In this document: positions 1-64,000 of the stretch, in pieces
Position numbering within the stretch: position 1 is the first letter of the stretch
How the letters are laid out: the number at the start of each line of letters is the position of its first letter
Assembly: GCA_019057385.1 (NCBI GenBank)
Contig: JAHQJS010000006.1
Coordinates: 773,038 to 837,037 of the forward strand
DNA length: 64,000 bases
Source of the DNA: Candidatus Borrarchaeum weybense
GTDB lineage: Archaea > Asgardarchaeota > Sifarchaeia > Borrarchaeales > Borrarchaeaceae
Reading direction: 5' to 3'
Notes under the pieces: model-generated
The model's database searches: none
What the model was told of the DNA's origin: nothing
Seen by the model: only the letters and a program-made list of their open reading frames with translations
Program-made: the position numbers and the translations under genes

Positions 1-2
1 TG

Positions 3-734
3 CAGCATTTTGATACAGTCCGAACTTCTGGATTATCATCAAGAGGCGGTATTATTCTATTTGGACCACCAGGTTGTGGAAAGACTGTTTTGATCAAAGC
101 GGCTGTTAGAGATGCGAATGTAAACTTCTTTAAGTTTTCAGCACTTGAATTAAGGATCGCTGGTGGTTTCAACAAATTCAGCGATATGCTTCGCGACGCA
201 GAAAAAGTAGCACCAAGCATCGTTGCTCTAGACGATTTAGAATCAACTAAGTCAATCGCTACACAAGATACTGCAATGTTTATTGCTTCAGAACTAGAAA
301 AAATACCAAAAGAAACCCCACTTATAGTATTTTGTGAAACGAGTGATCTAGCGGGTATGGAGTATATCATGCCTGTTATAGAATATATCTTGCCTGTACC
401 GCCGCCTAATGCTGAAGCTCGCAGAGAGATATTGGAAATCAAGACAAAAAAACTAGATCTTGAAAATGTCGATCTTGTAGAATTAGCGAGGCAAACAAAA
501 TACTTCACAGGAGCGGATCTTGAGAAATTATGTAGGGAAGCATTACGTATTTCATTCACAAAACAGACAAAAGGAAGAATAACTATTTCTATGGATGACT
601 TTCGCCAAGCATTAGCCAAAGTCGAGCCTAGTCTTTCAGAGGAACAGATAAACAGTTTTCGAAGACAAATGCCAAAAATTCAACAAAACAAATTTCCTTT
701 AAGAAAGCATGTCTCACAGGACCTTTACAGCTGA
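3..734 (+). CDS. Cdc48/VCP-like AAA+ ATPase, C-terminal part (5' end outside window), degenerate second ATPase module, HbYX tail
   Basis: Frame open from nt 3: GIILFGPPGCGKT Walker A upstream of the ORF-track start. Walker B reads IVALDD. Lid motif FTGADLEKLCREA. Ends DLYS. Confidence 0.8.
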   Translation, partial: QHFDTVRTSGLSSRGGIILFGPPGCGKTVLIKAAVRDANVNFFKFSALELRIAGGFNKFSDMLRDAEKVAPSIVALDDLESTKSIATQDTAMFIASELEKIPKETPLIVFCETSDLAGMEYIMPVIEYILPVPPPNAEARREILEIKTKKLDLENVDLVELARQTKYFTGADLEKLCREALRISFTKQTKGRITISMDDFRQALAKVEPSLSEEQINSFRRQMPKIQQNKFPLRKHVSQDLYS

Positions 735-766
735 TTTTGGAAATTCCCCTTTATTTCTTTTGAAAT

Positions 767-1519
767 CTAATTTTTTTCTGCTTTTTTTTGCAGATCTTTT
801 TGAAGTTCAGCGTTTTGATACTTCTCAGGATTCTTTAAATAATCTTCAATAACGGTAAGTTCTGTAGTAGACATTTTATCTGCTAACCAGCCAATTCCCT
901 TCGATTTAAATAGAATTAGTGAATGAAGAGCAACACCATGTTGTTTTGCAATGTCAGACGCACCTTGTTCTCTATCAAGTAAAACAACCACAGCATTGAC
1001 ATTGACATCTCTTAACCCTCTTCGTTCTACTTCAAACTTTACTTGTTCAATGCCGATAAGTTTGCTATCAAATTTTGTTACTAAATCATCAACAATAACA
1101 AGGCTATCACTATCCGTCAGTTCGCCCTCTAATAGCGCATGCTCACCATATTGCGTTATTACTGTTTGGAGGTCATTTAAAGTTCTAACACCTTCTAATT
1201 TTCGTGTAAATGTAGCTGGGATACCATCAACAATCGTTATTGCTGTTGCGATAGGTATTCCTGCCATTGCAACCCCTACAACTTTGGTTATTCCTGGAAT
1301 CTCTTGCCGAATCATTTTCCCTAAAGCAATTCCAACTTTCTTAAGAAGATCTGGAAAAGAGCATAAAGGACGTAATTGAATATAGAAGGGACTCCATATC
1401 CCTGAGACCAATGTCCAACCTTGCGGCTCATCTCTGTACCATGTCCTGATAAGTCGTTTCTCATATAATAATTCCATTATTTCTTTTCCAAGAAGTTCTT
1501 TTTCTTCAGCCCACGTCAC
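767..1519 (-). CDS. pyrE: Orotate phosphoribosyltransferase-like protein
   Basis: TLVSGIWSPFYI, GVAMAGIP, VIVDDLVT PRPP motif, VVLLDREQGA. Confidence 0.8.
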   Translation of the reverse strand: MTWAEEKELLGKEIMELLYEKRLIRTWYRDEPQGWTLVSGIWSPFYIQLRPLCSFPDLLKKVGIALGKMIRQEIPGITKVVGVAMAGIPIATAITIVDGIPATFTRKLEGVRTLNDLQTVITQYGEHALLEGELTDSDSLVIVDDLVTKFDSKLIGIEQVKFEVERRGLRDVNVNAVVVLLDREQGASDIAKQHGVALHSLILFKSKGIGWLADKMSTTELTVIEDYLKNPEKYQNAELQKDLQKKAEKN

Positions 1520-1731
1520 GTTTCTGACCTCATTAACAGCGTTTCGAAACTCATCCTTAAAAAAGATAATTTCGTGTTTTCTATTTATATTTTTGATGAT
1601 AAATAAAGGAATTAAATTCTTCAGTAACTCTGTAGTGACAATTCAATATTAGTTTTAGAATATGAGGATTGTGAACATCAAGATTTTTAAAAAGATAATG
1701 AAATACTTTCAATTATACTTGTTAACTGAAA

Positions 1732-2146
1732 GTCAACTACTCCACCCTGAAGGGTAGGGGCTTGAAAAAGTTCCCATAACGGAGTAGGAGATTAGCCTAA
1801 GTGATGTCTCCTCTAGGGTGGAGGCAGATGTGCTCGGTTCGAGGCTGAGTGTCTGAAAATCACCGTGGGATGTCCCCCAGTCCCGCGCTCTGAAAGACAT
1901 GATGGACGCACTAGGTCGTTATCCCGAGACTTACACCATCATCATGTCCTGTGCCTGCCTCAACATTGGCGATGGGGACTTACTCCCTTGGTGTTGGGAG
2001 CGACGGGACTTGAGAGTACCCGTCATTAAAACACCACCTGATGTTAGGTTCACAAACCCCTGTGCTCATAGAAAGGGTTGTGTGAGAAATGCCCGACCTC
2101 AATTTTTCTTCGCCCTGAAGGGCTGGAGTCTACTTGAGGTAATCTT
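1732..2146 (+). mobile_element. ORF-less IS200/IS605 element carrying a standalone omegaRNA (HEARO-like) scaffold
   Basis: Starts GTCAACTAC + CCACCCTGAAGGGTAGGGGCTT hairpin like the iscB elements. Shares ATTAGCCTAAG, CACC..GGGATG, TTGGCGA and GGACTTGAGAGTACC with them. Terminal hairpin at ~2105-2130. No iscB ORF. Confidence 0.8.
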
Positions 2147-2306
2147 ATCAACAATATTTCTTTTTAAGAAATATGTTAGCATTTTCTACAAAGTTAATGC
2201 AATTGTACAAAAGAGTAATGCTTTTATTATAGAACTTACTGCTGTCTTTGAGTCATTGAAATCAAAGAAGCAGAATCATCAACATTCAATAAGGAGTAAA
2301 AGGAAA

Positions 2307-3278
2307 ATGGGTAAGAAGAAAAACAAAACGCGGATTTTTTTTGCTACAGACATCCACGGATCAGAAAGGTGCTTTAAGAAATTTATTAAAGCTGGCGAAT
2401 TTTATAAGACCGATGTATTGATTATGGGTGGCGATATAACAGGAAAAATGGTAGTCCCCATTGTTGATCAAGGTAATGGTACATGGGCAACCAAATTTGC
2501 AGGTTCCTCACATTCTGCTTCCAACAATGACGAACTTGAGGATGTTAAAAAAAGGGTTCGTGCCGCTGGTTTTTATCCATATATCACTAATAAACAAGAA
2601 GTTGAAGAACTTAACGCCAATCCTGAAAAATTAAAGAAGTTATTTGAAGAATTAATGATCGAATCAATGGAAAGATGGATAACATTAGCAACTGAGCATT
2701 TGAAAGACAGCGAAGTAAAGTGTTTTATTTCTGCAGGAAATGATGATACTTATTCAATAGATCCGATTTTGGGTAGTTCGGATGTTGTGATGCATCCAGA
2801 CGAGAAAGTAGTAATGATTGATGACATCCATGAGATGCTCTCCACTGGGAAAAGCAACATGACGCCATGGGCGTGTCCTCGCGATGTAACTGAAGAAGAA
2901 TTAGCAGAGCATATCGATGGTTTAGTAAGTCAAGTAAACGATCTAGAAAAATGTATTTTCAATATTCACGTCCCTCCCTATGGCACAGGAATTGACTCAG
3001 CACCCGAGTTGGACGAGAACCTGAAACCAAAACTTGCTCCAGGTGGAGGTACGATTTCGATTCCAGTTGGAAGTAAAGCAGTTCGCTCTGCAATTGAGAA
3101 ATACCAGCCGTTATTAGGGCTTCATGGTCATATTCACGAATCTAAGGGATATTTCGAAATTGGAAAGACAAAGTGCTTTAATCCTGGTAGCGAATATACT
3201 GAAGGCATACTACGGGGTCTGATTGTAGATGTCGATATTAAAAAGGGAGTAAAAGATTTCATGTTTACCTCTGGTTAA
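2307..3278 (+). CDS. Icc-related metallophosphoesterase (calcineurin-like)
   Basis: ATDIHG, GGD, GNDD, HVPP and LHGHIHE motifs. True start set at ATG 2307 (upstream AGGAG); the ORF-track extension runs through the IS element. Confidence 0.85.
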   Translation: MGKKKNKTRIFFATDIHGSERCFKKFIKAGEFYKTDVLIMGGDITGKMVVPIVDQGNGTWATKFAGSSHSASNNDELEDVKKRVRAAGFYPYITNKQEVEELNANPEKLKKLFEELMIESMERWITLATEHLKDSEVKCFISAGNDDTYSIDPILGSSDVVMHPDEKVVMIDDIHEMLSTGKSNMTPWACPRDVTEEELAEHIDGLVSQVNDLEKCIFNIHVPPYGTGIDSAPELDENLKPKLAPGGGTISIPVGSKAVRSAIEKYQPLLGLHGHIHESKGYFEIGKTKCFNPGSEYTEGILRGLIVDVDIKKGVKDFMFTSG

Positions 3279-3291
3279 TTCATAAACTATT

Positions 3292-4146
3292 ATGGTGAAT
3301 GATATGGTTCGAGCAACGCTAGATGACGATGAAATGTTTAAGCATGGATTAAATATAATTGAAGCCGCTGAAAAGCAAGGTGTATACTTAAGGCTACTAG
3401 GGGCTATGGCAATACGAATGCACATTCAAGATACAGAATTCATGGATCTATATGATAAACTGAGTCGTCTTGGTTTAGATGCAGATAAGAAATTCACAGA
3501 TATTGATTTCGTTGCCTACAAAAAACAACTAAAAAACCTCAGGAAAGTCCTTGAAAACGAGTTAGGATTTATTGTTGACCGAATGATGCTCCAGTACTTG
3601 CGGGATCGAGGACGTTTGATTTACTATGAAAAAAACAATGCCTATCATATAGATGTGTTTTTTGATAAACTTGAGTTCTCGCATAATGTTCATTTTGGCA
3701 AGGATCCTAAGAAAGATGGGCGGCTTCATCTTGACTCTCCAACAATCCCACTTGCGGATATAGTCCTACAAAAAACACAAATCCATCGAATCAATGAGAA
3801 AGATATTAAAGATCTCATCATATTGTTGAGAGCACATGACCTCATTGCAACCGATAATACAGATGAAACCAATCTAATAAATATCAAATATATCGCAGAA
3901 GTGTTGGCTAACGATTGGGGTTTCTGGAAAGACGCAACTGAAAACCTTGACAAGGTTAAAAAATTTTCAGAGAAATATTGGAAGGAAGAATTAATTAGCC
4001 AGGAAGATATGACTGACGTATTGAACAAAGTTAACACCATTCTAGAAATCATTAAAAATGAGCCAAAAACAAAGAATTGGCAAAAACGCGCAAAAAAAGG
4101 CGAAAACAAACAATGGTGGAGAGACGTAGAAGAAGTAGAGCGTTAA
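3292..4146 (+). CDS. Uncharacterised nucleotidyltransferase-fold protein
   Basis: LLGAMAI...TDIDFV (G-x-A, DxD), third acidic residue in HIDVF, and KDIKD helix; 13 nt downstream of the phosphoesterase. Confidence 0.6.
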   Translation: MVNDMVRATLDDDEMFKHGLNIIEAAEKQGVYLRLLGAMAIRMHIQDTEFMDLYDKLSRLGLDADKKFTDIDFVAYKKQLKNLRKVLENELGFIVDRMMLQYLRDRGRLIYYEKNNAYHIDVFFDKLEFSHNVHFGKDPKKDGRLHLDSPTIPLADIVLQKTQIHRINEKDIKDLIILLRAHDLIATDNTDETNLINIKYIAEVLANDWGFWKDATENLDKVKKFSEKYWKEELISQEDMTDVLNKVNTILEIIKNEPKTKNWQKRAKKGENKQWWRDVEEVER

Positions 4147-4223
4147 CTACGTATTTTATCTTCTTATTTCATTTTATTGGTATAGATTAACAAGAATTTA
4201 CGTTTCTAAGTTAAGTGTGATAA

Positions 4224-4478
4224 TTATTTCAATCTTTCTTCTAAAATGGATATTCTTTTTTCAAGAGTTTTAGTATATTCAATAAGAGTCTGTAACAACT
4301 GGGTCGTATTATTCAAGTATTCAAGATGTGCATTCAATTCTTGATTGATTGCAGAAAGGTTTTGTGGTGTAGATGTTTCTGATGATTCCATAGCACTCTT
4401 AATCTCTTCGACTTTGGTGCGAAGCTTGTTCCATGTTGTTTTAAGAGTGTTAAGATAATCTTGGAGGCTTTTTGTCAT
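4224..4478 (-). CDS. Small coiled-coil hypothetical protein
   Basis: MTKSLQDY... with heptad pattern; start placed at ATG 4478. Confidence 0.55.
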   Translation of the reverse strand: MTKSLQDYLNTLKTTWNKLRTKVEEIKSAMESSETSTPQNLSAINQELNAHLEYLNNTTQLLQTLIEYTKTLEKRISILEERLK

Positions 4479-4795
4479 CCTGATCAACCTTTTCGGATAA
4501 TAAAGGACATTCTCTAAACATATTGTAACTTGACTGTTTATATGAGTTCTTGGTTGAGGATTTATCTCACAACATTTAATTTTGTATAATTGAATTTTTA
4601 ATAGCAAGACATTGCATGTTTAAGAAACATGTTTAGAAAACAATGTTTAAAAAATTTTAAACATTTAAATACTCAAAGGCGTTTAGGCTTACAAGAATCC
4701 TATAATCAAGTTATAATAGTAGATATCGCTCATCTATTAACTCAAGGGCTTTATTTTTCTACCTAAATCAAGAAAATGCAAAATGGTGATCATTC

Positions 4796-6424
4796 TTGAC
4801 GATACTCGCATATGTTCTCGCTAGACTCTGCCCTGATACAAGTGAGGAAGTTCTCGAAGACTTAAGCAATTTAGATATGGTTGATGAACTATCAATCATT
4901 CAAGGACCTTACGATGTTTTAATGAAAATTAAAGGGAGAGGTGCCAAAGAAGTCAATACATTTGTCGAAAGCTTAAAAATGATGGACTTCGCGGAAGTAG
5001 TAAAATATCCAAGAGTTCGTACGCTAAAGAAAAAATATGAAACAACGCGTATCGATATGGAAAAGCTATCACCTGAAGAACGTATTGAGAGCTTTGCCGA
5101 AGTTATAAGAGGATATCTATCAGAAGAAGCCATCGAAGAAGCAAGCCGTTGCGTTCAATGCCCGAAGCCATTTTGCGAAACTGGCTGTCCACTAGGTATG
5201 CCCGTTTCTTCTTATCGTGAGGATCTAGATGCTCGTGGCTATTTGGGATTAATAGCTAGCGGGCAGTTTGAAGAGGCATATCGCTTAATTCTCACGACTT
5301 CCCCAATACCCGCTACTCTGGGGCGTGTCTGTCATCATCCCTGTGAGGACTTATGCGTATTAGGTCATAGGGGTGAGCCTGTTTCTATATGTCGACTTAA
5401 GCGATTCGTTGCGGATTATATGTATGAACAGGAAAAACATCTCGCCTATACTACACGTGATATCTTCCGCGAATTCATTAGTGGAGTAGAAAAGAAAAAA
5501 CAACGAGTTGCTGTTATTGGATCAGGACCTGCAGGCTTACAAGTTTCATTTGATCTCGCAGGATTAGGCTATAATATAACACTCTTTGAGGAGCTTGAGG
5601 TTCTTGGGGGCATGTTAAGGTGGGAGATCCCAGAATATCGCTTACCAAAAAGTGTGCTCCAGAAGGAGATTAACAACATCTTGAATCTCGGCATTGAGGT
5701 ACGGACAAATACGCGTATTCAAAATATCGATAATCTTTTTGAAGAAGGCTACGACGCCATTTTTATCGGTGTGGGCGCCCCGATGTCTAAAAGTCTAGGA
5801 CTTCCAGGCGAAGATTTGCTTGGTGTATATCCCGGCGAAGATTTCTTGAAAGACGTAAATCTTGGAAAATATATTGATTTTACCGGAAAAAAGATAGTTA
5901 TAGTCGGAGGAGGAAATACTGCACTCGATTCCGCAAGAACATCACTACGTCTTGGTGCAAAACAAGTATCTATTGTTTATCGAAGAAGGAGACCACAAAT
6001 GCCGGGACATAGTCACGAAATTAGTGATGCAGAAGCTGAAGGTGTCCTTTTATTTTTCCTCGCCGCACCCTTGAAACTTATTGGAGAAGACAAACTTGAA
6101 ATGATAGAATGCATTCGCATGAAACTTGTGGAAGCTGACGAAAGCGGACGACGACGTCCAATTCCAATTGAACACTCTGAATTTTTAATTGAAACAGATG
6201 TGTTTATGCCAGCAATTGGACGGGGTACGGATATCGATTGGCTGAACAGTCTAGAGCTTAGCGAATGGGGTACCATCCCTGTTGATGAATTCGGTGCCAC
6301 GTCACGACCAGGTGTGTTTGCTGGCGGTGATGTAGTCAATGGTGCCTCGGTAGTTGTAGAGGCGTTAGCTGATGGAAAAAGAGCAGCACAAGGTATTCAT
6401 AAGTATTGCCAAGAAAAACTATAA
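4796..6424 (+). CDS. GltD/SudA-type NAD(P)-dependent Fe-S flavin oxidoreductase with N-terminal Lrp/AsnC ligand-binding (RAM) domain
   Basis: EASRCVQCPKPFCETGCP, GRVCHHPCEDLC, GSGPAG, GGGNTALD, YRR, GVFAGGD. N-terminal AYVLA...QGPYDVLMKI is RAM-like. Confidence 0.85.
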   Translation: MTILAYVLARLCPDTSEEVLEDLSNLDMVDELSIIQGPYDVLMKIKGRGAKEVNTFVESLKMMDFAEVVKYPRVRTLKKKYETTRIDMEKLSPEERIESFAEVIRGYLSEEAIEEASRCVQCPKPFCETGCPLGMPVSSYREDLDARGYLGLIASGQFEEAYRLILTTSPIPATLGRVCHHPCEDLCVLGHRGEPVSICRLKRFVADYMYEQEKHLAYTTRDIFREFISGVEKKKQRVAVIGSGPAGLQVSFDLAGLGYNITLFEELEVLGGMLRWEIPEYRLPKSVLQKEINNILNLGIEVRTNTRIQNIDNLFEEGYDAIFIGVGAPMSKSLGLPGEDLLGVYPGEDFLKDVNLGKYIDFTGKKIVIVGGGNTALDSARTSLRLGAKQVSIVYRRRRPQMPGHSHEISDAEAEGVLLFFLAAPLKLIGEDKLEMIECIRMKLVEADESGRRRPIPIEHSEFLIETDVFMPAIGRGTDIDWLNSLELSEWGTIPVDEFGATSRPGVFAGGDVVNGASVVVEALADGKRAAQGIHKYCQEKL

Positions 6425-6697
6425 ACCCAATATCATCTTTTCATATTTCTTAGACTATTTCTCTATTTTTGATGTGTGATTTATTACACATTTTTCTATA
6501 GAAAAAATGTTTTTCTTTAGAATCATATAAGATCAAATCATTGCTCTAACTCGTGGTTTTTTGAAATTGAAACTTCTCGTTTTTCTTTATGCTGTATAAA
6601 CTATGTATGCAGATTTGTTCATCATCGCACAAGTACATACATTACTTAACAGAGTTATATCATCAATAGCACCCTAGAGCGGGGCAATCAAACCTAA

Positions 6698-7258
6698 ATG
6701 GTGGACAATCAGATGGGTCATCAATTCGTATTTCGTATTTCAGACAGATCAATTGGTTTAATAGGTCTCTGTATAACGGTGATGGGGCTTTTCCTGCCCT
6801 GGATGATCTGGCCAACACCTTACTATGCTCTCCGAGAGCAAGTATACGCTGCAACAGCATCGTGTATTTACCCATATTATACAATCTGGGAATTAGGCAT
6901 CACAGGCGCTGGATGGCAAACTTCAATAGCGACACTGATCGCTGCATACGCACTCTTTACGGAAACAAAACGACGCCCAGGATTTCTGTCAGTCAGTAGT
7001 TTAATGATCTTTTACAATGTAGGGTCGATTCTGGCAATGTTCTTCATGTATTATGATTACTACTATTATTACACACCTGTCATCGGTCCAGGACCCTTCG
7101 TAAGTCTCGTCGGAGGAATATTCTTTTTACTATCTGCCCTGATATCACAAACTCGAAGAAAAAGTGTAAGTTTTTGTAGAAAGTGTGGCTCTAGTCTCTT
7201 GAATTCATATCAGTTCTGTCCCTATTGCGGTGAAGAAACGGATACAGAGCAAGATTGA
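6698..7258 (+). CDS. Membrane protein with C-terminal zinc ribbon
   Basis: About 4 hydrophobic segments; FCRKCG...FCPYCG. Confidence 0.7.
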   Translation: MVDNQMGHQFVFRISDRSIGLIGLCITVMGLFLPWMIWPTPYYALREQVYAATASCIYPYYTIWELGITGAGWQTSIATLIAAYALFTETKRRPGFLSVSSLMIFYNVGSILAMFFMYYDYYYYYTPVIGPGPFVSLVGGIFFLLSALISQTRRKSVSFCRKCGSSLLNSYQFCPYCGEETDTEQD

Positions 7259-7401
7259 AAACAACACAAAAAGAAACCTTCTTTTTTTCTTATTCTCTTT
7301 TTGATTTCATGAAAATCTAAATAAATCATTTGATCTACCTGTTTTCTTTAGACGAGAACCAATTTCTGTGAAAATAGTCTGAAACTTGATGCGGTGAATC
7401 A

Positions 7402-8484
7402 ATGCATGACGAAATTAATGAAATCATTCAAGATTATGATATGAATAAGATCACAATAGGTACGATTGGCTCTCATTCAGCCCTGAATATTTTTAAAGGG
7501 GCAAAAGAAGAGGGCTTCCGTACTATTTGTCTTTGTAAAGAAGAAGATCAAATTACATATCAAAGATTTCCGGTAGCTGACGAAATAATAATTTTAGATG
7601 ACTTTAAAGAACTGTTAAACCGTGAAGTCCAGGAAAAATTGAGACGCCTAAACACGATTCTTGTGCCTCACGGCTCGTTCATTGCCTATCTAGATCTAGA
7701 CGAGGTCATTAACGATCTGCAAGTGCCTATGTTTGGAAACCGGCACCTTCTGCGGTTTGAATCTAACCGAGAAAAACAGAAAATATGGCTTCAGAAGGCT
7801 GGATTAAAACAGCCTAGAACGTTTACCGCTCCTCATGACATAAATGGGTTGACTATTGCAAAATTTCCAGGCGCAAAAGGCGGAAAAGGTTATTTTCTAA
7901 TAAATACACCAGAAGCCTTCCAAACAAAAGCGAAAGACATGATTGAGAAAGGATTCATGAAAAAAGAAGATATGGACCAGATTTACTTACAGGAGTATAT
8001 TTTCGGTGTGACAATCTATCCTTCTTATTTTAATTCGCGGCTTAACAATGAAGTTGAATTATTATGCGTAGATAGAAGATATGAATCTAGTATAGATAGC
8101 TTAGGGCGAATTTCTGCGAAAGAACAACTGAATATGAATAATCTCACGCCAACGTACACGGTTGTTGGCAATATCCCGATAACCATAAGGGAATCTTTAT
8201 TATCAGAGTATATCCGAATGGGAGATAATGTGACCAAAATTTCAGAAGAAATCGCACCTCCTGGCATCATAGGACCTTTTTGTCTTGAAACTATAGTTAC
8301 AGATGTTCCCGAGATATTTACCTTTGAAATTTCAGCAAGAATTGTTGCAGGAACAAATGTTGGCATAGGAATTTCTCCATATGCTTATGTAAAGCACGGT
8401 GAGGAGATGTATATGGGAAAAAGAATCGCCAAAGAGTTAAAGGTAGCCATCGCAAAGAAGAAACTTAATATGATTGTTACATGA
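7402..8484 (+). CDS. purP: Formate-phosphoribosylaminoimidazolecarboxamide ligase (ATP-grasp)
   Basis: IGTIGSHSAL, PHGSF, GAKGGKGYF, FEISARIVAGTN; GGTGA RBS. Confidence 0.92.
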   Translation: MHDEINEIIQDYDMNKITIGTIGSHSALNIFKGAKEEGFRTICLCKEEDQITYQRFPVADEIIILDDFKELLNREVQEKLRRLNTILVPHGSFIAYLDLDEVINDLQVPMFGNRHLLRFESNREKQKIWLQKAGLKQPRTFTAPHDINGLTIAKFPGAKGGKGYFLINTPEAFQTKAKDMIEKGFMKKEDMDQIYLQEYIFGVTIYPSYFNSRLNNEVELLCVDRRYESSIDSLGRISAKEQLNMNNLTPTYTVVGNIPITIRESLLSEYIRMGDNVTKISEEIAPPGIIGPFCLETIVTDVPEIFTFEISARIVAGTNVGIGISPYAYVKHGEEMYMGKRIAKELKVAIAKKKLNMIVT

Positions 8485-8495
8485 TGGCGGTTAAA

Positions 8496-8554
8496 AGTCA
8501 CATTTATGACCATTTCGGAAAATAGTCACATTTATGACCATTTCGGAAAATAGT
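8496..8554 (+). repeat. 28-bp perfect tandem repeat (2 units + 3 nt)
   Basis: AGTCACATTTATGACCATTTCGGAAAAT at 8496-8523 and 8524-8551; each unit contains a GTCA-N6-TGAC palindrome. Confidence 0.9.
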
Positions 8555-8566
8555 ACTTAATAGTAG

Positions 8567-8839
8567 GTCAATTACCCCACCTTAAAGGGTAGGGGCTTGG
8601 GTCGTGAGATCTGAGAGCAATTAGTTGATTAGCCTAAGAGAGGTCATATAGTGTATGACGGTATCTACGTTATCAGGAGAGTTAAAGAACACACCAAGGG
8701 ATGCTTCTCTAGTCCCTTGCTCTGTAAACGGTGGTTTAAACAGAGAGGAAACGCTCAGTGATCATCGTAGAGTACTGACTGATAACCTTGGCGAAGAGAA
8801 CCAACCTCCTGTGACGCACGTTAAAGGAGGAGATAGGAC
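8567..8839 (+). ncRNA. omegaRNA scaffold (HEARO) of IscB element 1; guide lies immediately 5'
   Basis: Core nearly identical to the scaffolds at 15087-15365 and 52428-52699; CAAGGGA/TCCCTTG stem. Confidence 0.8.
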
Positions 8840-10042
8840 TTGAGAGTACCTATCTATGTGTTAAACATCAGGGGGCAACCGCTTATGCCTACCACACAAC
8901 ATAACGGAAAGAAGTTATTACAAGAAGGCAAGGCACACGTTGTTCAGCGATGTCCTTTCACCATTCAGTTGAACTATGCCACCGGAGAGGCGATACAACT
9001 GATTAAACTGGGAGTGGATATTGGATTTACTGAAATCGGATTTAGTGCCAAGACCGATACGTTAGAAGTCATCAGTGGGACCTTAAGCTTGCGCAAGGAT
9101 GTTTCTGACAAGCTAGAGGAAAAGCGTAGGTATCGTAGAAACCGTAGAGGCAGATTAGGGTATCGACCACCACGATTTGATAACCGAACACGACCTGAAG
9201 GATGGTTAGCCTCTAGCATTCAGCACAAACATGACTCACATATTCGATTAGTTGAAACACTTGCAACACTGCTACCGATACCCTTCAGAAAAGTAGAAGT
9301 GGCGAATTTCGACACACAAAAAATGCAGAATCCAGAAATTACAGGAGTAGCATATCAGCAGGGCACACTTCAAGGCTACGAAGTCAGAGAGTATCTGTTA
9401 GAGAAGTGGGGGCGAAAGTGCGCCTATTGTAGTAAAATAAACATGCCCTTAGAAGTCGAGCATATCGTCCCGAAAAGTAGAGGTGGAACTGATAGAGTGT
9501 CGAATTTGACGATCGCATGTAGGAACTGTAATCTAAAGAAGGGGGATAAGACCGCCGAGGAGTGTGGCTATCCAGACATCCAGATGCAGGCAAATAAGTC
9601 ACTTAAAGCAGCCGCATGTATCAATAACATTCGTTGGAGGCTAGTAAAACAGTTAGATGCAGAATATACCTACGGATACGTCACTAAATACCAGCGTAAC
9701 AAGCTAGGGCTGGAAAAATCACATGTTAATGATGCGTTTGTCATTGCGGGAGGCACAACTCAAGAACGGTGTAGACCGTATGAGGTTGTTCAGGTGCGGC
9801 GCAATACTCGTTCACTCCAATTGAATAGAAAAGGTTTCAAACCGTCTATTAGAAGACAAAGATACCCGTTACAACCGTATGATCTTGTAAACTTTGAGGG
9901 TAGAACCTATAGAGTAAAAGGTACTCATTGTCTTGGAAAGCGAGTTATTTTAAAAAATGTTAATGGAAAAGATAAAAGCGTATCTATCAAAAAAGTAGAG
10001 TTGGTTAAATATGGGAAAGGATTATTATTTAACTTATGTTAG
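8840..10042 (+). CDS. iscB: IscB RNA-guided endonuclease
   Basis: PLMP, RuvC-I LGVDIG, Arg-rich bridge helix, RuvC-II VEVANFD, HNH CAYC..EHIVPKSRGG..N..C..CN, RuvC-III SHVNDA; TTG start after GGAGG. Confidence 0.95.
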   Translation: MRVPIYVLNIRGQPLMPTTQHNGKKLLQEGKAHVVQRCPFTIQLNYATGEAIQLIKLGVDIGFTEIGFSAKTDTLEVISGTLSLRKDVSDKLEEKRRYRRNRRGRLGYRPPRFDNRTRPEGWLASSIQHKHDSHIRLVETLATLLPIPFRKVEVANFDTQKMQNPEITGVAYQQGTLQGYEVREYLLEKWGRKCAYCSKINMPLEVEHIVPKSRGGTDRVSNLTIACRNCNLKKGDKTAEECGYPDIQMQANKSLKAAACINNIRWRLVKQLDAEYTYGYVTKYQRNKLGLEKSHVNDAFVIAGGTTQERCRPYEVVQVRRNTRSLQLNRKGFKPSIRRQRYPLQPYDLVNFEGRTYRVKGTHCLGKRVILKNVNGKDKSVSIKKVELVKYGKGLLFNLC

Positions 10043-10110
10043 TCTAAACGCCTCTTTCCTCCCCACCCTAAAGGGTAGGGGCTTCCAGAGGCTGGAGTCG
10101 TGAATAAAGT

Positions 10111-11289
10111 ATGCTTGATCGAAATGAAATCCTTGGTTTTTTAGAGAAATATGATCCTGAAAAAATTGCGATTGGATGTGTGGCCTCACATTCTGCTCTC
10201 GATGTCGCTGATGGAGCCCAAGATGAGGGCTTCGAGATGTACGCATTTTGTGAAAAAGGCAGAGAGGCACCTTATACTAGGTATTTCAAAACGCTATACC
10301 ACCAGGATCGCTTAGTAAAAGGTGTAATCGATTATCCTGTTGTACTCGACAGTTTTAAAGAACTTGTCGATGATTATGATGATAAGTGGTTGCAATTCAT
10401 ATACCTCAACAATATCGTGTTTATTCCTAATCGTAGCTTCGTTGTTTATTGCGGAAAAGATGAAATTGAAAATAATTTTGTGGCTCCAATAGTAGGCACC
10501 CGAAACATGCTACGTATTGAAGATCGTGAGTCAGAGGAGTTCAATTATTACACCCTAGCAGAAAAGGCGGGCATGCGAATACCAGAGAAACTGGATTCAC
10601 CAGAAGAGATCGACGAAATTGGACTAGTAATGGTAAAATTAAAACACGCAAAGCATCGCCTCGAAAGAGGCTTCTTTACAGCCGCTAGTTTTAAAGAGTA
10701 TCAAGAAACCTCAGAACGACTATTGAGCCGCGGAGTGATTACGAAGGAAGATCTTGAGCAGGCAAGAATTGAACGTTATGCAGTTGGTCCTGTCTTCAAT
10801 TTTGATTTCTTCTACAGCCCAGTTAGCGAGAAACTGGGAGAAGAGCCATTAGAGTTATTGGGGATTGACTGGAGATTTGAAAGTTCACTGGATGGGTTCG
10901 TACGACTTCCAGCAGCACAGCAACTTACTTTACAGGACTTCCAAAAGGATCCCGTTTACAATGTGGTCGGTCACAATTCCTGCACATTAAGAGAAAGTCT
11001 CCTTCGATACATATTTCCCGAAGCTGAGAGATTTGTTAAAGCAACTAAAGCCTATTTTGATCCAGGTATAATCGGCAGTTTTACCATTCAAACGACCATT
11101 GAGGAAGACATGAAACCAACTACTTATGATATTGCAGTGCGAATAGGTGGTGGGACGAACGTCCATATGTATCTAGGGCATCCATATGGTAACATTCTTT
11201 GGAGAAAGAGAATGTCTTCAGGAAGACGAACTTGTCTTGAGGTGAAAAGAGCGATCGAGAAGGATATGCTCGACTTAATAGTCACATAA
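10111..11289 (+). CDS. purP: PurP paralog (PurP-like ATP-grasp)
   Basis: [31 protein letters not shown]. Confidence 0.85.
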
Positions 11290-11309
11290 TTTTCAGGAAA
11301 GATGATAAA

Positions 11310-12128
11310 ATGGGATTAACTAAAAGAATTGTTCCTTGCCTTGATGTTCTCGAAGGAAGAGTTGTAAAAGGGATAAATTTTGTTCAACTTCGAGATGCAG
11401 GAGACCCTGTAGAGCAGGGCAAATCTTATTCTGATCAAGAAGCAGATGAACTTGTCTTTTTAGATATTACTGCTTCGCATGAAAAACGTGAGATCACGAA
11501 GGAAATGGTGAAGAAAGTAGCTGATGTAGTCTTCATCCCATTCACTGTTGGTGGAGGCATGCGCACTATAGAAGACATAAGAGGTATCCTAGAAAGCGGA
11601 GCAGATAAAATCTCTCTTAATACTGCCGCCGTTGAAAAACCTGAACTCATTACTGAAGCTGCTGAGATCTTTGGCACCCAGTGCATCGTAATAGCTATTG
11701 ATGCTAAAAGAAGATTTATCGAATCTGAAGCAGAAGCAGAGGGTCGCATTATAAGAGAGACAGAAGATGGACGCCCCTGTTGGTTTGAAGTTGTAACCTA
11801 CGGCGGTCGAAAACCAACTGGCAATGATGCACTAAAGTGGGCACAACAAGTAGAAGAATTAGGCGCTGGTGAAATTCTTGTGACAAGCATGGACAGGGAT
11901 GGCACAAAAATCGGCTATGACATCCCAGTAACTAAAGCTATGGCAGAACTGACAAATCTTCCTATAATTGCCAGTGGAGGCGCAGGAAATCCTGAACATA
12001 TGTATGAAGCATTGGTAGAAGGAAAAGCAGATGCCGCTCTTATTGCGTCGATAGTACATTATGGAATTTACTCTATACGCGAAATCAAAGAATATTTAAA
12101 AGAAAAAGGCGTTCCTGTACGTTTATAA
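11310..12128 (+). CDS. hisF: Imidazole glycerol phosphate synthase cyclase subunit
   Basis: [40 protein letters not shown]. Confidence 0.96.
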
Positions 12129-12161
12129 TACATTTACTTGAATTTTTTTAGGTGTGTTGTA

Positions 12162-12851
12162 GTGCCTGAATTCAACAACAAAACAATTGAAGAAATCCTC
12201 AAAGAGGTCGATTTTGAAAAAGGAAATGGACTAATTCCTGCGATTGCACAGGATTATAAATCCAAGAAAGTACTTATGCTAGCATACATGAACGAAACAG
12301 CCCTTAGAGAAACTCTAAAAACAGGATATATGACCTATTGGTCGCGTAGTCGCGGTATTCTATGGAAAAAGGGAGAACAATCAGGTAATAGACAAATAGT
12401 TAAAGAAATGTTTGTCGATTGTGACAATGATGCACTCGTCTTTCTTGTTGAGCCTCTAGGGGCAAGCTGCCACAAAGGGTTTTTTAGCTGTTTCTACAGA
12501 CAAATAGATACCACAGGACTAAAGCAAATAGAAGAAAAGATATTTGATTCAGACGAGACATATGCTACCAGCAAGGTTTTGGACGAGGTCTATGAGATAA
12601 TAAAAGGACGTATTTCATCTCCTAGACAGGACTCTTATGTTTCTGGATTAGCTACAAAGGGTACAAATGCAATATTCGGAAAGGTCAAAGAAGAATTTGA
12701 AGAAATGATGGACGCGATTAAAACTGATGATCTGCCTCATATAACTCATGAGATTACTGATCTGTTATTTCATGTATTAGTCATGCTCGCACATCGAGGA
12801 GTAAATTTAAAATCGATCTATCAAGAATTCCAACGAAGGAAAAAGCATTAG
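12162..12851 (+). CDS. hisIE: Bifunctional PR-AMP cyclohydrolase / PR-ATP pyrophosphatase
   Basis: YWSRSR..LWKKGE.SG, DCDND, CHKG..SCF, then SYV..L, KVKEE, EITDLLFH; GTG 12162 chosen as start. Confidence 0.92.
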   Translation: MPEFNNKTIEEILKEVDFEKGNGLIPAIAQDYKSKKVLMLAYMNETALRETLKTGYMTYWSRSRGILWKKGEQSGNRQIVKEMFVDCDNDALVFLVEPLGASCHKGFFSCFYRQIDTTGLKQIEEKIFDSDETYATSKVLDEVYEIIKGRISSPRQDSYVSGLATKGTNAIFGKVKEEFEEMMDAIKTDDLPHITHEITDLLFHVLVMLAHRGVNLKSIYQEFQRRKKH

Positions 12852-12950
12852 TAACCTCTCTATTTCCAGAAATCAAATTACTTGATACGTTGGGGTGGGG
12901 GAATTGACAATTTCTATATTCCATATCTTTTTAACTAATTCAAACTTTTA

Positions 12951-13307
12951 CTATAAAATTTTCTTTAATTCTTCTTTTTCAATTACATCATCTATTGCTT
13001 CTTGAATATTTCCTTTCTTGAACAAAAGTTTCATCCCTCTTTTTTTTAGCCTTTGTATTCCCTTTTTACCAATATTTGCAGATATAATTACTGCACAGTC
13101 ATGAAGTAAATCATATACATCTAAGGTCTTTAAATGTTGCATCGTTTTTTCAAATGGATTATTTCTTTTTTCAATTAACTTAAATTGCTTCCCATCAGTT
13201 TCATAAATAAATATTTGTGTTGCTCTACCCAACATCTTTTGAAAAATATTTATTCCATCATTGGTAGGAATAGCAACCTTTATGAGATTTTTTTTGTTCC
13301 CATCCAT
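12951..13307 (-). CDS. NifB/NifX (dinitrogenase FeMo-cofactor-like) family protein
   Basis: KVAIPT..G......GRA..IFIY, VIISANIG. Confidence 0.7.
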   Translation of the reverse strand: MDGNKKNLIKVAIPTNDGINIFQKMLGRATQIFIYETDGKQFKLIEKRNNPFEKTMQHLKTLDVYDLLHDCAVIISANIGKKGIQRLKKRGMKLLFKKGNIQEAIDDVIEKEELKKIL

Positions 13308-13532
13308 TTTCTTAGCCCCTATAGTTTTATATTCAAATAAGGACTCTTTAAAGTGCTTTATTGCACAAATATTTCTTATTTTGGATATTCAGTGAAAGAT
13401 AGAATTGATTGTATGCACTCCTTCTTTTCTAGGCAACGCCCAAATGCGTATCTACTATTTTTCAACGAGAGCGGTATTGTAGCGGTCAAAATGTAACTCT
13501 TTTGACCAATTAACTCGGACTTTGGATGACCG

Positions 13533-13641
13533 AACTCATGAGACTACCGATTTGTTATTTCATTTATTAGTCATGCTTGCACATCGAGGAGTAGATCTGA
13601 AATCAATCTATCAAGAATTCCAGCACAGGAAAAAACATTAA
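13533..13641 (+). repeat. Diverged duplicate of the hisIE 3' end (direct repeat of 12743-12851)
   Basis: AACTCATGAGACTACCGATTTGTTATTTCAT...AAAAACATTAA aligns gaplessly with the last 109 nt of hisIE. Confidence 0.9.
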
Positions 13642-13877
13642 GTAGAATATCTTTTCTTAATATCAGTAGACTCTAAGAACAGAGATATCTCTTTTTTATC
13701 AGCATTCAATAAAGATCTCTTTATATTTTCTTGGTTTTTTTCTGTATTTTAACATATACTGCTTCTCGAAAAAAATACACTCGAAATAGTAATTTTAACA
13801 ATAAGAGAACCAGTTTCTGATTTATTATCACCTCGAAAGAAGACCTCCCGACATGTTGGGGGGATGAATTGGGTCTC

Positions 13878-15086
13878 TTAGTTGTTTTCAAACATAAATA
13901 TTAATCCTTTTCCATATTTCAACAGTTCTACGTTTTTGATACTGGTGTTGACCACTGCTCCATTTGAATCACATAATCGTACCCATGCTCCATAATTGAA
14001 TATGCCTTTGACTTTGCATAGTTTTCCATTATAGGCTACCAAATCATGTGGTTGCAACTGGTATCTCTTTCTCCTAATAGACGGTTTGAATCCTTTTCTA
14101 TTCTTCTGTAGCGAACGATTATTGCGCCTGACTTGCATAACCTCATACGGGCGGCAGCGTTCTTGATTGGTTCCACCAGCAATGACAAACGCATCATTAA
14201 CATGAGATTTTTCTAAACCTAACTTATTGCGCTGGCATTTGGTGACGTATCCAAACGTATAATCTGCATCTAATTGCTCTACTAACTTCCAACGAATGTT
14301 ATTCAGACATGTCGGTGCTTTAAGAGACTTATTTGCCTGTTGCTGGAGGTGAGGATAGCCAAACTCCTCGGCAGTCCTTTTTCCTTTCTTTAGATTGCAG
14401 ACTTTGCATGAGATCGTCAAATTTGATACTCGATCTGTTCCGCCTCGGCTTCTCGGAACGATATGCTCGACTTCTAAGGGCACGTTTATTTTGCCACAAT
14501 AGGCGCATTTACGTCCCCACTTCTCTAACAGGTATTCTTTGACTTCATAGCCCTGAAGTTCACCCTGCTGATATTCTATTCCTGTAATTTCTGGGTGCTG
14601 CATTTTGTGGGCATCAAAATTCTCCACCTCAGCCCTTTTGTGGGTGATCGGTAGCAGTGTTTCAAGCTTTTCAACTAATCGAACATGTGAGTCATATCGA
14701 TGCTGAACGCTGGGTGTTAACCATCATTCAGGTCGAGTTCGGTTATTAAATCGAGGCGGTCTATATCCTAATCTACTTCTACGAGTTCTACGATACCTGC
14801 GTCTGTCTGCTAGTTTGTTAGACACATTTTTCCGCAGCGTTACTTTGCCACTGATGACTTCTAACTTATCGGTCTTGGCACTAAATCCGATGTTCGTATA
14901 TCCTAGGTCCACTCCGAGTGTAATAGGTTGCCTAGTTTCTCCAGTGGCATAGCTTAACTGAATGGTAAAAGGACATCTCTGAAAAACGCGTGCCTTCTCC
15001 TCTTGTAATAACTTCTTTCCTTTGTGTTGTGTGGTTGGCATGAGCGGTTGCCCCCTCATGTTCAACACATAGATAGGTACTCTCAA
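13878..15086 (-). pseudogene. iscB: iscB with in-frame nonsense codon
   Basis: ORFs 14724-15086 and 13878-14627 are in the same frame; TGA replaces GGA (Gly of RPEGW in the paralogs). Confidence 0.9.
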
Positions 15087-15365
15087 GTCCTATCTCCTCC
15101 TTTAACGAGTGTTAAAGTCGGTTGGTTCTCTTCGCCAAGGTTATCAGTCAGTACTCTACGATGATCACTGAGCGTTTCCTCTCTGTTTAAACCACCGTTT
15201 ACAGAGCAAGGGACTAGAGAAGCATCCCTTGGTGTGTTCTTTAACTCTCCTGATAACTCAGATACCGCCATGTGTGTTTCACCACGACCTCTCTTAGGCT
15301 AATCAACCAATTACTCTTGTTCCTCACGGGACAAGCCCCCCTCACTTGTTAGGGGGGTGATTGAC
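15087..15365 (-). ncRNA. omegaRNA scaffold of IscB element 2
   Basis: Core nearly identical to 8567-8839. Confidence 0.8.
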
Positions 15366-15417
15366 AAGTTAGGGTTTCACTTGTAATTATTACAAGTAAG
15401 GGTGAGTTGTGGTGTAT

Positions 15418-15630
15418 GTGAACTACCATCCAACAAGTTGAATGGCTTCCTGCTTCATAGACGACCTGCGGCATCTCCAACCGTACCTTTGACGGTATCG
15501 GCTTAACACAGACTTTAAATCGGACAGTCTCTGCCCTACTGTGTCCCCTTCCAGACCCACTTGGCTTTATGGCATACAGGGTTCAGAAGGGTACTCGCAT
15601 GCCGACCTCTTGCCTGCAGGTAGACACAAC
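15418..15630 (-). ncRNA. Orphan TnpB-type right-end RNA (reRNA) / IS605 remnant
   Basis: Minus strand ends ...TATGAAGCAGGAAGCCATTCAACTTGTTGGATGGTAGTTCAC, the same end architecture as the tnpB element at 21322. GC-richer and hairpin-rich, no ORF. Upstream limit uncertain. Confidence 0.6.
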
Positions 15631-15774
15631 CAAATGTATAGGAACATCTATTAAAAGTTACAGAGGCCTATGTGAAAGTGAAATTACGTGATGCTTATTA
15701 ATAAAAATGAAATTGGATGCTCGAATACATTCGGTAAACTCTCCAGTAACAAAATGTAGGTAGGGAGTAAAATA

Positions 15775-16716
15775 GTGGAATCATCACTTAATCAGATATG
15801 GGATACACAAAATCTCATTCTTGCATTAGTAAATGATTTTTCCCCAATTAGTTCGATAAAACTTCAGAAATTGTTATTTCTCGCTCAGTATAAATCTGAT
15901 CTTCCATTAAATTTAGTTTATGCACCTTTTTTGTACGGCCCGTTTTGTGTTGAACTTTCAAATGAAATCCTTCCAGCATTACGAAAAGAAGGTCTTATTC
16001 AAACAATTCGGTACAGAAAAGATCAAAAGAGTCCAACTCTTAGAAACTATTCTTTGACAGAATTAGGGAGAGAAATGATGCAACAATGGCTTACAAATAA
16101 CATGGAACTATATAGGAGTTATAAAAGATTCATTGACATGTATAAAGAAAAGAATACCGAGAAAATCATCTCAGAGAGTTATGATATATTTCGTAAAACC
16201 GTAACTCCTCGTCTACTTTATTTCAACCAGCAGATGCTTCACGAAAGTATGAATCAATTAGAAAGTAGTAGAATAAACGAAAAAATTCGATTAAAAATTC
16301 CTCTGGAGCCTGATATGATCAGCGATCCCATTTCCGAATTTATTTTGGAGGATCTCAGGGAGTCTATACCTATTTTTTTGTCTAAGAATGAATTATCTAC
16401 CGCCTTCAAGAAAGAAATGATAGGATTAGGCACATCAATCAAAATCTATGGCAATTTCCATCAACATCTAAGAGAAGACGGCTCAGAACTTATTGGATTA
16501 TTTTCAAATAAGTTTTTTCATAAAAACTTAGAATTTATTCAAGAAAATGGTGATTATGATATTATCTGTAAACTTACAAAGAATGCAGAAATATGTTATT
16601 ATGATGACTTCTTAGGTCATATCTGTGAAGTAGGGGGAATTATTGTAGAAAAGAACCCGCTTATCATAGAGCCGGTTTATATTTTAGGATATTATCCAAG
16701 AGAATATCAATCCTGA
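15775..16716 (+). CDS. Hypothetical protein with N-terminal wHTH (DUF4065/SocA-like) domain
   Basis: KLQKLLFL...YGPF..EL...YSLTELG pattern; C-terminal region unassigned. Confidence 0.55.
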   Translation: MESSLNQIWDTQNLILALVNDFSPISSIKLQKLLFLAQYKSDLPLNLVYAPFLYGPFCVELSNEILPALRKEGLIQTIRYRKDQKSPTLRNYSLTELGREMMQQWLTNNMELYRSYKRFIDMYKEKNTEKIISESYDIFRKTVTPRLLYFNQQMLHESMNQLESSRINEKIRLKIPLEPDMISDPISEFILEDLRESIPIFLSKNELSTAFKKEMIGLGTSIKIYGNFHQHLREDGSELIGLFSNKFFHKNLEFIQENGDYDIICKLTKNAEICYYDDFLGHICEVGGIIVEKNPLIIEPVYILGYYPREYQS

Positions 16717-17231
16717 AGTTCTGTCATAAATTGCGTTAATGCAGCGAATACATCGTTCACATTTTCCCCGGTTTTCGCACTTGTTTCTGTATAAACAACG
16801 CCATTTTGCTGTGCAAATTGTTTTGCCTCTTCCTGAGTTACAGCACGTAAATCTTCAAGATCTGCTTTATTACCAATGATTAAAAGCGGGATGTTGCCAG
16901 TTTTCCCACGAACTTGTTCAACCCATTTAGCGAGGTTTGTGAAGCTTTCACGCCGGGTTACATCAAAGACTACAAGTCCTCCGCTTGATCCGTCGTAGTA
17001 TGATGGCAATAGAAAATGAAATCTTTCTTGTCCCGCAGTATCCCAAATAGAGAGCTTGACTTTTGTGCCTCCGTCTAAAGTGACCATCTTTGTCGCGAAA
17101 TTGACCCCAATGGTCATTTTATAGTCGCGCTGGAAGGAACCGTGCACGAAACGGAACATAAGTGACGTTTTACCGACCGCTGCGTCTCCTACAACTATTA
17201 CCTTGAAGATAAACTTATGACCTCTCGACAT
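16707..17231 (-). CDS. Rab-like small GTPase
   Basis: G1 GDAAVGKT, G3 WDTAGQE, G4 NKAD, G5 ETSAK; RabF-like IGVNF, KLSIW, YYDGS, LVVFDVT; start placed at MSRGH (17231). Confidence 0.92.
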   Translation of the reverse strand: MSRGHKFIFKVIVVGDAAVGKTSLMFRFVHGSFQRDYKMTIGVNFATKMVTLDGGTKVKLSIWDTAGQERFHFLLPSYYDGSSGGLVVFDVTRRESFTNLAKWVEQVRGKTGNIPLLIIGNKADLEDLRAVTQEEAKQFAQQNGVVYTETSAKTGENVNDVFAALTQFMTELQD

Positions 17232-17566
17232 CTTTACACACTCTTTTATATTGCCTTGTGATAAAAAATTGTAATGGTGTTTCATATATTTTTCTTATGT
17301 TAATGAGTTTTAAACGAGTTTCAAATTTCTGTTTTGACCTCAGTTTTTTATTTAAACGGCATATAAAAATTAAACACATTTTAGACTAATTATAAGAGTC
17401 TAATACCATAAAACGACCTGAAATAAGATATATGTTGCACTAGAAAACAAACACTTACTATAAAAAGTCTATTTTGGAAGATTCAAAAATTGTTCCAAAA
17501 CATTGATGTAATAGATTGATGGATTTTTAATAATGAATATGGCTTAAATAGAGGGGTTCTCTTTAC

Positions 17567-18049
17567 ATGGTATTCAAAAATGTACCTGGTACAACAACAA
17601 AATGGTTTATTGATGTTCTAGAAGCGAAACCTGGTAGTCTTCACTCTCATATTTATGTGGGAATAAGAAAGGATGGAGAAGAAAAGCAAATATTCTTGGA
17701 CTCAATAGCTTACCTTGTAGACTTGCTCGTGAGGGAATTTGAGGATGGACGAAACTTTATTGGGCTACCACCTTTAACGACTAAAAGGGCTGTAAAAACT
17801 ATAGCTGACTATTTTAATCTTGGTGATGACTTCAGTAGTGACTTAGAGTATGAATATCTACGATTCATTAAAGAAGAAGGATTACCTGGTCCTTCTGTTA
17901 TGATTACGGCACGTGAAATAACAGAAATCTATGAAAGATCTTCACAGTTAAAGAGCAAAATTTACGCAACAAAAGCAACCACTGATGAGGTTTTAGAAGA
18001 AGCAATGGAACAGCTAGAAAGTGAAGATGAAGATGCACAAGAAAAATAA
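17567..18049 (+). CDS. Hypothetical protein, paralog of 18080-18568
   Basis: Shares DS.A.LVDLL.REF, IG.PPL, DYF.L.DDF.S.LE.EY..F.KE.G with its neighbour. Confidence 0.75.
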   Translation: MVFKNVPGTTTKWFIDVLEAKPGSLHSHIYVGIRKDGEEKQIFLDSIAYLVDLLVREFEDGRNFIGLPPLTTKRAVKTIADYFNLGDDFSSDLEYEYLRFIKEEGLPGPSVMITAREITEIYERSSQLKSKIYATKATTDEVLEEAMEQLESEDEDAQEK

Positions 18050-18079
18050 GGGAATATTTCGCTAAAGAGAGGTTATTCT

Positions 18080-18568
18080 ATGGTTTACAAGAAATTCCCC
18101 GGAAGTACACTACAATGGTCAATTAATCTCCCGGAAATAGGGAGTAGAAAGTTGAGGATGCATTGTCCTGTTTCTGTATTGATTAAAAGAAATAGAGAAG
18201 AAATGCATATTCTTATAGATTCACTCGCTCATTTAGTAGATTTACTCATTCGAGAATTCGATGAAGAGAATGGTCTTAACCTCATAGGAGTTCCTCCACT
18301 TGCGTTTAAAAGAGCCTTTATTTCTATTAGTGATTATTTTAGTCTAGATGATGATTTCATTTCGGAACTCGAATGGGAATATTTTAAATTCGTAAAAGAA
18401 AGCGGAATTGAAAGCCCTTTTGGGGTTATTACACCACACAGACTAGCTGAGTTATATGAACGCTCAATGACGCTAAAGAAAAAACTGAGTGGAGAAGGAT
18501 CCAAAGTGGATGATTTAAAGGATGCGATTACCATAATCGACACGCATATAAAAATGCTAGAATCATAA
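18080..18568 (+). CDS. Hypothetical protein, paralog of 17567-18049
   Basis: Same shared motifs; GAGG RBS. Confidence 0.75.
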   Translation: MVYKKFPGSTLQWSINLPEIGSRKLRMHCPVSVLIKRNREEMHILIDSLAHLVDLLIREFDEENGLNLIGVPPLAFKRAFISISDYFSLDDDFISELEWEYFKFVKESGIESPFGVITPHRLAELYERSMTLKKKLSGEGSKVDDLKDAITIIDTHIKMLES

Positions 18569-18589
18569 GAAAACCTCACAACTCAACCA

Positions 18590-19654
18590 TTAAGGAACTT
18601 CTAACCGAAATTCTTTTCGAAGGTTTTTTACGGCTCCCATCATGTTTTTTAATTTTGCTAACGTTATATTGTAGGCAATTTCAGATGGAATAGCAAACTT
18701 TAGATTTCCAAACGCGCAGTCTGGGTCAATTATGAGATTTTCAATTCCATAGCGATTTGAAGCTTTTAATATCCGTGACCTAACGTCCTTTTCGGTTTCT
18801 ACAGCACGTTGCCAAGGTACTTTCCCTCTTCGAATGTCCTCCAATAAAAGTGGATCAAAAACTGAAGCGAGGCATCCATAACCAATCATTTTATCATAAC
18901 TTTCTAAATCCTGTTTTGTATATGCCTTTAGATTGTCAGGGTTGTTTACAAAATCGTGATCAAGATACAAGACATTATCAAGTTGAAGAAGTAGTTTAGA
19001 AATTGAAAAGATATCATCACATACATGTATCGAAGGAATAGCTCTGGATACTCCTTTAAAAACAATATCAAGGCACTTAAGTGCAAAATCTTCCTCTATC
19101 GCGAACTGAGCTATAGCGAAGTTCAAAATATGTTCATAAATAGTGACTATTGCGACCCCTTCTTTATCAATATCATAAACAATTTTTTTGATTATATAAG
19201 CTAATTTCTCTACAATATCTGGCATTAAAAGTGCGGGCATATCTGCTATTTTAATAAAATATGCCAGAGTAAAAGGACCAGTAACATAGACTTTTATGCC
19301 ATCTATTTTTGTGTTAAATCCAGCATTCTCAATATAATTTTTAGTCCATATTAACTCAGGAAGAACAAAAGGTTCACGAGGAGGGATAAGATCTCCTATA
19401 ACGTGTGTAATTCCGTTTTTTATTTCGATCCCACAATTTTGCTCTGCTAAAGGTTCCAAAAACATCAGACTCATATCTTCGAGCTGGGGTACTATCGGAA
19501 AGTCAATTTCTAAAGATATTTGATCAAAAAGAATCTGTTCCATATTAGCTTGAGTTTTATCTAAAGGAAAGCTATCCACAATAGTTGTTTTCAATTTCCC
19601 ATGCAGGTCACTAGAGTTTCTTTGTTGTATCATTCGCAGGTTCCTCAGTTTCAT
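18590..19654 (-). CDS. Single-barrel MetE-like (cobalamin-independent methionine synthase catalytic domain) protein
   Basis: TTIVDSFP, VTGPFTLA, IHVC (HxC), IIDPDCAFG Zn ligands; true start may be the TTG before KTTIV. Confidence 0.75.
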   Translation of the reverse strand: MKLRNLRMIQQRNSSDLHGKLKTTIVDSFPLDKTQANMEQILFDQISLEIDFPIVPQLEDMSLMFLEPLAEQNCGIEIKNGITHVIGDLIPPREPFVLPELIWTKNYIENAGFNTKIDGIKVYVTGPFTLAYFIKIADMPALLMPDIVEKLAYIIKKIVYDIDKEGVAIVTIYEHILNFAIAQFAIEEDFALKCLDIVFKGVSRAIPSIHVCDDIFSISKLLLQLDNVLYLDHDFVNNPDNLKAYTKQDLESYDKMIGYGCLASVFDPLLLEDIRRGKVPWQRAVETEKDVRSRILKASNRYGIENLIIDPDCAFGNLKFAIPSEIAYNITLAKLKNMMGAVKNLRKEFRLEVP

Positions 19655-19932
19655 TCGTCAACACTGCATATCAAACCATGATAAAAACATAGTAGGATAG
19701 GCCCCCAGGAAAAAACAACTGGTAACTCAATTAATAGAAGTTCATTAGAAATCTCCACTCCGATATTGAAAAAATAGAAAAGAAGGGGTATCGAAACGAT
19801 CCATATAAGCAACAATAATGTCGAAAATTTATATCTTTTTGATAAATCAAGGAGTAGCAGTAATAACGATTTAATTTCTGTGAGAATATATTTGAGTTCT
19901 ATAATTAGTTTCGTTTTAATATTTTCAGTCAT
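19651..19932 (-). CDS. Small membrane protein
   Basis: 2-3 hydrophobic segments; GGGG RBS-like motif. Confidence 0.45.
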   Translation of the reverse strand: MTENIKTKLIIELKYILTEIKSLLLLLLDLSKRYKFSTLLLLIWIVSIPLLFYFFNIGVEISNELLLIELPVVFSWGPILLCFYHGLICSVDE

Positions 19933-20111
19933 CTGAGGTTTCCCCTAAACCATGATAAAGATCGGTAGATACTGTCCTGAATACATCTTCTAACTATAAG
20001 AATGAATCTAACTAGACTCATTCAAAATTCGATCTTATCATTTTGGGCTGTATATTAAACAAGTAATAAACTGAAAAAATAGTGCATGAGAAAATATAGA
20101 GAAACATACTT

Positions 20112-20378
20112 TCATTCGTTTTCCAGTTCTAAGCCTGATGTAGGTTTGAAATAATTTGCTATCATATGATAAAACGTTTTAATCTCTTTGAATAAATAGT
20201 TAAAAAAGAACCTCGCATTATCATATAGCTGAATACCTACAACGCTCTCTAAAATCTGTTTTAATGTATAAACGATTATTGTAATTGTACTAATAAAAGC
20301 TCCAATGCCAATAATGCTTACCGTTATGTTAAAACCGCTGAAACTCAGTATTCCACCAAAACCAATAAACTGAAGCAT
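20112..20378 (-). CDS. Small membrane protein
   Basis: N-terminal hydrophobic segment; AAGGCGAG upstream. Confidence 0.45.
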   Translation of the reverse strand: MLQFIGFGGILSFSGFNITVSIIGIGAFISTITIIVYTLKQILESVVGIQLYDNARFFFNYLFKEIKTFYHMIANYFKPTSGLELENE

Positions 20379-20498
20379 ATTTCTCGCCTTATTTAATGGT
20401 CAGGTTGTTTTAACGTATTAATTTTAATTAAATATTTTGGTAAAACTGTTCGTACAATTCCCCTCCCCTTGTTAAGTAGTTGGTTACTTTGTATCTTA

Positions 20499-21032
20499 TT
20501 AATCTTCTTGCCCTGATAATTCTCCGTAGAGTTCTGCTGCTTGCTCTAAGACGATTCGCAATTGAGTGATTTCAGGATTCTTATCAAGAAGTGCAGGTAA
20601 AATACATATGAGAAAACGCCGTGCAAGACGAAGTGATGGACTTTTTAAAATAGTTTTTTGAAAGGAATTCTTAAAATAGTTGATTCCTGATTTAGAAATC
20701 TTAATTGAATTGTTAGCGTGATGAATAATCAGGTTTGAATGAATCAGTGAATGTAAATGATTAGAAAAAGCATCTTGATTGGGAATTCCATAAATAGATT
20801 CTGTCCCTAAAATACATTCAATGAATTGAACTATTTCGTATAATTCGTTCTTGGTTAAAATTCGCCCCTCAACTAAAGAGAGGATGAAGAGTATCTCATC
20901 TTTTTGCGAGAGTTTACCGTTAGATATTAAATTCGGATCTAGTTCTTCTTGTGATTCTATAAAGCTTGATAGCGCTATCTGTCGAAAATTTGGTTCCCTT
21001 TGTGAATAAGCTGGTGTCTTCAAATATTTCAA
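20499..21032 (-). CDS. Hypothetical winged-helix protein
   Basis: ILFILS...HLHSLIHSNLI...IKISKSG wHTH-like pattern. Confidence 0.5.
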   Translation of the reverse strand: MKYLKTPAYSQREPNFRQIALSSFIESQEELDPNLISNGKLSQKDEILFILSLVEGRILTKNELYEIVQFIECILGTESIYGIPNQDAFSNHLHSLIHSNLIIHHANNSIKISKSGINYFKNSFQKTILKSPSLRLARRFLICILPALLDKNPEITQLRIVLEQAAELYGELSGQED

Positions 21033-21321
21033 ATTCCTAATTCCTTTATTTCCTGTTTAAAGACTTTTATCGGTTGCTTATATATTGACGGAGAGTTGGG
21101 TGAAACTGAAAACAACTTCTATTATCAATCCTAGAAAGGATGTGTCGGTTTTTTTTGGTACTAGCGAATAAAAAACGATGAGATGCGTTAAGACAACTTA
21201 TTATAACTTAATGTTTTCTATCTTCTTTGTTAACAATTTAATAAGTCATTAAAACTAATAATAGTGAAATTTTTTTTCTTACAAATACGATTGGGTGGAG
21301 TTTTTTATTAAACCTACATTT

Positions 21322-22785
21322 GTGAACTACCTCACGCTAAAGCAGTGAGGCTTCCTGTTTCTGCGACCATACTTGCCTCAACATAGGCTATCTGGTTCAG
21401 ATAGTCCAACGTTAACGTAGAGGTATTAGTCTCCGCAGGCGTAACTTCGGTAGGTCCCCTACCTAGCATTCTATGCCCTTCGTGTTCTATTACACAACTG
21501 CTGTTATAATCACGATCTATCACCAGACCACAATGATGACACACGTAAGTACGTTCGGCTAAACTCATGGGGCGCTGGTGACCGCACCGCGAACAGGTCT
21601 TGGTGGAGGGGAAAAAACGGTCAATTTCCACCGGTGTTTGCACCTTTATTTCAAGCATGCGAATTATTCCACCGAGGCTGGTTGACAGCATTCTTCTACC
21701 CCACAGGCGTTGCCACGAGCGTAAATTCTCGTTTTGATAACATATCATTTGGAAATTAGTACACAAGAAATGAACTAGTTTATTGCGAATGTCTCGTTTA
21801 ATATTGGTAGTTTTGGCGTAGGCTTTGAGTAATTTATATAGCGTTTTCCACCAGTTCTTACTGCGATACTGCTTACGACCTAATTGTTTACATAATTGCT
21901 TTATACGGCGCGTAACTGGTACTTTGTATTGTATACGTATCCCGTTCGAAAGCGATAACTGGTTTTTTACCCCAAAATCAATACCAATTGACTGTGCTGG
22001 CACTACCATCGCCGGACTGTGTTTTCGCGGAGTATAGGTAGTTATGGCCACGTAATAATCACCATGCTGGTGAAGGAGCGTAGCATTGGCACATTCACAA
22101 TTAGGCGGCAACTGTTCCAATCCGTTGACACGCAGTTTTTGCGGTATCTTTTGAAACTGCATATATTTGCCGTTGATAAGCTTGTAGGTATTGCCGTACT
22201 GCTTGAGCGGGATGGAATCCACATGGGACTTAAACTTCAAGCGTCCAATCTTGTGACCCTTAGTTTTCAGACGCGCTAAGCCGCGTATATTCTGTTGGGT
22301 GCGTGTTATAATACTTTGACGCATGTGTGACGATAACTGCCTCAATTGGCGTCGCTCAAAGTGGTCTTTAACCTTCACTGGCACGACTGTTATTTTATCA
22401 TCGATGGAAAATACGTTAGGATGGCCAACGCAAAAATTGTACAGCCATTTCGCCTCCAAAAATAAGAGTTTTAAGCGAGTTAATGAGTCTTGGTTTAAAT
22501 GCGAGCGGTCTAGCTTGACGGTATACACCCGGCACTTCATGTGTTTACGCCGCTCCTTAGTGTCCTTTAAAGTAGCTTTGATCTGCTGGTTCTTTGTTAA
22601 CATGACACAAGTGCTCCGAACAACTTATAATAACTCGTTAATAATATACAACACAATCGCTCACTTTTTGTACTCCAACTGTTTTTATAAACACAGCATA
22701 AATTCTCACAAAGTTAAAAAATAGCCTATCCTTACACCATTTATCCCCAAGCTAAAGCAATGGGGCTTACTTGTGTCTTAACGAT
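21322..22785 (-). mobile_element. IS200/IS605 (IS1341-type) tnpB-only element
   Basis: Right-end hairpin ending GTAGTTCAC at 21322; left-end hairpin CCCCAAGCTAAAGCAATGGGG at ~22745; flanked by CTTAC on the minus strand. Confidence 0.85.
21332..22603 (-). CDS. tnpB: TnpB RNA-guided endonuclease
   Basis: RuvC-I IGIDFG, RuvC-II QNENL, zinc finger CSRC...CHHC, RuvC-III DRDYNS. Confidence 0.93.
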   Translation of the reverse strand: MLTKNQQIKATLKDTKERRKHMKCRVYTVKLDRSHLNQDSLTRLKLLFLEAKWLYNFCVGHPNVFSIDDKITVVPVKVKDHFERRQLRQLSSHMRQSIITRTQQNIRGLARLKTKGHKIGRLKFKSHVDSIPLKQYGNTYKLINGKYMQFQKIPQKLRVNGLEQLPPNCECANATLLHQHGDYYVAITTYTPRKHSPAMVVPAQSIGIDFGVKNQLSLSNGIRIQYKVPVTRRIKQLCKQLGRKQYRSKNWWKTLYKLLKAYAKTTNIKRDIRNKLVHFLCTNFQMICYQNENLRSWQRLWGRRMLSTSLGGIIRMLEIKVQTPVEIDRFFPSTKTCSRCGHQRPMSLAERTYVCHHCGLVIDRDYNSSCVIEHEGHRMLGRGPTEVTPAETNTSTLTLDYLNQIAYVEASMVAETGSLTALA

Positions 22786-22868
22786 GTAAGGTTGAAAAAT
22801 TATATTAAGGAAATTCTCCTAACATAAAGAAAAGAAATCATAATAAAAAATTAATGAGGTCATAGACC

Positions 22869-23627
22869 ATGTCTAGTAATGACGTTAAAATCAATGTAAG
22901 TGAAATACAGGCTGAAAAACCATATGTACTAATTGGACTTCCTGATGTTGGCTTGATAGGGGTCATCAGTGCATCCCAATTAATTAAATCTCTTAACATG
23001 AAACCAATAGGGTCTATTGACTCAGAGCAATTACCTCCCATCGCTGTTATCCATGAAACGATACCTATGGCTCCTCTAAGAGTATATGGTGCCGAGAATG
23101 TCATCCTTGTTGTTAGTGAAATTCCGTTACCTCCTACTCTTATACGCCCATTCTCAAAAGCAGTAGTGAACTGGGCAAAAAGATTGAACCCAACTGCTGT
23201 TCTCTCTCTCGCCGGTATTCCAGTACCCAACCGGATGGATATTGAACAACCTGGCATATATGCTGTCTCATCAGGAGGACCTGCAGCAGCTATTCTTGGG
23301 GATTTAGAGTCGATACAAGTTCAAAAACTTGAAGAAGGTTTTATGGCAGGACCATATGCTTCTATACTTAATAACTGCATAACAGAGGCTGTGCCAAATA
23401 TAACGTTTCTAGTTCAGTCTCATATGAATTATCCTGACCCAGGAGCTGCTGCCATATTGCTGGAAACTGTCGCAAAATTCCTGAATGTCACAGTCGATGT
23501 CGAACCATTGCTTGAACAAGCAGAAGAAATCAGACTTCGAATGAGAGATACAATGAGACGGACTAGCGACACCATGCAACAAGTTGATAAAACACAAGAA
23601 TACGAAATTCCCGCTTTCTACGGCTAA
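22869..23627 (+). CDS. Proteasome assembly chaperone (PAC2/Pba family)
   Basis: GLPDVGLIG, PLRVY, YPDPGAAA; C-terminal HbYX (FYG). Confidence 0.88.
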   Translation: MSSNDVKINVSEIQAEKPYVLIGLPDVGLIGVISASQLIKSLNMKPIGSIDSEQLPPIAVIHETIPMAPLRVYGAENVILVVSEIPLPPTLIRPFSKAVVNWAKRLNPTAVLSLAGIPVPNRMDIEQPGIYAVSSGGPAAAILGDLESIQVQKLEEGFMAGPYASILNNCITEAVPNITFLVQSHMNYPDPGAAAILLETVAKFLNVTVDVEPLLEQAEEIRLRMRDTMRRTSDTMQQVDKTQEYEIPAFYG

Positions 23628-23639
23628 GGGGGTGTAAGA

Positions 23640-24083
23640 ATGTCAAAAAAATCAAAATCCATTGTAAGAATGATGGATGAATTATTTGAAAGGATGGAAA
23701 GTTCCATAAATGAAATTCTAAGAAAAGGCTTCCTGAAACCCTCTTTTGATTTACGGCACTGTTGCCTAGAGCCACTTATCGAGATTAGTGAAACCGCTGA
23801 TAACTTAATCGTCGTTTATGATTTGCCTTATATTCGCTCGCCAGACGACATTGAGATCAAAGCTACGCCAACTTCCTTAGAACTAGACGCACAATTTAAA
23901 GAACCAGTAAAACTCGAAAAATGGGGAACTGTTCAGAAGGAGACAGAGTTTAAGCATTATCATCACGTGATCAGGAAACTGCCTGTGGAGGTTGTTCCTG
24001 ATAAAGCAACATCTCGATTTAAGCAAGGGTTACTGGAGATCACTCTTCCGAAGGTTAAGCCTCATAAAATTAAGGTTGAATGA
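23640..24083 (+). CDS. Small heat-shock protein (Hsp20)
   Basis: EPLIEI.E, DLP, LPVEV.PDKA...F.QGLLEITLPK, C-terminal IKVE (IxI). Confidence 0.88.
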   Translation: MSKKSKSIVRMMDELFERMESSINEILRKGFLKPSFDLRHCCLEPLIEISETADNLIVVYDLPYIRSPDDIEIKATPTSLELDAQFKEPVKLEKWGTVQKETEFKHYHHVIRKLPVEVVPDKATSRFKQGLLEITLPKVKPHKIKVE

Positions 24084-24287
24084 GGTCTATCCGACAAAAC
24101 CTCTTTTTTTAATTTCATGTCCTCATGGCGGACGTATATAAAACTACTTGTTATTCAATAGGAAAAGTAACACCTATAGTTTTCTTAAATAATGCAGAGC
24201 ATTTATATTGCCTCTTAACCAATAACCAATAGAATCAACATTGATCCTTTAAAAGATGAATTTCTCAATAATCAAGAGGTTAAGTAG

Positions 24288-25661
24288 TTGGAAGAAGAGC
24301 TACCAGTTTGGTGCCAATTAAGAAAAATACCTATGCAACACTCTCCGGAAGATGCAATAGAGTTTGCAAAAGGAAGGATAGATAGATTTGCAAGACGTCA
24401 GTTCTGGAATGTTAGAGGAGCTGAAGGTAAAGATTTACTTGCAGGACATATCCTTCTAAGGGTTGCTGTTGCCACAGATCCAAGACTTAGCGCTTGGCTA
24501 GTAGAATTTGAAGGCGATCTTTTTGATTATCGATTTAGAAAGGCGTCATTCTCAGATATTATCACAGTAATGCGCTATTTTCTTGGAAACGATAATATTA
24601 TGCTACTCAAAGACCTTGAAGAAAAAATTGATATGCAAATAAAAAAAAGATATTCACTGATTGAGATCGGAGAATATTCAAAATACATCAAAAGAAGCAC
24701 AATAACTCGTGATGGACGTATTACTATTAAAAGAGAGCGACAGAATGTTACACTTCCAAAAGGTTTAAGAAAATATGTTGGTGTTCACTTTACAAAAGTT
24801 CCAACAGTAGTGGGTAAAAGACAGGTTCTATTGCTAAAAGGATGGGCTATTGCCCCTATTTTTGTCTTTCGAGGAACTATTAAACGTGCATTTGAAACTG
24901 AATTAAAAACTAAACTTGAAGGAATTCAAGATCAAATTAAATCTGATAAATCTCTTAAACCGATTATACGAGAACTTAGAGACCATATTAAAATAAATGA
25001 AAAAGCTTTTGTAAAGAGATTTGAAACAGAAATTAGTCCTACTGGGAGACTTTATCAACGTTTTGATCTGTTTCCTGAGTGTATGAACCAATTAATCTCC
25101 ATCCTCACCGAAAAGGGTCACTTAGGACATGGAGAACGCTTACAACTAGGTCTTTTTTTAAAGAAACTAGGAATGCCATTGGAAGAGCAAAAACACTTCT
25201 GGTATCAAAAAGCTGTTGATAACATAGGCTTGACGTTTGAAGAATTTGATAGCAAAGTTGGTTATACTATTGATCATCTTTATGGACAGGCAGGTGGTGG
25301 GACGGATTATGAAGCCCCGAAGTGTGAGACGATTATAACAAGTTATTATTGTGCATTCGCCCAAAAAGCTGCAGATGAGATTATGAAAAGGATACAAACT
25401 GAATTCGAAGAAAAGGATAAACCAACAAGATTTAGTCAAGTTTTAGATGACTTAATGGTAAATTTGATGAATAATGAACCACGAAATGCGTGTGCAAAAC
25501 TTTTCGAATTAAGGTACGGCAAAAGAGCCAAAAAAATTGCGCATCCCATTGGCTATACTCTTTATGCAGCAAAAATCCTAAAGGAGAAAAAGGAAAAGAA
25601 AACCGAAGAGAAAAAAACTACAAAAGCTGAAGTAAATGCAAATGCGAATGAAAATGAATGA
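24288..25661 (+). CDS. priL: DNA primase large subunit
   Basis: HILLR, FPECM, HLGHGERLQLGLFLKKLG, Y...HLYG, PKC...YYCAF Fe-S ligands. Confidence 0.88.
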   Translation: MEEELPVWCQLRKIPMQHSPEDAIEFAKGRIDRFARRQFWNVRGAEGKDLLAGHILLRVAVATDPRLSAWLVEFEGDLFDYRFRKASFSDIITVMRYFLGNDNIMLLKDLEEKIDMQIKKRYSLIEIGEYSKYIKRSTITRDGRITIKRERQNVTLPKGLRKYVGVHFTKVPTVVGKRQVLLLKGWAIAPIFVFRGTIKRAFETELKTKLEGIQDQIKSDKSLKPIIRELRDHIKINEKAFVKRFETEISPTGRLYQRFDLFPECMNQLISILTEKGHLGHGERLQLGLFLKKLGMPLEEQKHFWYQKAVDNIGLTFEEFDSKVGYTIDHLYGQAGGGTDYEAPKCETIITSYYCAFAQKAADEIMKRIQTEFEEKDKPTRFSQVLDDLMVNLMNNEPRNACAKLFELRYGKRAKKIAHPIGYTLYAAKILKEKKEKKTEEKKTTKAEVNANANENE

Positions 25662-25694
25662 AAAATAATTCATATTTCAATTTCAATTTCCGGT

Positions 25695-27095
25695 TCAATT
25701 TCCTTGTTCATTCAATTTTTTTAGAAGACCTAATGCCTCTGGGTAATTAGGATCCAATTCTAATGCTTTTTCTACGCATTTTTTGGCTTTTTGGTTATCT
25801 TTTAGTTTATCATAGGCAACAGCTAGTTCATACCAGACTTCTACATCTTGGTGATCGATCTCAACTACTTTCTCAAAGCAATCAATGGTCTTTTGATAAT
25901 CTGCCAATTTCTTGTGCGCAATCCCCATGTAATACCATACATTGATATTCTGCGGTTTTTCCTTTATAATTTCTTCGTAGCATTCAATTTCTTCAGTTGT
26001 CTGACCTAGTGAGCGGTAAGCAGATGCCATGTTAGACCTCGCTTGTGGATGATGAGGGTTAATCTCCAGTGCTTTCTCGAAGCACTCAATGGCCTTCTGA
26101 TAGTCTTCCAGTTTATTATAAGTAGCCCCCATATTATTCCATGCGTTAGAATAATGTGGATCAATTTTAACTGCGCTTTCAAAACTTTTAACTGCGTTCT
26201 GATAGTCTTCTAATTTATAGTAGTCAATACCCATGTTGTACCAGGCTTTTTTATATTGAGGGTCGATTTCTACGGTTTTTTCATAGCATTCGATTGCTTT
26301 AAGTAGATCACCTAAATCTTCATAGGTGATACCCATATTGTACCACGTTTCCACATTCAAGGGGTCAATTTCGACTATTTTCTTATTACATCTTAGAACA
26401 TTTTCGGTATCATCCAGCATGCTGTATGCTTTTTCTAAGATATCCCACGCTTTTGTATCGGAAGGATCCAACTTGACACCTTTTTCGAAATACTCTTTGG
26501 TTTTTTGGGGATTGTTCAGTTTAAAGTAGGCAAGTCCCATGTTGAACCACGCCATAACGTACAATGGGTCGATTTCGACAACCTTCTCAAAGTATTCAAT
26601 TGCTTTTTCATAATTTTCTAAGGGGTGAATATAAATAGATCCCATGTTATTCAAAGCTGCGATGTTGTTTGGTTCAATTTCAAGAGCTTTTTCATAGCAA
26701 TCTATTGCCTCTTCAAGATAGCCTAAGTTACCGTACGCTACTCCCCTGTTATACCAGGCGTTGATATTATTAGGATCTATATCAGCTATTTTTTCACAAC
26801 ATTCGATGACTCTATGATAGTCCCTTAACGCATCGTAGGCGGAACTCATGAGAATCCATGCATTCATATTTTGAGGATCTAGCGTCACTGCTTGTTCATA
26901 GCACTCAATTGCTTCTTGAAATTCGCCTAATTTATCATGAGCGGCTCCTAAATAATACCATGTCTTGCTATCAGGATTGATTTCTACAGCTTTTTTAAAG
27001 CACCCAATTGCTTTTTGAAAATCTCCGGATTCTGCATGATCATGTCCAATGTTAGACCATTCTGAAGCGGTTTTCCCCTCAATTTTGTCTGGCAT
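25695..27095 (-). CDS. Tetratricopeptide repeat protein (~13 TPRs)
   Basis: Repeated AWYNMG..Y..L.....AI.C.EKA.EIDP 34-aa units. Confidence 0.93.
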   Translation of the reverse strand: MPDKIEGKTASEWSNIGHDHAESGDFQKAIGCFKKAVEINPDSKTWYYLGAAHDKLGEFQEAIECYEQAVTLDPQNMNAWILMSSAYDALRDYHRVIECCEKIADIDPNNINAWYNRGVAYGNLGYLEEAIDCYEKALEIEPNNIAALNNMGSIYIHPLENYEKAIEYFEKVVEIDPLYVMAWFNMGLAYFKLNNPQKTKEYFEKGVKLDPSDTKAWDILEKAYSMLDDTENVLRCNKKIVEIDPLNVETWYNMGITYEDLGDLLKAIECYEKTVEIDPQYKKAWYNMGIDYYKLEDYQNAVKSFESAVKIDPHYSNAWNNMGATYNKLEDYQKAIECFEKALEINPHHPQARSNMASAYRSLGQTTEEIECYEEIIKEKPQNINVWYYMGIAHKKLADYQKTIDCFEKVVEIDHQDVEVWYELAVAYDKLKDNQKAKKCVEKALELDPNYPEALGLLKKLNEQGN

Positions 27096-27261
27096 TTGAA
27101 TCTCCTAATTTCCTCATATAATAATGACACATAAACCTTTTCTACGTGCTAATTATAGATCATGCTCTGAATCCTCTATTACAAATTCTAAAAGAAAATG
27201 GGACAATAAATTATAATCAAGAAACGGTGTTAAAGATGTAAACGCAGATTAAATGGTAGCC

Positions 27262-28608
27262 TTAATTTGCACCGGCTATTCTTGCGTTGTTAATCTTAAT
27301 AGAAGGTATTAATACACCTGCTTCTTCTCTATAGTCCTGCGATATATCAGAAATACCATTTAATAAATCAAAAACATGAATTCCAATCATTGCATTTTTA
27401 ATAGGATGTTTTATTTCACCGTTTTCAATAAGGAACGCCTCTGATAAGAGTCCTGAGAGTCTTCCACTTACAGGGTCTGGTGAATCATGTAAAGCCAAAA
27501 TAAAAACTCCTTTCTTTGTTTCACTTATTAGTGTGTCAAGGCTATGCTTACCAGGTGTTATTCTTAGATTATTACATGAAATTTGTGGCAATGTGTTATA
27601 TCCAAGTCGCATAGAGTTTCCAGTACTTGTTATAGAATCTTTTTTAGCAGTATATGTGTCATAGAGATAGGTACGTAATACCCCCTTTTCTATGATTTTT
27701 TGACGAGTTTTTGGATTTCCTTCTCCATCAAATGGCAAACTCCTAAACCCTGCTGCAACAAGTCCATCATCAATAACTGTGAGCTGTTCCGAAGCAATAG
27801 TTTTTCCTTTCTTATCTACTAAATATGTCCGCTTTTGTTGGACTGCATCTGCGTTCGCAGCAACTCCAACAATGCTGAAAAACAGCGGATAGATCGCATT
27901 TTGGAATAAGATAACCGGAACACTCATCGTCTCTATTTTTTTACCCCCAAGCATATCACAGGCTCGTTTAGCAACGGTTTCCCCTAACCATTGTGGTCTT
28001 AGATTTTTAAGTTGTCGACTACTTGATAAATCAGAATTGGTAGCCACTTCACCTTCGGTGTTTTTTGCAACTGCTGAAGCTGAAAGCATTCCAATCGTGC
28101 TATCTGAACTGCATTCACTACCAAGCGAATTCATTAGTACACGTTGTTCCCGTGTCATACTAACAGTCCCATCAAGTACAACAGAACTAGCATTACAAAG
28201 CCCAGCATCTATAATCTGCTGCCCTAAATCTATTACTTCTTCAGCTGAACTATTCGCAATGTGATCATCATATAGTTCTTGTACATTTGGGAGCGGTTTC
28301 GGATCAGGTAATGACTCAAAATCAGGATCTGGGCTACCTAATCTCATTGATGATACGGCTGCATTAACTATCCTTTCAATTTCATCCATCTCATTAAGTG
28401 AGGCCGCATATGAGAAACCATATCGACCTGCATTATCGTAAACTCGCACAGCTATACCACTGTCTTCAATATTACTTACAGTTTTTATTGCATTTTTAGC
28501 GAATAATAATCTTTGACTAATTACCTTTTGTGCAAAAATCTCTGTTTGGTATACTTTACTTGTTGCAAATTTAAGAGCCCTTTCTGCACTCGCGAATAAA
28601 TTGTCCAC
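27262..28608 (-). CDS. pmbA: PmbA/TldE family protein
   Basis: GIAVRV, LTVIDDG, PFDGEG, IIEKGVL, IENGEI..PIK; no HExxH. Confidence 0.85.
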   Translation of the reverse strand: MDNLFASAERALKFATSKVYQTEIFAQKVISQRLLFAKNAIKTVSNIEDSGIAVRVYDNAGRYGFSYAASLNEMDEIERIVNAAVSSMRLGSPDPDFESLPDPKPLPNVQELYDDHIANSSAEEVIDLGQQIIDAGLCNASSVVLDGTVSMTREQRVLMNSLGSECSSDSTIGMLSASAVAKNTEGEVATNSDLSSSRQLKNLRPQWLGETVAKRACDMLGGKKIETMSVPVILFQNAIYPLFFSIVGVAANADAVQQKRTYLVDKKGKTIASEQLTVIDDGLVAAGFRSLPFDGEGNPKTRQKIIEKGVLRTYLYDTYTAKKDSITSTGNSMRLGYNTLPQISCNNLRITPGKHSLDTLISETKKGVFILALHDSPDPVSGRLSGLLSEAFLIENGEIKHPIKNAMIGIHVFDLLNGISDISQDYREEAGVLIPSIKINNARIAGAN

Positions 28609-28686
28609 AGTATCACCAGCCAGCCAATGTGCAATAAAACCAGAGTTTTTAAATATTTATTTACTTTATGACACAATCATACAACG

Positions 28687-29397
28687 TTGTATGTGAGGCA
28701 TATGTGCTTTGAGTGTTATTTATTAGCCGTTGTCCCCCCACAAGCAGGGCCTATTAGCGATTTTCTTAATTTCATCTATTGGGTCGGCTCCCTTGTATGC
28801 TTCCAATGGGAAGTTGCAACTTTTAGAGTTGGAGCATATTATTTACCTGTATGCTCTGGATGTTTAGGAATTTATGCTGGCGCGTTGATTGGTTTTGCAA
28901 GCCTTCCAAGATTGTCTAATCTGTCAAAACAATTATTTCAACTTAGATTTGCAATCCCTCTAATGTTACCTCAATCAGTCTATTTCTTTATCTTGAATTT
29001 TGAGCGGTTCTTCCTTCATTCCTATCCGATTCCAGGAATAAAGGAAATCTATTTTGTAATGGGATTGCTTTTCGGTTTTGTTTTATGCAATATTGCTTTT
29101 AGACTCGCCCTAATAGAAGATGAGTTTCACCCCGCCGTTGATCAACATCTTACCAGATTTGTAACATATTTAGGCTGGTTATTTCTTCCTGGCGTTTTAA
29201 TAGGCATTGTCAGCATAATGCTTGGACTTGTTTTACTTGGATATGCAGTTGATATGCTTCTTCTGGTTCTAGGAAGTCTTTCTTTTCTTTTAGGATTAGG
29301 AATTCTTCTAGTTTTAATAGTAGGCTTCTCTCTTCGATTTGCAGTGGGTTTATTCAAGACTTCTTATGATTATTTTACGCAAGATCGCTCTAATTGA
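28687..29397 (+). CDS. DUF2085-like membrane protein
   Basis: VCFQ...PVCSGCLGIYAG followed by multiple TM segments. Confidence 0.6.
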   Translation: MYVRHMCFECYLLAVVPPQAGPISDFLNFIYWVGSLVCFQWEVATFRVGAYYLPVCSGCLGIYAGALIGFASLPRLSNLSKQLFQLRFAIPLMLPQSVYFFILNFERFFLHSYPIPGIKEIYFVMGLLFGFVLCNIAFRLALIEDEFHPAVDQHLTRFVTYLGWLFLPGVLIGIVSIMLGLVLLGYAVDMLLLVLGSLSFLLGLGILLVLIVGFSLRFAVGLFKTSYDYFTQDRSN

Positions 29398-29700
29398 TCT
29401 ATATGCAAATACCCGTGTTTCTTTTTATCTAAAAAAACTCTGGACAATCATATACACGTTCAAGTTTTTTAGAAGCTAATGCTTTGCAGTTTTATAAAAA
29501 AAGATTTCACAAACCTTATTCAGCGTAGCAATCCTGCTCGCTAGATAACGTCGTTTTCGACAAAAAGGTATTACTCTGTTATAGCTTTTTGTATCACGCA
29601 TCGGTGTTTAAATCAGCGCGCGCGATTGTATTGACATAATGCTGTCTATAGCTCTATAGAGTAATCAAGAGCTATATAATAAAGTGGACATTTTTCTTGC

Positions 29701-29717
29701 AAAAAAAGGCTTAAATA
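29701..29717 (+). promoter_or_regulatory. Putative archaeal BRE/TATA promoter for the ncRNA candidate
   Basis: AAAAAAAGGC-TTAAATA about 25 nt upstream of the terminal stem. Confidence 0.5.
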
Positions 29718-29738
29718 GTTTTAACTATAAGGTATGGA

Positions 29739-30026
29739 TGGCAACTTGTGATCGGTAAAGAACCTTAGACGGAAAGAAAAACTGACACAAAGAAACATGG
29801 TGAAGAATCGGCCCTGAACTATGAAGTAAGTGTGTACGGCCGGACAGGATTCTGGAAAGATAAGGGGAAGATCGAGAATGAGCCTTAGAGGAAAAATCAA
29901 ACTAAGGTGAAGTGTAAGCCGTAGCACGAAAGTGAAACGGTTGTCGACTGAGAGGTCGAAAGCACGCGCGACGTAAAAATCGCGTAACCTGGAGCGAGGA
30001 AACCAAAAAGGCACAGCGGGTTGCCA
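29739..30026 (+). ncRNA. Unassigned structured ncRNA candidate (~288 nt)
   Basis: 5' TGGCAACTTG pairs with 3' CGGGTTGCCA; internal GNRA hairpins; TATA upstream and T-tract downstream; no plausible sense ORF. Confidence 0.6.
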
Positions 30027-30081
30027 CTTTTCTTTTGGGATGTTTTTTTAACATCCTTTTTTTTTGAAAACAGCTAAATAG

Positions 30082-31077
30082 TCAAGTTAAGATGTCGCTG
30101 ATGATAAGCGAGCAGCAGAGTTCTTTATGAATTATTTTAAGGTCAAGTGACTGTGCTTCTTCTACACCCGCATCGGTGATATAAGCAATTCCGTTTATTC
30201 CAGCTCGAATTGCGAGAATGTCAGTTTCTTCCTTGTGATATCCCTTTGGTCTGGCACAGCCTAACATAACTGGCTTATCCTGAAAAGTCAAACGTGCTAT
30301 AGTGATAATTTTGGCAATGGTTTCAGGTGATGGTGGCGTGACATTCTCCATTGGTGTTCCTTCTAGGGGCATTAATGCAACTATCACAATGGCATCAGGG
30401 TCATATTTAGACAGCATTTCTAATGCATTGATTTCTCCGTCTAGAGTGCCGTAATTGAGACCAACGACGACATGTGGTACAATTGGAATGTTAAATTCCT
30501 TAAGAAGTCTAATAGATTCTTCATATTTCTCGGGTGTTGCGTTTATATGGTAAACTGTTTCAATTGTGTCTTGACTGGCGATCACATCAAGCATAGCGGC
30601 ATCAATATGTGAATCTGCAAGAATTTTCGCGGTTTCCTTGTCGATAAGTCCTGTATGAACAACGACTTTTAATCCAAAACGTTCTTTTATAACTTTTAGA
30701 GCATTTGTATACTTTAAAAGAGGGACAAATCCGTGTTTATTTGCGCCTCCACTAATTAAAACACCCTTAGAACCCTTTTTGCTAAGTTCTTCACATAATT
30801 GAACTAATTCATCAGGAGAGCGTGCGGGTTTCATTGATTCTAGAATTTTAGACTGACAGTGATCGCAATTAAGAGCACATGCAGTTCCTGTAATACTTAT
30901 AGGCACAAAGGCGTTCGGAGATTCCTGCTTAAAACTTTCAATCTCATAATGAACTATGTTGGGAGCATAATTCCATAACAGGTTTCCAAAGTTTTTTCTA
31001 CGAAGATTAAAAGCATTTTCCATGTATTTTTTAAGTTCTGAGGAACTAGAGTTCAGAATCATCTTTGCTTGCGACAT
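30082..31077 (-). CDS. lipS1: Radical SAM lipoyl synthase subunit LipS1
   Basis: CALNCDHC (CxxxCxxC), GCAR and C-terminal CC motifs characteristic of LipS1. Confidence 0.8.
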   Translation of the reverse strand: MSQAKMILNSSSSELKKYMENAFNLRRKNFGNLLWNYAPNIVHYEIESFKQESPNAFVPISITGTACALNCDHCQSKILESMKPARSPDELVQLCEELSKKGSKGVLISGGANKHGFVPLLKYTNALKVIKERFGLKVVVHTGLIDKETAKILADSHIDAAMLDVIASQDTIETVYHINATPEKYEESIRLLKEFNIPIVPHVVVGLNYGTLDGEINALEMLSKYDPDAIVIVALMPLEGTPMENVTPPSPETIAKIITIARLTFQDKPVMLGCARPKGYHKEETDILAIRAGINGIAYITDAGVEEAQSLDLKIIHKELCCSLIISDILT

Positions 31078-31191
31078 TGAAAACAGTGATTTAGAAGTGA
31101 TAGGCGCACATCCTCTTGTTTTAAAAAACTGAATGAGTTCGGGAATTATGATATCGGGATCGAATAAAACTATTTCCTTATATCAAATGAA

Positions 31192-31238
31192 GTGAACTAC
31201 CTCACGCTGAAGCTGTGGTGCTTTCTTGCTTAGTTATC
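31192..31238 (-). mobile_element. Minimal palindrome-associated element (PATE) related to the tnpB ends
   Basis: GTGAACTACCTCACGCTGAAGCTGTG nearly identical to 21322-21347; followed by GTAAG like the tnpB left end. Confidence 0.7.
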
Positions 31239-31432
31239 GTAAGTGGGTTATAAGAGAATCAAAGTATATTTCTCCTTAAATCGGCTATAGACTAATTATT
31301 GCTCTTTATTCAGTTTCAACAATCATTTTATTAGAAGAGAATAACTTTAGTGTCAAGGCTGATGATTGTCTTTTTACCGATATACATTCTATTTTTTGTA
31401 TTAAAAGAAGCAAAGTATCTAGTTAGAACTAA

Positions 31433-32743
31433 ATGGAGGTAAAATCCATGAAAGAAGTAAAGATTCAGTTACCGGTTAAAGATCTTCCAAAAAGCTGGTA
31501 TAATATTATACCTGATCTTCCACAACCGCTTCCACCACCTAAAGAACCTGAAACAGGACCTTCTCGACTTGAATTTCTCTCTAAAGTCATTGTTAAAGAA
31601 TGTTTAAAACAAGAGTTTTCAGATCAAAGCTGGGTACCAATACCTGAGGAATTAAGAGAGTTATATATACAGGCAGGTAGACCAAGACCACTACGTCGAG
31701 CTAAAAGACTTGAAAAATTACTGAAAACTCCAGCACATCTTTATTGGAAGAGGGAAGATTTATCACCAACAGGAAGTCACAAAGTCAACACTGCACTAGC
31801 CCAGTTATATTATGCAGTACAAGAAGGTGTAGAAGGAGTAGTTACTGAAACTGGTGCTGGGCAATGGGGTACTGCATTGTCCTATGGTGCAAGTTTGATG
31901 GAATTACCATGTGTAGTTTTTTGGGTACGTAACGTGCATGATTGGAAGGTCGATCGAAGAACTCTAATGAAAATGTATGGCGGTGAGGTTCATCCTTCGC
32001 CAAATCAGTTAACTGAAGTCGGCAGAACTATTCTCAAAGAAAATCCAGATCATCCAGGGTCGTTGGGTATCGCAATTTCCGAGGGGTTAGAATATGCTGA
32101 AAAACATGATGGATATGCGTATTCTCTGGGAAGCGTGCTAAATCACGTACTGATGCATCAAACAATAATCGGTCTCGAAACAATCGAACAATTCAACATA
32201 GTAGATGAACAACCAGATCTGCTAATAGGCTGCTTCGGAGGTGGATCGAATTTCGGTGGTTTCACATTACCTTTCATTGGGGAAGTATTAAACGGTAAAC
32301 GAGAATGTGAATTTCTTGCATCTCAGTCTTTGGCAGCACCAAACATAAGTCAGGGTGAATACCGCTATGATTTTGCAGATCACGCAGGAAAAACACCTTT
32401 GTTGAAAATGTACACCTTAGGTCACGATTCAAATATGCCACCAATATTCGGAGACGGTCTCCGATACTCTGGAGCATCACCAATTCTAAGCCTATTGAGA
32501 AATCTAGGACATATTAAAACAAGAACCTACCCTGTAGACGAGAAAGACGTATTCGAGGCTACACGGACATTCCTTCAAACAGAAGGATTTTTACCTGCAC
32601 CAGAATCCTCTTATGCTATCAGAGCCATGATTGATGAAGCGATAGAGTGTAAGAAAACCGGCGAGGAAAAAACCATCGCCTGTAATGTCTCAGGGCATGG
32701 ATTTCTTGACATCTTTGGCTATAAAAGTGTGTTAAACCTGTAA
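31433..32743 (+). CDS. trpB2: TrpB2-type tryptophan synthase beta-like PLP enzyme
   Basis: WYNI.PDLP, SPTGSHKVN, TETGAGQWG, GSLGIAISE, PAPESS, SGHG. Confidence 0.92.
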   Translation: MEVKSMKEVKIQLPVKDLPKSWYNIIPDLPQPLPPPKEPETGPSRLEFLSKVIVKECLKQEFSDQSWVPIPEELRELYIQAGRPRPLRRAKRLEKLLKTPAHLYWKREDLSPTGSHKVNTALAQLYYAVQEGVEGVVTETGAGQWGTALSYGASLMELPCVVFWVRNVHDWKVDRRTLMKMYGGEVHPSPNQLTEVGRTILKENPDHPGSLGIAISEGLEYAEKHDGYAYSLGSVLNHVLMHQTIIGLETIEQFNIVDEQPDLLIGCFGGGSNFGGFTLPFIGEVLNGKRECEFLASQSLAAPNISQGEYRYDFADHAGKTPLLKMYTLGHDSNMPPIFGDGLRYSGASPILSLLRNLGHIKTRTYPVDEKDVFEATRTFLQTEGFLPAPESSYAIRAMIDEAIECKKTGEEKTIACNVSGHGFLDIFGYKSVLNL

Positions 32744-32989
32744 ATAAGTAGAACGGTTTTAATTACAAAACACTTTTTCTTTTTCTATAGAATTCGCAAT
32801 TCAAGACTTGCAAATCAATTCTGTTTTTCTTCAGTTTTTTCATATTCTGATTTGATTCAAATTAATACAACGTATTCTAAGTTGCGAATTTTACCGACAT
32901 AAATTTTTCTGTCTTGAGAAGTTTTCTAGCCTGATAAAGTTTAAGAATACACAGCACATATATGTTACGCAACGTGGGAGAACTCGAAA

Positions 32990-33151
32990 ATGAGTCAAAC
33001 GGACAATAAGATCCGATTATCTACTAAATATAAGCAAGCGATCGAAGAACCAACAAAAGTAAAAAGAGCAAAAGAAATTATTGGATATTTAAATTTATTA
33101 GTAGATGAAGCAAGAAAGATGAGAAAGGACAAAGATCTCGCTTATAAATAA
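32990..33151 (+). CDS. Small basic hypothetical protein (53 aa, not in ORF track)
   Basis: MSQTDNKIRLSTKYKQAIEE...KDLAYK; GGGAG RBS. Confidence 0.45.
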   Translation: MSQTDNKIRLSTKYKQAIEEPTKVKRAKEIIGYLNLLVDEARKMRKDKDLAYK

Positions 33152-33183
33152 TAGAAATTAGTTTTGAAAAGTATTACAGTGAG

Positions 33184-34332
33184 CTAGTTATCATCAGATA
33201 CAAGTTCTGCATCTGATGAATGCAATGAAACACGATCTGAAAAATCACTCAGTTGATGTTGTATACGTTCTAGTTCTTTTTCATTTGGTGAATAGGGGAA
33301 ATTTCTACATTCGCCAATATATGCTTGATAAGGTGTAGAATTCGCATAAGGTCTAGTACATGCAACGCGTAGAGTAGAACCTGGGCAACCGCTTGTCATA
33401 AATGGTATGCCTGTTTTGACTATTTCTTTTAGAAATTGTTCTGGGATTCCAAAATCGATAAGTCCTCCCTCATTATCAAATTTCATGTTTTCGACACGTG
33501 CTTTCTTCTCTTCAATAAGAAATCTTGCTAATTGCATTCTTCGATACTGTCCGATTGGGGGTTGCTCTCTATTTTCTAAAGGAGAACCAGGTTCTGGGAA
33601 AAATGAGAAAAGATGTATGAGAACTTCACGATCCGCGGCTTGTTGAAATATTTTTGCCATTTCTTCTTCTGTTTCCCCGAGTCCTACGATTAAGTGTATC
33701 CCAACATTTTTACTTTCAAAAACCTGGAGTCCCTCTTGAATAATCTTCCAATATGTTTCCCAACGATGTGGTCCTCGTATATCTTTCCCTCTAAATTTAT
33801 CAAATAATTCGGGAGTGGCGGCGTCGATAGCGATACCTAACTTATCAACGCCCGCATTTTTCAAGGCTATAAGCCAGTCCTTATTAACGATAGTAGGCGT
33901 GATTAATCCAGAAACTAATAACCCTGTTTCATTTTTGATTCTTTTTGCGATGATGATAGTATCTTGGAGGGCTCTTTTATTTGTGAGCATTGAAATACAA
34001 ACGCGTTCTACGTGAGAGTATTTCTCTTTCGAATTTAATTTCTGTATTATTGTATTAAGGTCGTGGGTTGGCCATTCAACTCTGATAAAAGATTTATCTT
34101 TATGAAGTTCGCTTTCACATTCTCTTACGAAACTTAAACCACAGTAAGCACATCGCGCAAAGCAGCCTTCTTCGTAGGTCAATAAAAGGTTCACACACGG
34201 TAATGTAGCGTCTTTATAAAATGATCCTGATTTTAGACCAAGTGTCATCGCTGCGGCAAGGCTCATTTGAAGATATTCAGGTGATTCTTTTGATACTGTG
34301 TCTTCAATCTCTTGAGATGCTGCTTTGTCCAT
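33184..34332 (-). CDS. lipS2: Radical SAM lipoyl synthase subunit LipS2
   Basis: CFARCAYC; TSGCPG...CTRP variant of the TxGCPxC(N/D)RP motif. Confidence 0.8.
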   Translation of the reverse strand: MDKAASQEIEDTVSKESPEYLQMSLAAAMTLGLKSGSFYKDATLPCVNLLLTYEEGCFARCAYCGLSFVRECESELHKDKSFIRVEWPTHDLNTIIQKLNSKEKYSHVERVCISMLTNKRALQDTIIIAKRIKNETGLLVSGLITPTIVNKDWLIALKNAGVDKLGIAIDAATPELFDKFRGKDIRGPHRWETYWKIIQEGLQVFESKNVGIHLIVGLGETEEEMAKIFQQAADREVLIHLFSFFPEPGSPLENREQPPIGQYRRMQLARFLIEEKKARVENMKFDNEGGLIDFGIPEQFLKEIVKTGIPFMTSGCPGSTLRVACTRPYANSTPYQAYIGECRNFPYSPNEKELERIQHQLSDFSDRVSLHSSDAELVSDDN

Positions 34333-34500
34333 AATAAAGCCCTCTTTGAAAGTACTTCACTAGATATTTCAGTTTCATTAAGAATATATGCAGACATAAA
34401 AAAGTTTATCATAACTACATATCAGACAAATCCTTAAGAGGCTATGCGCTAAGACATACAAAATTTCACACATTTCATAGCAGAACAGCGAGGTAAGAAC

Positions 34501-36072
34501 ATGGATACAGGTGAAAACAGCAGATTTTGGCGTCTATTGGATACAGGTGTACTTACTGGTGCTGAAAACATGGCTCTAGACGCAATATTACTTCAAGAGC
34601 GAAATGGAGTTAATAGCTCCAATATCTTCAGATTTTTACAGTTTTCACCTCCCGTAGTTTTGATTGGATATCACCAAACCGTGGCTCACGAGGTCAGAGT
34701 AAATTACTGTAACTCAAAGGGCATTGATATTAATCGTCGAATTACAGGTGGTGGCGCTATTTTTTTTGATGAATCTCAAGTAGGTTGGGAATTAGTTTTC
34801 AATAGCGAGGATTTAGACGTAGGAAGAAATCTTGAGGATATAACAAAAAAAGTCTGTGAAGGGGCAGTCAGAGGTCTTCAAAAATTAGGTCTAAAGGCGG
34901 AATTTAGACCTAGGAATGATATTGAGGTTAACGGCAAGAAGATATCTGGAACAGGGGGAGTTTTTGAGGATAATGCTTGTCTTTACCAAGGAACTTTGTT
35001 AGTTGACACTGATATGGAAATGATGCTTAAAGCATTGAGGATCCCTATAGAAAAACTAACTAAACGAGGAATTGAATCTGCTAGAGATCGTGTAACCTGT
35101 CTTAAGGAAGAGTTAGGAACTATCCCACCTCTTGAAAAAATTAAAACGGCTTTGCTACAAGGTTTTTCTGAAGAACTTGGTATACAATTCAGACCTGACT
35201 CGCTTACTTCTCATGAACGATCTTTGCTTCAAAGTGAACTTGTTGAAAAAAGATCTGATGACTGGAAAAACCTGATAGTTGAACCTAAAAACTACAGTCA
35301 AATGTTACGATCAATATACAAAGTAGACGGAGGTCTATTAAGGCTAAATCTTCATGTTGATGCAAAAATGCGTTATATTAAGCAAGTTTTAATAACAGGA
35401 GACTTCTTCGTTGATCCAGCGAGGACGGTTTATGACTTAGAAGCTTGTCTTAAAAACACACCAATTGCAGATCTAAAGGAGAATCTCCACGAATTTTTTG
35501 TAGAAAAAAAGCCGAGATTTTTAGGTTTATCTGAAGATGACATCTATCAAGCAATCAACGAGGCACTTGAGAAACTAGAATATGTTGGTCTTAGCATAGA
35601 TGAGGCCAATTCAATATTTGTCGTTAATGATTCATTTAGAAATCTATTGAAAAATAATACGGTTTTACTTCTGCCGTATTGTGCTAAGCTTCCAGATTGC
35701 GAGTTTAGAAACGAAGACTATTGTGCAAGATGTGGAGGCTGCAGCATAGGTGAAGCTTACGATATTGGTCAAGAAAAGAATCTGCGAGTTATAAGTATCT
35801 GCAGTTTTGAGCATCTTGTTGAGACCTTTAAACAGCTCCAAAGTGAAGGTATTCAGTCATATATAGGTTGTTGTTGCGAAGCGTTTTTCGAAAAACGGCA
35901 GAAAGCATTTCGAGAATCTGGGCTCGGCGGTTTACTAATTGATATCGATTCATCCACGTGCTATGAACTCGGTAAAGAGAAAGAAGCGTATGAGGGCGTA
36001 TTTGGTCATCAAACAGACCTAAAACTTGATCTATTAAAAAAAATCATTGAAAACGTTAGAGTTCGCTCATAA
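34501..36072 (+). CDS. lplA: Lipoate-protein ligase (catalytic + C-terminal domain) fused to Cys-rich DUF116-like domain
   Basis: NMALD, RRITGGGAIF, NDI..NGKKISG, ITGDFF; C-terminal LLLPYC..C..C..CGGC...CCC...C. Confidence 0.85.
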   Translation: MDTGENSRFWRLLDTGVLTGAENMALDAILLQERNGVNSSNIFRFLQFSPPVVLIGYHQTVAHEVRVNYCNSKGIDINRRITGGGAIFFDESQVGWELVFNSEDLDVGRNLEDITKKVCEGAVRGLQKLGLKAEFRPRNDIEVNGKKISGTGGVFEDNACLYQGTLLVDTDMEMMLKALRIPIEKLTKRGIESARDRVTCLKEELGTIPPLEKIKTALLQGFSEELGIQFRPDSLTSHERSLLQSELVEKRSDDWKNLIVEPKNYSQMLRSIYKVDGGLLRLNLHVDAKMRYIKQVLITGDFFVDPARTVYDLEACLKNTPIADLKENLHEFFVEKKPRFLGLSEDDIYQAINEALEKLEYVGLSIDEANSIFVVNDSFRNLLKNNTVLLLPYCAKLPDCEFRNEDYCARCGGCSIGEAYDIGQEKNLRVISICSFEHLVETFKQLQSEGIQSYIGCCCEAFFEKRQKAFRESGLGGLLIDIDSSTCYELGKEKEAYEGVFGHQTDLKLDLLKKIIENVRVRS

Positions 36073-37136
36073 TGGCAATTCCAACAGAATGTGAAGTATT
36101 AGTAATTGGCGCTGGACCCGCTGGAAGCACTACTGCCAGTAATATTGCAAAAGACGGAGTAGATGTTGTTCTTATTGATAAAAGAAAAGAGTTGGGCGTG
36201 CCAGTGCAATGTGCTGAACACATACCTTTTCAAGTTGCTTATTTTACTGATTCAAAAAAGGAAATAATTGCACAGAAAATTAACTACATGCATACAGTTA
36301 TGCCAAACGGTGATGTAACCATTACTGAATCCAAAGGATATATTATTCACAGGGATTTGTTTGATAAGCACTTAGCTGAGAAAGCGAGGAAACTGGGGGT
36401 ATATATTTTTCCTAATACAGAAGCGTTAGGCTTCCATAGAGACAAAGTCAAAATACGTGAAGGAAAACAGGAACAAATTATTTCTCCAAGAATAATTGTA
36501 GATGCGAGTGGTCCAAAATCTGCGATGGGAAAAACTCTTGGAATATATAACACCACATATATTTATGCAAATCAATTTTTAATGCCACTGAGAGAAAAAA
36601 GGGACTTTACAGAGGTTTATTTTCGAAAGTACATACCTGGAGGCTATGGTTGGGTATTTCCAAAAGATGATGTATGTAACGTTGGAGTTGGTGTAAGTCT
36701 TAAGTTTGGAATACCACCACGAGAGGCATTAAAGAATTTTGTTAAAGAACTGGTAAAACAAGAGATAATCCTTGATCAAAGATTAGCTATAGTCGCTGGA
36801 ATAATCCCTGCAGGAGGAATGCTACCTCTTCAAAAGGAAAATATTCTATTTGTTGGAGATGCAGCCGGACAATGTCACTCAATAACTGGTGCCGGTGTAC
36901 CATTTGCTCTGCTTTGTGGACAACTTGCTGGAAAATATGTTGTGGAAGCGGTTCAAGAAGAAGATTTAGAAATTTTAAAAGATTATGAAGAGGAATGTAT
37001 TGACTCTTTTGGCGATTCACTCATGCATGCAGTAGAAAAAAGAAAATTCTTTGAATCATACTGGAATAATCCCCAGCATGATTTCAATGAAATGGTAAAA
37101 AAAACGTGGGTTGTCTTCGAAGATTATTATAGTTGA
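36072..37136 (+). CDS. Geranylgeranyl reductase-family FAD oxidoreductase (LipT-like by context)
   Basis: GAGPAG, PVQCAE, GYGWVFPK, VGDAAG..TGAG; overlaps the lplA stop by 1 nt. Confidence 0.8.
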   Translation: MAIPTECEVLVIGAGPAGSTTASNIAKDGVDVVLIDKRKELGVPVQCAEHIPFQVAYFTDSKKEIIAQKINYMHTVMPNGDVTITESKGYIIHRDLFDKHLAEKARKLGVYIFPNTEALGFHRDKVKIREGKQEQIISPRIIVDASGPKSAMGKTLGIYNTTYIYANQFLMPLREKRDFTEVYFRKYIPGGYGWVFPKDDVCNVGVGVSLKFGIPPREALKNFVKELVKQEIILDQRLAIVAGIIPAGGMLPLQKENILFVGDAAGQCHSITGAGVPFALLCGQLAGKYVVEAVQEEDLEILKDYEEECIDSFGDSLMHAVEKRKFFESYWNNPQHDFNEMVKKTWVVFEDYYS

Positions 37137-37139
37137 ATG

Positions 37140-37304
37140 TTATTCTGAAAGTTTGTCGAACATATTTTTTCCCACAAAGCAAACTGGACAGAGCCAGTCA
37201 TCAGGAATGTCTTTAAAAAGAGTACCAGGATCAATTCCGTTGTCGGGGTCACCCTTTTCTTCGTCATAAACATAATCACATGCTAAGCAAGCCCATTTAG
37301 CCAT
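37140..37304 (-). CDS. Rubredoxin
   Basis: CLACDYVYD...[19 protein letters not shown]; GGAGG RBS. Confidence 0.95.
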
Positions 37305-37560
37305 TATATTACCTCCGTACTTGGATGGTATCTTCATTTTTTCGCTTTTATATTTCGAATGGATTTTCGCTTAAAAAATTTGAGGATAGTTCATAGCTAA
37401 TTCTTTACATATCATTTGCATTGAACTAAACTACATATATAGAAGACTAATGCGGATGAATTCACTAGAAATTATAAAATCTGTTTTTGAGTCTATTACT
37501 TGTGAAATGATACTTAGGCTTTCTAGCACTGTCGTGCATTTAGAAAGGAGTTAAACGTCA

Positions 37561-38355
37561 TTGATCCATAATATATTCCTAATTAAGGATGGCAACTGTA
37601 TTTATAGCTATAGAACTGGAACTAAAAAGAGTTTAGACTCAAATCTAGTGAATGGGCTATTAGAAGCCATATTCGGCATGGGGGAAGTGTTCTTCCAAAA
37701 GAGAATTAATAAGATCATGTTCCAAGAAATTCGTACAATATTTCGAGCCTTAAGTAAGAAACTAATTCTCGGAGTTATTGAGGATATAGATACAGATAAT
37801 GAAGTTGTTGAGGTGTTACTTAAGAAACTCTCAGAAGCTCTTCGTCAAGTCATTTTAATTCTTGAATATGATGGAATTAATCATTTGACAATGACACAAA
37901 TGCCCTCCCTAAAAGATGAACTGGAATATACCCTTCGGAGAACCCTTCTTAAAATTCCCTGTCCATTTTTGAAAAAAAGATGGTTTAGAAAAAGATGTAC
38001 CTTTGTTGATAAACCTCTTAAACGTTCATGTATCTTTTGTAATTTATACGAAATCAAGAATTGTCCATACTTGCAAAATGACCAGTTATGGCAATTTTAT
38101 AGAACTCCTTTTCAATTTAATAATGGTGTTCAGTTAGAAGAATCGGTGAAACAATTAGGAAGATGGAAAAAAACCGAAAAATTCAGCCTCCATATTCTCG
38201 AAACAAATAATGGAACCAATGCTATGGATCTTAGATCGAAACTAAAAGCATATGAAATTTTTGTCTCTCCTAGAAAAGCGCTCGAAATAATGTCTAAGTT
38301 AGAGGAAAAAGGGTTGTTATTGCGAGATTCGCCACCTATTCACGAATATCACTAG
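37561..38355 (+). CDS. Longin-like domain protein with Cys-rich middle and C-terminal wHTH-like region
   Basis: IHNIFLI..G.CIY...LDSNLVNGLLEAI pattern typical of Asgard longin-like domains; five Cys; LEEKGLL helix. Confidence 0.55.
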   Translation: MIHNIFLIKDGNCIYSYRTGTKKSLDSNLVNGLLEAIFGMGEVFFQKRINKIMFQEIRTIFRALSKKLILGVIEDIDTDNEVVEVLLKKLSEALRQVILILEYDGINHLTMTQMPSLKDELEYTLRRTLLKIPCPFLKKRWFRKRCTFVDKPLKRSCIFCNLYEIKNCPYLQNDQLWQFYRTPFQFNNGVQLEESVKQLGRWKKTEKFSLHILETNNGTNAMDLRSKLKAYEIFVSPRKALEIMSKLEEKGLLLRDSPPIHEYH

Positions 38356-38501
38356 TATTTTTTATTTAGTAACTAAGTCTTCTTAACTGATTCTCCAGCT
38401 AAATAGTCAATGTTTTAAGCCATTCTAACTGTTGATTCAGTTTTGTTCGTGTTTGAGTTTCTTTCTCATCGAATTCCAATTAAAAGAGTCTCAAAATGAT
38501 T

Positions 38502-38834
38502 TCATAGTTCTTTGAGATCTGAGAGTTCGTATGCGCTACCTTCGATGCAGTAGTACTTCCAGCGGAGATTCATCATCTTTGTGAGGGGGCATTGGTCACA
38601 AAGACAACCCTTTTGCTCTTGTATCCTGTCACTTTTGCCGATGGTACAAAAGACGAGTTGGTATTCTTCAGTCTCCGCGTAACTGGGACATTTCCCGCAC
38701 ATACACATATAGGCTACTTGCTCGGCGTTCTGTTTCGCTAACTCAGGTGTCCATGTTCCTTTTGTAAGTGCTTTATATTTTTCTTCAAAGGTAGTTGCTT
38801 TATAGTACTCTTCGTCTGCCATTTTATACACCAA
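38502..38834 (-). CDS. DUF2769-like Cys-rich protein
   Basis: CMCGKCPSY, FC..GKS, GCLC..CP, YYC..G. Confidence 0.75.
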   Translation of the reverse strand: MVYKMADEEYYKATTFEEKYKALTKGTWTPELAKQNAEQVAYMCMCGKCPSYAETEEYQLVFCTIGKSDRIQEQKGCLCDQCPLTKMMNLRWKYYCIEGSAYELSDLKEL

Positions 38835-39218
38835 AATCTAAAGTGATTCTTAAACTCTATCCATTTTTAAGTATATCAGATTTTGATAAAAAGGAATCAT
38901 AGTTTTTCTTGAGTCTTTTCTCATTTTAACTTCCCACAGTTTTTTAAGCATTAAGATAAACTTCAATAGAGAAATCAATTCATTATTGACTGATCATTAG
39001 AATTTGATTGTTTTAATGACCTGATATCTCCTTATATCAAAACCTGAATCCGTTTCTTATATTTTTTTTTGCATTAAAAATAGCTGAATATAGAAAAAAT
39101 GGTTAGGCCAAAAAGCTGTCATTTTAGTCAAATTAATATGTACCTTGGTGTAAAACATAACGATATATTTGATAAAATAAATTCAAGGCGTCAACTTAGA
39201 ATCAAATAGAAAAAGCTG

Positions 39219-39557
39219 GTGACACATTTGATTATAAAGAAGATAGAGGAGAATTTGGGAAAGAAGGATGGGACACATAGATTAGTTGGCTTATGGGATT
39301 CAATTCTCCTAGAAGGTCAGGGGACAATACCACATTACCATGAAAATATGGAAGAGATCTATTATATTATCTCTGGGCAGGCACTTATGACCATCAATGG
39401 AGATACTGAGTTAGTCGATGAGGAAGATATAATCTACATAGCGCCCAGAAAGAATCATAGTATTCGACAAACAGGCGACCTACCACTACGCTATATCACA
39501 GTCTCGATTGATATCAGAAAAAATCCGCGTATACCATCACAAAGTCACTATATTTAA
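39219..39557 (+). CDS. Cupin domain protein
   Basis: PHYH...EEIYYIISG, P...HSI. Confidence 0.85.
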   Translation: MTHLIIKKIEENLGKKDGTHRLVGLWDSILLEGQGTIPHYHENMEEIYYIISGQALMTINGDTELVDEEDIIYIAPRKNHSIRQTGDLPLRYITVSIDIRKNPRIPSQSHYI

Positions 39558-39752
39558 CTTCTTTTAATTAAGACTGCCTAAAACTGCCTACCTTTTAATT
39601 ATTTTGATTTTTGCGATTTATGAATCCTATTGAAAATCTTTTTAAGTGTGAGATTAGAGTAGAAAAGATATATCATTTTAACCTGCAATTTTATATGACG
39701 CATCTCCGCGACTATTGTAGGATGAAATCCAAGCATTTGGAGGATAGAATTT

Positions 39753-41009
39753 ATGAAATTTGCAGATTGGGCGTATAAAATTCCAGAATCTGAAATTCGT
39801 CGTCTCCTGAGGTTCAATGTAAAATATTATTACGCAGGAGGCAAGCCAGGTGTACTTCCTACTGAAATTATAGCTAAAATTCTTAAGAAAATTGGAGAAG
39901 ATCAGCTTAAAAATATTGAGGATGGTCGAGAACAGGAAGTTGCCGATATTTATAATTATGGAGTCACTGCTGGAACGGATTTTTTTAGAAAAACCCTTGC
40001 TGAAAGACTTCGTAGAGAAGGAATTGAAACTAATTGGGAACAGTTAATGATCACGACAGGATCTCAGCAAGCAATTTATTTAGTTCTTGATACATTAATT
40101 GATCCCGGGGATGTCATAATTACGACTCGTCCAGCATACTTAGGCTTCCTCGGGCCAGCTGGAAAACTTGGCGCGAATATTATTACTGTACCCACTGATT
40201 TGGATGGCATTGTCCCCGAATATGTTGAGAATGCTATCGAATTATCAGAGAAAGAATTCGGGAAAAAACCTAAAATGATTTATTTAGTTCCAGATGGTGA
40301 CAATCCAAAAGGCACTAATCTCCCAGCAAAAAGAAGACAGGCACTTTTTGACGTCGCAGAAGCACAAGATGTCTTGATTATCGAGGATAGCCCATATAGA
40401 AACATTCATTTCAAAGGAGAAAAAGTTTTTCCCATTAAGTCATTAGATAAAGAGAATCAAAGAGTTGTTTATCTAGGAAGCACAACTAAGGAAGCTATGG
40501 CCGCACGGGTTGGTTATGCACTCGCACCAGAAGAATTAAGAGAAAATATGATAAAAGGTAAGGGATTTTTAGATCTGTGCACACCGCTGATCATGCAAAG
40601 GATTTTGGACGAATATTACCGCAATTATATTGATGATATGCTCCCGAAGATTAACTCAACTTATGAAGCTCGAGCAAAAGCAATGATTGAAGCAATGGAT
40701 GCTACATTCCCTGCAGGAGAACGTACAGATCCAAAGGGCGGCTTTTTCATATGGTGGGAATCTGAGAATAAGAACTTTAATGCAAAAGAGTTCCTTGAAC
40801 GGGTAGCTATGCCTAATGAAGTACTATTCGTACCTGGAGAAGCCTTCTATCCACTTGGAGGTATGGCTTATTTGCCAGACAGCAACTCGCTACAACCAAC
40901 TGTTGCAGAAACGCATGAATTGAGATTAAGCTATTCTTTCAAAGATGAAGAGAATATTCGTGAAGGTATTCCACTCCTTGGAAAATTGCTAACTGAGGAA
41001 CTCGGGTAA
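39753..41009 (+). CDS. PLP-dependent class I/II aminotransferase (LysN/Aro8-like)
   Basis: TTGSQQA, NPKG, IIEDSPY, STTK, GGFFIW, PGEAF, LRLSYS. Confidence 0.9.
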   Translation: MKFADWAYKIPESEIRRLLRFNVKYYYAGGKPGVLPTEIIAKILKKIGEDQLKNIEDGREQEVADIYNYGVTAGTDFFRKTLAERLRREGIETNWEQLMITTGSQQAIYLVLDTLIDPGDVIITTRPAYLGFLGPAGKLGANIITVPTDLDGIVPEYVENAIELSEKEFGKKPKMIYLVPDGDNPKGTNLPAKRRQALFDVAEAQDVLIIEDSPYRNIHFKGEKVFPIKSLDKENQRVVYLGSTTKEAMAARVGYALAPEELRENMIKGKGFLDLCTPLIMQRILDEYYRNYIDDMLPKINSTYEARAKAMIEAMDATFPAGERTDPKGGFFIWWESENKNFNAKEFLERVAMPNEVLFVPGEAFYPLGGMAYLPDSNSLQPTVAETHELRLSYSFKDEENIREGIPLLGKLLTEELG

Positions 41010-41088
41010 ACATCCTCTCTTTTTAATTCTTTTTTCATACATTTTAGTTAGTTACATTAACGATCATCTCGCACTCAAGCAGAAGTGA

Positions 41089-41574
41089 CTACTCATTTTT
41101 AGAATAATCGCTCTTGTCTTGATTTACAGTGACATCCTTCACTAAAGCTTTACTTTGTCTAAGAATGTCTGCAGTATTTAGCTTGACCATTTTTTTGCGA
41201 GTACCTCCACCCGCCCAAATGAACTCATTTTCTAAGACTAAGGGATCGATCACAGTCTTTAAAGGATTTCTATGCCCAATTGGCGGGATGCCTCCTGTGG
41301 GATACCCTGTGATCTGTTCAGCTATTTTTGGACTTGATGTTTTTGCTTTTTTTAAATTAAGAGCGCGCTGAAGTTTCTTGCGAGAAACATGCTGATCTCC
41401 TCGAACAATTGCAAGAAGGGGCAATTTATTTTCAGCAATAAAAACTATCGATTTAACAATCTTTTCTAGCGGAACATTAAGCGATTTAGCAGCGGCTTCT
41501 GCAGTATGTGTCTCTTTTTTTTCGAAGAATTCGAATTCAACTCCTGAACGTATTAGATACGCTTTTAAATTCAT
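41089..41574 (-). CDS. YbaK/ProX aminoacyl-tRNA deacylase
   Basis: THTAEAAA, IVKSIV, TGY..GGIPPIG, WAGGG. Confidence 0.9.
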   Translation of the reverse strand: MNLKAYLIRSGVEFEFFEKKETHTAEAAAKSLNVPLEKIVKSIVFIAENKLPLLAIVRGDQHVSRKKLQRALNLKKAKTSSPKIAEQITGYPTGGIPPIGHRNPLKTVIDPLVLENEFIWAGGGTRKKMVKLNTADILRQSKALVKDVTVNQDKSDYSKNE

Positions 41575-41816
41575 TTTCGATCCCTAAAGCAATATTCATT
41601 AATTTAAATTTGTTTTCGATTAGTTTATACTTCAAAATCTCTTTATTTATAACTTTTAAAGAAATTGTGGGTTGCGAATTGTCATAACTACTAATCAAAA
41701 CTATGTTAAAAGGCACGATCACTATAGAAATCTTTATTTTCTTAACTAGAACTAATTGAGAACTAATTTTCTAGGTTATATTTAATTAACAATAGCCTTG
41801 AAATCATTATCCAAAG

Positions 41817-43574
41817 ATGAATTTCGAAGAAGGTCTCATATTGAAAACTGATGGCCATGAAACACTGATTAACTTTATTAGGCGCACGCTACTGAAAAAA
41901 GAGCATGTCATCCTCGCAACTATTTTGGCTGTAAATTTTGCATTGAGACTTTATGGCGTCATTGTTAATGTAGACCATTTTTTTCGTGAAGCTACTTTCG
42001 GCATGGCTGCATGGAGGATAGTTGACGGTGATCTTCCTTACCGTGATTTTTTTCACGCACAAGCTCCGCTTTCCCCTTATTTACTTGCTTTCGTTTTCCT
42101 TATGTTTGGAGTCGGCATTCTTCAAGCAAGGTTATTCTTGGTATTCTTTACAACCTTTACATGTTTTATGATCTTCATGGCAGGAAAAAGGATTGATTAC
42201 AAAACGGGATTGTTAGGAAGTTTGATTTTTGCAATAACCCCCCTTTCCGTTAAGTATGGCATGAATGCAGTGAATGATTTTATTGCAATGACTTTCTGTG
42301 CCATAGGATATTATTTTCTGACATCTGTCATTATGATTAACGAGAATAAAAAGAATTTGACAGCTGAAAGAAATAATTCAATTTTGGCCGGACTCTTTAT
42401 GAGTATAGGAGTTATGATCAAACTCATTGTTGCACCAATATTATTTGCCTTTATCGTTATTTTAATAATTGAAGGCATATTTTCTGAATTTGAAATTAAA
42501 AATCAGGTAAAAAAGATTTTTTTCCTTATAGTTGGATTCGTAATTCCTTTTCTAGTTGTATTTTCTTCTTTTTATCTTCTGTTCGGCGACAATTTCACTG
42601 CACAAGTTTTGGGACAACATTTGGCAAAAAAGCCAGTATCTTATGGAGAGCGTTGGAATAAACTGATGTCTCGCCTGATCATAGTAAATCCTTATTTTTT
42701 CGTATTATTTAGTTTAAGTGTTCTGTTTGCAGCACGGCAACCTTACGGACGCGGTTTAATCATTTGTTTTCTTTGCATGATATTAGCGGTATTTACTTTT
42801 GTTCCATCACAGAATACCAATTACTATCAAATTAACATCCTAATTATGTCCATGGTCTGCGGTTTTTTTCCCCTACCCGATTTCAAAGCATTAAATTTTA
42901 AATCACTGATCCCAAATTTTATAGTTATTTTGAATTTGTTGTTATATAAAATATATCGCTATTCGAACTCTAATGTAGCAGGATTTGCTTATTTTGAGCA
43001 TTATTTGGCAAAGGTAGCCCTTGCAGCAACTTTAATCACCTTAATCGCATTTATTGTAATTTTAACAAAAGAAAAGCAAATTACTGAATTGAAAATTAGC
43101 GATCGAGCAAAAAAACTTCTTTCTTCCCCTTACCAAGTTTTAAAAGGCTTAAAAAACGTTCTTAATAAGGACGTAACAAAGTTGGTCCTTGCATCAGCCT
43201 TAATTGTTATAATCGCGACAACTGGTGTTTCATATCCCAGTCTTTCTGAAAGTGATAAGAAAACTATCGAATGGATTAAAGCAAATACGTCTCCTGACGA
43301 TTATGTTCTTGCTGACGACTTAAAAATCAATTTTCGGGCAAAAAGAAGAAGCCCATTTGCTGAAATTTCAACACCGAGAACACGTTTTGGTGAACTTACT
43401 GGAGAAATGTTTATTGAAGCTTGCTATGAGTTTGATATTAGAGTCGTTGTGAAAACAAGAAGGCTGTTTGACTCCTTTGATACATACGATGTCTTCCTGG
43501 AATTTCTTGAAATTAACTATGTTCCAATTAAAGAAGGTCACATAATCTATGTGCGCACAACACCTCTAAAATGA
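41817..43574 (+). CDS. GT-C (ArnT/PMT-like) membrane glycosyltransferase, copy 1
   Basis: EA......G.LPYRDFF..Q.PL, many TMs, soluble C-terminal domain. Confidence 0.8.
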   Translation: MNFEEGLILKTDGHETLINFIRRTLLKKEHVILATILAVNFALRLYGVIVNVDHFFREATFGMAAWRIVDGDLPYRDFFHAQAPLSPYLLAFVFLMFGVGILQARLFLVFFTTFTCFMIFMAGKRIDYKTGLLGSLIFAITPLSVKYGMNAVNDFIAMTFCAIGYYFLTSVIMINENKKNLTAERNNSILAGLFMSIGVMIKLIVAPILFAFIVILIIEGIFSEFEIKNQVKKIFFLIVGFVIPFLVVFSSFYLLFGDNFTAQVLGQHLAKKPVSYGERWNKLMSRLIIVNPYFFVLFSLSVLFAARQPYGRGLIICFLCMILAVFTFVPSQNTNYYQINILIMSMVCGFFPLPDFKALNFKSLIPNFIVILNLLLYKIYRYSNSNVAGFAYFEHYLAKVALAATLITLIAFIVILTKEKQITELKISDRAKKLLSSPYQVLKGLKNVLNKDVTKLVLASALIVIIATTGVSYPSLSESDKKTIEWIKANTSPDDYVLADDLKINFRAKRRSPFAEISTPRTRFGELTGEMFIEACYEFDIRVVVKTRRLFDSFDTYDVFLEFLEINYVPIKEGHIIYVRTTPLK

Positions 43575-43589
43575 AAACTAAAACATAAA

Positions 43590-45332
43590 GTGGAAGCTCT
43601 GATGATGAAATTTGAGTTACTGAAAAAAGAGCATGCTGTGCTCGTAATTATTTTATTTTTAAATTTTGCATTGAGACTTTATGGTGTCATTGTTGATGTC
43701 GACTATTTTTTTCGTGAAGCTACTTTCGGCATGGCTGCATGGAGGATAGTTGACGGTGATCTTCCTTACCGTGATTTTTTTCACGCACAAGCTCCGCTTT
43801 CCCCTTATTTACTTGCTTTCGTTTTCCTTATGTTTGGAGTCGGCATTCTTCAAGCAAGGTTATTCTTGGTTTTTTTTACAACCGTTACATGTTTTATGAT
43901 CTTCATGGCAGGAAAAAGGATTAATTACAAAACGGGATTGTTGGGATGCCTAATTTTCGCAGTAGTTCATTTATCTGTTATGAATGGCATGGTGGCTGTT
44001 AATGATTTCATTGCCGTGACCTTCTGTATTGTTGGATACTATTTTTTAACACCCGTCATCATGGGGAACAGGTACAAAGGGGAATTTCTTGCTAATCGAA
44101 ACTGCGCATTTTTGGCTGGAGTTTTTTTAAGTATCGGAGTAACGATCAAAATCATAATTGCACCAATATTGCTCGCCTTCATTGTTGTTTTGGTCATAGA
44201 AGGACAATTTGCAGGAGTTAGAATCAATGAACAGGCTAAAGACCTTGCTTTTCTTCTTCTTGGGTTTATAATTCCTTTTTTAGTTGTGTTTTCGCCTTTC
44301 TATTTAATAGTTGGTAACAAAATTACACTGCAAGTATTGGGGCAACATTTAGAGAAGCCTTTTGTGTCATGGGGAACGCGTTGGAATAGTCTAACGAAAT
44401 ACATAATTAGGGAAAATCTCTATTTTTTCGTTTTCTTCTCACTAAGTGCTCTTTTCGGGGCACGAAAACCATATGGAAGAGGGCTACTCATTTGCACTCT
44501 ATTCATGTTATTCAGCGTATTCCTGTTTGTTCCACGACAACAAGCAAATTACTACTATTTAAGCGTTCCATTGATGGCCATGGTTTGCGGTTTCTTTCCC
44601 TTATCAGATTTTAAATCGTTTAATTTAAGATCAACGCTTTTGAGTGTTATTGTTTTCTTTGGTTTCATTATTCTAAACTTCACCATTTTTATCCGATTTT
44701 ATCGTCCTCGTTTTTATTTTCCAGTTCTATCATTGCCTTTTTATAGTTATTCAAGCTATTATTGGATACAGTTAACTTTTGTAGCGTTTTTTATTGCTTT
44801 ATGTGTCTTTATCGTTTTTTTAATCAAAGAAGGACAATTTGATGGACTTAAAATTACGGATTCGGTGAAAGATATATTTTCTTCCCGTCACCAGATCTTT
44901 AAGAGTCTAAGAGGTATTCTTAGTTATGATGGGGTAAAACTCGCTCTTGTAGTGTTCTTTGTTGTGCTAATCACAGTGTGTAATGTAACATATCCCCGTC
45001 TTTCTGCAAAAGATAGAAAAGCAATTGATTGGGTTAAAGTAAACACTTCTCCCGATGAGTATATCCTTGCTGATAATTTGAAAATAAATTTTAGGTCAGG
45101 AAGGAGGTCCGCATTTGCTGAGATTTCAAGAGAGCGAACGCATATTGGCGAACTTACTGGAGAAATGTTTATCCAAGCATGTTATGATTTTGATGTTAGA
45201 GTCGTTGTAAACACAGGATTTCTTTTTGGAAAAGACGATACCTATGATGTTTTCATAGAGTTTCTTGAAGATAACTATGCTCAAATCGAAGTAGGTCACA
45301 CAATCTACGTACGTGCCACTTCCTTGCAATGA
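43590..45332 (+). CDS. GT-C membrane glycosyltransferase, copy 2
   Basis: Tandem paralog with the same motifs. Confidence 0.8.
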   Translation: MEALMMKFELLKKEHAVLVIILFLNFALRLYGVIVDVDYFFREATFGMAAWRIVDGDLPYRDFFHAQAPLSPYLLAFVFLMFGVGILQARLFLVFFTTVTCFMIFMAGKRINYKTGLLGCLIFAVVHLSVMNGMVAVNDFIAVTFCIVGYYFLTPVIMGNRYKGEFLANRNCAFLAGVFLSIGVTIKIIIAPILLAFIVVLVIEGQFAGVRINEQAKDLAFLLLGFIIPFLVVFSPFYLIVGNKITLQVLGQHLEKPFVSWGTRWNSLTKYIIRENLYFFVFFSLSALFGARKPYGRGLLICTLFMLFSVFLFVPRQQANYYYLSVPLMAMVCGFFPLSDFKSFNLRSTLLSVIVFFGFIILNFTIFIRFYRPRFYFPVLSLPFYSYSSYYWIQLTFVAFFIALCVFIVFLIKEGQFDGLKITDSVKDIFSSRHQIFKSLRGILSYDGVKLALVVFFVVLITVCNVTYPRLSAKDRKAIDWVKVNTSPDEYILADNLKINFRSGRRSAFAEISRERTHIGELTGEMFIQACYDFDVRVVVNTGFLFGKDDTYDVFIEFLEDNYAQIEVGHTIYVRATSLQ

Positions 45333-45407
45333 AAATATCGGAAAAAAATTAATGTGTAATTATGAGTTACATGAAAGGGAGATTTCAAGTAATAATTCAT
45401 TCTAAAA

Positions 45408-45875
45408 CTAGTCTATGAATATCTCACTGAAATTATTTCCTCCGAAGAAAGACTTCAAAATCTGTTTCGTATCATCCCATCCTTTATCCAAAAATAATGC
45501 ACCGATCACTGCCTCAATAGTATCTGCAATGACTTTTTGTAATCCGTCTTTCCGAACTCCTCTCATTTGAATTATTTCATCGATTTTTTTTAACATCCCA
45601 ATTTTTGCAAGAAACTCGTCTTTAACGAGGTCCTTTCGCATTTCTGTAAGACTACCTTTATCTTTTTCACTAAATTTCGTATAAAGCAGTTCAGCAATTA
45701 GAAGATCGAGGACTGCATCTCCAAGAAAGGCCAGACGTTCGTTATTTTTGTGATTATTTTTTGGACTACTTGAATGTGTTAATGCTAAATCGAATAAATC
45801 TAAATCATTAAACCGAAGATTGTTTTTCTGAAGCCAAGCGTTGAGTAATTCTTCTCTTAATTTCTCTAAATTCAA
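45408..45875 (-). CDS. rnc: Ribonuclease III catalytic domain without dsRBD
   Basis: ALTHSS, NERLAFLGDAVL signature, ADTIEAVIGALFLD; ends at 155 aa. Confidence 0.88.
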   Translation of the reverse strand: MNLEKLREELLNAWLQKNNLRFNDLDLFDLALTHSSSPKNNHKNNERLAFLGDAVLDLLIAELLYTKFSEKDKGSLTEMRKDLVKDEFLAKIGMLKKIDEIIQMRGVRKDGLQKVIADTIEAVIGALFLDKGWDDTKQILKSFFGGNNFSEIFID

Positions 45876-46021
45876 ATTCTTTCCTCCTTGTAAGATTTCT
45901 GGTAAGTAATATTAATTAAAGTCTAAAGATTTTCAGAAAACTTCATCAACATCAAGTTTTGAGTTATAGAAGTCCTTATAACAAATGAAGACTTTTCAAT
46001 TATAAATAGAGACTGATTTAA

Positions 46022-46891
46022 ATGCCTGAGATAATTTCAAAATTTTTGTCAATCATCGAAACAAGCAGACCGATTATTTGGCTTTTTGCAGTTGGAACGG
46101 CATTTTGTGGAATGCTCATGGCATTGAAAAGCATTCCACCTGTCTTTGAGTTTCTGCTAATGTGCATAGCGATGATTTCTGCAACTTTTTCTGCTAATCT
46201 GGTTAATGCTGCAACTGATGTCGAAGTTGACAAAATTAATAAGCCTAATCGACCGCTTCCTGAAGGCCGAGTAACTGTTCATGAGGCTTTTATGATAGGA
46301 ATCTTTTGTCTAATATTAACTTTAATTATCTCTTTTCTATTTGGAATTGTACCTTTCCTAATTGCTATAGTCGGTCTAACTTTTGCTGTAATTTATTCTG
46401 TTCCACCAATTGCCCTGAAGGAGCGGGGAATTCTAGCTAATATTGCACTGGCATTCAGCTACAGTACACTCATTTTCCTTTGGGGCTGGGCAATAGTTGC
46501 GCCGCTTATCTTAGAATTAACTGTTATCATAATATTGATCTTTCTGCTTATTCAGATCACTGGCGCAAACATAATAAAAGATTTAGTAGACTTTGAAGGT
46601 GATCTTATAAGTAGACGAACGGTTCCAGGTCAATTGGGATTGAAAAAGACAATAATAGTTATTGCACCATTTATGGTAGGGCTTTATTTTCTTATTCCTG
46701 TATTATGGTTGTTCAAAGTTTTTTCATGGCATTATTTACCGATTTCCTTAATGTCGCTATGGGGTATCGCTATAATAGTTTTTTTGTATAAGAACCCATC
46801 AAAGGATCGGCGAATTAAAGCCTTTCTCCACGCTTTTTTCATGTCTTTGTTATCCGAGTTTTTATTTGCTGGTGTCTATGTCCTAAGCTAA
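46022..46891 (+). CDS. UbiA-family prenyltransferase (DGGGP synthase-like)
   Basis: N...D.EVDKINKPNRPLPEG, YS.PP..LK, IIKDLVDFEGD. Confidence 0.85.
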   Translation: MPEIISKFLSIIETSRPIIWLFAVGTAFCGMLMALKSIPPVFEFLLMCIAMISATFSANLVNAATDVEVDKINKPNRPLPEGRVTVHEAFMIGIFCLILTLIISFLFGIVPFLIAIVGLTFAVIYSVPPIALKERGILANIALAFSYSTLIFLWGWAIVAPLILELTVIIILIFLLIQITGANIIKDLVDFEGDLISRRTVPGQLGLKKTIIVIAPFMVGLYFLIPVLWLFKVFSWHYLPISLMSLWGIAIIVFLYKNPSKDRRIKAFLHAFFMSLLSEFLFAGVYVLS

Positions 46892-47035
46892 GGTTTTTCT
46901 TAAAATAAAGTCTAAGAAAGTCTGAACTCAAAGCTAGTTTAGAAAAATGTTAACTAACTTCCGATGCAAATTGAAGGTCCGCAATACTTGTATCTTTTGA
47001 TCTACTAACTTTAATTGAATGGCTAGGTCCTTCAT

Positions 47036-48326
47036 AGAATCACCCCAAGGAGACTCCCCTGTTTACCGAGGAGAGGAATTGCGTTCTAAAGGATATCTTT
47101 GTGAGGATGTGACAATCTTCTTTTTTACCGCTTTGTGTAAGTCTTTTTCCAGTTCTTACACAATGTAAACTTAACCGATTGTTCAGATTTCCGCCCACAT
47201 AACATAAACCATGCTTTTTGTGGCATATTAAGGTGCCGCGTTTTAGCCCTAATGAGATTGCCCCGCCGTACCTCTTTCGTATGCCGCCTTGTGAAAACTG
47301 CAGCCGGTGTAACTGTCATCGGTGAAATCGTATCGGTTCTACATAATAGAGGCCGGTTGTAGAAGGATTTTTCGCCCCTGTTATGGCGGCGGCCATTACC
47401 CAAGCATCTACACAATGCGTTTCAAACGCCACCTTTGATTTGTTTGGTGATTTCTTCAGTCCAAAGGCCTCCCGTAATTGTTTGGTTTCGTGGCCTTGCA
47501 TGGTGATGAGGATGAGCCCTAGTTTTTCTAGTTCTGCATAAAAATAGTGTTTACCAACTTCCAGCGGACTGAAATTGCGATTCCAGCCTCGCTGATTTTT
47601 CCGTGTTGTTGCCTTGACATCCTCGCTCACTGCGTATTGTAAGGGCAGGATTTTACACAACTGACGGACAAGTCGCAACTTTGCGTCCCATCTCGCCTTT
47701 GTTGAGGGTGGTAAAAACGTTTTATTATTCCGCCTGTTCTTCTTAGATTTTCTTCGGCGGTTTTTTCTATATCTTCGTACTCTACGCATAATTTTACGCT
47801 GTGCTACTGCCTTTTTTACCCAGTCCACCGCTTTTGACATCAGGTTAAGCACCGTGTCCTCTATTCCGACGACTGAAAACCCCTCGAATTTCGTGCCGGG
47901 ATCTATACCTATTGCTAGTGGCTGTGTGACGGGATGGTTGGGATCGAACTCTAATTGGAGGTAAAATATGCCCAATTTATTACGTTTCTTAATGGCTTTT
48001 CTTTGTTCGAGAAGTTTCCTCGCCTTTGTCGGTCTGCACGGCATTAGTGGTATTCCGCTTTTGCTAACGACAGGAATTCTACCGATTGCGGTCTCCCTGC
48101 CCGAGTCGAGTATCCCTTCGCCAATGCCAAGTAGGCTTAGCCTCTTGAGATGAGAGACATGACATTCAGTGGTTCTGTCGAAGAGGAGGGGACTAGGGAG
48201 GCATCCCCGACATTCTTGTAGCCCACAAGGCGTAGTTCTTGAAGTATTTCTTCTGAACTTAGGCTAGTCAAGACTTGTATTGCTACCACCATCACAAGCC
48301 CCGTCCTTCAGGGCGGGGTTCTTGAC
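47036..48326 (-). mobile_element. IS200/IS605 IsrB element with omegaRNA (48326-~48090)
   Basis: 5' GTCAAGAACCCCGCCCTGAAGGACGGGGCTT; 3' end followed by ATGAA; boundaries confirmed by the restored reading frame. Confidence 0.88.
47040..48086 (-). pseudogene. isrB: isrB (HNH-less IscB homolog) with in-frame TGA and ATC at the start position
   Basis: IPVV...PLMP, IGIDPG, SEDV, THCVDAW, no HNH; HR*QLH (probable CGA>TGA) continues in frame to 47040. Confidence 0.85.
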
Positions 48327-48605
48327 CTGTTTGTGTATGTGTGATAAGAAAGATCTGATTGAACTAACATAGAGCAAAATATCATTAAGAATTCCACAGT
48401 CCTGTTGTCTTAAAAATTTTTGTTGATAAAGCATTCTTTTAAAAGGAATATACTTCCTTTGACCCTACATAGTCTATTTTCGCTTAAGGTCAAAGGCAAA
48501 AACTTAGTGAAATACAAATGAATATGCGCCTACAATTGTGCTTAGATTAAAATCAGAAAGTGTTTTATCCCTTTACATTTCAATTCTCTATGTGCTAAGA
48601 TCTTC

Positions 48606-51167
48606 TTAATTTGTAAGTTGAAGATCAACTATGCTTCTATCTGTTCCTCTAGTAACCGTGATTGTGTGGCCAGTGTCTTTAATTGTTTGTGTATGTGTGA
48701 TAAGGAAGATTTGATCGAAGGATTTATTATTCATCAATGCGCTTAATACGCCTTCTCTTCTTTCCGTGTCTAAACTTCCAAGAGGTTCATCTAAAATGAT
48801 TGTTTTAAAATAGATAGGATGTAAACCAGATGAACGAAATGGACGTATATGCCCCATCAATTCTGAGATACCCATTCGTAATGCTAATCCGAGTGCAGCC
48901 TTATCACCACCACTAAGCATGTCTTTATCTTTTTCAAGTCCGTCGACCAAATCGGTAAGTGTTATTGATACACCGTGAGTCTTCCCATGCTTAGTAATCA
49001 AGATCTCATTCATCTTATATTGTCCGTAAGTAAATTGCTGCAGATATTTCGAAACGACACTACGTAATGATTTGAAAAGTTTGTTTTGAATAACTTCTTG
49101 AGAGATAAATTGCTCTAAATATGGTTTAATTAGCACATCATGATGCTTAATAGTTGATTCTTCTTGTCGTATTCGTTTTTCAATGTCGTCTAATTTATTT
49201 ATTTCATCCAATAGTTTATTTAAGCGAATAGTTTCTTCATTAATGTCTTTTTTAAGAGAATTGTATTGGTTAAGTTTCTCTTTCTTTTCTTGAAATAAAA
49301 CTTGAATAGCAGTAATCATATCTTGCAACTTTGTAGCTTTAAATCTCTCTAGTAATCCATTAATGGTATCAACACTTAATTTATTCAAAAGATCCTGTTT
49401 CTGGCTTTCATTTTTTATTTTTTCATTTACTATAATTTCCTGTTCCTGCAAAAGTTTCTGAATTCGATCCTCTTTTTCTTGTATCTTTAATGTTAATCTA
49501 CCGATGTCTGTATTAAATTCTTCCAAACGATCCTTTTTTGATGTAAATTCATTTTTAATGCGTCCAATACTCTCGCTAAGTTCACTTATGTCGCTAATAT
49601 TATATTTAGTTAATAAATCCTCATAAGATGAGACTTCAAATGACTTTAAAAGTCGAGAAACTTCAGTTTCAAGATCTGATAAATTATGGTCTATTTGTTG
49701 GGTTCGTGTTAAACAGTGTGAAATGTTTTCAAGTTTTGAAGAATTCTGTCTAATAATCTCTAAGTTCTCTTTCATGGCACGCATTGAAGTTTCATTTTCT
49801 TGTACAAGTTTTACTAATCGATTGATTTCGTTAGTATAATTCAAGATATCTTTTTCGATTCTCTGAACAACTTCATCCAATTCTTCTTCATCATGGAATG
49901 GAGTGAAACAAGTAGGACAGTCTCCCTTTTCTTTAAGTAATTCTATATTAGATTTTAAACTGGAAATCACACCTCTTTTAGTATTTATTGTTCCCAAGAG
50001 ATCCTTTATCTTTTGTTCGATTTCTGTGAGTGATTTCTGTGCCGTCTCTTCATTATTTTGGAGCGTTTCTCTTTGTATTTTTTCATATTCTATTCTCTGT
50101 TCTAAGGTTTGAGGAAAATCAAAACCAGAACTCGATTTGATAAACTCATCGTCCAGACTTTTAATTTGCTCTGTCAGATTTAGTCGCTTGCTAATCAAAT
50201 TTATCAAAGCAGTAACGCTTTCCAGTGTTGGTAGACTCTTAATCTTTTTTTCAAGAGTTTGAAATTCTTTTTCTTCTTTAGAAAGAGTGTGTTTCTCCTT
50301 TTCTAATTCATTACGATCGTCTTTTAGAATATCATTGAGTATGGAGATTTCTTTTGAGTAACCTTCAACTTGATTTGATGCATTTTTAATTTGCTCGTTT
50401 AATGTTTCTATATTTTGGATATCTTCAATTGTTGGATACTTAACAAGTTTATCATCTAAATGCTGAATAACTTGCTCTAAATTCAATTTATCTTCATTTA
50501 ATTTTTCAATATCCTTTTTAAGTTCAGGTAACAATTCCATTTTTCCTTCAATTCTACTTTTTTCACTCATTAAATCTTGTTGCAGAGTAATATGTTCTTC
50601 TCTCATTTCTTTTAGTTCTTCTTTGATAAGATCAAATTGATCAAGTTGAAATAGTTCTTGAATTTTATTACGAAGTTCTGAGCCGCTTACATTTGCTAGA
50701 TAGTCAATTTCACCTTGACGAACAAAAAATGTGCTGTCCAGTTGTTTCCCATCGCAGTTCATAACAGATTCTAACTTCTTACAAACTGCTTTAGAACCTG
50801 AAATCGGATTGATTAATTGATTTTTCTGATTGTAATCATATATCGTTGCTATTGTCGGTTTGCCACGTGTTTTTTCACGTTTAATTCTATATCTTGCATT
50901 CCCTACTTGAACATCCAATTGTACTTTGCATTTTGCTGCATCTTTTTTAATTAATCGATCTTTTAACTCGTCAATTACTCCACAATCCCTCTTTGATCCC
51001 CACAATCCCCACAAAATCGCTTCGATAAGGCTAGATTTTCCAGATGAATTTCGACCTCTTATTGTGTATAGACCATTTGGCAATTCTGATACATTTGCCG
51101 TTTTGTCTGGTAATTCTAACCTTGAAAATGGTTTAAAATTTTCTACTACAATCGATGAGATCTTCAT
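48606..51167 (-). CDS. rad50: Rad50 SMC-like ATPase
   Basis: GRNSSGKS, VRQGE, coiled coil, CPTC zinc hook, LSGGD, ILDEP, ITH. Confidence 0.93.
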   Translation of the reverse strand: MKISSIVVENFKPFSRLELPDKTANVSELPNGLYTIRGRNSSGKSSLIEAILWGLWGSKRDCGVIDELKDRLIKKDAAKCKVQLDVQVGNARYRIKREKTRGKPTIATIYDYNQKNQLINPISGSKAVCKKLESVMNCDGKQLDSTFFVRQGEIDYLANVSGSELRNKIQELFQLDQFDLIKEELKEMREEHITLQQDLMSEKSRIEGKMELLPELKKDIEKLNEDKLNLEQVIQHLDDKLVKYPTIEDIQNIETLNEQIKNASNQVEGYSKEISILNDILKDDRNELEKEKHTLSKEEKEFQTLEKKIKSLPTLESVTALINLISKRLNLTEQIKSLDDEFIKSSSGFDFPQTLEQRIEYEKIQRETLQNNEETAQKSLTEIEQKIKDLLGTINTKRGVISSLKSNIELLKEKGDCPTCFTPFHDEEELDEVVQRIEKDILNYTNEINRLVKLVQENETSMRAMKENLEIIRQNSSKLENISHCLTRTQQIDHNLSDLETEVSRLLKSFEVSSYEDLLTKYNISDISELSESIGRIKNEFTSKKDRLEEFNTDIGRLTLKIQEKEDRIQKLLQEQEIIVNEKIKNESQKQDLLNKLSVDTINGLLERFKATKLQDMITAIQVLFQEKKEKLNQYNSLKKDINEETIRLNKLLDEINKLDDIEKRIRQEESTIKHHDVLIKPYLEQFISQEVIQNKLFKSLRSVVSKYLQQFTYGQYKMNEILITKHGKTHGVSITLTDLVDGLEKDKDMLSGGDKAALGLALRMGISELMGHIRPFRSSGLHPIYFKTIILDEPLGSLDTERREGVLSALMNNKSFDQIFLITHTQTIKDTGHTITVTRGTDRSIVDLQLTN

Positions 51168-51224
51168 TAAGATCGCCTCTGGAGCCTCTTTCCTTTTAAG
51201 CTGGAGAGGAAAGAGGTGCAGAAA

Positions 51225-52427
51225 CTAACATAACGTGAATAATAACCCTTTTCCATATTTTACCAACTTAACGTTTTTAATTGCAATACTTGGATTTTTC
51301 CCTTTAGGATTTTCTAACACAACGCGCTTTCCAAGACAATGAACTCCTTTTACTCTATAGATTTTATTGTTATATTTTACAAGGTCATACGGTTGTAATT
51401 TGTATATCTGTCTCCTAATTGATGGCTTAAACCCTTTTCTATTCTTCTGTAGCGAACGATTATTTCTTCTGATTTGCTTGACCTTATACCGTCGGCAGCG
51501 TTCTTGATTGCTTCCACCAGCAATGACAAACGCATCGCTAACATGCGACTTTTCTAGCCCTAGTTTGGTACGCTGATATTTAGTAACGTATCCGTAGGTA
51601 TGCTCTGCCCCTAACTGCTCAACTATCCTCCAACGGAAAATATTCAAACATGTAGGTGCTTTAAGTGGTTGATTTGCCTGGTGCTGGATGGTAGAATAGC
51701 CAAACTCCTCAGCGGTCTGATTTCCCTTCTTTACATTACAAGTTCTACATGAGATTGTCAAATTAGACACTCGATCTGACCCACCTCTGCTTTTAGGAAT
51801 AATATGCTCGACTTCTAAAGGGATATCCTTTTTACCACAATAAGCACATGTTCGCCCCCACTTGTCTAACAGGTATTCCTTGACTTCGTAACCCTGAAGT
51901 TCACCCTGCTGATATGCTATGCCTGTAATTTCTGGCTGCTGCATTTTTTGAGTGTCGAAATTGGCTACTTCTACCCTTTTGTAGGTTATCGGTAGTATTG
52001 TTTCAAGCTTCGCAACTAATCTAATATGTGAATCTAATCTATGTTGATTACTAGGTGCTAACCATCCTTTAGGTCTTGTTCGGTTATTAAATCGAGGTGA
52101 TCTATACCCTAATCTTCTTCTACGGGCTTTGCGATACATCCGTCGTTCTTCTAGTTTTTGAGGCATATCTTTCCGAAGTGTTACTGTCCCACTTATGAGC
52201 TCTAACTTGTCGTTTTTGGCACTAAAACCGATGTTCGTATATCCGAGGTCCACTCCAAGTGTAATCGGTTGCCTAGTTTCTCCGGTGGAATAGTTCAACT
52301 GAATGGTAAAAGGGCATCTCTGAACAACGTGTGCCTTGCCGTCTCGTAGTAATTTCTTTCCTTTGGGTTGTGTAGTAGGCATGAGAGGTTGCCCTCTCAT
52401 GTTCAACACATAGATAGGTACTCTCAA
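51225..52427 (-). CDS. iscB: IscB RNA-guided endonuclease
   Basis: PLMP, LGVDLG, VEVANFD, HNH, SHVSDA all intact. Confidence 0.95.
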   Translation of the reverse strand: MRVPIYVLNMRGQPLMPTTQPKGKKLLRDGKAHVVQRCPFTIQLNYSTGETRQPITLGVDLGYTNIGFSAKNDKLELISGTVTLRKDMPQKLEERRMYRKARRRRLGYRSPRFNNRTRPKGWLAPSNQHRLDSHIRLVAKLETILPITYKRVEVANFDTQKMQQPEITGIAYQQGELQGYEVKEYLLDKWGRTCAYCGKKDIPLEVEHIIPKSRGGSDRVSNLTISCRTCNVKKGNQTAEEFGYSTIQHQANQPLKAPTCLNIFRWRIVEQLGAEHTYGYVTKYQRTKLGLEKSHVSDAFVIAGGSNQERCRRYKVKQIRRNNRSLQKNRKGFKPSIRRQIYKLQPYDLVKYNNKIYRVKGVHCLGKRVVLENPKGKNPSIAIKNVKLVKYGKGLLFTLC

Positions 52428-52699
52428 GTCCTATCTCCTCCTTTAAATTGCTTTAAAGTCGGTTGGTTCTCTTCGCCAAGGTTATCAGTCAGTACTCTAC
52501 GATGATCACTGAGAGTTTCCTCTCTGTTTAAACCACCGTTTACAGAGCAAGGGACTAGAGAAGCATCCCGTGGTGTGTTCTTTAACTCTCCTGATAACAT
52601 AGATATCGTCATAAACTATATGACCTCTCTTAGGCTAATCAACTAATTGCTCTTACTCCTCACGGAATAAGCCCCTACCTTTTGGGTGGGGTATTTGAC
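52428..52699 (-). ncRNA. omegaRNA scaffold of IscB element 3
   Basis: Core nearly identical to the other two iscB scaffolds. Confidence 0.8.
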
Positions 52700-53973
52700 G
52701 CTTCCTCTACTCTTTTCACTGCATCAGAAAAAAGCCTAATGAGTAGATCTATATCATAATCTTCAGGTGATATCTTTTCAATGAATTTTCTAAAATCTTT
52801 TTCTGGATTTTCGATTAGATACTCAACTTCTTCTCCAGGTTTAAGCTCCAAGTCTTCTGCAATAGGATCTGATATTCTGCCTATTGAGAATTGGAGTATG
52901 TTATAATCATCCTTTCGCATTATTTCATTATATAACTCAGTTAGTTCTGCATTGAAGCGTGCCCAGAATGTATGAGGCATATCGCCTTTCACACCAATTT
53001 TGACACGAAACGCTGAATCAAAATCAAATCCAGTAGCTAATTTGTGTGTGTTGAGATACTTTTGTACTTTTTCAATTACCGCTGAAGGAGGATCGTCAGT
53101 ATTTGCATCAATTATCGTAGAAAGCATAGGTCGCGAATCAAGGGTGATAGATGTAACATTGGGTAGTTCATCATGTTCTGCTTGTACCTCTAATATTACT
53201 TTTTCTTGATCTGATTCATCAAAACGCCAACGCTCTATTGCTCCTGCATTATAGGCTTTTTTGCTAATTTTTTCAAAATGATGATTATGTCCGACCGCTA
53301 AATAATCAAAATCTATATCAAGAAGTTCTGCTGGCAAAGTTTCATCTAGTTTCATTCCATGGGTTACACCTATTTCTGTAACACCTTTATTTGAAGTATT
53401 GTAAGTTTTCAGCCAATTTAAATACTCATCTTTAGCATCTTCGCTAAGTGATCCAAGATATTTTTTATTAACGAATGGAAAACAATGAATTACACAGTCT
53501 TTTTCGTTGAGATTGTAGATCAATTGTTTTTTGTTCCCTTGCAAGACGTTTATTAGGTCATCCCAAAATGTAAAGACCTTCACATTTTCTAGAACTTCAA
53601 AACTCTGTATCGTTGAAGTCCTTCGGGAATGAAAAATGCCATGATTTCCATCTATTATGATCGTTGGAATGCCTGCACGATCTAATCTTTTAAGTCCTTT
53701 AACTGCGATGTTCCGAGAAGCCTCAGACGGTGGATAAGGATGTCTTAAAAAGGGGTAATGATAGAAATCGCCGCTATGAACAATAAAATCAATTTCATCC
53801 TTTTTTTCAAGCGCATATGTAATAATCTTCCAATAGGCCCTTGCAAAATCAAATTCAATTGGTTGGAAGTTCATATTGAGATATTTTATTGTCATATGTC
53901 GGACATCGCTTGAAGTGCACCCAAGATGGGTATCTGAAACATGCAAAAAGTTGACCATTATGAAGTTCCTCAT
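52675..53973 (-). CDS. mre11: Mre11 nuclease (last 7 aa supplied by the IS end)
   Basis: HVSDTHLG, HSGD, GNH, HG, GHNH; start may be 53958. Confidence 0.9.
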   Translation of the reverse strand: MRNFIMVNFLHVSDTHLGCTSSDVRHMTIKYLNMNFQPIEFDFARAYWKIITYALEKKDEIDFIVHSGDFYHYPFLRHPYPPSEASRNIAVKGLKRLDRAGIPTIIIDGNHGIFHSRRTSTIQSFEVLENVKVFTFWDDLINVLQGNKKQLIYNLNEKDCVIHCFPFVNKKYLGSLSEDAKDEYLNWLKTYNTSNKGVTEIGVTHGMKLDETLPAELLDIDFDYLAVGHNHHFEKISKKAYNAGAIERWRFDESDQEKVILEVQAEHDELPNVTSITLDSRPMLSTIIDANTDDPPSAVIEKVQKYLNTHKLATGFDFDSAFRVKIGVKGDMPHTFWARFNAELTELYNEIMRKDDYNILQFSIGRISDPIAEDLELKPGEEVEYLIENPEKDFRKFIEKISPEDYDIDLLIRLFSDAVKRVEEASNTPPKR

Positions 53974-55721
53974 TACAGTATAACTTTTGGATCCTTAGCA
54001 TCTTTAATGGTAGTATATTTTGCACTATCCTTTTTAAAACGATCGTCAAAGAGAGGTACATGAACAACAAAAGGAAGATCACGATAACTTGCTGTTACAA
54101 CAGCTTCTCCACGATCTAATACCTTAAATTCACTCTCAAAGTCTGAAATGTCTCTGCTAGCTGCTTTTATGGCTAATCGTATTTCATCAGCATTTCCAAG
54201 TGCTAAAACAATTTGTGTGTTAAGTTGACTCAATAGAGCGGGATTAATCGATGAAACTTGTTGACTTATGACCGCCAAACCGATTCCAAACTTTCTGCCT
54301 TGACGGGAAATAGCTTTATAGACATTACCTTCAAATCTCATTAGATCTGGAGTGAGAATAGAGGGTGCTTCTTCCACAGTTATGAGAATAGGAACAAGCT
54401 CTGAAGTGTCTTTTACTGTAGTTTGATCTTTTAAGTAGAACTTTTGTATCAAGTTTTTTTGTGAAAAGTCTTTTCTAATGCATTCAGATAAATCACGCGT
54501 TGCAATTTGCTTCTTTAGGATATCTAGTGTATTACTGGATTTTACTGCTTTGCGCAGTTCAAAAACTGTGCGCGCAATTATTGTTGTGCTGAGAAATTGC
54601 TCCCTTTGACTCGTAATGCTTGTATTGAATAATAATACACGCCCCATCTCAAGGGCAGAAACAACATCTAACAGATTTGAACCAGTGTAGCCATCACGAA
54701 AAATGTTAGATCGTCTTAAGAAGGCCAAGTATCTTTCGACAGCATTAACTGTTGCATCCATAAAACCTTGCGCGTCTCCAACATTATTTATCCATTCGTC
54801 ACCGTAAACTGCATGTAGTGAATACATATAAGCTATTTGTGGTGGGGTAAATTGATGGATAGACATAAGATCAATTGGCAGTATCTCTTGTAAGGAAATT
54901 TTGAGTTTTTTAGCATATCTTTGGACATCCCTTGCTGTAGCATCGATACTAGTGGTTAGGTAATAGAAATCGCCAAAAAGCTCACGTCGTACTTTGCTTG
55001 AGCGACTGTCGATTTCATCTATGATATCTTGTATTCCAAACTTTCCTGTCCCTAATGCATATTCATCATGTGGATCGATTGTTAAGAGAGTTATTCTATC
55101 TTCAATACCGTTTAAATAACATTGAAGGTTGTAATCTATGAAGGATTTTGTGATAACCTGCATTAGATTAGATTTTCCAGAGCCAGTAGCACCAAAAATA
55201 CCAACGTGCATTGGAATTTTTCCTTTCGGTATCATAACATCAATATTGAGACTTTCTTCACCTACCAGTAAGTCCCCGACAAATATATCGCCTGAAAGTT
55301 GTGATGCTAAAATATCCTTCAAAGAATCTTCGTTTTGAACTTTCTGAACTTTATAGATTGCTGAAAAATGTTCAGGTAGTCGTCTAGCTTTTTTGAAAAC
55401 GAATTTATTGTCTTTATCATGGTATTTGCCATATCCTAATAGACTTCCTTCGACAGCAATGAGTTTTTCCTCTTCCAAATTAGCAAGATATGCGTCTTTT
55501 TCGACAACCAAGGTTTCAGCAACGGTATCAATAGAGCTGAGTCGTCTTATTATATTCTCAAAATTACTTATACGAAAAATAAAATACCGATACTCACCTC
55601 TCGAAGATGGAATAAGAAAGATGTCTCCTACAGAAAGATCTTCATTTTTTGTAATAACAACAAGTTTTCCTAAATGCCCTCCGGCTAAGACGCCAAATGG
55701 CATACCTAGATCTAATTCCAA
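53973..55721 (-). CDS. herA: HerA helicase/ATPase
   Basis: HAS-barrel N-terminus, HVGIFGATGSGKS, DPHDEY, VEEA, RQGRKFG, ISQ. Confidence 0.9.
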   Translation of the reverse strand: MELDLGMPFGVLAGGHLGKLVVITKNEDLSVGDIFLIPSSRGEYRYFIFRISNFENIIRRLSSIDTVAETLVVEKDAYLANLEEEKLIAVEGSLLGYGKYHDKDNKFVFKKARRLPEHFSAIYKVQKVQNEDSLKDILASQLSGDIFVGDLLVGEESLNIDVMIPKGKIPMHVGIFGATGSGKSNLMQVITKSFIDYNLQCYLNGIEDRITLLTIDPHDEYALGTGKFGIQDIIDEIDSRSSKVRRELFGDFYYLTTSIDATARDVQRYAKKLKISLQEILPIDLMSIHQFTPPQIAYMYSLHAVYGDEWINNVGDAQGFMDATVNAVERYLAFLRRSNIFRDGYTGSNLLDVVSALEMGRVLLFNTSITSQREQFLSTTIIARTVFELRKAVKSSNTLDILKKQIATRDLSECIRKDFSQKNLIQKFYLKDQTTVKDTSELVPILITVEEAPSILTPDLMRFEGNVYKAISRQGRKFGIGLAVISQQVSSINPALLSQLNTQIVLALGNADEIRLAIKAASRDISDFESEFKVLDRGEAVVTASYRDLPFVVHVPLFDDRFKKDSAKYTTIKDAKDPKVIL

Positions 55722-55733
55722 GTTTGCTCATCC

Positions 55734-56999
55734 TCACAATCCTATTTTTTTCCTAGCTGATATTAAATGTTCTTCCTTTATGCCTAATTCTTTTGCAATT
55801 TGTATTGCCCTACTAGTTAAAACCTCACGAACGATGTGAGTTAGAGTACATTTTTTATGAGCGAATCCAGGTGGACAAGGATAGCCATACCAGTTTGCTT
55901 CATGGCTCATGAAGTCAAGTTCTCTAAATAGTTTCATTTCACGGTTCTTCATTTTTTCTTTATCTTCATTGAAAATAGACTTCATCCACCAAAAATAGTC
56001 AAAGTCGATTCTAAATATCGGAGAAGTCTCAGAAAACTTGAAAATATAAGTAACTGCCATAGCAGGGGGTATTTCTCGATTTTCATAGATAGTGAGTTTC
56101 CCTTGCGGATCTTCACGACCTGGTATTCGACAAAACCAATGTGCATGGGATCCAAAACGCTCTTTAGCAATATCTGAAATTTGCGTGGCTCCAGGAAGTG
56201 TATGTGTTTTGCTCAATCCACAGACAATGATATCGCGTTTTCTTGAAGTTAAACATAGATCTCTAAGAAGATAATCCCCAATTGGCACTTTCTGTCTGCC
56301 TGGTGGAAAAATTGTTAATGATCCATCGAGAATAAGATATTTTATTGGTAAATCACTAAGTACAACCTGTTTTGCCAGACTATATTCCGCAATTTCTCGT
56401 ACCGATTGAAGTATGTTATCCTCCTGCAGTGGACTTGGGAATAGAATATAATTTAGTAGTTCCGATGCGATTTTTTTAATTAATTTATTTTTATCAGTGA
56501 TTTGTAATTCCTCTGGATCCCATTCTGAATACTCCGTCATATGTGAGAGAATTGGATCAACTAAATCTGGCATTGGGTAGACTGACTCACAAAAATCAAT
56601 TAATTGTTGAATGAAAAGCGATCGATCCGCTGAAAAGTTAAAAACTTTCGTTAATAGTCCATTATTTGGAATTACGTCATCTAAAGCTATAAATTTCATT
56701 GGTTTGTTTTCATGTGTATTTGTATTGTGAATTACAGTCGCTGCTGTCACTAATTGTATAAAATTGTCTTCAAAATTACAAAGAGAAGATATACCACTTC
56801 CGTCTACCGCTGCAACTAAAAAATCATCATCAAATTTATGTGCAAATGGAAACGGCTCAAATTTCATTAATAGGTTTTCTAATCTCTGTAAATCTTGATT
56901 TAGTTTTTTAGCTTGAGATATGCTCCTTTCCTTAAGAAGTTTGAAAGTCTCTCGCATCTCTTCATCAAAAGTTTTCGAAAAAAAATTGTCTATGGACAA
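55734..56999 (-). CDS. nurA: NurA nuclease
   Basis: VAAVDGS, E...A, ILDGSL, GLSK, GYP.P...AH. Confidence 0.88.
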   Translation of the reverse strand: MSIDNFFSKTFDEEMRETFKLLKERSISQAKKLNQDLQRLENLLMKFEPFPFAHKFDDDFLVAAVDGSGISSLCNFEDNFIQLVTAATVIHNTNTHENKPMKFIALDDVIPNNGLLTKVFNFSADRSLFIQQLIDFCESVYPMPDLVDPILSHMTEYSEWDPEELQITDKNKLIKKIASELLNYILFPSPLQEDNILQSVREIAEYSLAKQVVLSDLPIKYLILDGSLTIFPPGRQKVPIGDYLLRDLCLTSRKRDIIVCGLSKTHTLPGATQISDIAKERFGSHAHWFCRIPGREDPQGKLTIYENREIPPAMAVTYIFKFSETSPIFRIDFDYFWWMKSIFNEDKEKMKNREMKLFRELDFMSHEANWYGYPCPPGFAHKKCTLTHIVREVLTSRAIQIAKELGIKEEHLISARKKIGL

Positions 57000-57358
57000 A
57001 GTAACTCCTCAGTACTAATTTACTATACTGTGTATAAATTTCTTGATTTATAAACAACTACAGGGATCAGTGAAAGTGATCAAAATAAGGGTTTTTAATG
57101 TAAAGTATCCTGCAGATATTGAGAGTTATCAGAAATCAGGTTAGAACGCCAAAACGTTATTTATAAATAACCTTAAATTAATGGCACAAACTTTTTGCTT
57201 AGTCACGTTCTTATATCACTCAACTTGAGTTACATCTCAATTATCATAGGGAATTGGTCGATTGGAAAGCTTCTCGTTCTGGCAAAGATGGTTCAAATTC
57301 CTTAATTGTACTCTCCTTAAACATCAAAAAGAAATTTGTGATCAAGAGTTTATAGATA

Positions 57359-58159
57359 TTAAGAGGATTTCGCATTTTCTTTTAAAATAGACAATTTAGA
57401 CCTAATTTTTGAACGATAATATTCAGAGGGGATCTTTTCTGATAATTTTAATGCGATCTGAACGATTTCCAGGTTTCTATTGTGTGTAGCAGTTTTTGTT
57501 AAGAGTCGCGTGATTTCCACAATAGCTTTTTCACGATAATTTTTCAGCTCGATTTGATCTACAATTTTCAAAACGTCTTTGATATAAGAGATATCAGTTG
57601 TGTTTTTACAAAGATCAGCAAGACGGAATGCAATATTTCTTAAAAGCATTTTGCGATAATCTTTATCATTGAACTTTTTACTTAATACTAAGATTTCATT
57701 AAGTATAGAAAGGTTTCTTGACTTCTTAACAATGTTTCTCAAAATTACAGTTACTTGATGTGCAATATCGATGTGAGGTTGATCTATAATATTATTAAGA
57801 ATTTTTTCTGTAATTTCAAGAGTTTCATGAAGAATTTTAACATTCTGAATTTCGGAACTGGTTTCACTCAGCGATCTTGCAATTTCAAGAAGAATTTCTA
57901 AACGAGATGCAGTGAAAACAATTTCGTTTGCAATGTTTATAGCTTCATGAATGATTTGAATAGCTTCTTGCATTTTATCCAGTTTCAACATTGCTTGTGC
58001 AATTTCATTTAGGACATATGGTCTTAAATATTCGCTTTGTATTGTTTTTGCTAGATTTATTGCCTTCTCAAGTTGGATCATGGCTTGATCTTTTCTCCCT
58101 TTTCCAATAAGAAAAAATACTTCTTTTAGCACCTTTTTTGCTTGTTCAGAAGCATCCAT
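57359..58159 (-). CDS. Alpha-helical repeat (TPR/HEAT-like) protein
   Basis: Repeated A..I.....R...L..IA units; start placed at MDASEQ. Confidence 0.6.
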   Translation of the reverse strand: MDASEQAKKVLKEVFFLIGKGRKDQAMIQLEKAINLAKTIQSEYLRPYVLNEIAQAMLKLDKMQEAIQIIHEAINIANEIVFTASRLEILLEIARSLSETSSEIQNVKILHETLEITEKILNNIIDQPHIDIAHQVTVILRNIVKKSRNLSILNEILVLSKKFNDKDYRKMLLRNIAFRLADLCKNTTDISYIKDVLKIVDQIELKNYREKAIVEITRLLTKTATHNRNLEIVQIALKLSEKIPSEYYRSKIRSKLSILKENAKSS

Positions 58160-58414
58160 TTCAATCAACTCCGTGCAAATGAACCTCCTTACCCTAAACT
58201 TGCCCCTAAGACTTGAGAAGAAAAATAGGTCCGAATTATAGATTACTATTAGCATCTATATAAAACTGAAATGAACTATTCCCTTAATAATTCTAAAATT
58301 AAGATTATCAGCAAAAATGCATATTAAAAGTCGTAAGAATAATGATTTAAATGAAGAAATAATAAGATATTCTTGTTATTTATAAGCTACAAGAAACAAA
58401 GGGAGGAATTTTAA

Positions 58415-58876
58415 ACGTATAATAAGATTTTAGTTCCGGTAGATGGCTCTAAAATTGCTTTAAAAGCTGCAGGTCACGCAATCAATATGGCTAAACTCAT
58501 GAACGCAGAAATAGAGGTCCTTCATGTAATACCCGAAACCGAAGAAGCTGAAAAAGAGAAAAAATTTCTGGAAGACAAAGTTGAAGAATCGCTTAGTCTA
58601 TTTACTGAACTTTTTGGACAAAGTTATATCAACCAAATAGAAGAGGTTTGTAGCACGCAAGGAGTAGCTATGACAAAGATAATAGAACGTGGTGAACCCG
58701 GTCCAAAAATTGTGGAGGAAGCAAAAAAGCAAGATATCGAACTGATTGTAATCGGTCGCCGAAGCGAAACAACGGAAGCCAAGCTAATGGGAAATATCAC
58801 AGAATATGTATTGAAAAACTCAAGATGCCCAGTTTTAATCGTTACAACAGATGCACCTAATTTCTGTGAATTATAA
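58415..58876 (+). CDS. Universal stress protein (UspA family), ACG at the start position
   Basis: ACG-YNKILVPVDGS in frame with the ORF, after GGAGG; paralog of 60653. Confidence 0.8.
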   Translation, partial: TYNKILVPVDGSKIALKAAGHAINMAKLMNAEIEVLHVIPETEEAEKEKKFLEDKVEESLSLFTELFGQSYINQIEEVCSTQGVAMTKIIERGEPGPKIVEEAKKQDIELIVIGRRSETTEAKLMGNITEYVLKNSRCPVLIVTTDAPNFCEL

Positions 58877-58953
58877 AGGTACTATGAATCGAAAGGAAAA
58901 AATTGAGCTAGTAGGTTTTCCGGTATTGAGTATCATAATTTAAAGATTGGCTA

Positions 58954-60309
58954 TCACCAGCCGAGCACAGCTGAAAGTAGGATAATATATCCTGTTGCCA
59001 CTGCAAGATTTGCGAGAGTTATAATTCCTCCTAGTTTGATAAAGTTAAGCCATGAAATATGTGCGTCTTCTTTTTCGAGCAAAGAAATTGCCACAATGTT
59101 TGCGACGCCTCCGATCGGAGTCAGATTTGCGCCTAAATTCGCGCCTAGAATTGTTGCCCATATTATCGATGTTTCATTAAATCCAATTGCAGCAATATTT
59201 GGAATAACAAAAACTAACACTGCAGCTACGCTGATATTATCCATAAACCCAGAAAGAAGTGCACTGAGCCAAATAATAATAACCCACAGCACATACTTAT
59301 TCCCTCCCGCTGCAGCACCTATAGACTCCGCAAATAAATCCAAAAGTCCTACTTTATGAGCTCCTCCAACAATAATGAAAATACCCACGAAGAAAATGGC
59401 CATTTCCCAATCCAGCTTTCTTAGGATAACTTCTATTCTTATGCCTGAGAAGAATATAAAGAGAATGGCACTAGTCAATGCCACGACATAAAATGGAATA
59501 TTTATGAAACTGGCAACCACAAATCCCGCGATCGTTCCTATTAACAATACTGCAGATCTATAAAATACTGGTCGACTTCTAACTACTTGCCACTCATCTA
59601 AACTCAATAAAGCGCTTTTAAGGTCTACAGATGCGTTCGCAGCTTCTTCTTGTATCTTTTTGCCATAAAGTAATTTAAATAAGAGTAGATTTGTTATGAC
59701 AAGAAGTGCACCTATTGGAAGACCAAGTGCGATAAATCCTTCGTAGGTAAGAAAATGTTCAGGGGCAAGTTGATATCTCGCAGCAATTAATATGTTTACA
59801 AAGGAACTGATGACTGTAGATACCCCTGCTGAGTTAGCAACCATGATTTCGCTAATAATGAAGGGCTGGGGATCCAATTGCATATTTCTTGTAACGACAA
59901 GAGTAAGTGCTCCGACGATAATAAAAGCTGGAGCAGCACCCAAAAGGGCAGCAAGACCAAAGGTCAACAGATTCATATATAAGAAGATCTTGGTAGGTTC
60001 ACCTTCTGTTAACTTAATTATCTTGATCGTGATCCAATCGAACAGCCCAGAGGTTCGTGATACCTCAACTATTACTAAAACGGATACTACTATTGTTATT
60101 GTTCGCCAATCAATGATTTCGCCGAATAGCTCGGCGTCTGTGAAAATTTCAAGACCTGTAGTTAGGAAAGTAACTTTCACAAATAATATAACGCCTATTC
60201 CTCCGAGCAAAGCCGCCAATGTTTTATTCATTTTTTCTGTCGAAATGAGAATGTATGTGCCGATCAATATTATGGCAATTACAATCACCGCAGTGACGTT
60301 ATCCGACAA
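58954..60309 (-). CDS. ArsB/NhaD (SLC13-like) transporter, copy 1
   Basis: IDWRTI, SGLF, DWEM.IFF, LSGFMDN, GANLGANLTPIG...N. Confidence 0.85.
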   Translation of the reverse strand: MSDNVTAVIVIAIILIGTYILISTEKMNKTLAALLGGIGVILFVKVTFLTTGLEIFTDAELFGEIIDWRTITIVVSVLVIVEVSRTSGLFDWITIKIIKLTEGEPTKIFLYMNLLTFGLAALLGAAPAFIIVGALTLVVTRNMQLDPQPFIISEIMVANSAGVSTVISSFVNILIAARYQLAPEHFLTYEGFIALGLPIGALLVITNLLLFKLLYGKKIQEEAANASVDLKSALLSLDEWQVVRSRPVFYRSAVLLIGTIAGFVVASFINIPFYVVALTSAILFIFFSGIRIEVILRKLDWEMAIFFVGIFIIVGGAHKVGLLDLFAESIGAAAGGNKYVLWVIIIWLSALLSGFMDNISVAAVLVFVIPNIAAIGFNETSIIWATILGANLGANLTPIGGVANIVAISLLEKEDAHISWLNFIKLGGIITLANLAVATGYIILLSAVLGW

Positions 60310-60652
60310 ATAATGTCCTCCGTTATTTCTTACTCAGTAGTTATTCAATATATGACACACGTATAAAAAAATGGTTTATTAAAGTTATAGATAAATAGCG
60401 TGAATCACAAAATCGGGAATAGTGACAAATAATTATGATTGTTGTGATAAGAGGATTTCTCAAGGTGTTTGGGACAAAGTTCTTTTAAGTGTTCTCCTTT
60501 TTAAAAACCGATGAATACGTCTTAAACAAATTAACTACCTTTATAAGTATTTTAACTCATTAATGAATAGATTAATACAAATTGAAATAGAATGAGACTT
60601 CTTATTAAGTATGCTGGACTTTCATAATTGAAAATTATGACGAGGTATAAAA

Positions 60653-61111
60653 TTGTATACAAAGATTTTAGTTCCAATAGATGGTTCAAAAATTGCTCTA
60701 AAAGCTGCAGGTCACGCAATCAATATGGCTAAACAAATGAACGCAGAACTTGTGATTCTTTATGTTGCACCTGAAACCGAAGATACTAGAACAAGAAAAC
60801 AGTTATTCGGGGATGCAGCTCTCGAAGAAGAAATTGCAAAATTCTCTGAACTTTTCGGAAAAAGTTACATAAAAGAGGTAGAGAGAATCTGCAGCACAAA
60901 AGATGTTAAAATGCACACTATGATTATACGCGGTAAGCCTGGTCCTAAAATAATTGAGGAAGCAAAAAAGGAAGATATTGATTTAATTGTAATGGGACGC
61001 AAAAGTGAAATGACTGAGACAATGCAGTTGGGACCTGCCGCGCGTTATGTTGCAGAACATTCAAAATGTCCCGTTTTGATAATCACGTTGAGCGCACCTG
61101 ATTTCTGTTAA
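60653..61111 (+). CDS. Universal stress protein (UspA family)
   Basis: KILVPIDGS, G.PG..I, DLIVMG, CPVLII. Confidence 0.9.
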   Translation: MYTKILVPIDGSKIALKAAGHAINMAKQMNAELVILYVAPETEDTRTRKQLFGDAALEEEIAKFSELFGKSYIKEVERICSTKDVKMHTMIIRGKPGPKIIEEAKKEDIDLIVMGRKSEMTETMQLGPAARYVAEHSKCPVLIITLSAPDFC

Positions 61112-61201
61112 GCAAGCGAATCCTTTAAAGCAGAAAGGGCTCTTATTTTTCAAGTATCAAGATTTTTCGGGCATACAAAACATGTTTCAAAATGTATATT
61201 C

Positions 61202-62560
61202 CTACCAACCAAATATGGTTGCAAGCAGGAAAAGATAGCCTGTTGCTACTGCGAGATCTACAAATGTAATAATACTCCCAAGTTTGATGAAATCAAGCCA
61301 TGAAATAGGTGTTCCTTCCTTTTCTAAAAGTCCTATACCTATGATGTTCGACACTCCTCCAATGGGCGTGAGGCTCGCACCCAGATTCGCGCCGAGAATT
61401 GTTGCCCAGATGATCGCAGTCTCGTTAAAGCCTCCCGTAGCAGCGATAGTTGGAATGACAAAGATAAGGACAGCCGTTACACTGACATTGTCCATGAATC
61501 CGCTCAGAATCCCAGTCATCCAAACGAGTATTATCCATAGAAGATACTTATTTCCCCCTGACAAGCCTCCAATGCTTTCAGCAAATATATCCAAAATACC
61601 AACTTTATGAGCTCCTCCAACAAGAATAAATATCGCTATGAAGAAGATTACCATCTCCCAATCAACCTTATGGAGCAATACCTCTATTCTTTTATCTGAA
61701 AAGAAAATAAAAAGTATTGCACTGGTTAACGCAACGAGGAAGAAAGGCACATTTATGAAACTAGCAACTGCAAATGTAGTGATTGTCCCTATTAGCAAAA
61801 ATGCAGACCTGTAGAAGGCACTGCGATTCTTCACGACTAACCATTCGTCCAGTCCAATCAATGTTCTTTTTAAGTCTTCAGAGAGTGTTTCAGCATCTTT
61901 TTGTAACCTTTTTCCATAAATTAACTTGAATACAATTAGATTAACAACAACAAGAAGGCCACCTATAGGAATCGCAAGAGCAGCAAATGCACCATATGAA
62001 AGAAAATACACAGGGTCAAGATTATAGTTTGAAGCGATTAATATGTTGACGAAACTACTGATCACAGTGCAAACACCAGCTGTATTTGCGATCATAATCT
62101 CGCTAACAAGAAACGGCAATGGATCTAAATCTAGGTTTTTTGTTACAACTAGCGTTAACGCGCCCACGATGACAAAAGCAGGGGATGAAGTAAGCGCAGA
62201 GAGACCAAAGGTCAACAGATTCATATATAAGAAGATCCTTATTGGTTCGCCTTTCGTTAACTTGACGATTTTAATAGTTATCCAGTCAAAAAGTCCGGAT
62301 TCACGAGCCGCTTCGACTACGATAAGAATACTCACAACAATTGTGATAGTCTGCCAATCAATTAATTCACTGAATATCTCAGCATCGGAAAATACTTCAA
62401 CGCCTGTAGTTAGAAATGTAACCTTAACAAAAATTAAAACTCCTAATCCACCCACTAACGCAGCCACTGTTTTATTTATTTTCTCAGTTGAAATCAGGGC
62501 ATATGTTGCAATTAAAATGATTGTAATTCCAATCATTGAAATTAGGCTGTTTGTTGACAA
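61202..62560 (-). CDS. ArsB/NhaD transporter, copy 2
   Basis: Paralog of 58954; TTG start at 62560 after GGAGAGG. Confidence 0.85.
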   Translation of the reverse strand: MSTNSLISMIGITIILIATYALISTEKINKTVAALVGGLGVLIFVKVTFLTTGVEVFSDAEIFSELIDWQTITIVVSILIVVEAARESGLFDWITIKIVKLTKGEPIRIFLYMNLLTFGLSALTSSPAFVIVGALTLVVTKNLDLDPLPFLVSEIMIANTAGVCTVISSFVNILIASNYNLDPVYFLSYGAFAALAIPIGGLLVVVNLIVFKLIYGKRLQKDAETLSEDLKRTLIGLDEWLVVKNRSAFYRSAFLLIGTITTFAVASFINVPFFLVALTSAILFIFFSDKRIEVLLHKVDWEMVIFFIAIFILVGGAHKVGILDIFAESIGGLSGGNKYLLWIILVWMTGILSGFMDNVSVTAVLIFVIPTIAATGGFNETAIIWATILGANLGASLTPIGGVSNIIGIGLLEKEGTPISWLDFIKLGSIITFVDLAVATGYLFLLATIFGW

Positions 62561-62771
62561 ATATCTGCCTCTCCAGTACTTTGCACCCGTCATTAAATAG
62601 CCGAAACTGCATTCAAAGAAGATTTGCTAACCACATAGTATCAGAAATTTCTATTAAGAGTAGTATAATGACGTTAACTATTTATAAAAAGTATATGAGC
62701 AACAATTTTTAATCAATTAGATTTATCTGTGAAACCAATAAGATTTTCTTTAGAAAAGGAAAAGAATGTTT

Positions 62772-63998
62772 TTAGGAGTTATTTAGATCTTTATTATCCA
62801 CGTCATCAGTATCTATTGCTTCAATCTCTCCTAAATCTTTTAATTCTCCTACATCCTCAACAATACCTTCAATTTTCTCAAGATCAGTTTTTTCTTCTGA
62901 AACCTTCTTTCGATTAAGGGTCTTGCGGATACCCCCAAATAACCTTTTTAGTATTGATGGTCCTTCTGCTGTTCCCTCCATTAGTCTAAGAAGTTCAGCT
63001 TCGACATCTTGAATCTTTCTTTCGTACAACTTCACTAAATCTTCACAAGATCTATCCCCAATTTCACAATCTTCTAAAGCATCATATAGACGCTCACAAG
63101 CGTTCCTATACGCCTCTAGTTCTATCTTGAGGGCTTTAATTCTATTTCTTTGCTCAGCATCGAGTGCTTTCTTTTTTTCTGATAAAATGCGGTATTCATC
63201 TTGATAGGGTGTAGAGAGCCTTGTGTAAGTGGTTCTCCCAATTTCTCTATTTTCTAAAGCCTCGTGTAATCTCAATATAACTGCCGCTGTTGCAATTTGC
63301 TTTGCAGTAATCTCCTCAAGTTCATCAACTTCAACTACTACACCAGTTTCTGAAGCTATAAAAGGAATAGTAAGGCCTTGAATAGCGGACGTGAAAAGAA
63401 GAACTAACATTGACGCGTTTACTAATGCCGTTGCATTAGCCGGGTTAGATATATGCAGTTCTTCAAATGAAATTGCGACTAAGGCAGCAGTAGCTAATCC
63501 TCGCATTCCAGTCCAACCCACAAACAGCGTTTCACCTAGAGATAACTTAGTTCCTAGTGTACTAATTAGAACTGCTATTGGTCTTGATACGAGAATTATT
63601 GCTGTCATAAGTAGTGCTAACGGGACAAATGCAATAGCTTCAAGAGGGTTGAAAAAGGCACCAATCAGAATGAAAGCAATAATTTCTCCAAGAAACGATA
63701 TATTCTCCCAAATTTCCAGGGTTCCTTCTTTCGGAAAGGGCTGCTTTTTGATTATATGCGGGCTGCCTAAAGTTATGCCTGCTATAAGTGCTGCTATGGC
63801 TGAACTCGCCCCTGACAGTTCTGCAAGAGAAAATGCTAATAGGGCAGCACTGATGGTTATTAAGGAAATCTCTAATTTTCTACGGACACGTTCTATTAGT
63901 ACATTTCCCAACCAACCACAAGCTAAGCCGATAATTATGCCGCCAATAAGTGTCCAAATTATTAACAACACATTAAATTGAAATTGATTTGTTTTTGC
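62772..63998 (-). CDS. CPA1/NhaP cation:proton antiporter (5' end outside window) with cytoplasmic helical tail
   Basis: LAELSGASSAIAA, FILIG, SRP, W.GMRG; frame open to the window edge. Confidence 0.85.
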   Translation of the reverse strand, partial: AKTNQFQFNVLLIIWTLIGGIIIGLACGWLGNVLIERVRRKLEISLITISAALLAFSLAELSGASSAIAALIAGITLGSPHIIKKQPFPKEGTLEIWENISFLGEIIAFILIGAFFNPLEAIAFVPLALLMTAIILVSRPIAVLISTLGTKLSLGETLFVGWTGMRGLATAALVAISFEELHISNPANATALVNASMLVLLFTSAIQGLTIPFIASETGVVVEVDELEEITAKQIATAAVILRLHEALENREIGRTTYTRLSTPYQDEYRILSEKKKALDAEQRNRIKALKIELEAYRNACERLYDALEDCEIGDRSCEDLVKLYERKIQDVEAELLRLMEGTAEGPSILKRLFGGIRKTLNRKKVSEEKTDLEKIEGIVEDVGELKDLGEIEAIDTDDVDNKDLNNS

Positions 63999-64000
63999 TG

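Follow-up and report, generated by a model that had tools for sequence, protein, structure and literature searches.

A structured non-coding RNA confined to Borrarchaeum, a lineage of Asgard archaea, and probably a ribonucleoprotein scaffold

The locus and its flanks

Between a DUF2085-like gene and a LipS1 gene of Candidatus Borrarchaeum weybense, within the stretch of DNA analysed here (the window, 64,000 nt in full), lies a single-copy gene for a structured RNA (Table 1), with LipS1 on the opposite strand and convergent on the RNA region. The order of DUF2085-like gene, RNA, and LipS1 is identical in every related contig in which the interval has been assembled. Copies of HEARO also occur in the same window.

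Transcription of the RNA would start at an archaeal BRE/TATA promoter of its own and stop at an oligo-U tract, the promoter, transcript ends, and stability of the transcript all being predicted from sequence. The BRE/TATA-like box and the T-tract following the paired ends were both recorded in an earlier, sequence-only reading of this DNA, and both are present and conserved, with every sequence string quoted in that reading found at, or no more than 1 nt from, the position given for it. The AAAGGC plus TATA arrangement recurs upstream of a tRNA-Glu gene. Conservation extends over the RNA and its promoter and not over the remaining intergenic DNA; the block directly upstream of the promoter is kept in five species, including the divergent G001, with the intergenic DNA farther upstream not kept. 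The operator-like elements of this block are shared by no other loci, each occurring once in the 4.18-Mb genome, and the block may represent a regulator site or a second promoter. On the other flank, the hairpin preceding LipS1 is conserved in G004, and not in G002 or G001, and together with its T9 run may act as a bidirectional terminator.

Table 1. Positions, strands, and attributes of the features at the RNA locus (positions are those of the window).
Feature	Position	Strand	Remarks
Conserved upstream block	29618..29699	+	Holds GCGCGCGATTGTATTGACA, an inverted repeat, and a second TATA-like element
Inverted repeat TCTATAG-CT-CTATAGA	29645-29660	+	Within upstream block
Second TATA-like element GAGCTATATAA	29669-29679	+	Within upstream block
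BRE/TATA-like promoter (predicted) GCAAAAAAAGGCTTAAATAG	29700-29719	+	Invariant in 5 species; ~20-nt variable spacer, then conserved RNA start
RNA gene	29738..30039	+	Mature body about 29738-30026, then U-tract CUUUUCUUUUGGG
P1 terminal helix (11-12 bp)	29739-29749 / 30016-30026	+	100% paired in 9 sequences
P2, opens 5' domain	29752-29756 / 29871-29875	+	U-A to C-G in 4 sequences
P5	29785-29789 / 29831-29835	+	In 4 sequences, both sides changed at 3/5 pairs
Internal loop AAGAAA / AAGUAAG	29790-29795 / 29824-29830	+	Fits sarcin-ricin / loop E motif
P6 hairpin, 16-nt apex GAAGAAUCGGCCCUGA	29796-29801 / 29818-29823	+	K-turn/K-loop-like
Pseudoknot, apex loop UCGGCC / GGCCGG	29808-29813 / 29838-29843	+	100% paired in 9 sequences
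P4, closes 3' domain	29880-29886 / 30008-30014	+	4 pairs changed on both sides
GGU-GAA-GUG	29906..29914	+	P10 5' strand, 3-nt joiner, P8a 5' strand; three-way junction
Inserted hairpin AGCCGU-AG-CAC-GAAA-GUG-AA-ACGGUU	29917..29942	+	This genome only
P8b hairpin CGACU-GAGA-GGUCG	29945..29958	+	TCGACT-GAGA-GGTCGA at 29944-29959; GAGA tetraloop
P9 hairpin GCGCGA-CGUAAAAA-UCGCGU	29966..29985	+	4/6 pairs changed on both sides
T-tract	30027-30039	+	Conserved
Hairpin GGGATG-TTTTTTTAA-CATCC, then T9	30037..30065	.	Between RNA and convergent LipS1; read from sequence

Homologs and distribution

Nine distinct versions of the RNA were recovered, all syntenic between the DUF2085-like gene and LipS1, and about 256-291 nt in length. 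The homologous contigs derive from Candidatus Borrarchaeum yapensis, Borrarchaeota, and Promethearchaeota, in agreement with the assignment of the host to the Asgard archaea in the sequence-only reading. As far as searched, the RNA is restricted to the Borrarchaeum lineage of Asgard archaea, with true matches confined to the genus in BLAST searches of 60 relatives, in searches of 150 Asgard genomes with covariance model R1, and in searches of 40 relatives with model R2. Weak R1 matches in other families fall within protein genes (GatB and lipoate ligase), and a descriptor combining the sarcin-ricin motif with the K-loop hairpin returned no further true match from 400 genomes. Genome G003 is without the RNA only because its contig stops directly after the upstream gene.

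Overall fold

The locus is a genuine folded non-coding RNA gene. Across the nine sequences, 95.8% of the cells of a 62-pair structure are paired, compared with 29-36% when the partners are slid, and 23 pairs carry changes on both sides, these counts being biased towards the helices of the model to which alignment A6 was fitted, which holds most of the helices counted. The observed covariation score was reached by none of 500 shuffles, with the covariation coming mostly from three or four diverged lineages (G001/L101, L096, and L097) and reflecting few independent events. MFE z-scores are -2.9 for this copy, and -6.4 and -5.7 for two divergent homologs. Many of the G.U pairs would become A.C mismatches on the other strand, which fixes the RNA on the plus strand.

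The pairing of the ends of the region seen in the sequence-only reading corresponds to helix P1, with two of its pairs changed on both sides (G-C to C-G, and U.G to A-U). P1 would close a three-way junction from which a 5' arm (P2-P3-P5-P6) and a 3' arm (P4-P11-P10) extend. One pair of P2 is seen as G.U, G-C, and A-U, and the strands of P4, GAGCCUU/AAGGCAC, become GAGUUC/GAACUC. We considered a K-junction formed by G13-A14 with G143-A144 at the main three-way junction and rejected it, G13-A14 being AC in L096 and AA in L097. The internal helices proposed from the sequence fared unequally: TCGGCC/GGCCGG, TCGACT-GAGA-GGTCGA, and CGCGA/TCGCG are conserved, whereas the pairing CCTTAG/CTAAGG (29883/29902), like the alternative one with the partner at 29762, is confined to this genome, both clashing with the covarying long-range helices P4 and P10.

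The 5' arm

The 5' arm is predicted to carry an invariant AGUA/GAA loop and a K-turn-like apex, with the apex loop pairing just 3' of P5. In the internal loop above P5, A88-G89-U90-A91 (RNA numbering) opposes G55-A56-A57 in the correct register in all nine sequences without variation, and the one-nucleotide excess of the 7-nt strand over the 6-nt strand corresponds to the bulged G. AGUA/GAA is the canonical sarcin-ricin / loop E sequence (PMC1865062), and the loop would belong to this class of motif. The apex of P6 comprises a stem, a 3-nt bulge GAA (G65-A66-N67), and then G68.A80 and A69.G79, with this arrangement invariant in the nine sequences. In the standard k-turn, a canonical stem is followed by a bulge of 3 nt and then by tandem trans G.A / A.G pairs (PMC5539422), and the apex appears compatible with a kink-turn or K-loop so defined. 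Position 64:81, adjacent to the bulge, is U-A in four of the nine sequences and C.A or G.A in five.

The most specific prediction of our model is that L7Ae binds the K-turn-like apex, and we advance it tentatively, giving it a little less than an even chance. The L7Ae gene lies at G000:C6:319257-319532; Borrarchaeum has two genes of this family, as has every Asgard genome searched, and no extra paralog was found.

The apex loop is predicted to form a pseudoknot with GGCCGG; in L096 both partners of one pair are changed, from C-G to U-A, and in three sequences U.G becomes U-A. This pairing was outside the covariance model used for the alignment, and still it is fully paired with one compensatory change. 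We had set the pairing aside as sterically impossible, an objection dropped given the compensatory change in L096; the nested alternatives nt 45-47/100-102 and 103-106/115-118 are broken in L096, L097, and L042. On geometric grounds, the pseudoknot excludes a simultaneous straight coaxial rod of P5, the sarcin-ricin loop, and P6, because only 2 nt join P5 to the pseudoknot strand, so that of the three module assignments one or more may represent an alternative conformer or be wrong.

The 3' arm

The 3' arm would end in a compact three-way junction bearing the GAGA-tetraloop hairpin P8 and the covarying hairpin P9. P10 (5' strand in GGU, partner 29987-29989) and P8a (5' strand in GUG, partner 29963-29965) are both fully paired, with two covarying pairs of P8a in L096, and the junction is reduced to a minimal form, GGU-GAA-[GUGACU GAGA GGUCAC]-[P9]-A-ACC, in G001. 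A second K-turn at GGU-GAA-GU / A249 was rejected, with G175 pairing with C228 in the covarying helix P8a. GAGAG is invariant in the nine sequences, the closing U.G pair of P8b becoming C-G in L097, and P9 contains CGCGA/TCGCG (29967/29980), with four covarying pairs. A hammerhead-like CUGA...GAAA in P8 was likewise discarded, there being no stem II and the GAAA not being conserved.

Comparison with catalogued RNA families

Rfam (4227 families), searched with 1.1 kb and with 71 nt of the region at gathering thresholds and at E<=10, gave no match, the box C/D alignments to sR44 (11.0 bits, E 9.5) and sR11 (10.4 bits, E 4.1) being at chance level, and C (RUGAUGA) and D (CUGA) boxes with correct spacing are absent from the RNA. 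The sequence-only reading described the RNA as unclassified and independently transcribed, which is supported, as is its view that this is neither SRP RNA nor RNase P RNA, neither of which matches the region. The genuine SRP RNA (RF01857; G000:C3:11011-11326, 168.6 bits) and RNase P RNA (RF00373; G000:C5:351144-351523, 207.9 bits) lie elsewhere in the genome, as does 5S rRNA, and we reject all three as identities in disguise. An rRNA mimic was dismissed in the same manner, with only chance 8-11-mers common to the RNA and 16S, 23S, 5S, SRP, and RNase P RNA, and a Y RNA of a Ro60 particle was dismissed, the genome being without a Ro60 (TROVE, PF05731) match. That this is a new RNA family, matching no catalogued one, is well supported.

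Interpretation

Eukaryotes have no closer known relatives than Asgard archaea, whose non-coding RNAs, other than guide RNAs and the expansion segments of rRNA, have to our knowledge hardly been explored. We consider it likely that the locus encodes an uncatalogued, stand-alone structured RNA of Borrarchaeum that has its own promoter and serves as an RNP scaffold. Such an RNA would act in trans as a stable scaffold, its invariant purine-rich modules being recognised by proteins, and would not act as a long antisense guide. RNAs of about 270 nt with a pseudoknot, blocks of invariant unpaired purines, and protein-docking modules like those of rRNA usually prove to be ribozymes or the cores of RNPs. 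The general importance of the present one is limited by its narrow distribution, but its complexity recommends it for experimental study.

That the RNA is instead a base-pairing regulatory sRNA, directing purine-rich strands against pyrimidine-rich mRNA sites and possibly carrying an Sm-like protein on its U-tract, is quite unlikely. Purines make up 67% of the RNA, its unpaired A/G-rich stretches are long and conserved, its 3' end is rich in U, and it stands alone with its own predicted promoter, all of which would suit a regulator of this kind; however, with ten covarying helices over about 270 nt it is far more structured than known base-pairing sRNAs need to be. Furthermore, a genome-wide search for antisense 13-mers gave no meaningful match, no match of at least 13 nt standing out, with the sole repeated match, the 12-14-mer ACATGGTGAAGA(A), rejected as a coincidence with the NMVKNH motif in some 10 coding sequences of TnpB. 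Additionally, the energies of the duplexes that six conserved segments form with the rRNA operon are the same as with 40 random genomic chunks, and a role as an rRNA-processing guide was rejected on the same result.

An RNA that is itself a new ribozyme or forms the RNA part of a catalytic RNP, with the pseudoknotted invariant core as its active site, would also be consistent with a large multi-junction fold, invariant unpaired purine blocks, and an invariant GAGA loop, and large orphan RNAs with complex folds often prove to be catalytic or RNP cores. We nevertheless judge this decidedly unlikely, with the RNA resembling no Rfam ribozyme family, with no substrate, cleavage-site signature, or associated gene found, and with a very narrow distribution. 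Returning to the scaffold reading, the RNA may be the core of a lineage-specific, possibly catalytic, RNP machine of Asgard archaea, with the K-turn-kinked pseudoknot and flanking sarcin-ricin module as its active centre, an elaboration that we hold to be unlikely; we know of no RNA class in which this combination has been described.

The sequence-only reading had proposed that the RNA contains a hairpin resembling group II intron domain V and the U6 ISL, and that it is possibly a trans-acting group II-derived fragment. That the RNA is a trans-acting catalytic fragment, derived from a group II intron or U6-like, with the hairpin binding catalytic metal as a homolog of domain V, is now highly improbable. 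The hairpin is indeed present in this genome, a 26-nt element with AGC at the helix base, a 2x2 internal loop (AG/AA), a 3-bp upper helix, and a GAAA tetraloop, and domain V of ai5-gamma presumably has a similar AGCCGUA...GAAA...ACGGUU, which would favour the proposal. The consensus of domain V, however, has a 2-nt bulge on the 3' side in place of the 2x2 loop, a 5-bp upper helix, and about 34 nt. Conservation in homologs, on which the sequence-only reading had itself staked the hairpin, is lacking: the hairpin is missing from eight of eight other versions, being an insertion of 24-27 nt in the internal loop of P8, on its variable 5' side, and a different insert of about 20 nt occupies this segment in L097. 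The group II/U6 reading is unsupported because the hairpin is missing from these eight versions and lies in a variable segment; the hairpin is not part of the functional core, and is one of the lineage-specific insertions that the P8 loop tolerates. Additionally, neither Intron_gpII (RF00029) nor U6 models matched at E<=10 in the 1.1-kb or the 71-nt scan, and no ACAGAGA box occurs in the RNA. RF00029 has no match at E<=0.1 across the whole 4.18-Mb genome, which leaves a trans-acting fragment without a partner intron. A free-standing domain V / U6-like hairpin would have borne on the origin of the spliceosome, however this one fails the comparison with homologs.

An atypical box H/ACA-like guide, with P5 as lower stem, the internal loop as pocket, P6 as upper stem, a K-loop apex, and the ACA at 29844-29846 (nt 107-109), has the architecture in its favour (a stem of 5-8 bp, an internal loop, a 6-bp stem, and a K-loop), together with an ACA following the hairpin in all sequences. 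It is nonetheless hardly tenable: neither 16S nor 23S rRNA offers a site around an unpaired UN to which the pocket strands are complementary in full or over 5+5, 4+4, 6+3, or 3+6 bp, the pocket matches the sarcin-ricin motif exactly, and the ACA is internal to a 290-nt RNA whose 3' end is locked in P1. The ACA also lies 20 nt from the upper stem, compared with the 14-16 nt 3' of the upper stem that is the rule in archaea.

Finally, the notion that there is no RNA gene here, and that the region is a small minus-strand protein gene (29721-30014, a 97-aa ORF) or a UTR element of an adjacent gene, for which the existence of the ORF and the convergence of LipS1 on the region would speak, is very remote, with the ORF having no Pfam match and being split over frames in the homologs (59-69% identity, compared with 74-96% for the neighbouring proteins), with the length differences between homologs not being multiples of 3, and with the G.U pairs fixing the plus strand, a conserved promoter lying directly upstream, and LipS1 lying on the other strand.

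Relation to known systems

The RNA is probably a new lineage-restricted structural RNA, and it can be set beside further known systems. With the stable RNase P, SRP, H/ACA, and C/D RNAs of archaea it would share a BRE/TATA promoter, a terminal helix joining the ends, and a K-turn/K-loop-like GA/GA motif at a hairpin apex, its size being similar to that of SRP and RNase P RNA. It differs from them in having no covariance-model similarity, with the genome possessing its own SRP and RNase P RNAs. Archaeal RNP RNAs are documented as clients of L7Ae (PMC5539422); in the present RNA, C/D boxes and a usable H/ACA pocket are absent, as are, by Rfam, the P4/CR motifs of RNase P, and its distribution is not universal but limited to one lineage.

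The RNA also resembles the large orphan structured RNAs of bacteria (OLE, GOLLD, ROOL, raiA, and HEARO) in being long, multi-helix, pseudoknotted, strongly covarying, and narrowly distributed, and in having come to light through sequence analysis. In contrast to these, it is archaeal and single-copy, has no match to them in sequence or structure, and has no mobile element or dedicated protein gene associated with it.

A further comparison is with the sarcin-ricin / loop E and kink-turn modules of rRNA. Whilst local similarity to the 16S, 23S, and 5S rRNA of the genome itself does not extend beyond chance, the AGUA/GAA loop, the GA/GA motif with its 3-nt bulge, and the GAGA hairpin are protein-docking modules of rRNA type, here set in a novel scaffold arrangement.

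A conserved non-coding gene and its surroundings

The interval between a DUF2085-like gene and a convergent LipS1 radical-SAM gene of Candidatus Borrarchaeum weybense holds a conserved non-coding gene on the plus strand, and its assignment to a new structured ncRNA family, present in one Asgard lineage only, is well supported. The RNA body is purine-rich (A 37%, G 30%), with a G+C content of 47% compared with 37% across the window, and the stretch is single-copy in the genome (G000; 4.18 Mb, 8 contigs), of which the window is C6:773038-837037. Length differences among homologs are not multiples of three, and the RNA has many conserved G.U pairs, which the opposite strand would render as A.C. 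A 97-aa minus-strand ORF was rejected as a protein gene, having no Pfam match and being broken across frames in the homologs, with 59–69% identity compared with 74–96% for the neighbouring proteins.

Aligning the intergenic region across five species shows that the RNA is kept together with its promoter box and a block of ~80 nt lying upstream, with the remainder barely alignable in the divergent species. This block, perhaps an operator or tandem promoter, contains a GC-rich GCGCGCG box, an inverted repeat (TCTATAG-CT-CTATAGA), and GAGCTATATAA, which is a second TATA-like box. Each of these elements is unique, with no other copies anywhere in the G000 genome, and therefore no regulon can be inferred.

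Features of the RNA, its surroundings, and the genome (plain numbers, window positions; nt, RNA numbering with nt 1 at 29738; C, contig)
Feature	Position	Strand	Remark
RNA	29738-30026	+	
P1	nt 2-12 / 279-289		
P2	nt 15-19 / 134-138		
P3	nt 26-28 / 126-128		
P4	nt 143-149 / 271-277		
P5	nt 48-52 / 94-98		
P6	nt 59-64 / 81-86		
P8a	nt 175-177 / 226-228		
P8b	nt 208-212 / 217-221		
P9	nt 229-234 / 243-248		
P10	nt 169-171 / 250-252		
P11	nt 153-154 / 266-267		
Pseudoknot TCGGCC/GGCCGG (favoured)	nt 71-76 / 101-106		P6 apical loop with strand 3' of P5
Conserved upstream block	29618-29699		~80 nt long, 5' of the RNA's TATA box; kept across species
BRE/TATA-like box GCAAAAAAAGGCTTAAATAG	29700-29719	+	20 nt upstream of RNA
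T-tract CTTTTCTTTTGGG	30027-30039	+	immediately 3' of RNA
LipS1-family lipoyl synthase	30082-31077	-	radical-SAM, convergent on RNA; NCBIfam NF053742, 251 bits, cut-off 230
TrpB-like PLP enzyme	31433-32743	+	next after LipS1; 579 bits
HEARO RNA	8567-8805	+	IscB omega-RNA family RF02033, full-length
HEARO RNA	15121-15365	-	RF02033, full-length
HEARO RNA	52462-52699	-	RF02033, full-length
TnpB-like loci, examples	G000 C4:114291, C4:970081, C5:74766, C6:303427, C7:537271		
GAAAGCCCTCGACGAGCCCGAGAGGGAAGAGCTAAGTA-containing repeat, examples	G081 C49:51-88, C67:27-64		

Distribution

BLAST searches of 60 relatives recovered the RNA in three of the four other genomes of the genus (85, 80, and 76% identity); in the fourth, the upstream gene sits right at a contig end. 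One further version came from a metagenome pattern scan. Homologs of the DUF2085-like protein encoded upstream served as starting points for walking to four more, two of them far more divergent (L096:3945-4210, 179 bits; L097:4005-4291, 176 bits; both on database contigs), giving nine distinct versions. All nine lie between the DUF2085-like and LipS1 genes. The homologous contigs are titled Candidatus Borrarchaeum yapensis, Candidatus Borrarchaeota, and Promethearchaeota, names that bear out the Asgard host proposed by an earlier sequence-only reading.

True matches were confined to Borrarchaeum in the BLAST search of 60 relatives, in scans of 150 Asgard genomes with covariance model R1 and of 40 relatives with the broader model R2, and in a structural descriptor search of 400 Asgard genomes, so that, among the genomes searched, the RNA turned up in this lineage only. 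Weak matches outside the genus lay inside protein genes and were rejected, and the RNA was not found in the single genome (80% complete) of the sister family. False positives of the descriptor scan include a repeat with GAAAGCCCTCGACGAGCCCGAGAGGGAAGAGCTAAGTA at the ends of ~10 contigs of another Asgard genome (G081).

Secondary structure and pseudoknot

RNAalifold predicted 65 pairs from four sequences, 15 with compensatory changes, and the structure was then refined by hand and counted on an alignment of the nine distinct sequences. Over 62 pairs, paired cells make up 95.8% of the total, compared with 29–36% after shifting the 3' partners by 1–3 columns, with two-sided changes in 23 pairs and a covariation score matched by none of 500 shuffles, figures to be read knowing that the alignment was built on a model already containing most of the counted helices and that the changes stem from few lineages. 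The G000 copy has an MFE z-score of −2.9, L097 one of −6.4, and L096 one of −5.7. The strings quoted by the sequence-only reading were all found where it had placed them; its CCTTAG/CTAAGG pairing is seen in G000 only and clashes with P4 and P10.

Its TCGGCC/GGCCGG pairing fared better, and is favoured here as a putative pseudoknot. In L096 the loop reads UCGGUC and its partner GACCGA, a C-G to U-A double change that keeps the pairing, both segments being otherwise invariant, with the rival nested pairings from RNAalifold (nt 45-47/100-102 and hairpin 103-106/115-118) broken in L096, L097, or L042 (a further contig with a homolog). The alignment is unbiased towards the pseudoknot, since this helix is in neither covariance model. 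The linker from P5 to the pseudoknot strand is two nucleotides, and a straight P5-P6 stack would place the partners ~50 Å apart; this steric tension would imply either that the RNA bends sharply where P6 meets the internal loop, or that it has two alternative conformers.

Relation to known RNAs

Scanning 4227 Rfam families with cmscan gave nothing at the RNA region at gathering thresholds, and chance-level matches only at E≤10 across 1.1 kb around it, with no match to SRP or RNase P RNA, in agreement with the sequence-only reading, which saw neither the RNase P P4 helix nor a convincing SRP helix 8. The SRP RNA (168.6 bits), RNase P RNA (207.9 bits), and 5S rRNA (77.6 bits) of G000 all lie outside the region, and no local similarity of the RNA to rRNA, SRP RNA, or RNase P RNA was found. 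The window's three full-length HEARO RNAs score 121–127 bits, and IscB-type elements are thus abundant in this Asgard genome. ARAGORN reported only 17 tRNAs in G000, six in a tight array (C1:19435-19900), and a candidate tRNA-Pyl at G000:C7:143743; it probably misses many archaeal tRNAs, such as intron-bearing ones. Contig C1 may be foreign DNA, given a contamination estimate of 7%.

A guide role finds no evidence in our searches: neither 16S nor 23S rRNA offers a target for an H/ACA-type pocket, pairing of six conserved segments with the rRNA operon does not surpass their pairing with random genomic DNA, and 13-mer antisense matches genome-wide are at chance level, bar one motif coinciding with TnpB coding sequence. 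In G000, some ten TnpB-like coding sequences, all close relatives of one another, share ...ITNMVKNH.LAKSISDAGWGQLM.FTEYKAEEAG.... The 16S (G000:C5:332567-335232) and 23S (G000:C5:335393-340196) genes span 2666 and 4804 nt against models of 1478 positions and 2987, and therefore contain large insertions (introns or expansion segments). A Y RNA is disfavoured because Ro60/TROVE protein was not found in G000.

The sequence-only reading had likened a hairpin at 29917-29942 to group II intron domain V and the U6 ISL. This hairpin, AGCCGU-AG-CAC-GAAA-GUG-AA-ACGGUU, lies in P8, within the 5' strand of an internal loop that varies among homologs; it is present in G000 and missing from all eight other versions, the lack of conservation that reading had itself named as refuting. 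The P8 internal loop is wholly absent from G001, another Borrarchaeum genome, where P8 reads GUGACU-GAGA-GGUCAC, and in L097 a different insertion of ~20 nt occupies the segment. Furthermore, neither Intron_gpII nor U6 matched in a permissive Rfam scan of 71 nt centred on the hairpin, nor Intron_gpII at E≤0.1 across the whole G000 genome; these results do not support relating the RNA to group II introns and the spliceosome. The hairpin inserted in L097:4005-4291 (identical to L100), CUUGC-CGUAAAAA-GCAGG, has a loop sequence identical to that of P9, which suggests local duplication.

Modules of the invariant core

The P5/P6 internal loop (5'-AAGAAA / 5'-AAGUAAG) places A88-G89-U90-A91 opposite G55-A56-A57, with exactly one additional nucleotide on the AGUA side, in the correct register and invariant in 9/9 sequences. 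The sarcin-ricin motif (loop E, bulged-G) has AGUA/GAA as its canonical sequence (PMC1865062), and the loop is, judged by its sequence, of sarcin-ricin type, with a chance match in register estimated from base composition at <1 in 1000. A compact three-way junction, GGU-GAA-[P8]-[P9]-A-ACC, forms the end of the 3' domain, and P8b bears an invariant GAGA tetraloop.

In the P6 apex, stem-GAA-GA-AUCGGCCCU-GA-stem, the stem leads into a 3-nt bulge and then two possible trans G.A pairs, whose four purines are invariant in the nine sequences. The standard k-turn, to which L7Ae binds, has this order of elements (PMC5539422). The apex is thus K-turn-like as a candidate motif, and resembles a K-loop or k-junction because its far side is a loop entering the pseudoknot; pair 64:81, flanking the bulge, is Watson-Crick in 4/9 sequences. 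The same two L7Ae-family genes occur in every Asgard genome searched, including the genus Borrarchaeum, and L7Ae binding to the apex is predicted tentatively, its likelihood falling a little short of even. The RNA, which appears to be built from rRNA-like modules arranged around a pseudoknot, most likely would serve as the scaffold of a ribonucleoprotein.

Follow-up and report, generated by a model that had tools for sequence, protein, structure and literature searches.

An IsrB OMEGA element at the 3′ end of an Asgard archaeal rad50 gene, with a guide that probably matches the live gene as a leftover of its insertion

Cas9 and Cas12 descend from the OMEGA nucleases IscB, IsrB and TnpB. The biology of these nucleases is established for a few bacteria, whereas archaeal examples have, to our knowledge, received hardly any study. 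IsrB and its omegaRNA are said, in work of Altae-Tran from 2021, to form OMEGA elements of the IS200/IS605 family. Self-targeting CRISPR spacers are tolerated through mutation of the PAM or protospacer, or through loss of cas genes, and synthetic ‘home-and-rescue’ gene drives and functional resistance alleles are likewise known. For IscB and IsrB, the guide corresponds to the DNA flanking the right end of the transposon, and the TAM is common to IscB and TnpA (bioRxiv 10.1101/2023.03.14.532601); that of DtIsrB is NTGA (PMC9581776).

The element described here lies in a window of 64,000 nucleotides (the whole stretch of DNA analysed) from Candidatus Borrarchaeum weybense (GCA_019057385.1, contig JAHQJS010000006.1, positions 773,038–837,037 of the forward strand). 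This genome, hereafter denoted G000, was compared with those of the relatives G001, G003, G004, L028, L029 and L045. The element resembles described IsrB OMEGA elements, including that of the DtIsrB structure (PMC9581776), in encoding a protein of ~350 residues with PLMP and RuvC motifs and no HNH, and in having a HEARO-type omegaRNA upstream on the same strand, a guide outside the transposon end and a TAM of the NTGA type (here ATGA-A). It differs from them in its Asgard host, its location inside the coding 3′ end of rad50, the nonsense codon of this copy, and the absence of a canonical start codon in all four IsrB paralogs of the genome. As in the known systems whose guide is a record of the flank at the right end, the natural target is the donor joint, made up of flank and TAM, and read-through from the upstream gene, which runs in the same direction, can make the omegaRNA. 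In contrast to those systems, a second copy of the flank is present on the same chromosome, within a live gene and without a TAM.

The uninterrupted rad50 site is found in the same-genus sister genomes G003 and G004, where the gene reads ...LITHTQT-DEGPSHSI... and is followed directly by a UbiA gene. Relative to these empty sites, the element is inserted between ...ACAAACAG and ATGAAGG of rad50, just 3′ of the H-loop codons, and there is no target-site duplication (Table 1). The earlier note had placed its 3′ boundary at about 47018; the flank starts with ATGAA in both sister empty sites, which moves the boundary to 47036. Excision of 47036–48326 restores an in-frame Rad50 tail (DEGPSHSIKVSRSKDTSIADLQFASEVS, then a stop codon), as had been proposed, and the identification as an IsrB/omegaRNA element is borne out by the RRXRR Pfam match, the HEARO (RF02033) scaffold and the precise insertion. 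ATGAA abuts the left end, and the omegaRNA scaffold starts at the other end (48326), upstream of isrB on the same strand. Next to the element end, RTGAA is the consensus for the four IsrB copies and most of the 12 IscB copies. At the start codon of rad50, a further ATGAA has served as the target of a second element. The same composite arrangement (rad50 with segment X, then the element) is common to G001, L028, L029 and L045.

Table 1. Features of the rad50–IsrB locus, in positions of the 64,000-nucleotide window
Feature	Position	Strand	Basis or comparison
Ancestral rad50 end, 3′ part: DEGPSHSIKVSRSKDTSIADLQFASEVS and stop codon, frame still open	46950–47035	−	80/84 nt against G003
Putative TAM, ATGAA; abuts the element left end as TnpA defines it	47031–47035	−	Fits DtIsrB NTGA (PMC9581776)
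Whole IS200/IS605-type element, 1,291 bp	47036–48326	−	Empty sites G003, G004
isrB: PLMP/RRXRR and RuvC, no HNH	47040–48077	−	Pfam; paralog and ortholog comparison
omegaRNA scaffold, HEARO type, structurally intact	48078–48326	−	Rfam RF02033
Ancestral rad50 end, 5′ part: codons FNQIFLITHTQT plus G; last 20–21 nt equal the omegaRNA guide	48327–48363	−	
Segment X: replacement Rad50 tail (48606–48683; IKDTGHTITVTRGTDRSIVDLQLTN and stop codon) and 242-nt spacer	48364–48683	−	Not in empty-site genomes
AT-rich palindromic TATA-like motif in segment X	48405–48460	−	89% identical to sequence directly upstream of a 524-aa ORF, contig C4
Live rad50 (853 aa) with intact Walker A/B motifs, zinc hook and H-loop	48606–51167	−	ORF; Pfam AAA_23, SMC_N, Rad50_zn_hook
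Would-be TAM position in live gene: A then TTAAA, against G then ATGAA in relic and empty sites	48678–48683	−	
Protospacer-like stretch of live rad50 (21 nt, encoding LITHTQT), the same as the guide-side flank	48684–48704	−	

The live gene has the marks of the Rad50 of an archaeal Mre11–Rad50 pair, namely an ABC ATPase head, a zinc hook and an H-loop, together with an mre11/herA operon in relatives (DUF87/HerA – Metallophos – rad50). Its product aligns at the C-terminus to P. furiosus Rad50 (1F2T; PDB alignment), and orthologs in the same genus are 89–90% identical. The earlier note had taken the tail beyond the insertion point for a diverged relic, and here the comparison reverses it. That tail shares 80 of 84 nt with the working rad50 end of G003, whereas the tail of the live gene matches the ancestral one at only 50 of 75 nt (67%) and that of P0014, the most distant family member, at 54 of 75, in contrast to a rad50 body that is ~91% identical. 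The remaining 11 alleles of the family have TQT[DN]E at this point. Since it is the ‘relic’ that is shared with a working gene, it is, to judge from these alignments, the ancestral orthologous rad50 end, and the live end, carried by segment X, is the newcomer.

No more than 1 nt separates the left edge of segment X from the insertion point of the element. An origin by tandem duplication was rejected, as identity falls at the junction from 36/36 to about 67% and nothing downstream of the relic corresponds to the spacer. Searches of the genome itself (blastn and tblastn) found no donor, the sole match being a 56-nt promoter-like motif (C4:964390–964445); nor did a DNA search of 400 Asgard genomes, where X was seen in G000 and G001 only, or a search of the protein database, where X-type tails occur in P0001–P0004 only. 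The motif at 48405–48460 may be a promoter reading toward the omegaRNA. A weak Rfam match within X (RT-14, 25.8 bits, E 0.77) is taken as chance, and a scan for sigma-70 promoters and intrinsic terminators was not informative for an archaeon.

The guide-side sequence (48328–48348) is identical to live rad50 at 21 of 21 positions (48684–48704), as the earlier note had claimed, and on the minus strand the rad50 copy encodes LITHTQT, including the H-loop histidine. This identity sits within a longer direct repeat of 36 nt (48328–48363 and 48684–48719, 33/36) that flanks segment X, and is the unchanged part of it. Among the 36 omegaRNA guides of the genome, only the rad50-end guide matches a second place in the genome with at most one mismatch; this, and the continuation of the homology past 21 nt, excludes a chance match. 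Another self-matching guide (omegaRNA C7:348633 against C5:375693) has two mismatches and no flanking homology and is put down to chance. Because the guide is the right-end flank and that flank was duplicated, its identity to rad50 needs no targeting logic, and the match is, on this reading of the repeat, an inherited leftover of the insertion flank, not aimed targeting. Selection keeping guide and gene identical was considered and rejected: all three differences in the repeat fall in the 15 nt outside the guide, with a chance probability of about 0.07, and the G001-type guide, which carries a mismatch (20/21), also contradicts it.

Live rad50 carries a protospacer-like sequence, but a valid TAM is absent. 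The guide's TAM-proximal base, G (48327), faces an A beyond the 21 identical nucleotides, and TTAAA stands in place of ATGAA, both as previously noted; a shift by one nucleotide gives ATTAA, which the earlier note saw as fitting RTNAA, but neither TTAAA nor ATTAA in the −1 register agrees with RTGAA. With no RTGAA and the last base of the guide mismatched, the live copy is predicted not to be a valid target and should not be nicked. The possibility that the DE-to-IK change in the live protein was a TAM-escape mutation is weakened by P. furiosus Rad50, which has LKD at the aligned position; IKD thus resembles ordinary variation among Rad50 proteins more than a change that was imposed.

The isrB gene matches RRXRR only in Pfam (2e-34; the neighbouring IscB also matches HNH), and the motifs IGIDPG, SEDV and ETHCVDAW are present. 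Its reported nonsense codon is real: an in-frame TGA (47316–47318), at a position that is Arg in paralogs and orthologs, ends the protein ahead of its final ~91 residues, probably the C-terminal region in which the TAM-interacting domain is placed by Hirano et al. The TGA is private to this assembly and the change is recent; the element is thereby crippled here, unless a paralog supplies the protein. The lack of an ATG, which had been counted as decay, holds as an observation (neither ATG, GTG nor TTG occurs upstream of the PLMP motif) but not in its interpretation, because the three intact paralogs share it, as do the intact orthologs. The omegaRNA scaffold matches RF02033 over the full model (1–211) at 48105–48326 on the minus strand. 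The match, at 80.1 bits (E 5e-16), falls slightly short of the gathering score (83), and so do those of other IsrB-type copies in the genome; 16 of the scaffold's 66 consensus pairs show compensatory changes across five copies. The single Y1 TnpA gene of the genome (PF01797; C7:194221–194586, 131 bits) lies outside the element.

In the related genomes isrB is intact in G001, L028 and L029, and carries in L045 a different lesion, a 33-nt (11-codon) deletion that removes the RuvC-I motif IGIDPG. Between G000 and G001 its dN/dS is 0.14 at a dS of 0.27, a ratio that indicates purifying selection for most of their divergence. The perfect 21/21 guide occurs in two sampled genomes, G000 and L045, each with its own inactivating lesion, and the G001-type lineage combines an intact isrB with a 20/21 guide. 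This pattern, in two genomes, is suggestive of selected isrB inactivation, which is possible but unproven.

The history that we favour, with a probability of roughly 0.75, is that the element hit a working rad50 whose 3′ end was later rescued by segment X, the guide match being left over. Some ancestor of the present Borrarchaeum/Sifarchaeum-like Asgard lineage would have received an IS200/IS605-family OMEGA element (omegaRNA and isrB nickase gene) at the ATGAA that directly follows the H-loop codons, severing the last 28 codons of rad50. The gene would have been made whole by a 356-bp piece upstream of the element, made up of a 36-nt copy of the H-loop codons, then a Rad50 tail that is foreign or highly diverged, and lastly the spacer; the guide, which by construction would equal the old H-loop codons, would then match their duplicate in the live gene. 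In its normal role, IsrB–omegaRNA would nick the ancestral-type site (protospacer plus ATGAA), which arises anew when TnpA excises the element or comes in with a wild-type allele; re-copying of the element would be stimulated by the nick. We infer that rescue followed insertion only because the X junction lies so close to the insertion point. The composite allele does not follow the phylogeny of the rad50 body, that of G001 being 97% identical to that of empty-site G003, so the history includes recombination and the order of events is unreadable from the tree.

The reverse order, which amounts to the earlier note's insertion ‘into a relic’, is unlikely. The X tail would have been acquired first, by duplication or illegitimate recombination and for reasons unconnected with the element, the native end would have become a fossil, and IsrB would have landed in the fossil's ATGAA without harm. 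Such an insertion needs no deleterious intermediate, one pattern scan of JGI metagenome contigs found no unrescued intermediate (rad50 body abutting the element), and ATGAA is the generic target, used also at the rad50 start codon. Against this, the position of the X left edge would be a coincidence, the fossil tails track working allele variants and do not decay at random, and every X-type allele that extends far enough carries the element; the same scan found no X-type allele without it, its three contigs all fitting the composite.

Also unlikely is that the locus forms a natural ‘home-and-rescue’ cassette, in which the TAM-less rad50 end, the 36-nt flank and the IsrB element move as a block. 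The omegaRNA would target a wild-type rad50 allele, nick-stimulated recombination would copy the block, and the host would keep its Rad50 because the block brings its own nick-immune rad50 end. The likeness to the synthetic drives is that of a nuclease cassette in an important gene joined to a recoded, cleavage-immune replacement of the disrupted part; the arrangement here is natural, and the likeness, seen in sequence, may be accidental. The cassette is 92–95% identical between genomes and lies in three local backgrounds, with a G003-like right flank in G000, a G004-like right flank in L045 and another context in G001. In G001, mre11–rad50 is 97–99% identical to an empty-site genome against 80–85% for the rest of the genome, and this high-identity segment, from mre11 through rad50, probably also includes the cassette. 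The three backgrounds and the G001 segment are consistent with such a cassette, without proving it.

It is distinctly improbable that live rad50 is weakly nicked despite its poor TAM, at a cost for which loss of isrB function was selected. The independent lesions of the two genomes with a 21/21 guide (TGA in G000, deletion in L045), the 20/21 guide of the intact lineage and the finding that only two of the 15 other RRXRR genes look broken would fit. Two genomes, however, make up the whole case; two of the five TAM positions are different in the live gene, and there is a mismatch at the seed-end base; through most of the G000–G001 divergence, purifying selection acted on isrB whilst its target was essentially the same; and ordinary decay of a non-autonomous element accounts for the lesions equally well. 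As with self-targeting CRISPR spacers, a guide matches a host gene, the adjacent motif is missing and the nuclease is broken in some genomes, although the match here would stem from duplication of an insertion flank and not from spacer acquisition. That the broken copy retains its omegaRNA so that the three intact IsrB paralogs can use it in trans is very improbable: its scaffold is intact and solo omegaRNAs are common (36 HEARO-type RNAs to 16 RRXRR genes), but DNA identity of the paralogs is just about 70% and their scaffolds have diverged, and a recent nonsense mutation would leave an intact scaffold anyway.

The element itself is of an ordinary kind, but its natural setting is unusually informative. 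Related genomes together hold an empty target, a filled site and a live protospacer copy minus its TAM and seed-end base, with three states of the nuclease gene (intact, nonsense, catalytic-motif deletion) side by side, and the locus suits a simple test of the TAM and seed stringency of an Asgard IsrB and of whether such elements exert selection on host genes. For scans of such elements, a match between the ‘guide’ of an IscB or IsrB and a gene close by is evidence first of the site of insertion and not of an intended target.

The match between the IsrB guide and rad50 stems from the element's position in the former end of that very gene, a piece of which was probably duplicated during repair of the gene. 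Sequence comparison within the window confirms the reported 21/21 identity, with 48328–48348 equal to 48684–48704; the match covers two-thirds, on the 3′ side, of a direct repeat of 36 nt (48328–48363 and 48684–48719; 33/36 identical). The live repeat copy lies within rad50 and encodes LITHTQT on the minus strand; the C-terminus of live Rad50 can be aligned to that of P. furiosus Rad50, with a histidine at the H-loop position. The omegaRNA starts at 48326, directly adjoining the second repeat copy, and is followed by an isrB ORF with an RRXRR domain only and no HNH domain.

Features at and around the rad50 locus (window positions; X denotes the segment comprising the replacement rad50 tail and a spacer)
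Feature	Position	Strand	Details
Solo omegaRNA (example)	1732–1983	+	63.5-bit match
IscB copy with in-frame TGA	~14562–15365	-	G000:C6:787599–788402
RNase III-domain protein	45408–45875	-	155 aa; Ribonucleas_3_3, 1.7e-28
Whole IsrB element	47036–48326	-	1,291 bp; bounds by comparison with G003 and G004 empty sites
In-frame TGA of isrB	47316–47318
HEARO-type omegaRNA	48105–48326	-	RF02033, 80.1 bits, E 5e-16, gathering score 83
Segment X	48364–48683	-	26 new codons (25 residues + stop) + 242 nt; absent from empty-site genomes
AT-rich motif in X	48405–48460	-	56 nt
Inverted repeat in X spacer	48456–48496		12 bp, 17-nt loop; kept in G001
Live rad50	48606–51167	-	853 aa; AAA_23, SMC_N, zinc-hook domains
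Second OMEGA element	51168–52699	-	Intact
iscB of second element	51225–52427	-
HEARO RNA of second element	52462–52699	-	124.7 bits

In two congeneric genomes (G003 and G004) the site is empty: rad50 reads ...FDQIFLITHTQT-DEGPSHSI(N/K)VSRSKDTSIADLQF...* and is followed directly by a convergent UbiA gene. The element inserted between ...ACAAACAG and ATGAAGG, without target duplication. In the window's genome (G000), the four IsrB copies and most IscB copies all have RTGAA (here ATGAA) directly beyond the element end, in agreement with the characterised DtIsrB, whose TAM is NTGA (PMC9581776). Meers et al. (bioRxiv 10.1101/2023.03.14.532601) describe an IscB-type omegaRNA scaffold that originates from the transposon right end, a guide supplied by the flank immediately outside that end, a donor joint in which a TAM abuts the right-end flank, and one TAM common to TnpA and the nuclease; the 'guide' here is thus the rad50 DNA at the landing site. 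The omegaRNA scaffold keeps its consensus pairs, 16 of which covary across five copies. Within the IsrB/IS200-IS605 kind the element is unremarkable.

The interrupted 84-nt tail is 80/84 identical to the working tail of G003 and remains an open frame. The live tail, counted from the base after ...ACAAACA, matches the ancestral tail at 50/75 positions and that of P0014, the most distant family allele, at 54/75. Before the divergence point 36/36 nt are identical to G003, and the rad50 body is ~91% identical. X-type tails occur only in P0001–P0004 among database relatives, the 11 other alleles reading TQT[DN]E...; no donor of X was found in G000, 400 Asgard genomes or proteins. The interrupted end is the orthologous one and the live end the odd one. 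The earlier note was right that removal of the element leaves an open frame, but it took the interrupted end for the diverged one.

The AT-rich motif of X, a palindromic TATA-like stretch (palindrome TTCCTTTTAAAAGAA), is 89% identical to C4:964390–964445, the second copy in the genome, directly upstream of a 524-aa ORF; G004 has a counterpart. The motif may act as a promoter directed toward the omegaRNA, or may represent a shared archaeal promoter or operator.

As the earlier note proposed, related genomes were compared for both the relic and isrB. The composite of X, the 36-nt flank and the element is common to G001, L028 and L029 (92–94% identical to the window) and to the closest relative, L045 (94.7%). 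In the G001-type loci isrB is intact and the guide matches live rad50 at 20/21 positions; in G000 and L045 the match is 21/21. The G000 gene indeed carries a nonsense codon, the TGA replacing an Arg found in paralogs and orthologs; that of L045 lacks the TGA but has lost its RuvC-I IGIDPG motif through a deletion of 33 nt between ATCCCG repeats. Absence of ATG, GTG or TTG in front of the PLMP motif is a family trait and not decay, since the three uninterrupted G000 paralogs have no canonical start codon either, the aligned codon being ATT, GTT or ATA. Independent breakage of isrB in both genomes with a perfect guide, compared with 2/15 broken-looking genes among the other RRXRR genes of G000, is suggestive of selection against an active nuclease, which the note had raised as a possibility; however, these are two genomes only, and ordinary decay would explain the lesions equally well. 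G001-type isrB relative to G000 has a dN/dS of 0.14 (dS 0.27), so purifying selection acted on it during most of the time in which the near-self match existed.

Insertion first, followed by repair of rad50 via X, is the most economical order. The element would have landed at the ATGAA that directly follows the H-loop codons in a functional rad50, which would then have been completed anew by gaining X, possibly through illegitimate recombination, facilitated by homology, with foreign rad50 DNA or, alternatively, through break repair in which the template was switched at the transposon end. On its left side, X ends ≤1 nt from the insertion point; on its right side it meets the old gene at a distance of 36 nt upstream from the element, hence the 36-nt duplication. 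In the less likely reverse order, with X gained first and the element inserted later into an already dead fossil end, the X edge would coincide with the insertion point by chance; among the related loci, none of the X-type alleles was seen to lack the element. The sequence of events in the earlier note needs re-ordering, the match being an inherited flank duplicate.

The distribution of the cassette is incongruent with the clades. In G001 a sharp breakpoint lies near the mre11 start (G001:C53, loci L041 and L019, versus G003:C204): upstream, the herA region is only 80–85% identical to all others, whereas mre11-rad50 is 97–99% identical to G003 (rad50 body 97%), which points to import of mre11-rad50 from a G003-like donor, probably together with the cassette. 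Downstream of the element, G000 carries a G003-like flank and L045 a G004-like one, a mosaic that fits frequent recombination in the operon. It would also be compatible with a block that behaves as a self-rescuing homing cassette, although this seems unlikely. L045 also has a ~440-nt G+C-rich, apparently structured insert that separates the relic rad50 tail from UbiA (reverse-complement ~1560–2005), absent from the window and with no Rfam match at E ≤ 0.001.

In live rad50 the base facing the last guide nucleotide is A, not G, and the next five are TTAAA, not ATGAA, both as noted earlier; the note took the ATTAA of the -1 register to fit RTNAA, but neither register fits RTGAA or NTGA. IK in place of DE at the live junction resembles LKD of P. 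furiosus Rad50, so the tail may lack a TAM natively rather than by escape mutation. Selection keeping guide and gene identical is rejected: the 36-nt copies differ at three positions, all outside the 21 nt, an outcome expected by chance at a probability of ~0.07, and the G001-type lineage (three samples) has a mismatched guide.

The G000 genome (4.18 Mb, 8 contigs, 37% G+C) holds 16 RRXRR genes (12 IscB, 4 IsrB), a single Y1 TnpA (C7:194221–194586) and 36 HEARO-type RNAs, and hence ~20 omegaRNAs without their own nuclease gene. DNA identity among the four IsrB copies is only ~67–71%. The IscB copy ending ...RTRPE*, with TGG TTA beyond its TGA, is probably a Gly-to-stop pseudogene; its HEARO RNA is good (121.4 bits). 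The second OMEGA element lies exactly between mre11 and rad50, ahead of the ATGAA of the rad50 start codon, where the closest relative, L025, has an uninterrupted ...AAACATGAAG overlap; Mre11 now has a short new tail (...EEASNTPPKR*) and the mre11-rad50 gap is 1.5 kb. The RNase III-domain protein, stand-alone in this Asgard archaeon, is conserved beside UbiA in L030.

The locus offers a natural setting well suited to testing TAM and seed stringency, and to exploring whether host genes are shaped by OMEGA nucleases.
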